This document shows, piece by piece, positions 1 to 19,212 of a stretch of 19,212 nt of DNA. This stretch comes from Bacteriovoracaceae bacterium (GTDB lineage: Bacteria > Bdellovibrionota > Bacteriovoracia > Bacteriovoracales > Bacteriovoracaceae), in contig JBMYPC010000056.1 of NCBI GenBank assembly GCA_049599895.1, forward strand, positions 1 through 19,212, in the 5' to 3' direction. Numbering within the stretch: the stretch's first letter is position 1; each line of letters starts with the position of its first letter. The notes under the pieces are model-generated. The model saw only the letters and a program-made list of their open reading frames with translations. It was not told the origin of the DNA and did not search any database. A program made the translations under genes and the position numbers.

Positions 1-1
1 C

Positions 2-508
2 TTATTACCATTGGCCTATAACTATTCTGATTCCATTTTCTTAGGATTTGAAGCCCGAGGAAAAAAAGCAAACGCCGTTAATGAAATTGCTGAAAGAATT
101 GATTTAGAAAATGTGGCCTGTTTTCATAAAAGAATTGAGGAGGTCCTTATTGATCGATCCTGTCTTATGTCCTTTAAGGCCGTTGCTAAGATTAAAGATC
201 TCATCGACAAAGTTAATCTTGATGAAGATTCTGAAGTCGATCTTTTATTTTATAAAGGACCATCTGTTTATGAACAGGAGTCAGTGCCGAACACATATAA
301 GTCATTTAAATTAAAAGAAAAGATTGAGGTTAAGCTAGGGGAGAATACAAGAATTCTCTTTGTCTATTCTTCTAAAGTTCCACGTGGAACCGGCGCGCGG
401 CGAAAGTTCCCAGGGGGAAGTTTTGAAGCGTCCGGCGGAAAAAAACAAAGAGACCTTATCAAGAAAAAGAAAAATCTTGTCAAACTAAGCCAAATTCTTC
501 ACACTTAA
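2..508 (+). CDS. rsmG: 16S rRNA (guanine527-N7) methyltransferase RsmG/GidB, 5'-truncated by the window edge
   Basis: The frame is open from base 2 (LLPLAYNY..FLGFEARGKKANAVNEIA..LENV..HKRIEE..FKAVA..FYKG), matching the RsmG segments that follow the GGGFP SAM motif. It lies directly upstream of parA-parB, the usual gidB position. The TTG at 11 is internal, not the real start. Confidence 0.85.
   Translation, partial: LLPLAYNYSDSIFLGFEARGKKANAVNEIAERIDLENVACFHKRIEEVLIDRSCLMSFKAVAKIKDLIDKVNLDEDSEVDLLFYKGPSVYEQESVPNTYKSFKLKEKIEVKLGENTRILFVYSSKVPRGTGARRKFPGGSFEASGGKKQRDLIKKKKNLVKLSQILHT
377..390. promoter_or_regulatory. parS centromere-like site (ParB loading site)
   Basis: Perfect 14-bp palindrome GTTCCACGTGGAAC, the core of the parS consensus TGTT(T/C)CACGTG(A/G)AACA; only the two outermost bases differ. 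It is about 160 bp upstream of parA. Confidence 0.85.
390..435. repeat. GC-rich imperfect inverted repeat/hairpin abutting parS inside rsmG
   Basis: CCGG(390-393)/CCGG(432-435), CGC(394-396)/GCG(428-430), CGAAAGTTCCC(401-411)/GGGAAGTTTTG(415-425), loop AGG. Confidence 0.5.
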
Positions 509-527
509 GCCCAGAGAAAACTAGAAT
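498..527 (+). promoter_or_regulatory. Putative sigma70-type promoter for parAB
   Basis: TTCACA(498-503)-N18-TAGAAT(522-527), each 5/6 to consensus, followed by an AGGGGG SD-like run before the ATG at 552. Confidence 0.45.
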
Positions 528-551
528 TCCTAATTCAGGGGGCACACCTAA

Positions 552-1397
552 ATGGCTAAAATCATTGCACTAATGAATCAAAAGGGTGGAGTAGGGAAAA
601 CGACTACTTCAGTTAATCTTGCAGCGTGTCTAGCGGCAGCGGAAAAAAGAGTACTCATAATTGACTTAGATCCTCAGGGAAATGGCTCAATTAGCGTTGG
701 GCTCGATAAAGAGAAGTTTGAAGATAAAAATATTTATCATGCTCTTATAGGAGAGACTCCAGCAAAAGAATGTGTTCATCACACAGATCTTCCAAACTTC
801 GACATTATTCCATCAGAAAATAACCTTTCTGGTGCAGAGGTTGAACTTGTCAGTGTGATCTCCAGAGAAACAAAACTGAAAATGGCATTAGATCCGTTAA
901 GAGAGGATTACGATTATATCCTTATAGACTGTCCACCTTCACTTGGACTTTTAACTATCAATGCTCTTTGCTGTGCTGATAGTTATATTGTTCCGATGCA
1001 AACTGAGTATCTTGCAATGGAAGGTCTAGCACAACTTCTCAATACAGTTCGCCTTATTCGTGAATCACTAAATCCAAAACTTCATAATGATGGAATTCTT
1101 CTGACTATGTATGACGGACGTTCAAGCCTTCATAAGCAAGTTGCTGAAGAAATCAGAAATCATTTTGAGGATATTGTTTTTGAAACTGTGATTCCACGAA
1201 ATGTAAAACTTGCGGAATGTCCTAGTTTTGGAAAGCCCATCATTCTTTACGATATCGAATCAAAAGGGAGTGAGGCTTATCTTTCACTTGCTAAAGAACT
1301 TCTTATTCGTGAACGAGCAAAAACTCAAATTCAAGAACTCGAAAATGTGGACCTTCCACCAATTGATGGCCTTGAAGAAAATCAAACTCAACTTTAA
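552..1397 (+). CDS. parA: Chromosome partitioning ATPase ParA/Soj
   Basis: Deviant Walker A NQKGGVGKTT, A' IDLDPQGN, Walker B YILIDCPP and IPRNVKLAECPSFGKP; adjacent to parB. Confidence 0.97.
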   Translation: MAKIIALMNQKGGVGKTTTSVNLAACLAAAEKRVLIIDLDPQGNGSISVGLDKEKFEDKNIYHALIGETPAKECVHHTDLPNFDIIPSENNLSGAEVELVSVISRETKLKMALDPLREDYDYILIDCPPSLGLLTINALCCADSYIVPMQTEYLAMEGLAQLLNTVRLIRESLNPKLHNDGILLTMYDGRSSLHKQVAEEIRNHFEDIVFETVIPRNVKLAECPSFGKPIILYDIESKGSEAYLSLAKELLIRERAKTQIQELENVDLPPIDGLEENQTQL

Positions 1398-1420
1398 TTA
1401 AACTTTGTGAGGGAATAATC

Positions 1421-2341
1421 ATGGGAAAAAGAAAAGTCGCATTAGGAAAAGGTATCGCGAGTTTAATTAAAGAAACTCCACAAGAAATTTTAAAAAAGAA
1501 CTTAAATGATATTGAAGCTGCTGAGAAAAAAGTCGCAGCAAAGGCTGAGATCACTGAGGGAACTCCTTTCATGGTTGATGTAAATGAAATTCAACCTAAT
1601 CCAAAGCAGCCAAGAAAAATCTTTAAAAGCCAAGATCTTCAAGAGCTAAGCCTCTCTATTAAAGAAAACGGAATTCTTCAGCCAATCGTTATTTCGAAAA
1701 ACTTAGAAGGCAAAGGTTTTTACCTTATTGCAGGTGAAAGAAGACTAAGAGCCGCTAAGATGGTTGGGCTTGAAAGAGTTCCGGCTTTTATTAAAAAGGT
1801 AACCGATAGAGAACAGTTAATCTTAGCAATTTTAGAAAACGTTCAAAGATCAGATCTCAACTGTGTTGAGGTGGCCTTAGGTTATTTTCAATTAATGAAT
1901 GAATTTAATCTTACTCAAGAAGAAGTGGCGAAGAAGCTTGGAAAAGAAAGATCAAGTATTGCTAACCATCTTCGTATTCTTAAACTTCCTAAACAAGTTA
2001 TCGATCTTGTAAAAAATGAAGAGTTAAGTTTTGGTCACGCAAAGCTTCTTGCTGGTATTAAAGAATCTGAAAAAGCGGTTCGTTTAGCAACTCAAGCGGT
2101 TGACGAATCAATGTCGGTTCGTGAACTAGAGAACCTAATCAAAAAGTCTAACGTAAAGCCAAAAACAGAAGCTGGTAATAATCGCGATGAGCGGTTAGAA
2201 TCTTTAAAGCAGAATCTTGAAAATAAAACTGGTTTTCATTTCAATTTAAAGCGCAATAATAAAGGTGCTGGAGAAATTAAAATCAAATTTACAAATGATG
2301 CTGAGTTTAATGACATCTACGAGTATTTAACGAGAAGATAA
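1421..2341 (+). CDS. parB: Chromosome partitioning CTPase ParB/Spo0J
   Basis: N-terminal ParA-binding peptide KRKVALGKGIASLI, PNPKQPRK, GILQP, arginine patch AGERRLRA, ENVQRSDL and HTH TQEEVAKKLGKERSSIANHLRIL. Confidence 0.97.
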   Translation: MGKRKVALGKGIASLIKETPQEILKKNLNDIEAAEKKVAAKAEITEGTPFMVDVNEIQPNPKQPRKIFKSQDLQELSLSIKENGILQPIVISKNLEGKGFYLIAGERRLRAAKMVGLERVPAFIKKVTDREQLILAILENVQRSDLNCVEVALGYFQLMNEFNLTQEEVAKKLGKERSSIANHLRILKLPKQVIDLVKNEELSFGHAKLLAGIKESEKAVRLATQAVDESMSVRELENLIKKSNVKPKTEAGNNRDERLESLKQNLENKTGFHFNLKRNNKGAGEIKIKFTNDAEFNDIYEYLTRR

Positions 2342-2347
2342 AAACGA

Positions 2348-2701
2348 ATGCAGTGGAAAGAACAACAAGACATAGCAGCGGTTATCGAGCAAGGTTGTAA
2401 GTTCGAGGGGAATCTCTCGTTTAATGGCGTCGCGCGAATTGCTGGGATCGTTAATGGCAGTATTTTCTCAAATGATACGGTAATCATTTCAGAAGGTGCT
2501 GTCATTAACGCTGATATAAATGCCAATGTCATTTTAATTTCTGGAACTGTTAAAGGAAACATTAAAGCAAGTTCAAAGGTTGAGATCGTTAAACCTGCTC
2601 GCTTTGAAGGAACCATCACAACACCAAGTCTTATTGTTGAGGAAGGGGTAATCTTCCACGGAACAACTAAGATGAGTGAGAAAAATACCTATTTAAGTTA
2701 G
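2348..2701 (+). CDS. Bactofilin (polymer-forming cytoskeletal protein, CcmA/DUF583 family)
   Basis: 117 aa of right-handed beta-helix repeats: VIEQGCKFEGNL..RIAGIVNGSI..IISEGAVINADI..ISGTVKGNI..ARFEGTI..IVEEGVIFHG. Confidence 0.92.
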   Translation: MQWKEQQDIAAVIEQGCKFEGNLSFNGVARIAGIVNGSIFSNDTVIISEGAVINADINANVILISGTVKGNIKASSKVEIVKPARFEGTITTPSLIVEEGVIFHGTTKMSEKNTYLS

Positions 2702-2724
2702 CCAACGAAATTTCTGGAGAAAAT

Positions 2725-3306
2725 ATGAATCGAGTAATCTTATTAAGTTTAGGATTTATGCTAATGCTTTCAAGTTGTGGTTGGAGATCAATTCCGACAG
2801 CAAAAAACGAAGTTGAAGCAAAATGGGCTGAAGTTGTTAACCAGTATAAAAGAAGGGCGGATTTAATTCCTAACCTTGTGAATGTTGTTAAGGGTTATGC
2901 TTCTCATGAAAAAGAAACTTTAACAGCTGTTGTAGAGGCGAGGGCCAAAGCAACAAAGACGAATATTAATGTAGATGATCTTAATCCAGCGACAATGCAA
3001 AAGTTTCAAAAAGCTCAAGGAGCGCTAACATCGGCTCTTTCAAAGTTAATGGTAGTTGTGGAAAGATATCCAGATCTTAAGGCGAATCAAAATTTTCTTG
3101 CACTTCAAAGTCAGCTCGAAGGCACTGAAAATCGAATTACAGTTGCTCGAAATCGCTATATTGAAACAATTAAGCAATTCAATAATCTTGTTACTGTTCC
3201 ACCTCAATCGTGGACAAATTCTATTCTTTATCAGTTTGAGAAAAAGCCGCAGTTTACTGTTGAGAATGAAAAAGACATTCAAGACGCACCTGAAGTTAAA
3301 CTTTAA
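2725..3306 (+). CDS. lemA: LemA family protein with predicted lipoprotein signal
   Basis: QYKRRADLIPNLVNVVKGYASHEKETL, VVERYPDLKANQNF and LEGTENRITVARNRY; lipobox LSSC (Cys18); SD GGAG upstream. Confidence 0.95.
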   Translation: MNRVILLSLGFMLMLSSCGWRSIPTAKNEVEAKWAEVVNQYKRRADLIPNLVNVVKGYASHEKETLTAVVEARAKATKTNINVDDLNPATMQKFQKAQGALTSALSKLMVVVERYPDLKANQNFLALQSQLEGTENRITVARNRYIETIKQFNNLVTVPPQSWTNSILYQFEKKPQFTVENEKDIQDAPEVKL

Positions 3307-4010
3307 TGAAACTTATACTCAGCTTATTCTTTTTTATAAGTTCAGCTTTTGCCCTTGAGGTTCCAAGATTAAGTGGTCCTGTGATTGATAAGGCTGGAAT
3401 TATAAGTGGTTCAACTGAAAGAAGAATTGAAGCCATTATTCGTGACCTTTATCAAAATGGAAATGGGCCACAAGTTCAAGTTCTTACAATACCAAGTCTT
3501 AAGGGCGAAGTTCTTGAAAATTACAGTATTAAGGTCGTTGATAAGTGGAAGCTAGGTGATGAAGTCAGAGATGATGGCGTTCTTTTTCTTGTGGCACTGA
3601 ATGACAGAAAAATGCGAATCGAAGTTGGCCAGGGCCTTGAAGGTTCACTAACAGATTATATGTCGTTCAAAATTATTGATTCCATTAAGCCTCACTTTCG
3701 ATCAGGAAAGTATTCTAACGGAATTTACAAGGCTGTAACTCAAATTGCTGCCATTGCGAGCGGAGACCAAGAAGCTGCACAAAAATTAAAGAGCACGGCT
3801 CGCAGTAAGCATTATGAAAACATTGTGATTTTTATAATGATTCTCTTTTTTATACTCGTGAGGATTTATCTTGCGAGATTTGGTCGTCATATACGTGGCG
3901 GCTATTCCTCTGGTGGATTTTACAGTGGCGGAGGTTGGTCATCAGGTGGTGGTGGCTGGTCCGGAGGCGGCGGCGGATTTTCCGGTGGCGGTTCAAGTGG
4001 AAGTTGGTAA
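3306..4010 (+). CDS. TPM domain protein (YgcG-like) with signal peptide, one TM helix and Gly-rich tail
   Basis: Signal peptide ending SAFA, VIDKAGII, WKLGDEVRDDGVLFLVALNDRKMRIEVGQGLEGSLTD, TM IVIFIMILFFILVRIYL and tail GGGGGFSGGGSSGSW. TAATG overlap with lemA. Confidence 0.92.
   Translation: MKLILSLFFFISSAFALEVPRLSGPVIDKAGIISGSTERRIEAIIRDLYQNGNGPQVQVLTIPSLKGEVLENYSIKVVDKWKLGDEVRDDGVLFLVALNDRKMRIEVGQGLEGSLTDYMSFKIIDSIKPHFRSGKYSNGIYKAVTQIAAIASGDQEAAQKLKSTARSKHYENIVIFIMILFFILVRIYLARFGRHIRGGYSSGGFYSGGGWSSGGGGWSGGGGGFSGGGSSGSW
3895..4007 (+). repeat. Low-complexity GGN-rich tract encoding the Gly/Ser tail of the TPM protein
   Basis: Runs of GGT/GGC/GGA codons (GGYSSGGFYSGGGWSSGGGGWSGGGGGFSGGGSSGSW), typical of this family. 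Confidence 0.7.
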
Positions 4011-4627
4011 TGATGAAACTTAATTCTGAAGATAAAAAGAAAATTTCTGAAACAATAAAAAACGTTGAAATTAAGACAAGTGGTGAGATTGTTTCTGCAA
4101 TTGTTTCAAAGAGTGATCTTTACCGAGAGTCACAATTTGCCACATCAATTTGTTTCACACTTCTTGTATTGGCTATTCTTTTATTTAAATTTGAGTATGA
4201 ATCCCATGAAACATTTTTGCTTATTTTTCTTACTACGATTATTGGTTTCTTTGCAGGAAGTTTAAATATTTTCAAAAGACTTTTTCTTAATAAATCGGTA
4301 ATGGCAGAAGAGGTCCATCAAAAAGCTGTGCAGCTATTTTTTTCTAATAATCTTCATCATACAGAGCAAAGAATAGGTGTTTTAATTATGATTTCATTGC
4401 TTGAAAAAAGAGTTGAAATACTTGGTGATAAAGGAATTAATGAGAAGGTTGATCAAAACTTTTGGGATCAAATTACTCAAAAGATGGTGAAATCAATAAA
4501 ATCTGGAAATGTCACTCAGGCCATGAATGAAGCGATTCTAGAATGTGGTGTTGTCTTAGAAAAAGAATTTCCAGCAAGTGGAAAAAATCCAAATGAACTT
4601 CCAGATCGTCTGATTACTGATCTCTAA
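4010..4627 (+). CDS. TPM domain membrane protein (second TPM gene of the lemA cluster)
   Basis: EIKTSGEIV, two TM helices, then FFSNNLHHTEQRIGVLIMISLLEKRVEILGDKGI and NPNELPD. The real start is most likely ATG 4010 (TAATG overlap) or 4013. The ORF-track extension from 3935 is an alternative-frame reading of the Gly tract. Confidence 0.9.
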   Translation: MMKLNSEDKKKISETIKNVEIKTSGEIVSAIVSKSDLYRESQFATSICFTLLVLAILLFKFEYESHETFLLIFLTTIIGFFAGSLNIFKRLFLNKSVMAEEVHQKAVQLFFSNNLHHTEQRIGVLIMISLLEKRVEILGDKGINEKVDQNFWDQITQKMVKSIKSGNVTQAMNEAILECGVVLEKEFPASGKNPNELPDRLITDL

Positions 4628-4718
4628 AAGATCTCATTCTAGCCTTTCAAGGGCTCGAAATTATTAGTGCCTAAGCAGTGGTATTCAAGTCTGACTAAAC
4701 CTTTTGGCATTTTCCCCG

Positions 4719-4742
4719 AACAGGACTTCATGAAGTCCTGTT
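4719..4742. terminator. 24-bp perfect palindrome; possible terminator of the par/lemA/TPM transcript or a protein-binding site
   Basis: AACAGGACTTCATGAAGTCCTGTT is self-complementary and is followed by the T-rich ATAAATTTCTTTT. It is 91 bp downstream of the TPM stop. Confidence 0.5.
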
Positions 4743-5022
4743 ATAAATTTCTTTTACCATTTTTCGTTTTAATCGTTTCATTCGCATACTCTAATAATGT
4801 TCTCAATGGAATCGGCTATGACAATGAGAACGATCTTTAATTATGTGACGGAAAAGAATTGGCCTTATATTTTAAGGTTCGACTTAAAGAGTCACTTAAA
4901 TAATACCTTTGATGCTCTGCGGTTTTGGTAAGAAATAACGCGTATGAGCATTTCTTTCTTCAGTCTAGCTCGATGAATGAGAATTACTTAGGGAGCGCGA
5001 TGCGTTTTTGGTTAGATTCAGC

Positions 5023-5051
5023 TTGACTGTTTCACCCCCTAAGTCTAGAAA
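5023..5051 (+). promoter_or_regulatory. Putative sigma70-type promoter of the atp operon
   Basis: TTGACT(5023-5028)-N17-TAGAAA(5046-5051); SD GAGG(5084-5087) 8 nt before ATG 5096. Confidence 0.4.
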
Positions 5052-5095
5052 TATGAAGCTATTCCTTTAAAAATTAAGCGATTGAGGCACATGAG

Positions 5096-5530
5096 ATGGG
5101 TGGACTTTTAGATCAGTTAGGCATCGGTGAAGCTGCGATTTATCAATTTGTAGTATTCGTAGTTTTCTATTTTTTAATATCAAGACTTCTTTTTAATAAA
5201 GTTTTATTTGTTTTAAAAACTCGTGAAGATAAGACAACAAAGCTCGAAGGCACAGCTAACGATACTTTTGAAAGAGCTGAAAAATTATCACAAGAGTACA
5301 AAGAAAAAATTGATGTTGCTTATTCAGAAGCTCAAGAAGAGTTCAATGTTGAAAGAGAGAAGTTTCAAGTTGAACAAAAATCACAAATTAAAGAAGAAGA
5401 GAAAAAACTTGAAGAGATGGTGAAAAAAGAAAATGAAGTTTTCGAAGGAACCATTAAAGAAAGTAAAGATAAAGTCATGGGTGAAGCTGGTGGCTTAGCT
5501 CAAACTCTTGTTGAAAAATTAGTAAGATAA
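5096..5530 (+). CDS. atpF: F0F1 ATP synthase peripheral stalk subunit b'
   Basis: N-terminal TM (YQFVVFVVFYFLISRLLFNKVL..LKTRE) followed by a charged coiled coil; first of two b-like genes before delta. Confidence 0.85.
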   Translation: MGGLLDQLGIGEAAIYQFVVFVVFYFLISRLLFNKVLFVLKTREDKTTKLEGTANDTFERAEKLSQEYKEKIDVAYSEAQEEFNVEREKFQVEQKSQIKEEEKKLEEMVKKENEVFEGTIKESKDKVMGEAGGLAQTLVEKLVR

Positions 5531-5550
5531 AAATTTAAGGTATCATTATA

Positions 5551-6078
5551 ATGAGAAAACTATTTTTTGTTTTATTTCTCCTCCCAGTAACTGCACTTGC
5601 TGCCGGTGGTAGTGGATCGCCAATTGATCTTCTTTTCCCAGCAATTAATGCTCTTCTCTTTTTTGGATTTCTTGGTTGGAAATTAAAAGGACCTCTTAAG
5701 AATCACTTTGAAACTCAAGCAAAAGAGATAGAAGACTTCACAAGTCTTGCTGAGAAGAAAAATAAAGAAGCTCAAATTAAGTTCGAAATGTTCCAAGAGA
5801 AAGTTTCAAACCTTAATAAAGAAGTTGGTGAAATTAAGAGTAATAATCTAAAAGATATCATGAAGCTTAAAGAGACAATCAATTCTGAAACAGAAGATAC
5901 AATTGCTCGTTTAAGAAGAGATGCTCAAAACAAAATTGAATCTGAAAAAAATGAAATGCTTAGAGGTCTTTACAGCGAACTTGTTGAAGAGGTCGTTGTG
6001 AAAGCGAAAAGCGATATTTCATCTGATTCTGGTAAAAAAGATAAAGCAGTCGGCAACTTAATTTCTAAGTTGCAGTAG
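5551..6078 (+). CDS. atpF: F0F1 ATP synthase subunit b with signal-peptide-like N-terminal extension
   Basis: MRKLFFVLFLLPVTALA extension, TM AINALLFFGFLGWKLKGPL and a long coiled coil; directly upstream of delta. Confidence 0.88.
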   Translation: MRKLFFVLFLLPVTALAAGGSGSPIDLLFPAINALLFFGFLGWKLKGPLKNHFETQAKEIEDFTSLAEKKNKEAQIKFEMFQEKVSNLNKEVGEIKSNNLKDIMKLKETINSETEDTIARLRRDAQNKIESEKNEMLRGLYSELVEEVVVKAKSDISSDSGKKDKAVGNLISKLQ

Positions 6079-6107
6079 ATAAAGATAAACGTTAAGGGTT
6101 TCAACTC

Positions 6108-6647
6108 ATGAAAGAAGCACAAATTTCACGTTCATACGCCAAGGCGATGATCGAGTTAGCCGAGAAAGATAACGTTGATGTTTACGGTGAGCTTTTAAAG
6201 GTTCACGAACTCATTAATGGATCTAACGAACTTGAAAACGTTCTTTTTCTAGAAGTTTTTACACTTGAAGAAAAAGAAGCGGTTCTTAAAGACGTTCTTT
6301 CAAAGCTAGGATCAAATAAACTTGTGACCAACTTTTTACTCTTTTTATTAAGTGAAAAAAGAATTGGTCTCTTTCCTCAGATCTTTAAAGAGATCGTTGT
6401 TCTTGATGACCATAAAAAAGGTTTTTTAAGAGGAACGATTGAAGGAAGTGATAAAGAAATTGCAGCTGATACTCAAGCTAAACTTAAGTCATATATTGCA
6501 GGCAAGTTAGGAACTGAGCCTGAATTAACTTATGTTCAGTCTGATAAAATTTCAGCGGGGTATAGGGTGACTGTTGAGGATCTTCAATTAGATGCCACAA
6601 TTGATCATCAATTAAACGAACTTAAAGGAACTATTTTAAATAGCTAA
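6108..6647 (+). CDS. atpH: ATP synthase F1 subunit delta
   Basis: ISRSYAKAM, NFLLFLLSEKR and ISAGYRVTVEDLQLDATI..QLNEL; 179 aa, upstream of alpha. Confidence 0.95.
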   Translation: MKEAQISRSYAKAMIELAEKDNVDVYGELLKVHELINGSNELENVLFLEVFTLEEKEAVLKDVLSKLGSNKLVTNFLLFLLSEKRIGLFPQIFKEIVVLDDHKKGFLRGTIEGSDKEIAADTQAKLKSYIAGKLGTEPELTYVQSDKISAGYRVTVEDLQLDATIDHQLNELKGTILNS

Positions 6648-6660
6648 AAGAGGTTAAATC

Positions 6661-8169
6661 ATGTCAATGAATCCAGAAGAAATTACGTCGATTATTAAGG
6701 ATAGGATTTCAAACTTTGAAGCCAAGCTTCAGGTTGATGAAGTCGGAACAGTTTTAACAATTGGTGACGGTGTTGCACGTGTTTTTGGTTTAAAAAACGT
6801 TATGGCCGGGGAACTAGTTGAATTTGAAACTGGTACTAAGGGAATGGTTCTTAACCTTGAAACGAATAACGTTGGTGTTGCTATTCTTGGTGATGATAAT
6901 GCTATTAAAGAAGGTTCATCAGTTAAAAGAACATCTAAGATTGTTGAAGTTCCTGTGGGTGATGCTCTTCTTGGACGTGTTGTTAACGCAATCGGTGAGC
7001 CGATTGATGGTAACGGTGAAATTAAAACTGATGAGTACAGACGAGTTGAAATTAAAGCTCCTGGGATTCTTGCTCGTAAATCAGTTCACGAGCCACTTCA
7101 AACTGGAATTAAAGCGATCGATTCAATGATTCCAATTGGAAGAGGACAACGAGAGCTTATTATTGGTGATAGAAAGACAGGGAAAACTGCTGTTGCTATC
7201 GATACGATCATCAACCAAAAAGGGAAAGATGTTGTTTGTATCTACGTTGCTGTTGGACAGAAAAAGTCTACAGTAAGACAGGTTCAGCAAAAACTAAAAG
7301 AGCACGGTGCCCTTGATTATACAATTATTGTATCGGCGACTGCTTCTGATACAGCACCACTTCAATTCTTAGCCCCTTACACTGGTTGTACAATGGGTGA
7401 GCTTTACAGAGATAGTGGAAAGCACGCTCTTATCATTTATGATGATTTAACAAAACAAGCTGCTGCTTATAGACAGATGTCACTTCTTCTTAGACGTCCT
7501 CCTGGACGCGAGGCCTTTCCTGGAGACGTTTTCTATCTACACTCGAGACTTCTTGAAAGAGCGGCGAAACTCTCTGATGAGCTTGGTGCTGGTTCACTGA
7601 CAGCTCTTCCAGTCATTGAAACTCAAGAAGGTGACGTTTCGGCATATATTCCAACAAACGTTATTTCGATTACAGATGGTCAGATTTTTCTTGAATCAGA
7701 TCTTTTCAACTCTGGTATCCGACCTGCGGTTAACGTTGGTGTTTCGGTATCACGGGTTGGTGGTTCTGCTCAGGTTAAATCAATGAAAAAAGTTGCAGGT
7801 ACATTAAGACTTGATCTTGCTCAGTATAGAGAGCTTCAAGCTTTCGCGGCTTTTGCTTCTGATCTTGATGCCCAAACAAGAAAGCAGCTTTCACGAGGTG
7901 AGAGACTTGTTGAGCTTCTTAAGCAAGCTCAATACGCTCCGTTTGAAGTGACTGATCAGGTTGTTTCAATCTATGCAGCGACTAACGGATACTTTGATGA
8001 TGTACCAGTTAATAAAGTTGGTGAAATCGAAAAAGAACTTCTTGAAACAGTTAAAGCTCGTCATGGTGAACTTTATAAAAGAATTGATGAGACGAAAAAA
8101 GTTGAAGGTGATGACAAGTCTAATCTTGAGAACATCATCAAAGAATTTGTTGCTTCAAAGAAATTCTAA
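6661..8169 (+). CDS. atpA: ATP synthase F1 subunit alpha
   Basis: [19 protein letters not shown] (Walker A), [23 protein letters not shown] and [14 protein letters not shown]. Confidence 0.99.
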
Positions 8170-8203
8170 GGCGTAGTTAATAATTTTTTAAAGGTCATAA
8201 ATA

Positions 8204-9076
8204 ATGGCAAATATTAAAGATTTAAAAAAGAAGATTAAGACTACGAAAAGTACTCTTAAGATTACAACAGCGATGAAGCTTGTTTCCGCTGCGAAGATGG
8301 CCAAGGCCCAAGCAGCGATCGTTGGAACAAGACCATACGCCAATGAGCTTGAAGATTCGATTAAAACGATTTCAGCTCTTGCCCGTAATTATTCTCATTC
8401 TTTTTTAGAAAGTAATGATTCTGATAAAACAGTGGTTCTTGTCATCTCTGCAAATAAAGGTCTTTGTGGTGGGTATAACTCACAGCTCGCAAAGAAAGTT
8501 CTTACTGATCTTGGTTCAGTTGATCACCTTGAAAACTATGAATTTCATTTCATTGGGAAAAAGGTGAAAGACGCTCTTAAATCAACAGAGATCCAAGGTG
8601 ATCTTGTTGAATTTGAAAAGAACGAACCAACTTATGAAGAAATCAATAAAATTGCAGTTGAGCTCAGCGAGCGATTCTTAAATGGTGAAGTTGGAAAAGT
8701 CTTAGTGGCTTATAACATTTTCAACTCAGCCATTAGTTTCACTCCAACCATTAAACAAGTTCTTCCCTTAAGCCTTGATCAAAGTGCTGCTGAAGAACTT
8801 AAAGAAAAACATCCATTTGATTTTAAATATGATCCAAGTGCAAGTGAGATTCTCGATACATTAATTCCTGAAACTTACTCAACTTCGATCTATACAAGTG
8901 TTCTCGATGCTGCGGCAGCTGAGCACGGGTCAAGAATGACAGCAATGGATAATGCTGTTGGAAATTGTAAGGACGCGATTCGTTCATTAACATTACAAAT
9001 GAACAAGGCAAGACAGGCAGCGATTACAACTGAGCTTATTGAAGTTGTATCTGGTGCTGAGTCTCTTAACGGTTAG
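8204..9076 (+). CDS. atpG: ATP synthase F1 subunit gamma
   Basis: KITTAMKLVSAAK, NKGLCGGYN, EHGSRMTAMDNA and NKARQAAITTELIEVVSGA. Confidence 0.99.
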   Translation: MANIKDLKKKIKTTKSTLKITTAMKLVSAAKMAKAQAAIVGTRPYANELEDSIKTISALARNYSHSFLESNDSDKTVVLVISANKGLCGGYNSQLAKKVLTDLGSVDHLENYEFHFIGKKVKDALKSTEIQGDLVEFEKNEPTYEEINKIAVELSERFLNGEVGKVLVAYNIFNSAISFTPTIKQVLPLSLDQSAAEELKEKHPFDFKYDPSASEILDTLIPETYSTSIYTSVLDAAAAEHGSRMTAMDNAVGNCKDAIRSLTLQMNKARQAAITTELIEVVSGAESLNG

Positions 9077-9081
9077 TAGAG

Positions 9082-9138
9082 CGAAACCGGTTTGAGGTTT
9101 CGGCGTCGCAGACGACCAGCAAGCGTCAGCGCGCGGCC
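9082..9138 (+). repeat. Structured GC-rich dispersed element, copy A (atpG-atpD spacer)
   Basis: Hairpin CGAAACC-N7-GGTTTCG(9082-9102) leads into core GGCGTCGCAGACGACCAGCAAGCGTCAGCGCGCGGCC(9102-9138), which is 30/37 identical without gaps to the reverse complement of 16756-16792. Confidence 0.8.
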
Positions 9139-9204
9139 GATGAGAAGATTAGTTAAGAAAGTTTGCTGAATATATTTGAATTAGGAATTAAGTCGATAGA
9201 CTAA

Positions 9205-10635
<1,431 letters not shown>

Positions 10636-10663
10636 GATAGCTTTCGGCTAAAAAGGTTTCTAA

Positions 10664-11077
10664 ATGAACTTTTATACAGTTGATATTTTAACCCCCTCAA
10701 AAGTTGTTGCTAAAGATGTTCCAGCTGAAGCACTTTTAGTTCCAACCGTAAGGGGACAAATTAATGTTCTTGCGAATCATACTCACATTGTTTCAAAGCT
10801 TGAAACAGGTGTTGTGAGTGTCTTTGGTGGAGCAGACGATCCTGACCGTTACTTTTCTGTAACGGCTGGAGTTTGTAAGGTCTTAAATGACAAAATTACA
10901 ATTCTAGCTAAAACGAGTGAAGAGTCGCATGAGATCAATCTTGAAAGAGCCAAAGAAGCTCTTGCCAATGCTGAGCAAATGCTTGATCAGCATCTTAAAG
11001 ACGATGAGTATACTAAGTACGTTCGTAAGAAAGAAAGAGCACAGCTTAGAATTCAGCTTTGTGAATTCAAAGGCTGA
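10664..11077 (+). CDS. atpC: ATP synthase F1 subunit epsilon
   Basis: VDILTP, PTVRGQINVLANH..VSKLETG and C-terminal helices INLERAKEA..ERAQLRI; follows beta. Confidence 0.96.
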   Translation: MNFYTVDILTPSKVVAKDVPAEALLVPTVRGQINVLANHTHIVSKLETGVVSVFGGADDPDRYFSVTAGVCKVLNDKITILAKTSEESHEINLERAKEALANAEQMLDQHLKDDEYTKYVRKKERAQLRIQLCEFKG

Positions 11078-11146
11078 GTACTCAAAAAGTGCCAGGTACT
11101 TTTAAGATTTTTCGCAAATCTTACATCTGGCGAGTGTTGAGTACTC
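11076..11146. terminator. 71-nt hairpin at the end of the atp operon (terminator/stabiliser or REP-like element)
   Basis: GAGTACTCAA(11076-85)/TTGAGTACTC(11137-46), GCCAG(11091-95)/CTGGC(11127-31), TAAGATTT(11103-10)/AAATCTTA(11116-23), loop TTCGC; followed by GTTTATT. Confidence 0.6.
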
Positions 11147-11227
11147 GTTTATTCAAGTTTAAAGAGATCTCTATTCTTAACTAAATCACTAGGTTGAAAC
11201 CTACAAGAATCCTGTCAAAATATTACT

Positions 11228-13576
11228 ATGTTCAGGACTTTATGGTTGCTAGCAATAGTTGGCTGCACATTTCATTCAACACCATTAAAAGCCCCAAAGA
11301 TTTTATTCTTTGGCGATACGATTATTTCTGAAAGCTTAAGTCTTGAAACTGGAAAGAAGATTGTTAAAAGCTTCTTTAATAAGTTTGAATCAACATTACA
11401 CTCCCCAAGTATTATTGATGATGAAGCTAGTGAAATAGAAGTCACTTTATCAAATACTGTTTCGAGTATTGAAACTAAAAAAATTCTTGTTGGAAATGAA
11501 AGGCAAATTAAAGAAGTAAAGCTTAGAGAAGTTCCAAAGAGCAAAACTAAAAAAAGAAGCTTTAAAAATTTTAAATCAAGTTATAAAGAGATTGCTCAGT
11601 ACTGGCCAACTCAAAATGAAAATCCTCTCGCTAAGAGTGCTATCCAAATTAACTTTCAAAAGCTCAAGATCGCAAAACCCGTAAGAGTCGCTAAAAATAC
11701 TAATAAGGCAATTGAAGACAGCTTTAAAAAGCTAGAGGCCTTAAGCAAAGTGGTTGATGTAAAAGTCATTAAAGAAGATGAGATGAAAGCTCTTCCTTTT
11801 GAAGAGCAATTAGTGAATGCTGGACCTCAAAGAAGAGACATCAGTCTTTCAAATTCAGAAGTCTTAGAAATTCAAAACCTTGCTTATAAAAAGTTATCAG
11901 TGCCGAATATCCAATTGCTTGCTTCGCTCATTGATATGAATGAGTTCAAAACAAGATTAATGGCATATAAAGATAGCCCTGCCCCAATTAAGCCTGATCA
12001 GAAACTCATTGATCAAAGCCTGGCTGCTATTGAACCTCAAAAAGGGAAAGAGGTGGTTAAAAATGGTGAGGCCCTTGTTGAAGATGAGATTACAGTTAAA
12101 AAATCAGCAGTTCAAAAAAATGATAATCCCGATAAGAAAATTGGGAAGACATCTTTAATTCACCGTCTTGCAAGCAATCCAGTAAAGCCTATTCCTAAAA
12201 AAGAGCCGGTCATTGGTAGTGATGAGATGGTGTTTTTTGATGTTGAAAAACCAAGCAAGAGTAAAGTCGAGGAGATGGTTGAAAAGGCTTCGATTATTTC
12301 TTCTGCCGTGGAACAGGCTATTCAAAGAGAAATGAAAACTAATCCGGTGATTGCTTACAATAATGCTAGTCCAGCGGCAATGATGAAATTATTTGCAAAG
12401 CAATCTGATAATGAAACAGTTCTTAATAAGAGGGATAACGGTAAAACGAATTTAAAGATTACTCCAAGAGTGATTAACATCTCTAATGGTTCAAATTCTG
12501 ATCTTCGAAATTTTGATGTTCAATCTCTTTATAATAGTAATGAGATTTTTACTGATGATGGAACAGGTCGAATTCAAGCATCATTTAAGCTTAATAATAT
12601 TAACAGTACTTACTCAGGTGTTCTTCTTCAAAGAGACGTGGTGAGAACAAGATTTAATGTTCCACTTGGTGAAGAAGTGAATGAATTTGAAATACCAGTT
12701 CTTTCTGTTGATGGTTTTAGAAGTTTCTTTGAAAAGAACCCTATAAGTAGTTGGGGTGGTTTTCTTTTTGTTCATCTTGATGATGGAGTTGAATCAATTG
12801 ATATTGATAATGACTACGCTGAAGTTTTTTATTTTGATTCAAATTATAAACAAGTTAAAGAATCTGAGCGCTATGATTATATACTTTTTGCTGGAGTTCG
12901 TTCTGGAAATACGGTTCTTCGTTCTTTAGGTCGAAGTGGAGAAATTTCTGAACAAATTATATTTATTTCATTGGATGAAGTGAGTTTTGCTGTGACTGAG
13001 ACAAAAGCATCGAACAAGGTGAAGCTTGAACTCTATGAAGAAGGTTCACTTGGTAAAACCTCAGCTCTTAATCTTGATGAGGACAGTCTTGGGTATTTTA
13101 ATCTGAAAACCGATGTTAAGAAGCTAGGTCTGAATACATTTGAAGTTGAAGTCCCTCAAAAAAGTTTAACAATGAAGCCATATTTTGAAGTCAAAACCGA
13201 TTCGGATTTCTTCATCGTCGGTCAAAACGGAAATGGAAAAATCACTCTTCCAAGTATGGATAATCTAAACCTTGTTCTTGATAACGTGAACCTTAGAGAA
13301 ATGAACGGCAGTTGTATTGTTCAAGGAAATTCTGAAAAACCAATTGAAGCTATTGAGTTTGAAGGCCATGTGGATAAAGGCTCGATGCCAACAGAAATAT
13401 TCTATCTCAATGATAAAGGCGAATTTAATAGTGATGTTGATGGAGTTGTGACTCGCTTTTATGTGCTTGGAAGCTATCAAGGAACACTTTATTTGAAAGT
13501 AACCTACACAGACAATTCAGTTGATCTTATTCGAAGTTATTGCTCTTCAGGCACTTATTTGATCGAAAACCTGTAA
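11228..13576 (+). CDS. Hypothetical exported protein, possibly a lipoprotein, with a charged N-terminal half and a beta-rich C-terminal half
   Basis: 782-aa ORF with codon usage like its neighbours and a hydrophobic N-terminus ending IVGC (Cys13). No family motif was recognised. Confidence 0.75.
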   Translation: MFRTLWLLAIVGCTFHSTPLKAPKILFFGDTIISESLSLETGKKIVKSFFNKFESTLHSPSIIDDEASEIEVTLSNTVSSIETKKILVGNERQIKEVKLREVPKSKTKKRSFKNFKSSYKEIAQYWPTQNENPLAKSAIQINFQKLKIAKPVRVAKNTNKAIEDSFKKLEALSKVVDVKVIKEDEMKALPFEEQLVNAGPQRRDISLSNSEVLEIQNLAYKKLSVPNIQLLASLIDMNEFKTRLMAYKDSPAPIKPDQKLIDQSLAAIEPQKGKEVVKNGEALVEDEITVKKSAVQKNDNPDKKIGKTSLIHRLASNPVKPIPKKEPVIGSDEMVFFDVEKPSKSKVEEMVEKASIISSAVEQAIQREMKTNPVIAYNNASPAAMMKLFAKQSDNETVLNKRDNGKTNLKITPRVINISNGSNSDLRNFDVQSLYNSNEIFTDDGTGRIQASFKLNNINSTYSGVLLQRDVVRTRFNVPLGEEVNEFEIPVLSVDGFRSFFEKNPISSWGGFLFVHLDDGVESIDIDNDYAEVFYFDSNYKQVKESERYDYILFAGVRSGNTVLRSLGRSGEISEQIIFISLDEVSFAVTETKASNKVKLELYEEGSLGKTSALNLDEDSLGYFNLKTDVKKLGLNTFEVEVPQKSLTMKPYFEVKTDSDFFIVGQNGNGKITLPSMDNLNLVLDNVNLREMNGSCIVQGNSEKPIEAIEFEGHVDKGSMPTEIFYLNDKGEFNSDVDGVVTRFYVLGSYQGTLYLKVTYTDNSVDLIRSYCSSGTYLIENL

Positions 13577-13637
13577 TTTTTTCAGATGACTCTACAATTT
13601 CTATAGATATAAATGTTTCTAATGCAATTACGTTTTG

Positions 13638-13660
13638 AAAGAACTTTAATATAGTTCTTT
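13638..13660. promoter_or_regulatory. Inverted repeat (operator-like or weak terminator) just upstream of the protease start
   Basis: AAAGAACT(13638-45)-N7-AGTTCTTT(13653-60), overlapping a -10-like TATAGT(13650-55). Confidence 0.4.
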
Positions 13661-13662
13661 TA

Positions 13663-15480
13663 ATGAAAGCTATTACACGTCTGGCTTCGCTGGCTTTATT
13701 TATTCTTTTAGTTGGTTGTTCTGAAAGATCTCTTGAAATGAATCTCTATAAATCTCATGCTCTTCATGGAGAAGATGAGTCGATTGAAATTTTAAGTAAC
13801 AATGAAGATATTGTTCCAAATAAGATTACAGATGCTGTCGCAATGATTATTGATAAAGGCAATGTTGAAATATATGAAAACTATGCGATTGTTAAACCTT
13901 CTCAAAAACTAGAAAATCTAGATTGGAGCGAGAAACTAAAAAACAAGTATGACTATGGATATTGTACATCATTTAAGACAGCGTCAAATCTTATCACTAC
14001 GGCCAGTCATTGTGTGAGTAGTGGCGATAACAAAAAAGAAATAAAAAAAGATGCAAAAGACTTTTGTGAAGAAAACTATTTTATCTTTGGTTTTAATTCA
14101 AGAAACATTGAAGTTTTAGAAGATGGCAAGGCAAAAGTTTCGCTCGCAAGAGTTCAAGAATGTGATGAGGTTCTTTTTATCAATGAAGCCTCCAATGAAG
14201 ACTTTGCAATTATTCAGGCTTCAAATTTAGGAGGTATTCCAGATCTAAAGTTTTCAGCTACGATCCCTGAGATTGGCGATAGAATTTACAAAGTTGGTCA
14301 CAGTTATGGAACAATCCAAAGGTTCTCAGAGGGTAAAGTTTCAGTGCCAGCTACTGATAACAGCCGAAAAACAGAGGGACGGCCACTACTTGCGACAAAC
14401 CTTGATACCTTAGCGGGTGATTCAGGGTCACCGGTATTAAATTCTGATAATGAAGTTGTTGGAATCCATATCAATGTTTCAGCCTATTCATATTCACAGA
14501 AGTTAAAGCTTCATAAGGAGGATGGCTCTGTCGTTGAGTTTTTTCCAAAGCTAAATGATCAAAGAGGCCACAACAATCTATTGCGCACTGATGTTTTAGT
14601 TAGGCCAATTCATCGCTCGCTTGAAAATAGTAATTTTTTTGAAAGCTATTCCTCTGAAAATTTGATGAATGTTTTACGTATGGGAACTCCAAGTGATTTT
14701 TCTGTTCTGTATAGCTTAGACGTTGCTATTAATTATTTAAGTATTATTTATAGGAATGATAGTTTTAATGCTAGGCAATTCATTCAAAGACTTGATGGTA
14801 AAACTCTCGAGAGAGTTTATTTAGATTTACTTTGGTTGGGAGATATTGATTCAATTATAAATTTCGAAACTGAGTTTCTAAATTTTGAAGAATTGTCTGT
14901 GTCAAAAAAGGTCTACGCAATATCAAGTGGTCTAAATGAGGAAGTGGAAAAGCATCTACTGAGCCGACTTACGACTTTTGAGAAGCTTCAACTTTTTTGG
15001 TACTCACAAGAATTTAAAATCTATACTGCATTTGAAAGAATCCTTGCTAACGATCATGAGCTTGCGAATTATTCAACGATTAGCAGAAAGGCATTAAAAG
15101 AAAAAGTTTACAATACGATATTTAATATCGGTCAATTTGGGCTAGTCAAAGATGGGTTATTTAAGACTACTGCTCTTAGCAATATTGAGCTTAAGATATA
15201 TTTTAAAGTCGTTCATGCTGATATAATCAGTGAGGATGAAAATGGAATCCTTTTTTCTAGAGAAGTGTTTTCACCAAAGAAGCTAAGATTAAAATATAAA
15301 TCGAAAGAGGGTATAAGAAAAGTTGTTTACAAGTCTGAAAAAGATATCGTGAGAGCGTTATTCAGTTGGGGTGTTGATCTTAAATATACTCCATCGCCTT
15401 CTATTTTTGAAACAATTGTGAGCACGGAAGCATTTATCGTCGATATTTCTGATTCGATTTTTACAGATCTAAGTTTCTAA
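13663..15480 (+). CDS. Lipoprotein trypsin-like (clan PA/S1) serine protease with unknown C-terminal domain
   Basis: Lipobox LVGC (Cys19); catalytic triad motifs TTASHC, EDFAII and AGDSGSPV..VVGIH; about 300 further residues without a recognised motif. Confidence 0.88.
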   Translation: MKAITRLASLALFILLVGCSERSLEMNLYKSHALHGEDESIEILSNNEDIVPNKITDAVAMIIDKGNVEIYENYAIVKPSQKLENLDWSEKLKNKYDYGYCTSFKTASNLITTASHCVSSGDNKKEIKKDAKDFCEENYFIFGFNSRNIEVLEDGKAKVSLARVQECDEVLFINEASNEDFAIIQASNLGGIPDLKFSATIPEIGDRIYKVGHSYGTIQRFSEGKVSVPATDNSRKTEGRPLLATNLDTLAGDSGSPVLNSDNEVVGIHINVSAYSYSQKLKLHKEDGSVVEFFPKLNDQRGHNNLLRTDVLVRPIHRSLENSNFFESYSSENLMNVLRMGTPSDFSVLYSLDVAINYLSIIYRNDSFNARQFIQRLDGKTLERVYLDLLWLGDIDSIINFETEFLNFEELSVSKKVYAISSGLNEEVEKHLLSRLTTFEKLQLFWYSQEFKIYTAFERILANDHELANYSTISRKALKEKVYNTIFNIGQFGLVKDGLFKTTALSNIELKIYFKVVHADIISEDENGILFSREVFSPKKLRLKYKSKEGIRKVVYKSEKDIVRALFSWGVDLKYTPSPSIFETIVSTEAFIVDISDSIFTDLSF

Positions 15481-16630
15481 AAATGCTTAAGGTTCTTCGG
15501 TATCCATATGAAACAAGTTCCGCACTCTTCTGCGGATGAAGAGAAAAACTATTTCTTAAAAAGACTCGATAGTTTGAATGGGTGGGGTATATATCAATAA
15601 GTTTAACGTTTGATTTATAGTTAAGCTTATTTTCAACGATATTAATTAATTTCTTTCTATGCTCTTCATCGAATTTATTTTCTTTGCAGTAAATATTAAT
15701 AGTATCGATGAGGTCTTTAGTTTGAAGAATTCGCGATCTTGAGGATTGAATCTTTCTTTCAATCATTAAATAGATTGCTTGGACACAAATTGCAGGAAGT
15801 CCGTAATGAATCAAACTGCCGATTTCATCATGAAAGTGATAAGGCGTGTGAGTCCATGAGCTAATAATATAGTCGCACTGATTATCAATTGCCACGTGAG
15901 TTGAAAGTGTATCTCTAATTTCACCATCAAAATAATAATCAATTTTTCCATTATCAGGATTCTTAATCGGATATGGCGAATAAAATGGTGGAACCGCAGT
16001 TGAAGCTGCAATGGCATCAGACATGCTTACGCCTGTTACATATTTCACCGTGGGATCAAGATTAAATGAGGGAAGAACATATTTTCCAAAGACTGATTTT
16101 TGAGAATGATCCAATTGGCTGGCGACAATAAAAAGATCTGCTTCGAATGATTTAAAGTCAGTATCTGATAAAATATTTTTTTCTATGTAATCGTGAAGGC
16201 CCTTTGTGGAGAAAAAACCAGCAAACTTATTAAGGGGCTTTAAAAGCGATTTAATGAGAAAAGGAAAACTCTCAAGTGGATCATAGATATCGGCTTTTGG
16301 AGGTCTCCTAAGGGGAGATTTAAGGCTTAGAATGTCTTTGTAGGTAATGGGGGGAAGTTTTGCATTCTTTCTATCAACATTTGATTCGATGATATCAAGA
16401 GGCCCGTAACCAGCAGCAAAGAGAAGTGAGATAAGACTTCCGGCGCTGGATCCAACATAGGTTGAGATCTCAAGGTCCTTTTTATCTCCAAAATTGTTTT
16501 TAAGATGAAAACCAAGCTCTTCAAGAGCGAGTGCGACCCCAAGATGCCATGCAGCAGCCTTTACGACGCCACCAGACAAAACCAGTGCGCCCTTTTTGTT
16601 TTTGAAACTTGTGAGATCCACCTTACCCAT
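15461..16630 (-). CDS. Patatin-like phospholipase family protein
   Basis: LVLSGGVVKAAAWHLGV (oxyanion loop), YVGSSAGS (nucleophile GxSxG), AIAASTAVPPFYSP and YFDGEI (catalytic Asp). Confidence 0.9.
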   Translation of the reverse strand: MGKVDLTSFKNKKGALVLSGGVVKAAAWHLGVALALEELGFHLKNNFGDKKDLEISTYVGSSAGSLISLLFAAGYGPLDIIESNVDRKNAKLPPITYKDILSLKSPLRRPPKADIYDPLESFPFLIKSLLKPLNKFAGFFSTKGLHDYIEKNILSDTDFKSFEADLFIVASQLDHSQKSVFGKYVLPSFNLDPTVKYVTGVSMSDAIAASTAVPPFYSPYPIKNPDNGKIDYYFDGEIRDTLSTHVAIDNQCDYIISSWTHTPYHFHDEIGSLIHYGLPAICVQAIYLMIERKIQSSRSRILQTKDLIDTINIYCKENKFDEEHRKKLINIVENKLNYKSNVKLIDIYPTHSNYRVFLRNSFSLHPQKSAELVSYGYRRTLSIFRNLDL

Positions 16631-16755
16631 AAAAATAACCTATTAGGGAGTATATACCTTTGGGGATGGATAATTCTAGTTTTTACGATTTAAGGAGGGA
16701 TTGTTGGTGCTTCGGTTGAAAGTTAGGATCAACTTTGACATTAATCACTTCAGAT

Positions 16756-16810
16756 GACCGGGCGCTGACGCTTCCTGGCCACCTGCGGCGCCTCAAGCCA
16801 GCGACTTGAG
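16756..16810 (-). repeat. Structured GC-rich dispersed element, copy B (between the divergent patatin and HTH genes)
   Basis: The minus strand reads CTCAAG-N7-CTTGAG and then core GGCGCCGCAGGTGGCCAGGAAGCGTCAGCGCCCGGTC; 30/37 identical to 9102-9138. Confidence 0.8.
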
Positions 16811-16820
16811 TATCCAAAAA

Positions 16821-16849
16821 TTGAAAAGCTCTCTTAAGTCACATAAACT
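16821..16849 (+). promoter_or_regulatory. Putative sigma70-type promoter for HTH gene-OMP-ligA
   Basis: TTGAAA(16821-26)-N17-TAAACT(16844-49); GGGGG SD-like run before ATG 16879. Confidence 0.5.
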
Positions 16850-16878
16850 ATTATTATTAGAAACAATTTGGGGGCATC

Positions 16879-17211
16879 ATGTCAGAAAATTGGGTATCCT
16901 TAGTTGAATATGTTCATCTAAAGAAAAGTTCCATCTCAACAGTGAGACGAAGAATCCGATCGGGGAAAATTCAGAGTAAACTTATTAAAGGGAAGTATTA
17001 CCTTCTTTTAAAAGATCAAGAAATCGATGCCGTTAGGCTTGAAAGTGAAAAAGAAATTTTAGAACTCAAGCTAGAAAATCATCGATTATTAAATAAGCTC
17101 AGACAAACTGAGCAAGAGAAGAATGACCTTGAAATGTTGATAGCTCTCTATGAAAAACAAAATCTCAAGAATGCCCAACATTCCGGTTTAGAACTGGAGA
17201 CTTTTAGATGA
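16879..17211 (+). CDS. Small DNA-binding protein: MerR/excisionase-like winged HTH plus C-terminal coiled coil
   Basis: WVSLVEYVHLKKSSISTVRRRIRSGKIQSKLIKGKYYL fits the MerR-like/HTH_17 pattern, followed by the heptad-like segment LELKLENHRLLNKLRQTEQEKNDLEMLIALYE. Confidence 0.75.
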   Translation: MSENWVSLVEYVHLKKSSISTVRRRIRSGKIQSKLIKGKYYLLLKDQEIDAVRLESEKEILELKLENHRLLNKLRQTEQEKNDLEMLIALYEKQNLKNAQHSGLELETFR

Positions 17212-18695
17212 ATGCCCGAATCAAATATCTTTTTCTCTTTTTTTTAATGGCCTTTACTGTTGCAACAACAACTCAGGCCAATCTTTATAAACATTCCTTT
17301 AGAAGATGTTTGTTACTTCCCATTCAAGATCAAGTGGGTGGCGCTATTGGCTTTGGTGTTTTTCAAGATGTTGAAAACTATCTGAAAAATAGTGATTGGT
17401 GTTTTTATAAACATAATTCTGAAATTCTTAATATCCTTTCAAACTATCGGAACAATCTTGATTCACATCTTGAAAATCCTGATGTTCTTAGTATTCTTGC
17501 GGATAAAATTAGGGCAGGTTCAATCATTCGTATTCGTTTAAAAAGAGAGCTTAAAAGAATTACTGTTGAGTTAAATATTCTTGCTGATAACGGAAAAGAT
17601 ATTCTCTTTCGAAATAAAGTGGCTGCCGAAAATGATCGCATCGAAGTTCTTTCCCAAACTGTAAAAAACTGGCTTGATATTTATAAAAACCAGATTCCTT
17701 ATGATGGTCGAGTGACAGGGGTTCTAGGAAACCAATTCACAATTGATATTGGAAAAAACTTTGGACTTTATCAAAATGCAAAGATCACGATTTTAAGACC
17801 AACAAAAAGAAAAAAACATCCTCTACTGAAAGAAGTCGTCTCATTTCAATCCGTCAAAATAGCTGAGGGACTAATTTTCCATGTTAATGAGTTTCAAGGG
17901 CATGGGAATGTAAAGGTTTATGAGGGAAAAAATAAAGTTGGTGTTAATGACTGGATTATAATTGATAAGCTTGATCAAAGCATGACAAAAAATGATGAAA
18001 AATTTCAAGATCCTAAAAAATACAGTTTTGGAAAGATTGGGAAGGTCGGAATAGGTCCTCTTTTTTCATCGGGGAGCGCCACTTGGAATAATGGGGGAGT
18101 TGAAACTCGTGAGATTTCAACACTTCTTTATGGCCTAAGTTTAAATGGAGAGCTTTGGTTAACTCGTGAATATATTGTGGGCTTAAGTATTGAAAAGTTA
18201 TTTGGAGGTTATGAAGAAGAACAAGGAACAATCATTTTAAACAGCAATGATGGTGATCCTCTTTTCACAAAACTCTATGCCGGATACAAATATCTTCCCA
18301 TGGGATTTTTCTACGGCCCGCAGGTTGATGGTTATATCGGCTATAAATCTAATAAGTATAACTTTTCCACATCAGATGGATTTACTTCTTACTCACTTTC
18401 AGGTCTTCTCGTTGGGGCAAAGGGAAATGTTCCTCTTCATAAGCTTGTTCGAATGTACCTTTTTATGGATTTTCTTATCACAAGTTCTTATTCTGAGGAC
18501 GGCTCACTTTATGGAGAGGAAGACTCAAGCTCAAACTATGAACTAGGGCTTGGGGTGAATTATATGTGGGAGCCGAAAATTGATATTGAAGGCTACTTTA
18601 AAATCAATTCAACTGAAGTAAAGTTTAGAAACCCTACAACAACTCTAACTACTAAAGAGACCAGTCTAGGGGTTAAGGCAAACTTTACTTTTTAA
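17208..18695 (+). CDS. Exported protein with periplasmic N-terminal domains and a C-terminal outer-membrane beta-barrel
   Basis: Signal peptide; middle segment GRVTGVLGNQFTIDIGKNFGL..AKITILR resembling FlgT C-terminal-type domains; alternating beta-strands with Gly and aromatic residues in the last ~220 aa; terminal LGVKANFTF (BAM-type Phe). ATGA overlap with the upstream gene. Confidence 0.75.
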   Translation: MNARIKYLFLFFLMAFTVATTTQANLYKHSFRRCLLLPIQDQVGGAIGFGVFQDVENYLKNSDWCFYKHNSEILNILSNYRNNLDSHLENPDVLSILADKIRAGSIIRIRLKRELKRITVELNILADNGKDILFRNKVAAENDRIEVLSQTVKNWLDIYKNQIPYDGRVTGVLGNQFTIDIGKNFGLYQNAKITILRPTKRKKHPLLKEVVSFQSVKIAEGLIFHVNEFQGHGNVKVYEGKNKVGVNDWIIIDKLDQSMTKNDEKFQDPKKYSFGKIGKVGIGPLFSSGSATWNNGGVETREISTLLYGLSLNGELWLTREYIVGLSIEKLFGGYEEEQGTIILNSNDGDPLFTKLYAGYKYLPMGFFYGPQVDGYIGYKSNKYNFSTSDGFTSYSLSGLLVGAKGNVPLHKLVRMYLFMDFLITSSYSEDGSLYGEEDSSSNYELGLGVNYMWEPKIDIEGYFKINSTEVKFRNPTTTLTTKETSLGVKANFTF

Positions 18696-18709
18696 TTTGG
18701 AATACAGAA

Positions 18710-19212
18710 ATGGATCGACAAAAATTTCTTGAGCAAGAGATCTTAAGACATAAAGAGCTTTATTATAAAGGAACTCCAGAAGTTTCTGATGCAGATTTTG
18801 ATAAGCTTGAAGATGAACTTAAAAAGTTAAACCCAGATAATCCTGTTTTAAATGTTGTCGGAACCAAGGTTTCAAATACCAATAAAATTGCCCATGAAAC
18901 GAAAATGCTCTCTCTTGATAAAACCTATTCAAAAGATGATCTTGTAAAATGGGTAGAAGAGAATGAGACACTTTCGATGTTTAAAATCGATGGTGTAAGC
19001 TGCTCATTAATTTATGAAGATGGAAAGCTCATCCTTGGAAAGACCAGAGGCGATGGATCTTTTGGTGAGGACATTACAGATAAGATTCTTTGGATTGACT
19101 CGATTCCCAAAACAATTGCTGCAAAAGAAAAACTTGAAATTCGTGGGGAGCTTTATTGTACCGAAAGTGACTTTTTCCACCTCTCTGAAGAATTTCAAAA
19201 ACTTAATTTAGA
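18710..19212 (+). CDS. ligA: NAD-dependent DNA ligase, 3'-truncated by the window edge
   Basis: Manual translation from ATG 18710: MDRQKFLEQEILRHKELYYKGTPEVSDADFDKL..HETKMLSLDK..FKIDGVSCSLIYEDG..KTRGDGSFGEDIT..LEIRGELY. This contains domain Ia, KxDG, TRGDG and EIRGE. There is no stop codon before the window end, so the ORF track omits it. Confidence 0.96.
   Translation, partial: MDRQKFLEQEILRHKELYYKGTPEVSDADFDKLEDELKKLNPDNPVLNVVGTKVSNTNKIAHETKMLSLDKTYSKDDLVKWVEENETLSMFKIDGVSCSLIYEDGKLILGKTRGDGSFGEDITDKILWIDSIPKTIAAKEKLEIRGELYCTESDFFHLSEEFQKLNL

Follow-up and report, generated by a model that had tools for sequence, protein, structure and literature searches.

The closest described systems are the small intergenic repeats of bacteria. 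REP/BIME sequences and REPINs are short, GC-rich, hairpin-forming intergenic units that show covariation in their stems, are often found just after operon genes and combine into mosaics; in Escherichia coli, the REP sequences located in operons stabilise or process the upstream mRNA. Correia elements (CREE/NEMIS, from Neisseria) and other MITEs are non-coding units of about 100-150 bp with TA-rich duplicated targets, frequently placed beside stop codons or in promoters, co-transcribed, and with ends that can create promoter hexamers. BOX elements of Streptococcus pneumoniae are modular intergenic repeats of the boxA-boxB-boxC type; to our knowledge, they carry no gene of their own and have no known mobilising enzyme. 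In the literature on Bacteriovorax, Halobacteriovorax and Bdellovibrio, no description of such repeats was found.

The element analysed here was noticed as two copies in a window of 19,212 nt (the whole stretch of DNA under analysis, contig JBMYPC010000056.1 of a Bacteriovoracaceae bacterium), and it resembles these three groups but fits none of them cleanly. Like REP/BIME sequences and REPINs, it is short, GC-rich and intergenic, forms hairpins whose stems covary, is often placed just after operon genes and takes part in mosaics. Unlike them, it flanks no RAYT gene, forms no inverted doublets and has a probable target duplication, and its unit comprises three different hairpins and a tail instead of one palindrome. 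With Correia elements and MITEs it shares size, placement at stop codons and promoters and, probably, TA-rich duplicated targets, promoter-making ends and co-transcription, whereas the terminal inverted repeats of Correia elements and classical MITEs were not found and the duplication appears to be of 5 bp (NTATA) and not of TA. Of the traits by which a MITE is recognised, it is small, non-coding, multi-copy and dispersed, and has filled and empty sites with a suggestive duplication; terminal inverted repeats and a parent insertion sequence were looked for and not found. The fixed order of short hairpin boxes, the intergenic location and the lack of a gene of its own recall BOX, from which it differs in its unrelated sequences, in the phylum of the host, and in the flanking duplication and empty-site evidence obtained here. 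In our reading, it represents a new family of mobile repeats of the REP/BIME/MITE-like kind that mRNAs carry passively. On balance, the feature in the atp operon is probably a copy of a non-coding repeat of about 105-125 nt, inserted only in this lineage, and likely to be a non-autonomous mobile element that duplicates TA-rich pentamers. The observations that carry this reading are the census of copies, their covariation, the lineage-specific insertions, the filled and empty sites in a related genus and the ATATA-like flanks.

The first copy lies between atpG and atpD, and the second on the opposite strand (Table 1), 121 nt upstream of and co-oriented with a patatin-like gene (15461-16630, - strand) and divergent from a small ORF (16879-17211, + strand). 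By direct reading, positions 9102-9138 and the reverse complement of 16756-16792 are identical at 30 of 37 ungapped positions, and all seven differences fall on proposed pairs, as the preliminary description of this DNA had stated. In hairpin 2, T/C together with A/G converts T-A into C-G, and in hairpin 3, C/G together with G/C converts C-G into G-C, both being double changes that preserve the pair; a single C/T change turns G-C into G.T, and A/G with C/T turns an A/C mismatch into G.T. The similarity between the two copies is far beyond chance. The hairpin that had been reported ahead of each copy, with unrelated stem letters, is indeed present in both. No terminator-like site was found at 9082-9138 or 16752-16815, and no T run follows hairpin 3.

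Table 1. Coordinates of the two copies in the window, of their parts and neighbours, and of examples of composite units on other contigs (C) of the same genome.
Feature	Position	Strand	Remarks
atpG TAG stop codon	9074..9076	+	ORF 8204-9076, Pfam ATP-synt gamma
Whole inserted unit (copy 1), from atpG stop to atpD AAGGAG	9077..9202	+	126 nt; three hairpins and diverged tail ending ...GATAGACT; 3' boundary placed from the shortness of this spacer in other genera and from the consensus of the family, ...CGACT
Hairpin 1, copy 1	9082..9102	+	CGAAACC / loop GGTTTGA / GGTTTCG
Hairpin 2, copy 1	9104..9114	+	CGTC / GCA (G-N-A loop) / GACG; three pairs firm
Hairpin 3, copy 1	9116..9136	+	CC-A-GC-AA-GC-GTCA-GC-GC-GC-GG; basal pairs, bulged A, covarying pair C9120-G9133, 2x2 internal loop AA/GC, apical GC stem, GNNA loop
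Diverged 3' tail, copy 1	9137..9202	+	likeness to the family tail judged by eye only
atpD AAGGAG ribosome-binding site and ATG	9203..9213	+	intact 3' of the insertion; atpD start at 9211
Copy 2	16752..16815	-	covariance-model match, 69.8 bits
Hairpin 1, copy 2	16810-16792	-	CTCAAG(TC)...(GG)CTTGAG
Hairpin 2, copy 2	16790-16780	-	
Hairpin 3, copy 2	16778-16758	-	
Probable diverged 3' tail, copy 2	16700..16751	-	tcatctgaagtgattaatgtcaaagttgatcc...; by-eye comparison with family tails, end uncertain
Composite unit	C16:24749-24917		
Composite unit	C148:5331-5502		
Composite unit	C33:8991-9159		
Composite unit	C79:12037-12203		
Composite unit	C163:6038-6204		
Composite unit	C7:43364-43471		

Some features of the window stand apart from the two copies. 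Upstream of its first atp gene, which encodes a b/b'-type subunit, there are 468 nt (4628-5095) with no ORF of 60 or more amino acids; the genes for the a and c subunits are absent from the window, which suggests two separate loci for the atp genes. Large ORFs of 782 and 495 amino acids, in 11228-13576 and 17208-18695, have no Pfam match at E up to 1e-5.

The two copies belong to a populous family. In the genome of origin (3.27 Mb in 266 contigs, 37.7% G+C), the 17-mer CCAGSAAGCGTCAGCGC occurs 38 times with up to two mismatches and 65 times with up to three, against 0 and 1 occurrences, respectively, of the reversed control. Iterated nhmmer yielded 45 full copies, and a covariance model made from their alignment gives 65 matches in this genome at E up to 0.01. 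Of these, 45 are full-length and simple; about ten, of ~107 nt or more, have other repeat modules nested between hairpins 1-2 and hairpin 3; the remaining ones are partial. Many intergenic copies with further covariation had been named beforehand as what would support a family, and the 65 matches agree with this. Nor is the element a named Rfam family: when the window in full was run through cmscan, neither copy was matched even with E up to 1, and the two weak matches, to snoRNA models, are located elsewhere.

By sequence, the element appears very narrow in its distribution. An exact 19-mer occurs in none of 40 relatives, a search of metagenome contigs with the element pattern gave no match, and among 185,579 species genomes the 20-mer AGSAAGCGTCAGCGCSCGGT has just 12 single matches, every one of them in an unrelated taxon of high G+C; we read these as chance. 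With the covariance model, copies are found in only five of 120 other genomes of the bacterial family: six and five in the congeneric G083 and G114, two in G044, and a single weak match each in G095 and G092. One locus of G114 (C2:789010-789272, L063) contains three copies in tandem, repeating every ~99 nt, an array not seen at the corresponding place in G083.

The evidence for structure comes from covariation. In a MAFFT alignment of the 45 copies, 89.5-89.9% of the cells are paired, compared with 33-46% when the 3' partners are slid by 1-3 columns, and double changes occupy 91-94 cells, versus 11-20 after sliding; in 500 shuffles the observed values of pairing and double changes were never reached. 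An alignment of 60 distinct rows that includes the copies of relatives, and which leans towards structure as it was fitted to the model, has 92.4% of its cells paired and double changes in 16 of 17 pairs. The clearest pair is the one in hairpin 3 that the first reading of the sequence had singled out (GC 25, CG 21, UA 5, GU 4, UG 2). For the tip of hairpin 3, the register proposed at the time, GCG-TCAG-CGC with an AA bulge, is to be revised: covariation favours GC-GNNA-GC with a 2x2 internal loop AA/GC. In three rows A-U replaces G-C at the alternative pair, in one copy the internal loop is flipped (GC opposite AA), and orthologous copies of G083 and G114 differ precisely there, G-C against A-U. 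Only about one copy in two has the outermost positions of hairpin 2 paired, and that pair is probably not real. The loops follow G-N-A in hairpin 2 and G-N-N-A in hairpin 3, and loop and internal-loop letters are conserved while the stems covary. G.U pairs outnumber A.C mismatches by 27 to 13 in the covarying pairs and, when every pair is counted, by 66 to 40; pairing is thus best on the strand as given. The folding energies of single sequences (z of -0.9 and -0.3 for the element strand, -1.6 and -0.2 for the opposite one) are no better than those of shuffles, and the support for structure therefore comes from covariation and not from thermodynamics.

Orthologous copies allow the same question to be followed between two genomes. 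The copy at G083 C4:333847 and G114 C1:238488 (L078, L075) begins on the stop codon of a gene with a C-terminus resembling, to the eye, that of the ATP synthase c subunit (atpE), and is followed by an intrinsic terminator. Between the two genomes its 17 pairs show three compensatory changes, one one-sided change and no breaking change, with just two differences in 33 unpaired columns: the stems change faster than the loops and pairing is kept. A second orthologous pair is noisier, with four compensatory, two one-sided and three breaking changes. Selection acting on structure, as was first proposed, may be at work, but the pattern is also what the requirements of mobility, or copying from one DNA arm to the other, would produce, and the faster change of stems than of loops also fits such copying.

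The hairpins are only part of the repeat. The full unit measures ~105-125 nt and consists of the three hairpins and a tail of ~50 nt. Younger copies have ATATA or a near variant before hairpin 1 and ATATA again after the tail, which reads GGTGTTTCGAAGTTCCCTTACTTGAAATTTAAACCAGTACGACT or corresponds to a second subtype. The tail is present at 24 places, in 22 of them directly 3' of hairpin 3. Other hairpin modules are nested after hairpin 2 in ~16 copies, and the genome therefore holds a BIME-like mosaic of repeat modules; in the composite units, modules of 40-110 nt lie between hairpins 2 and 3 with constant order and orientation. There is no gene inside the unit, and a scan of one long copy for terminal inverted repeats gave internal hairpins only.

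Comparison with other genera shows that these units are insertions. The atpG-atpD spacer measures 134 nt in this genome and 6-28 nt in 29 of 29 other genera, where it comprises the stop codon, GGAG and a few bases before the ATG. The rpoA-rplQ spacer, which holds another copy, measures 128 nt against 0-34 nt in 26 of 29 other genera; in the remaining three (59-99 nt) the element was not seen in the spacers inspected. Of the 20 genera that share the S11-rpoA order, 18 have 20-51 nt between the two genes and the other two 80 and 104 nt, against 106 nt here. These comparisons define a unit of ~105-125 nt that arrived in this lineage, not a device conserved in the ATP synthase operon. The suggestion that it could tune the stoichiometry of the gamma and beta subunits is accordingly not supported, given its absence from the atpG-atpD spacer of all 29 other genera and the functionally unrelated genes that other copies adjoin.

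Filled and empty sites can be compared directly between G083 and G114, since three copies of the former are missing from the latter with both flanks aligning. At the cleanest site, the empty allele of G114 reads aatctCTATAATAATGT (in context, ...aatctCTATAATAATGTTCAAGGAG...ATG) and has a TATAAT -10-like box 18 nt after TTCACA, whereas the filled allele of G083 reads aatctCTATA[89 nt]CTATATACTAATGT (in context, ...aatctCTATA[89 nt]CTATATACTAATGTTCAAGGAG). The pentamer CTATA, which occurs once in the empty site, flanks the insertion on both sides, that is, a duplication of 5 bp. The other two sites are blurred by divergence; one is directly after a stop codon (aagTAA) and the other in a TACAAT-like box. 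In the genome of origin, the pentamers flanking 19 long copies, four of whose 3' boundaries were corrected by eye, are identical in eight cases and differ in 11, six of these at one position, and two of the eight identical pairs are non-consensus (CTATA/CTATA and AGATA/AGATA). The atp copy has no clear flanking duplication. Taken together, the one clean empty site and the pentamer statistics are suggestive, though not conclusive, of the duplication of a preferred NTATA target; alternatively, both terminal ATATA pentamers could be part of the element.

The genomic context of the copies was examined with a gene set obtained by crude ORF heuristics (3006 ORFs, 91% coding). The 55 simple and composite copies are distributed as 20 tandem sense, eight tandem antisense, 13 divergent, five convergent, seven at contig edges and two inside short, probably spurious, antisense ORFs, and the 28:13:5 ratio of tandem, divergent and convergent locations roughly tracks spacer length (55:31:14.5%). 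Fourteen copies start between -12 and +10 nt from the stop codon of a co-oriented upstream gene, and at least five incorporate that stop codon into the 5' arm of hairpin 1, as in gtc-TAA-aacc after S11 or tac-TGA-aaac after ClpP. Copies are found between S11 and RpoA, RpoA and L17, S12 and S7, L11 and L1, S19 and L22, IF-1 and S13, and AtpG and AtpD, and also next to S9, ClpP, DksA and FlgE; by our own tally, all eight copies located in operons for ribosomal proteins, RNA polymerase and ATP synthase have the sense orientation. The genes downstream of different copies are mutually unrelated. As to replication, the element strand is the locally G-rich one in 33 of 52 copies, a weak trend that is confounded with gene orientation.

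Six copies are concentrated within ~30 kb of the ribosomal-protein/rpoA cluster on contig C6 (~2.4-31.7 kb), which by our arithmetic amounts to a density of about one copy in 5 kb, where the genome as a whole has about one in 60 kb. Among them, the rpsL-rpsG copy (C6:13549-13616) has a unique hairpin 1 (GAAATAACCC/GGGTTATTTC) whose 5' arm is formed by the last rpsL codons and the stop (AAA TAA), and whose 3' arm looks as if matched to the gene end. The idea that hairpin 1 is built from the end of the neighbouring gene was not adopted, because only this S12 copy and the G083 copy after aagTAA have that appearance and most copies share a common hairpin 1 core.

These elements of context can be accommodated in a simple scheme of insertion. 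The repeat would enter TA-rich pentamers and duplicate its target, the candidate targets being -10-like boxes and the TAA or TAG stop codons of tightly packed operons, and such a preference would explain the 14 copies that abut stop codons. In spacers of 10-25 nt the TAA or TAG stop would be the TA-rich site itself, and an insertion between it and the ribosome-binding site would disrupt neither gene, as is seen at atpG-atpD. A TTGAAA hexamer in the tail, 16 nt before the 3' TATA, would, as far as the sequence indicates, rebuild a promoter whenever a -10 box was split. Copies in operons would be transcribed passively with the mRNA, their hairpins acting at most as a local decay barrier or processing site.

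Considered in this way, a false lead is removed, since the hairpins of the ATP synthase operon represent an insertion and not an ancient regulator. The filled and empty sites document a new family of miniature repeats in Bdellovibrio-like predators, one with a tolerance, or even a preference, for the operons that are tightest and most highly expressed. With unusually clean compensatory change between orthologues and no obvious moving enzyme, the family becomes a useful test case for the questions of how small hairpin repeats spread and whether their covariation reflects selection on RNA or copying of DNA arms. For annotators it carries a warning: covariation among repeat copies is insufficient, by itself, to call a regulatory RNA.

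The same hairpins might constitute a cis-acting RNA module selected by the host, bound by a protein or RNase or blocking 3' exonucleases, and thus stabilising or processing the mRNA of the upstream cistron. Its appeal comes from the sense orientation of 20 copies against eight in tandem locations, and of eight out of eight in the ribosomal-protein, rpoA and atp operons, from the conservation of loop letters alongside covarying stems, and from the record of the atpE-downstream orthologues. A purely selfish model has no need of a role for the transcribed strand, and the sense bias and the compensatory changes between orthologues hint at one; together with the excess of G.U over A.C, they argue for some role or constraint on that strand. 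We nevertheless regard a host-selected module as unlikely, given that the insertions are lineage-specific and missing from the matching spacers in 26-29 of 29 other genera, that the neighbouring genes are functionally unrelated and eight copies are antisense, that folding energies do not surpass those of shuffles and no T run follows the hairpins, and that compensatory change can arise without selection, by copying between arms.

A more speculative reading, in our opinion unlikely, would picture the repeat as a mobile cassette devoid of a transposase gene and of terminal inverted repeats that homes to -10 boxes and stop codons and, by means of its own -35 hexamer, restores the promoter that it splits. 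In the operons of highest expression (ribosomal proteins, RNA polymerase alpha and ATP synthase) it would have become fixed in the sense orientation as portable punctuation used by the host, at once an mRNA-stabilising or processing barrier and an internal promoter, and its stems would be kept paired by a copy-correcting mechanism that outpaces substitution.

How the proposed mobile repeat moves is a separate matter. A REP/REPIN-type unit would be mobilised as single-stranded DNA hairpins by a RAYT-like (Y1 HUH) enzyme, with hairpin 3 as the recognised structure. The genome does contain one RAYT-like gene (C53:3513-4088; L059:1468-2043), which scores 30.2 bits with PF01797, above the cut-off. 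G-N-A and G-N-N-A loops, such as those of the element, favour DNA mini-hairpins. Hairpin 3 begins with CTAG, CCAG, TCAG or TTAG, hairpin 2 often reads CGTC, and the AA/GC mismatch lies beside the apical stem. Cleavage of E. coli REP sequences by their RAYT depends on features that include the GTAG motif and, at the edge of the loop, the residues AA/GC (PMC3733652), and the YYAG start and the AA/GC mismatch of hairpin 3 recall these features, a resemblance we treat as a lead only. The tetranucleotide tag at one end of the REP palindrome (GTAG or CGTC) is described as unpaired (PMC3733652), and neither the YYAG nor the CGTC of our element is an unpaired terminal tag of this kind.

Against such a mechanism, which we hold to be quite unlikely here, the score of the gene with NF047646 is 63.6 bits, below the cut-off of 80, and the gene is flanked by a perfect 23-nt inverted repeat, AAAAGTGCCAGGTACTTTTTAGA, that belongs to a different hairpin family; the element matches on the same contig (1901-2006 and 16433-16496) do not flank it. 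RAYT-like genes are found in 68 of 120 genomes of the bacterial family, compared with five of 120 for the element, and G044 has two element copies with no RAYT-like match. None of the 65 matches in the genome forms an inverted doublet, all matches on the same contig sharing their orientation except the two of the window, 7.6 kb apart, and pentamer duplications are not expected from HUH transposition. Of the REP/MITE-like nature proposed in the preliminary description, then, the dispersed, intergenic and covarying family stands, while the suggested link to a RAYT/IS200-605 gene flanked by copies and the cis-regulatory motif for subunit stoichiometry are not supported. Other movers were sought in the same 266 contigs. 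The search revealed no IS110-type gene. The fragments of rve and DDE_Tnp_1 transposases at contig ends are not accompanied by element ends, and there is no element match on their contigs (C80, C112, C263, C259, C75). No parent insertion sequence with matching ends was found in the assembly, although a parent could be unassembled, as could the mover.

A family of trans-acting sRNA genes, each with its own TATACT promoter just before hairpin 1, would agree with the presence of TATACT immediately 5' of hairpin 1 in many copies and with the 13 copies in divergent promoter regions, but was rejected as highly improbable for want of a consistent -35 upstream of TATACT, as judged by eye, and of a terminator after hairpin 3, the more so as a start ~7 nt after TATACT would fall inside hairpin 1, the operon copies have no TATACT, and the TATA is better explained as a duplicated target.

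The hairpins that flank the RAYT-like gene form a second repeat family in this genome, with the general formula AAAAGTGTCC-NNN-GGACACTTTT, also written AAAAGTG(T)CC...GGACACTTTT, and ~30 loci. These hairpins (AAAAGTGCC) are often nested in longer stems, and several of them are located right after the 3' ends of tRNAs.
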